Virus record (IMG/VR): IMGVR_UViG_2703719389_000003
From: a virus
Lineage: Duplodnaviria; Heunggongvirae; Uroviricota; Caudoviricetes
Reading direction: 5' to 3' (one strand)
Length of the DNA: 7,039 nt
Part shown: positions 1 to 7,039 of the stretch, in pieces
How the letters are laid out: every line of letters begins with the position of its first letter
How positions within the stretch are numbered: the stretch's first letter is position 1
The notes under the pieces: model-generated
What the model saw: only the letters and a program-made list of their open reading frames with translations
The model's database searches: none
Told to the model about the DNA's origin: nothing
Made by a program: the position numbers and the translations under genes

Positions 1-2618
1 ATTGCCGCACTCTGGTCTTCCAGTTTTTTATTGACGGTCTGCGTGATTTCATTGCTGACATTCGTAATGGACGTCCTGATTTCAGCCAGGTCCGGCGCAA
101 GCTGACCGTTATCAATCTGCGTCCACAACTCCTGGGCCAGATGTGTTTTCCCGATTTCTCCTTTGAAAAAATCCAGGTAACCTTCCGCATCATCGCTCGC
201 CCGACCGACAGCCTCCACGAATGCCGATTTGCCAACGGTGTTCACACTGCGAACGTAAAAATAATAATCATGGCCCGGTTTGATATTGATACTGGCGGCT
301 ATCCAGTACAGCGCCGTACCAAGATAGCGGGCTGTGGTTTCAACCTGCCTGATATCGGTAATCCGCTTTTCCGAGAACCAGAACTCAAACTGTACCGTCG
401 GGTCATAAACAGCAAGATGCGGCGTGGCGGTTATCTGAAAATAGCCCGGCGTCAGCTCAATCCTCGACGGTGCTGCCGGTGCGGCAATCCGGAACGATAC
501 CGACGCCGGATCGCCCTGCTGCCCCCGGGCATTTACCGCCCGGACTGTCAGCCTGTAGTTCCCCAGCGCCAGTTGCGTGAAGCGGTATGTGGTTTCCGTC
601 GTCCGGGCCGTGCTGACCAGTCGCTCACTGCCGTCGTCCGCTGTTACGGTCAGACGGAGCAGGAAGCTCACGCCCTTCACCACCTTCGGTGTGTCCCATC
701 GCGCCAGCACCTGATATTCCCCGCTGTCTGCAGTGACTTCGGCGGTCAGGTGCTGCACTGCTGGCGGCGTGACACCATTCACCGTGCCGCTCTGGTCACC
801 GTCAAAGTGCGCCCCGTTATCCACGATGGCTTCTTTCTCCGGTACATGCTGCACGGCGGTGATGGCATACGTGCCGTCATCGTTCTCACGGATACTCACG
901 CAGCGGAACAGGCGCTGGCGCAGCGTCGGCAGCTTCAGCCCCCACACGCTGTATTCTGCAACGCCGTCAGGAACACGGCTCACTTTCACCTTCACGCCGT
1001 CGGTGACGGACTGGACCTCCACGCTGACCGGATTACCCTGACCGTCAACCAGGCTTATCAGCGTGGTACCGGAGGATGGCAGCGTGATTTCACGGTCGAG
1101 CGTCAGCGTCCGGGTCTGGCTGTTCACCGCCAGCACGCGCCCGCCGGTGCTGATACCCGCATAGTCATCATCGCAGATTTCAATGACATCCCCCGGTACA
1201 TGGCGAAGCCCTTCCGCACCCACGCTGAAGTCCACGGTCTGCGTTTCCAGCAGTTCCGTTTTAATCAGCCACAGCCCGGCGCGGTGCGCCTGCCCCCGGC
1301 TGGTACAGCCAAAGGCATCCATCTTCGTGACGTTACGACCGTAACGGGCAATGGCCTGCGTATCTTCAACAAGCTCTGTCGCCGTCTCCCAGCCGTTATC
1401 CGGGTCAATCCAGTTCACCTCAACGGCATTATGACGGTCCTTCAGGGCACTGAAGCTGTAGCGGAACGGCGCGCCATCATCCGGCATCACCACATTACTG
1501 CGGTTATAGGTCCACACCTTATCCGACGGTCGGTCCTGCACGAACGTCAGCGTCTGCCCGTTCCATACCGGCATACAGCGCATCGCCGAGCAGAAATCAC
1601 TGAGAACATCCCACGCCTTGCGCTGTGTGGTCAGGTAGGCATTACAGGTGATGCGCGGCTCCGTGCCACCAAAGCCATCCGGCACCGACTGGTCGCAATT
1701 CTGGCCGATGACATACAGCGCCCATTTGTCCACATCCGCCGCACCGAGACGCTTCCCCATGCCGTAGCGCGGATGGGTCAGCATATCCCACAGACACCAG
1801 GCCATGTTGTTGCTGTATGCTGGCTTAAACGTTCCGTCCCAGATACCGCTGTATTGCCGCGTCTGCGGGTTATAGTTCGACGGCACCTGCAGAATGCGCC
1901 CGCGAAGATGATAATTACGGCTCACCTGCTGGCTGCCGAACTGTTCCGAGTCCACCTGCACGCCGACCAGTGCCGTGTTCGGGTAGCCCTGTTTCACATC
2001 GATGATTTCGGTGTATGACGACCAGAGCGTTTTGTTCTGCAGCTGGTCTGTGGTGCTGTCCGGCGTCATTCTGCGCATCCGGATATTAAACGGGCGCGGC
2101 GGCAGGTTATCCACCACCACCGAGGCCAGATACTGCGAGGTGGTTTTGCCCTTAATGGTGATGTCTTTTTCCGTCACCCAGCCACCGTTACGCTGGATCT
2201 GAACCAGCAGGCGGACTTCCGACGGATTCCTGTCCCCCTTTGAGGTGGTTTCCACCAGTGCCTGCACACCGAAGGTAAAGCGCAGACGGTCGATGTTTGC
2301 CGACGTGATGGTCCGGGTGATCGGCGTGTCATATTTCACTTCCGTACCCAGCACCGTCTCGGAGCCGGAGGATTCAAATCCCTCCGGCGGTGTCTGCTCC
2401 TGCTCACCTGCCCGGAACACCACCGTGACACCGGATATATTGGTATTCCCCTCACTGTCCAGCACCGGCGTACTGTTCAGCAGCACGCTTTTTAATCCGT
2501 CCACCGGACCTTCAACCGGCCCTTCGCTGATGGCATCGATCACACTCAGCAGCTGCGTGGACTTCAGGTTGTCCCTCGCTTCGCGCGGGGTATGCCCCTT
2601 ACTGCTTCCTTTACCCAT
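1..2618 (-). CDS. J: Tail tip host-specificity protein J (central tail fibre), N-terminal ~872 codons; the 3' end (C-terminal receptor-binding part) lies beyond the left edge of the window
   Basis: Hand translation of the minus strand from the ATG at 2616-2618 gives [13 protein letters not shown]..., matching the lambda gpJ N-terminus as I recall it. Two further checkpoints are in the same frame: around 1170-1200 ([10 protein letters not shown]) and at the left edge around 3-185 ([61 protein letters not shown]). GGAG/GAGGA Shine-Dalgarno lies just upstream (2619-2631 on minus). The ORF track shows no minus-strand ORF here, probably because the ORF has no stop inside the window. I did not scan every codon for stops. 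Confidence 0.88.
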
Positions 2619-2629
2619 TCCTCACACTC

Positions 2630-2660
2630 CATAAACAACAAAGCCGCCCAAAAGGCGGCT
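2630..2660 (-). terminator. Candidate Rho-independent terminator downstream of the moron lipoprotein gene, abutting the J ribosome-binding site
   Basis: Perfect 7 bp GC-rich inverted repeat: agccgcc (2642-2648), loop caaaa (2649-2653), ggcggct (2654-2660). Read on the minus strand it is AGCCGCC-UUUUG-GGCGGCU followed by the U-rich tract UUGUUGUUUAU (plus 2641-2631). It sits 25 nt after the lipoprotein stop codon. No free-energy calculation was done. Confidence 0.5.
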
Positions 2661-2684
2661 CATGAGTTACGACAGGATTAACTA

Positions 2685-3023
2685 TTATTTACATGCATTA
2701 ACACTATCAGCAAAAATTTTTGGCGTTAATGCTGGTACACGTTCATAAAGAGTAAAACTACTGCCATTTCCTGCTTTTTTGATATCAAGCACAACATCAT
2801 ATCCCCCCATAGCCTGTGGAACTAAAAGGCTTACCCCATTCTCAATAGGAAGGGATGTTATAGGTGTTCCATTACCAGCCCATTGTCTGGATATGCAGCC
2901 TGACAATTCATCAATATTTTTTAATGAATTACCTTCCATTACAGGTTTTCCGGATTTTACGTAATCCAAAGATTTACATCCTGTTAAGGCAATAATCGTG
3001 CAGAATAAAATCGTTTTGTTCAT
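2685..3023 (-). CDS. Small predicted outer-membrane lipoprotein of unknown function (112 aa, phage moron inserted between I and J)
   Basis: Corresponds to the 2685..3035 ORF in the track, which begins at a TTG; I place the start at the ATG at 3021-3023 (MNKTILFCTIIALTGCKS...). The N-terminus has a signal peptide (positive n-region, hydrophobic core) and a lipobox L-T-G-C with Cys at position 16. The +2 residue is Lys rather than Asp, suggesting outer-membrane sorting. The gene lies in a strongly AT-rich segment: a hand count of 2701-2760 gives ~33% GC versus ~52% for 2581-2640. It has its own downstream hairpin terminator. No clear Shine-Dalgarno is present, which lowers confidence. I do not recognise the protein family. 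Confidence 0.6.
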   Translation of the reverse strand: MNKTILFCTIIALTGCKSLDYVKSGKPVMEGNSLKNIDELSGCISRQWAGNGTPITSLPIENGVSLLVPQAMGGYDVVLDIKKAGNGSSFTLYERVPALTPKIFADSVNACK

Positions 3024-3096
3024 ATAGCTAACCAATAGAATAATTATCAGTGTTCGATATAAATATTAAATTAGTTAGAACATGAGTAAAATAATA
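3024..3096 (-). promoter_or_regulatory. AT-rich intergenic region upstream of the lipoprotein gene; possible moron promoter (candidate -10 GATAAT at plus 3043-3048 on the minus strand)
   Basis: A 73 bp very AT-rich spacer lies between the I stop (3097-3099) and the lipoprotein ATG. It contains a GATAAT hexamer, with a weak TTTAAT/ATTTAA -35-like element 16-17 bp upstream. Only weak consensus matches; not experimentally or computationally scored. Confidence 0.2.
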
Positions 3097-3738
3097 TTAC
3101 CGCCCAATTACCACAACCTGACCACCATCCCCTTCATCTGCCGTGCTAATCTCCTGAGATGCCACACGTGACCCCACGCGCATTTCACCGTACAGAACAG
3201 GCAGGACATTGCCCTGGGCAACCATGTTATCCAGTGAGGAGAAATAGGTGTTCTGTTTGCCGTTATCCGTTGTCTGTGTACGGGGAGTTCTGGCTTTCGG
3301 TGCCAGCATCTGCGCCACACCACCAAGCGTCATCGCCGCACCCATTGAAAAGAGAATGTCACTGAAAGCGATACTGATCCCCGGCATCCAGATTGCCGTA
3401 GCAATCAACGCCGCACCCAGCACCGCCTGAAACACACCGCCACTTTTTGCTCCCGCAAGACGCGGCACGATGTGGATCACGGCACCATTTGCCAGCGGCT
3501 CATTAAGACGGGATGATAATTCGGTTTCTCCTGCATCCCGCCCGGCAATCCGTACCTGATACCAGCCATCGCTCAGTTTCTGACGAAACGCCGGGAGCTG
3601 TGTGGCCAGTGCCCGGATGGCTTCAGCCCCCGTTTTCACACGAAGGTCGATGCGGCGGCCAAATCGTTGCAAATCCCCGTAAAGGCAGATGCGTGCCATT
3701 CCCGGTGACGCCAGAGGGAGTGTGTGCGTCGCTGCCAT
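3097..3738 (-). CDS. I: Tail tip assembly protein I (213 aa)
   Basis: The translation begins MAATHTLPLASPGMARICLYGDLQRFGRRIDLRVKTGAEAIRALATQLPAFRQKL and ends ...EISTADEGDGGQVVVIGR, matching lambda gpI termini as I recall them. It is about 10 aa shorter than lambda gpI (223 aa) in the central Gly/Ala-rich hydrophobic segment. Its 5' end overlaps the 3' end of K by 103 nt, as in lambda. Confidence 0.9.
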   Translation of the reverse strand: MAATHTLPLASPGMARICLYGDLQRFGRRIDLRVKTGAEAIRALATQLPAFRQKLSDGWYQVRIAGRDAGETELSSRLNEPLANGAVIHIVPRLAGAKSGGVFQAVLGAALIATAIWMPGISIAFSDILFSMGAAMTLGGVAQMLAPKARTPRTQTTDNGKQNTYFSSLDNMVAQGNVLPVLYGEMRVGSRVASQEISTADEGDGGQVVVIGR

Positions 3739-4379
3739 TTGTCGGTATACCTCTCTCGTTTACTCAGTTGTTCAGGAATATGGTGCAGCAGCTCACCGTC
3801 GCCGCAGTAAATGGCGGCGTGATTCGGCACCGATGAACCAAAACAGCACAGCAGCACATCGCCCGGCTGCGCCTCTGTCAGTGCGACACGGTAAAAACCA
3901 GTAGCCTCCATATTGTCAAGATAGAGATTCTGACCGTGACGCCACCAGTCATCCCCGCGATGAAAATCCGGCATCTCAATCCCCGCCAGATGGTAAGCAT
4001 CCCGGAACAGTGTGTAACAGTCCGTCACCCCGTACTCAAAGCGCCGCCCGGTGAGATGCGGCACACAGCGGAACTTGTGAATCGCCCCCCGGCAGACCAG
4101 CCACCACGGCAAATCGCTCTGCACCTGCAGCCGCCGGTCAGCCTCACTCAGCCAGGGCAGACCACCGGGGTGGCTGTGGACCAGCGCCACAATCTCACCC
4201 TGCATCTCTGCCTGCAGCCAGTCCTCCGGAGCCATCCGGAAATACGCCTCCGGCTCACCGGAGATATTCACGCAGGGGAAATATCTTTCCCCCTCCGGTG
4301 TTCTCACCACGAAGCCGCACGACTCCGCTGGCGCACATCGCCGGGCGTGCGCCAGAATCGCTGATTCTGTCTCTGTCAT
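3636..4379 (-). CDS. K: Tail tip assembly protein K, with JAMM/MPN-type metalloprotease motif and NlpC/P60-like region (247 aa from the MTETES start; lambda-annotated start equivalent would be the internal Met at 4235)
   Basis: The ORF track gives 3636..4421; I choose the ATG at 4377-4379 (MTETESAILAHARRC...), which lies 4 nt after the L stop, rather than the upstream ATG that overlaps L. A JAMM motif H-S-H-x7-S-x2-D (HSHPGGLPWLSEAD) is encoded at about 4137-4178. A conserved Cys (GVTDCYTLF) and His residues (NHAAIYCGDGELLHH) are consistent with NlpC/P60. The C-terminal 199 aa match lambda gpK (MA[AP]EDWLQAEMQGEIVALVHSHPGG...) as I recall it. Confidence 0.82.
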   Translation of the reverse strand: MTETESAILAHARRCAPAESCGFVVRTPEGERYFPCVNISGEPEAYFRMAPEDWLQAEMQGEIVALVHSHPGGLPWLSEADRRLQVQSDLPWWLVCRGAIHKFRCVPHLTGRRFEYGVTDCYTLFRDAYHLAGIEMPDFHRGDDWWRHGQNLYLDNMEATGFYRVALTEAQPGDVLLCCFGSSVPNHAAIYCGDGELLHHIPEQLSKRERYTDKWQRRTHSLWRHREWHASAFTGICNDLAAASTFV

Positions 4380-4383
4380 GGGA

Positions 4384-5082
4384 TTACTGCGAAAGTTTGT
4401 TAATGGAAAGGAAGCCGCCAAAGTTGCCGACGTTATTGCGAAACTTACAGCCGCTCAGGCATTTGCTGCATTTATCCTTCGTGATATCGGACGTCGGCTG
4501 GTCATATTCATCCGCGACTGCCGGACCGTGATAACCGCACTCATCACCGCGATAGGTCCAGGTGCAGGTGTTGGCCAGCATGATACGCCCCGGAAAAACA
4601 GCGCCATCCGTTTCTGTCGGCGTGGACAGTACAAAGGAGGCACTCACCGCGCTCAGTTCGCTGCACTGCTCGATGCGCCAGCGGCTGATCACCTCCTGCT
4701 CCGGATCGGCGTCTCTGTTTCCGTTGACGAAGTTCACCGCATCCAGAAAACGGGCGTAAACCTTACGCCGGACCACCGTTCCGCCGACCAGACTCTGCAT
4801 ATCTTCCACCATACCGGTGACCATGCCGTACAGGTTAGAGACTGCCAGCGTGGGCCGCGTACTGGTGCCTTTGCCATTCAGTTCAAAACCGCTCCCCTGA
4901 ATGGGATACGCCTGATACTGCCTCCCCTGCCAGGTGACCGGCTCACCTTTTTCGTTCTGCTCATTACAGAAAAAATAACGTTCTCCACCGACCTCTGTCA
5001 GATCGATTTCCCAGAGCACCACGCTGGCCGACTGCTCCGCACGGGTGCATTCATTCAGTGTTTCCTGCCGGATATCCTGCAT
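4384..5082 (-). CDS. L: Minor tail / tail tip assembly protein L (232 aa), with C-terminal cysteine cluster consistent with an Fe-S centre
   Basis: The translation begins MQDIRQETLNECTRAEQSASVVLWEIDLTEVGGERYFFCNEQNEKGEPV, the same length and N-terminus as lambda gpL. C-terminal cysteines (CTWTYRGDECGYHGP...CSKCLSGC) are present. The M stop and L start overlap as TGATG, as in lambda. Confidence 0.92.
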   Translation of the reverse strand: MQDIRQETLNECTRAEQSASVVLWEIDLTEVGGERYFFCNEQNEKGEPVTWQGRQYQAYPIQGSGFELNGKGTSTRPTLAVSNLYGMVTGMVEDMQSLVGGTVVRRKVYARFLDAVNFVNGNRDADPEQEVISRWRIEQCSELSAVSASFVLSTPTETDGAVFPGRIMLANTCTWTYRGDECGYHGPAVADEYDQPTSDITKDKCSKCLSGCKFRNNVGNFGGFLSINKLSQ

Positions 5083-5411
5083 CAGTTCACCACCTGTTTA
5101 AACTCTGCGCTGAACCCAACACGCAACATACTGACCTGCGACGACCATTTTGCGCAGGTCACCTTTATCTGCCTGTAACCATAAGGCGGCGTCCACAGAA
5201 AGGCCTTCCAGCCCCCGTGCTCAGCCAGAAACGACTCCAGCGCCGTGGCCTCCTCACGGGAGACAGACAGCGTCACGCTGTACGTTTTCAGGTCAGCGTT
5301 CAGCCCGGCAGGCGCACGCTGGGAATAGCCATCACCAAAGCGCACCTCCCTGACGGAAGGAGCCGATGTCACATCCATCCCGGGTTTCACTTTCCAGCGG
5401 AAGGTCTTCAT
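5082..5411 (-). CDS. M: Minor tail protein M (109 aa)
   Basis: The translation MKTFRWKVKPGMDV...KVTCAKWSSQVSMLRVGFSAEFKQVVN is near-identical in length and sequence to lambda gpM as I recall it. GGAGG Shine-Dalgarno lies ~8 nt upstream. The H stop and M start overlap as ATGA (plus 5408-5411), as in lambda. Confidence 0.92.
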   Translation of the reverse strand: MKTFRWKVKPGMDVTSAPSVREVRFGDGYSQRAPAGLNADLKTYSVTLSVSREEATALESFLAEHGGWKAFLWTPPYGYRQIKVTCAKWSSQVSMLRVGFSAEFKQVVN

Positions 5412-6937
5412 CGTCCACCTCCGGAGAACAGTCCACCATCACGCATCTGTGTCTGAATTTCATCACGGGCACCCTTGCGGGCCATGTCATACACCGCCTT
5501 CAGAGCAGCCGGACCTATCTGCCCGTTCGTGCCGTCGTTGTTAATCACCACATGGTTATTCTGCTCAAACGTCCCGGACGCCTGCGACCGGCTGTCAGCC
5601 AGACTGCCCGGTGTACCGACATAACCACCGGTGGCATAGCCGCGCATCAGCCGGTAGAGATTCCCCACGCCAATCCGGCTGGTTGCCTCCTTTGTGAAGA
5701 CAAATTCACCACGGTGAACAATCCCCGCTGGCTCATATTTGCCGCCGGTTCCCGTAAATCCTCCGGTTGCAAAATGGAATTTCGCCGCAGCGGCCTGAAT
5801 GGCTGTACCGCCTGACGCGGATGCGCCGCCACCAACAGCCCCGCCAATGGCGCTGCCGATACTCCCGACAATCCCCACCATTGCCTGCTTAAGCAGAATT
5901 TCTGTCATCATGGACAGCACGGAACGGGTGAATCCCCGCCAGTTCTGTTCGCTGCCGGTCAGCATCGCCGCCATATTCTGTGCAATACCGTCAAAGGTCT
6001 GCGTGGCCACACTTTTAACCTGCGAAAAACTGTCCGTCGCACTTTCCGCCCACTCTCCCCAGCCGGACTTCATCCCGGCCATCCAGCTTCCACGAAGCTG
6101 CTCCTCCGCAGACCAGGTGTTCTTCAGTGCCGATGTGGCCTTCGCCAGCGCAGCCGGATTATCACCGTACACCTCACGAAGGCGCTGCTCTTCCGACTCC
6201 CGCTGCGCCTGACGGTCGGTGAGGCCGCGGGCTTTTGCGCTGATTGCCGCCTGCTTCGCGCTTTGCTGCTGTTCAAACCGCGCCGCCTGCTGTGCCAGCT
6301 CATTCAGCCGCTTCTGGTGTTCAATCTTGTCTCCCAGCTCAGCCAGCTGGCGTTTGTACTCCAGCGTCTCTTTCTCATGAGCCAGCAGGGATTTTTCCTG
6401 CTCAGATAACTGCCGTTTCGTGGCGGCCTCTTTCAGGACCACATACTGACTTTCCGCTTCCCATAAATCCCGGCGCTGCTGGCTGATTTTCTCATTCACA
6501 CCGCTGTGTTTTTCCAGCGTCCTGAGCTCGGTTTCAAGCGCCAGCAGGGCTGCATGCGCCCGGTCTTCCTGGCGCTCACCGGCAGACACCTTCACACCTG
6601 ACGGCTTTTTCAGCGTCGATTCATAATCCTTTTTTGCCGACGCCATCAGCGTGTTGTAATCCGCCTGCAGGATTTTTCCGTCTTTCAGGGCCTTATTCAG
6701 CTCTTTCTGACGGGCGGTATATTTATCCAGCGGCGTCTGCAGGCGCTCATACGCCTTCTGCGCCTCTCCGGTATACTTCAGCTGTGACGACTCACGCTCA
6801 GCCCTGTCCCTTGCCGCCAGTTCACCGGCTTTTTCCATATCCGACTGCAGCGTGGCCGCTGCCAGACCCAGACGGGCATTTTCCCGGTCATCCCATGCCC
6901 CCTGAAGGTTCGCACGAAAAGAGGAGGTCTTTCCCAT
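5408..6937 (-). CDS. H: Tail length tape-measure protein H, C-terminal ~500-aa portion only (509-aa ORF; lacks the equivalent of about the first 350 aa of lambda gpH); possibly a 5'-truncated remnant
   Basis: From about residue 15 (WDDRENARLGL...) to the C-terminus (...QTQMRDGGLFSGGGR) the ORF is collinear with the C-terminal part of lambda gpH (853 aa), including the LKYTxEAQKAYERLQTPLxKYTARQ segment and the Gly-rich C-terminal region. The first ~14 codons (MGKTSSFRANLQGA) do not match lambda. An in-frame TAA lies at 6995-6997, and the upstream DNA is lower in GC (~42% by hand count) with no convincing Shine-Dalgarno. Confidence 0.78.
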   Translation of the reverse strand: MGKTSSFRANLQGAWDDRENARLGLAAATLQSDMEKAGELAARDRAERESSQLKYTGEAQKAYERLQTPLDKYTARQKELNKALKDGKILQADYNTLMASAKKDYESTLKKPSGVKVSAGERQEDRAHAALLALETELRTLEKHSGVNEKISQQRRDLWEAESQYVVLKEAATKRQLSEQEKSLLAHEKETLEYKRQLAELGDKIEHQKRLNELAQQAARFEQQQSAKQAAISAKARGLTDRQAQRESEEQRLREVYGDNPAALAKATSALKNTWSAEEQLRGSWMAGMKSGWGEWAESATDSFSQVKSVATQTFDGIAQNMAAMLTGSEQNWRGFTRSVLSMMTEILLKQAMVGIVGSIGSAIGGAVGGGASASGGTAIQAAAAKFHFATGGFTGTGGKYEPAGIVHRGEFVFTKEATSRIGVGNLYRLMRGYATGGYVGTPGSLADSRSQASGTFEQNNHVVINNDGTNGQIGPAALKAVYDMARKGARDEIQTQMRDGGLFSGGGR

Positions 6938-7039
6938 AAGCGCTAACTTAAGGGTTGTGGTATTACGCCTGATATGATTTAACGTGCCGATGAATTACTC
7001 TCACGATAACTGGTCAGCAATTCTGGCCCATATTGGTAA

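Follow-up and report, generated by a model that had tools for sequence, protein, structure and literature searches.

In an Escherichia coli lambda-like prophage, a lipoprotein gene lies between tail genes I and J. It belongs to the accessory genes ('morons') that lambdoid prophages have acquired horizontally, and we tentatively favor, as the function of its product, an envelope-level exclusion of incoming phages that would be independent of the receptor. The window, by which we mean the whole stretch of viral DNA that was analyzed, is 7,039 nucleotides long (IMG/VR record IMGVR_UViG_2703719389_000003), and its features are collected in Table 1. The gene is confirmed as real, far beyond a chance reading frame, by its match to PHROG 914, its homologues, the conservation of its lipobox, its pN/pS within Escherichia coli and its dN/dS between genera.

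Table 1. Features of the window around the lipoprotein gene
Feature	Position	Strand	Basis
Lipoprotein precursor coding sequence, 112 aa, PHROG 914 member	2685..3023 (stop codon included)	-	ORF and translation
Signal peptide and lipobox, MNKTILFCTIIALTG followed by C (then KS)	2976..3023	-	read from sequence
Inserted segment ('moron'), ~430 bp replacing ~17 bp of the I-J spacer	2665..3096	-	alignment with PhiR49_1_star and mEp460
AT-rich 73-bp spacer, I stop codon to lipoprotein start	3024..3096	-	GC, promoter scan
Hairpin resembling a terminator (9-bp stem followed by TTTGTTGTTTAT), immediately ahead of J	2641..2661	-	scan
Tail tip gene I, ubiquitin-like N-domain, hydrophobic helices and plug	3097..3738	-	Pfam Lambda_tail_I, E 4e-24
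Gene J, 5' part (N-terminal 873 aa), tail tip/central fibre	1..2621	-	Pfam FNIII-A_GpJ, Phage-tail_3, Ig_J
Tail assembly gene K (JAB/MPN and NlpC/P60), upstream neighbour of I	3636..4379	-	RefSeq, tblastn mapping

The reading frame opens with an ATG at 3023 and ends with a stop codon at 2685-2687 on the minus strand, just where the initial annotation had placed a lipoprotein of 112 residues with an LTGC lipobox and lysine at +2; all of this is confirmed. The precursor begins with MNKTILFCTIIALTGC and continues with KSLD. Cys16, the last residue of the lipobox L-T-G-C, is the predicted site of lipidation, and Lys at +2 with Ser at +3 is predicted to sort the protein to the outer membrane. The sequence satisfies the rule that we applied to outer-membrane lipoproteins, namely a [LVI][ASTVI][GAS]C lipobox with a residue other than Asp at +2; this is a sequence rule only, and the outer-membrane location that it points to is a probable one. 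Two cysteines besides that of the lipobox had also been reported for the mature domain. They are C43 and C111, and they probably form a disulfide. The description of this domain as rich in glycine and asparagine holds mildly, but not strongly. An alternative TTG start at 3035, which would add MVSY before the methionine, finds no support in the N-termini of the homologues. The plus-strand reading frames at 2779-2964 and 2864-2995, which overlap the gene, are unsupported antisense shadows.

The start of J (2621) lies 63 bp beyond the end of the lipoprotein gene, and the stop codon of I (3097-3099) lies 73 bp ahead of its start. The proposal that the gene is a moron inserted upstream of J is borne out by the precision of the insertion, by empty sites in near-identical phages and by low GC. 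A spacer of about 60 bp is all that separates I from J in PhiR49_1_star, mEp460 and more than 100 other phages. The GC fraction is 0.27-0.41 in the insert versus 0.54-0.59 in the flanks; it is 36% in the coding sequence and falls to 0.265 at positions 2900-3099. Two of the marks of a moron as described by Juhala and Hendrix, extra DNA between adjacent genes and deviant base composition, are present. A megablast search of the phage collection with the inserted segment gave no match. An identical locus is found in strain UTI89, where RefSeq annotates K as a 'C40 family peptidase' and also annotates gene I. The full-length J was read from UTI89; its receptor-binding C-terminus falls outside the window. 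The adjacency to a receptor-binding gene, on which the initial annotation had built, is accurate for the 5' end of J, but it is the 3' end, some 3.3 kb distant, that encodes the receptor-binding domain.

The hairpin upstream of J has a predicted RNA fold of -19.1 kcal/mol (z -2.5) and is kept in the empty-site phages with compensatory changes in its stem. It is native to their I-J spacer, which rules it out as a terminator of the insert's own. A consensus promoter scan of the minus strand returned no site of at least 9/12 and gives no support to a strong promoter dedicated to the lipoprotein gene; by eye, the 73-bp spacer contains a GATAAT -10 element whose -35 partner is poor, and its Shine-Dalgarno sequence is weak. 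Since no convincing sigma-70 promoter lies upstream, expression of the lipoprotein in lysogens is no more than possible, at a low level. Considering that the gene is co-directional within the late tail operon, the protein would be made at least during lytic growth.

The protein matches the PHROG 914 profile with an E value of 7e-33 (7.3e-33), its residues 1-112 aligning with profile positions 1-118 of 118, and phrog_914 was the only match in the PHROG search at E<=1. The homologues of phage phiAH14a and Klebsiella phage ST846 match the same profile. PHROG 914 is a phage protein family of unknown function, unstudied, with about 120 clusters at 50% identity; our literature search found no paper on the RefSeq accession or on phrog_914. 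Klebsiella, Enterobacter, Kluyvera and Jejubacter have homologues that are 48-62% identical; more distant ones, with about 25-38% identity, are found in Yersinia, Hafnia, Shimwellia, Burkholderia and the Pseudomonas phage phiAH14a. A tblastn search of 50,697 phage records with the lipoprotein retrieved only Fraca and LMessi, both distant. When one genome per species was scanned, a single close relative was seen, in Kluyvera, so that the close subfamily is sporadic and strain-specific. Of 131 family members, 127 carry the lipobox and none has Asp at +2; exactly two further cysteines are found in 114 of the 127 lipobox-bearing proteins. Cys16 is invariant in an alignment of 51 family sequences. 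The 61 intact E. coli copies differ by 11 synonymous and 6 non-synonymous variants (75 and 261 sites, respectively), for a pN/pS of ~0.16, and dN/dS between genera is 0.04-0.28 in the comparisons with unsaturated dS. The gene is under purifying selection.

A clear homology to a family of unrelated established function had been named beforehand as an outcome that would count against an exclusion role. No such homology emerged from Pfam, NCBIfam, PADLOC or the PDB, and PHROG 914 is the only family to which the protein was assigned. Pfam held no family at E<=1 for the lipoprotein or for any of 51 family members, and neither NCBIfam, PADLOC nor the PDB sequences (searched with the single protein and with a profile) gave a match for the lipoprotein. 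Across the family, no homology to any protein of assigned function was found. Weak matches of the VirB7, DUF6491, LPAM_1 and YceK type were set aside; they are confined to the signal peptide and the first residues.

The AF2 model of the lipoprotein (pLDDT 84, pTM 0.75) has a beta-alpha-beta4-alpha arrangement in two layers, and the mature domain of 96 residues is predicted to be a helix-grip-like alpha/beta fold. Fold searches returned generic helix-grip or TBP-like matches only, the closest folds among the matches listed being Francisella Flpp3 (DUF3568) and the N-terminal domain of BamC. At 6-10% identity and with no Pfam or profile match to either, this modeled likeness is one of fold and not of family membership, and neither sequence nor profile placed the protein in the Flpp3/DUF3568 family. 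Flpp3 itself is without known function. A structural comparison with Llp, Cor, Bor and MliC/PliC-type lipoproteins had been suggested in the initial annotation; the predicted fold is unlike that of Llp, Cor, Bor or MliC. Llp, Cor and Rtp45 are absent from the top structural matches listed, and the protein has neither a Pfam match nor a beta-barrel fold of the MliC/PliC kind.

These results bear on whether the protein could be a periplasmic immunity protein or inhibitor, directed against a lysozyme or other peptidoglycan hydrolase, a T6SS effector, a bacteriocin or, in the manner of T4 Spackle, the muralytic enzyme of a tail. A small, disulfide-stabilized periplasmic lipoprotein on mobile elements, one of them an integrative island, would suit such a role, and in many phages the gene adjoins K, whose product has an NlpC/P60 domain. 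We nevertheless regard this role as very unlikely. The MliC, PliC, Ivy and immunity families gave no sequence match and are absent from the top fold matches listed, and no cognate toxin gene lies nearby. According to structural work on lambda, its virions are without a peptidoglycan hydrolase, and the location of gpK is not established (PMC12617516).

Among complete genomes of E. coli, 337 of 5,426 (about 6%) have the lipoprotein gene. Both flanks are present in 4,297 E. coli genomes, about 334-337 of which have the insert. The carriers include UTI89, APEC O1 and O104:H4; among them are thus models of uropathogenic, avian and neonatal-meningitis E. coli, as well as the O104:H4 strain of the 2011 outbreak. 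The gene is annotated only as 'hypothetical', and several genomes gained even this annotation late, by re-annotation. A prophage outer-membrane lipoprotein could raise serum resistance, stress tolerance or colonization, as a protein of the Bor/Iss or TraT kind. Bor of lambda and Iss are likewise small prophage outer-membrane lipoproteins of E. coli lambdoids, but they differ from this protein in genomic position and fold. The bor gene is situated past the lysis genes, runs in the opposite direction and is active in the lysogen; the present gene, unlike bor, is co-directional in the late operon and has no clear promoter of its own. No Lambda_Bor or other Pfam match was found, and the family extends to environmental metagenomes, an Antarctic Pseudomonas phage, Burkholderia and the phage isolates Fraca and LMessi. 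A fitness factor of this kind is therefore unlikely, and would extend the known set of lysogenic-conversion genes only modestly.

The homologues are located between K and I or between the chaperone gene (T) and the tape-measure gene (H); others follow a cI-like repressor or belong to an integrative island. The island that carries a family member is rich in small unknown genes. The insertions into tail modules are all in siphophage modules, in the same orientation, at the I-J, K-I or T-H junction, and these copies are always co-directional with their neighbors, with spacers of 6-86 bp and no terminator upstream. In HK97-like Enterobacter prophages, a family member occupies the slot between the chaperone and tape-measure genes that is held by gp15 in HK97. 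Distant members in Burkholderia, L082 and phiAH14a lie on the same strand downstream of cI-like repressors, which is the classical place for exclusion genes expressed in lysogens. Where the K, I, L and M proteins on either side share only 30-40% identity, the lipoprotein retains 50-62%, and so has moved between lineages of tail modules. In phages of hosts that range from Pseudomonas to E. coli, the K-I-J junction bears lipoprotein genes from at least four families that are unrelated to one another, and it appears to be a hotspot for such genes, in itself a lead that can be tested. In L082, a mixed cargo of 4.8 kb sits between K and I; the junctions of the tail operon accept cargo of many kinds.

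Gene I adjoins the lipoprotein gene in most contexts. In phiAH14a the family member lies beside a second copy of the gpI gene, outside the tail module, and a satellite phage is known that carries only a gpI gene and a lipoprotein (PMC4936722). In Enterobacter, Burkholderia and other distant contexts, however, the lipoprotein gene is not beside I, and the pairing may thus be only the result of an insertion hotspot and inherited synteny.

The consistent orientation and short spacers of the tail-module copies, and their repeated landing in late operons despite horizontal transfer, would be expected of a late lytic function other than exclusion, such as modulation of the envelope before lysis or a reduced loss of progeny on debris through a general change in the outer membrane. 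Set against this are the closely related phages, most of which do without the gene, and the distant members in repressor-side operons. Nor is the protein like a spanin: it has a globular domain of 96 residues, is not proline-rich, and is encoded in the tail module rather than inside an Rz gene, unlike an o-spanin of the Rz1 type. We give such a lytic function little probability. One family member has a marginal match to O_Spanin_T7 (E 0.089).

From the position beside J, the initial annotation had proposed that the lipoprotein masks the phage's own receptor. It would do so by binding the periplasmic face of the receptor used by the prophage's J and making it unavailable. A lipoprotein of the outer-membrane type that probably contains a disulfide, and whose gene lies in the tail-tip region, fits this mechanism, for which Llp, Rtp45 and Lpp021/Lpp010 are strong precedents. 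The J proteins, however, tell against it. Typing of the C-terminal 170 residues at the 39 loci with a complete J gave four types, 15-66% identical to one another, and the same lipoprotein allele occurs with all four. Three of the four are 45-66% identical to the domains of lambda or 434, so that a common target of the porin class is conceivable, but one type is unrelated to the others (15-20% identity). Phages with a receptor-binding domain that is 97-100% identical are found without the lipoprotein gene. The homologues are paired with highly divergent J proteins, among them Klebsiella J proteins of 3,100 residues, and some have no J nearby. Where exclusion by a lipoprotein has been proven, its gene directly follows J or the gene of the receptor-binding protein and tracks the receptor; here, 3.3 kb lie between the gene and the domain.

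In phage Fraca, a genuine cor gene follows J, and a member of the present family is located between K and I as well. The Fraca Cor, a precursor of 77 residues, matches phrog_1119 at 7e-34. The present lipoprotein matches neither phrog_1119 nor Llp, and its mature form of 96 residues exceeds the whole Cor precursor; the alignment with the Llp chain 8a60_B covers the signal peptide only (E 1.3). The protein thus resembles Cor, Llp and Rtp45 neither in homology, nor in position and co-variation with the receptor, nor in structure. With four J types, varied contexts and no likeness to Llp or Cor, masking of the phage's own receptor fails as a deduction from the neighborhood of J, and we consider it highly improbable. 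Superinfection exclusion in general is still plausible, by analogy and gene setting and not by homology, and is the leading guess, though not by way of the cognate receptor. The occurrence of one allele with four J domain types, and with tape-measure proteins that are 26-100% identical, points to a target that is independent of the receptor-binding domain.

To our knowledge, most function-tested phage lipoproteins of Gram-negative hosts, spanins aside, are exclusion factors; Llp, Rtp45, Cor and Lpp021/Lpp010 are examples. In the receptor-independent exclusion that we prefer, the disulfide-stabilized alpha/beta domain of 96 residues would be displayed in the periplasm and, once the incoming phage has adsorbed, would act on the conserved machinery with which the tail tip breaches the outer membrane. 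Several observations weigh against such a function: homology links the family to no function, PADLOC does not contain it, a convincing sigma-70 promoter is missing upstream, some contexts place the gene away from I, and the junctions of the tail operon accept varied cargo. Ltp, the lipoprotein of a Streptococcus thermophilus prophage, targets the incoming tape-measure protein and not the receptor. In the present case gpI and other tail-tip proteins that cross the outer membrane may be the target; the gpI plug, with its hydrophobic helices, and the tape-measure protein that follows the plug would be the candidates. We infer both the exclusion function and this target from analogy and gene context. 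gpI forms the plug of the virion, and its hydrophobic helices have been proposed to enter the outer membrane (PMC11101478; PMC12617516). In its most specific form, which we hold to be fairly unlikely, the lipoprotein in the inner leaflet of the outer membrane would intercept the helices of the gpI plug or the tape-measure protein and so abort the ejection of lambdoid DNA, whatever the receptor. Such an interception would explain the hotspot for lipoprotein genes at K-I-J, the gpI-lipoprotein pairs that travel together, even into a satellite phage, the uncoupling from the receptor-binding domain, and the coexistence with Cor.

If exclusion independent of the receptor is indeed the function, it would be a new route by which prophages shape susceptibility to phages, and so be of relevance to phage therapy directed at ExPEC and Klebsiella. 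Such a factor would likewise offer a genetic handle on the crossing of the outer membrane by the siphophage tail tip (gpI and the tape-measure protein), a poorly understood step.

The proposed role has counterparts in several known systems. The protein shares with Llp of T5, Cor of phi80, N15, T1 and HK022, and Rtp45 of Rtp the lipobox, the predicted orientation toward the periplasm, an internal disulfide (a probable one in the present protein), and a gene in the tail or host-recognition region. Llp and Cor act on FhuA, and Rtp45 acts on LptD. In contrast to these proteins, it has no sequence similarity to them, has a larger mature domain (96 residues), and does not co-vary with the type of receptor; their genes lie directly downstream of the receptor-binding domain (PMC9586334), whereas this gene is upstream of J. 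Lpp021 and Lpp010 of the mEpimmI coliphages, for which exclusion was shown experimentally, are likewise encoded in a structural cluster with lambda-like K, I and J. Their types track the receptor, OmpA versus LamB, and in mEp021 the gene (gp81) is downstream of J (gp79); a tblastn search of the 50,697 phage records indicated that they are not homologous to the present lipoprotein.

Closer in the proposed mode of action is gp15 of HK97, the first moron to be described. It blocks the entry of DNA in a manner that depends on the incoming tail and not on the receptor (PMC3594210). Like the present gene it is an accessory gene of the tail operon, and the family uses the same slot in Enterobacter prophages, but gp15 is a small, YebO-like inner-membrane protein, not a lipoprotein, and is no homologue of the present protein. 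The prophage lipoprotein Ltp, encoded by phage TP-J34 of Streptococcus thermophilus, mediates superinfection exclusion (PMC3952083), as is proposed here. It differs from the present lipoprotein in its Gram-positive host, its unrelated helical fold, and the placement of its gene in the lysogeny module.

The window covers the tail-tip end of a lambda-like prophage whose genes run on the minus strand. The candidate ORF, lying between the tail genes I and J, carries the lipobox, the lysine at position +2 and the two further cysteines of the mature part just as the initial annotation had described them. That it is a real gene follows from its family, its conserved residues and its pattern of substitution. 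The 112-aa product aligns to PHROG 914 from end to end (E 7e-33), homologues at 48–62% identity occur in prophages of Klebsiella, Enterobacter, Kluyvera and Jejubacter, and a profile run against 1.84 billion representative proteins recovered 121 clusters, nearly all of 105–125 aa. In an alignment of 51 family sequences, the lipid-attachment cysteine and two other cysteines are invariant, while P27, W48 and G63 are nearly so. A lipobox was present in 127 of 131 family members and aspartate at +2 in none; exactly two further cysteines were found in 114 of the 127 lipobox-bearing members. These features fit an outer-membrane lipoprotein with one disulfide. In the 61 intact E. coli copies, 75 synonymous sites carry 11 variants and 261 non-synonymous sites carry 6 (pN/pS ~0.16), and dN/dS between genera, counted only where dS was not saturated, is 0.04–0.28. 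A non-functional hitch-hiker is ruled out by these selection data. Very probably, the ORF is functional, was acquired horizontally and encodes an outer-membrane-type lipoprotein from a phage family as yet uncharacterised. Frameshifts occur in three of 64 E. coli copies (L079, L080 and L081), so the gene is occasionally lost through decay.

Features of the window and of the compared loci and contigs (L-numbers)
Feature	Location	Strand	Description
Gene order	window	minus	H (tape-measure, cut by window edge), M, L, K, I, candidate ORF, J (first 873 codons only)
Candidate ORF	window, ATG 3023 to stop 2685-2687	minus	112 aa; N-terminus MNKTILFCTIIALTG, then CKSLD
Insert	window ~2665-3096		~430 bp, directly after I stop codon
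Hairpin	window 2641-2661	minus	GC-rich, terminator-like; I-J spacer just upstream of J
Antisense ORF	window 141-2018	plus	625 aa
phrog_914	K-I junction		the candidate's own family
phrog_2320	LMessi L002:7647-7994; Fraca L001:7725-7994		lipoprotein, function not assigned
phrog_3152	L082:7406-7855		lipoprotein, function not assigned
phrog_890	phiAH14a p83, L095:25239-25661		lipoprotein, function not assigned
phiAH14a loci of p33, p32 and p84	L093:5962-6948; L095:25717-26310
Cargo island	L082:3050-7900		4.8 kb, between K and I

The bounds of the insert were taken from alignment with PhiR49_1_star and mEp460, lambdoid phages in which I and J are adjacent; it stands in place of ~17 bp and is AT-rich, with a GC content of 27–41% against 54–59% in the flanks. 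The hairpin was considered as part of the insert and rejected, these empty-site phages having it as well, with compensatory stem changes; it is a conserved native element of the lambdoid I–J spacer, inside the late operon. On the coding strand, a consensus scan of the 73-bp spacer upstream of the ORF turned up no good match to sigma-70; inspection by eye shows GATAAT, paired with a poor -35, as well as a weak ribosome-binding site. From this it is predicted that the gene must be transcribed together with the late tail operon. A role in the phage's own late cycle other than exclusion appears quite improbable. No Rfam families or tRNAs were found in the window, and its 625-aa plus-strand ORF, whose translation is rich in Arg, His and Cys, is no gene but an antisense shadow of J.

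DNA of 99.9% identity adjoins the trp operon in E. coli UTI89, S88, APEC O1, IHE3034 and ATCC 11775, where the candidate ORF is labelled 'hypothetical protein' (RefSeq WP_001332187.1) and lom and side-tail-fibre genes come after J. Of 5,426 complete E. coli genomes, 337 carry the insert (97.5–100% nucleotide identity), O104:H4 2011C-3493 and CE10 among them, and 4,297 contain the flanking I–J sequences. The numerous ExPEC carriers suggest a host fitness factor of the Bor/Iss kind; the family occurs in environmental phages too, however, and we consider this reading rather unlikely.

Searches of Pfam, NCBIfam, PADLOC and PDB sequences gave no match for the protein or for any of the 51 family members, and its weak matches span the signal peptide only. 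In the viral structure library, the sole good match was an 'uncharacterised' protein of Pseudomonas phage phiAH14a, a true family member with a wrong annotated start codon; for the phiAH14a family member p33, the annotated start is truncated; the correct ORF has 115 aa and the lipobox LSGC. PHROG 914 is already catalogued, with no described function and no Pfam entry, and a literature search for it or the RefSeq accession found no paper. A periplasmic inhibitor, or an immunity protein against another agent, is in our estimate very unlikely.

Homologues occupy the K–I slot in Klebsiella prophages, phage ST846-OXA48phi9.1, phages Fraca and LMessi and several IMG/VR contigs; the slot between the chaperone gene T and the tape-measure gene in HK97-like Enterobacter prophages (L008–L010, L084–L089); the position immediately 3' of a cI-like HTH gene in a Burkholderia gladioli prophage and contig L082; the repressor-side operon of phiAH14a; the space between divergent early operons of a phage-like element; and an integrative island in one metagenomic contig. 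The E. coli, Klebsiella, Enterobacter and Jejubacter copies each lie in a siphophage tail module, co-directional with the late genes. Between E. coli and the other three genera the lipoprotein is 50–62% identical, whereas identity falls to 30–40% for the K, I, L and M proteins around it, which shows that the gene has moved between tail-module lineages. The cargo island of L082, an IMG/VR contig, holds an Arc-like ORF, two KilA-N or antirepressor-type proteins and a cI-like HTH_3 gene directly 5' of the family lipoprotein, after which comes a second lipoprotein. Another IMG/VR contig of 22.5 kb (L056) has three partial tail-tip modules in series (L-K-I-J, M-L-K-I-lipoprotein and M-L-K-I-J), and may reflect tandem or recombined prophages, or misassembly.

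Adjacency to J, together with the precedents of Llp and Cor, had led the initial annotation to propose masking of the phage's own receptor or superinfection exclusion. We compared J across the 39 loci that have the gene together with a full-length J. Its first 800 aa are ~98% identical (five E. coli carrier loci compared), and the C-terminal 170 aa of all 39 fall into four types (27, 7, 3 and 2 loci), mutually 15–66% identical; one identical lipoprotein allele accompanies all four. Tape-measure proteins, too, differ among these loci (26–100% identity). Conversely, the gene is absent from phage records with a J C-terminus 97–100% identical to that of this prophage (phage 204576 and many Stx phages), and a protein search of 50,697 phage records returned two distant homologues only. 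Proven exclusion lipoproteins show another, classical pattern: llp sits next to the T5 receptor-binding gene on its downstream side, and in small siphophages gpJ is immediately followed by the exclusion gene (PMC9586334). The uncoupling from J types, its converse, the positions of the homologues and the departure from the classical pattern all count against masking of the cognate receptor, which we judge improbable, and not against exclusion generally. The reading of the initial annotation is supported in part: an exclusion role stays plausible, and own-receptor masking read from adjacency to J is disfavoured. In two carriers, the E. coli prophage contigs L045 and L050 (IMG/VR), J is 1,084 aa, ending in VIRVRMGRLF; this C-terminus is like those of the Fraca and LMessi J proteins, bears no relation to the lambda-type receptor-binding domain, and shows a tip swap downstream of a constant I-lipoprotein-J(N) segment.

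Receptor-independent exclusion of incoming phages at the envelope is our leading, tentative hypothesis. A narrower version, in which the lipoprotein would target gpI or the tape-measure step at the outer membrane, we consider unlikely. In most family contexts the gene directly adjoins I. In phiAH14a the family member lies outside the tail module, alongside a second gpI copy (p32, after p33 in the early operon on the repressor side) that shares 79% identity with p84, the gpI of the phage itself. The satellite phage phiAH14b has only a gpI gene, then a lipoprotein gene, and no other tail genes (PMC4936722). By cryo-EM, gpI forms a trimer that plugs the lambda tail tip, and its two hydrophobic helices are proposed to enter the outer membrane at tube opening, before the tape-measure protein (PMC11101478; PMC12617516). 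From the inner leaflet of the outer membrane, a lipoprotein would be well placed to disturb this insertion step. The Enterobacter, Burkholderia and other distant copies speak against a link to gene I, since they do not lie beside it; insertion hotspots and inherited synteny could yield the same pattern. In lambdoid tail modules, lipoprotein genes from at least four unrelated PHROG families occur at the K–I junction; those of phrog_2320, phrog_3152 and phrog_890 are sometimes in tandem with a PHROG 914 gene, and the Fraca phrog_2320 copy is annotated without its signal peptide.

The lipoprotein is of a known general kind, the phage-encoded envelope lipoproteins borne as morons; no characterised example shares its sequence, fold, genomic position or lack of receptor coupling. 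Rtp45 plugs LptD (PMC12685063). Exclusion by Lpp021 and Lpp010 of the mEpimmI phages is experimentally verified, and their types track the receptor, OmpA versus LamB; their genes are numbered after J in the mEp021 genome (PMC11893012), whereas the candidate lies upstream of J. Besides the PHROG 914 gene in its K–I slot, Fraca has a genuine cor (phrog_1119) downstream of J. HK97 gp15, the first described moron, stops DNA entry while leaving the receptor untouched, an effect that hinges on the incoming phage's tail (PMC3594210); the HK97-like Enterobacter prophages carry the family gene in the same chaperone–tape-measure slot as gp15.
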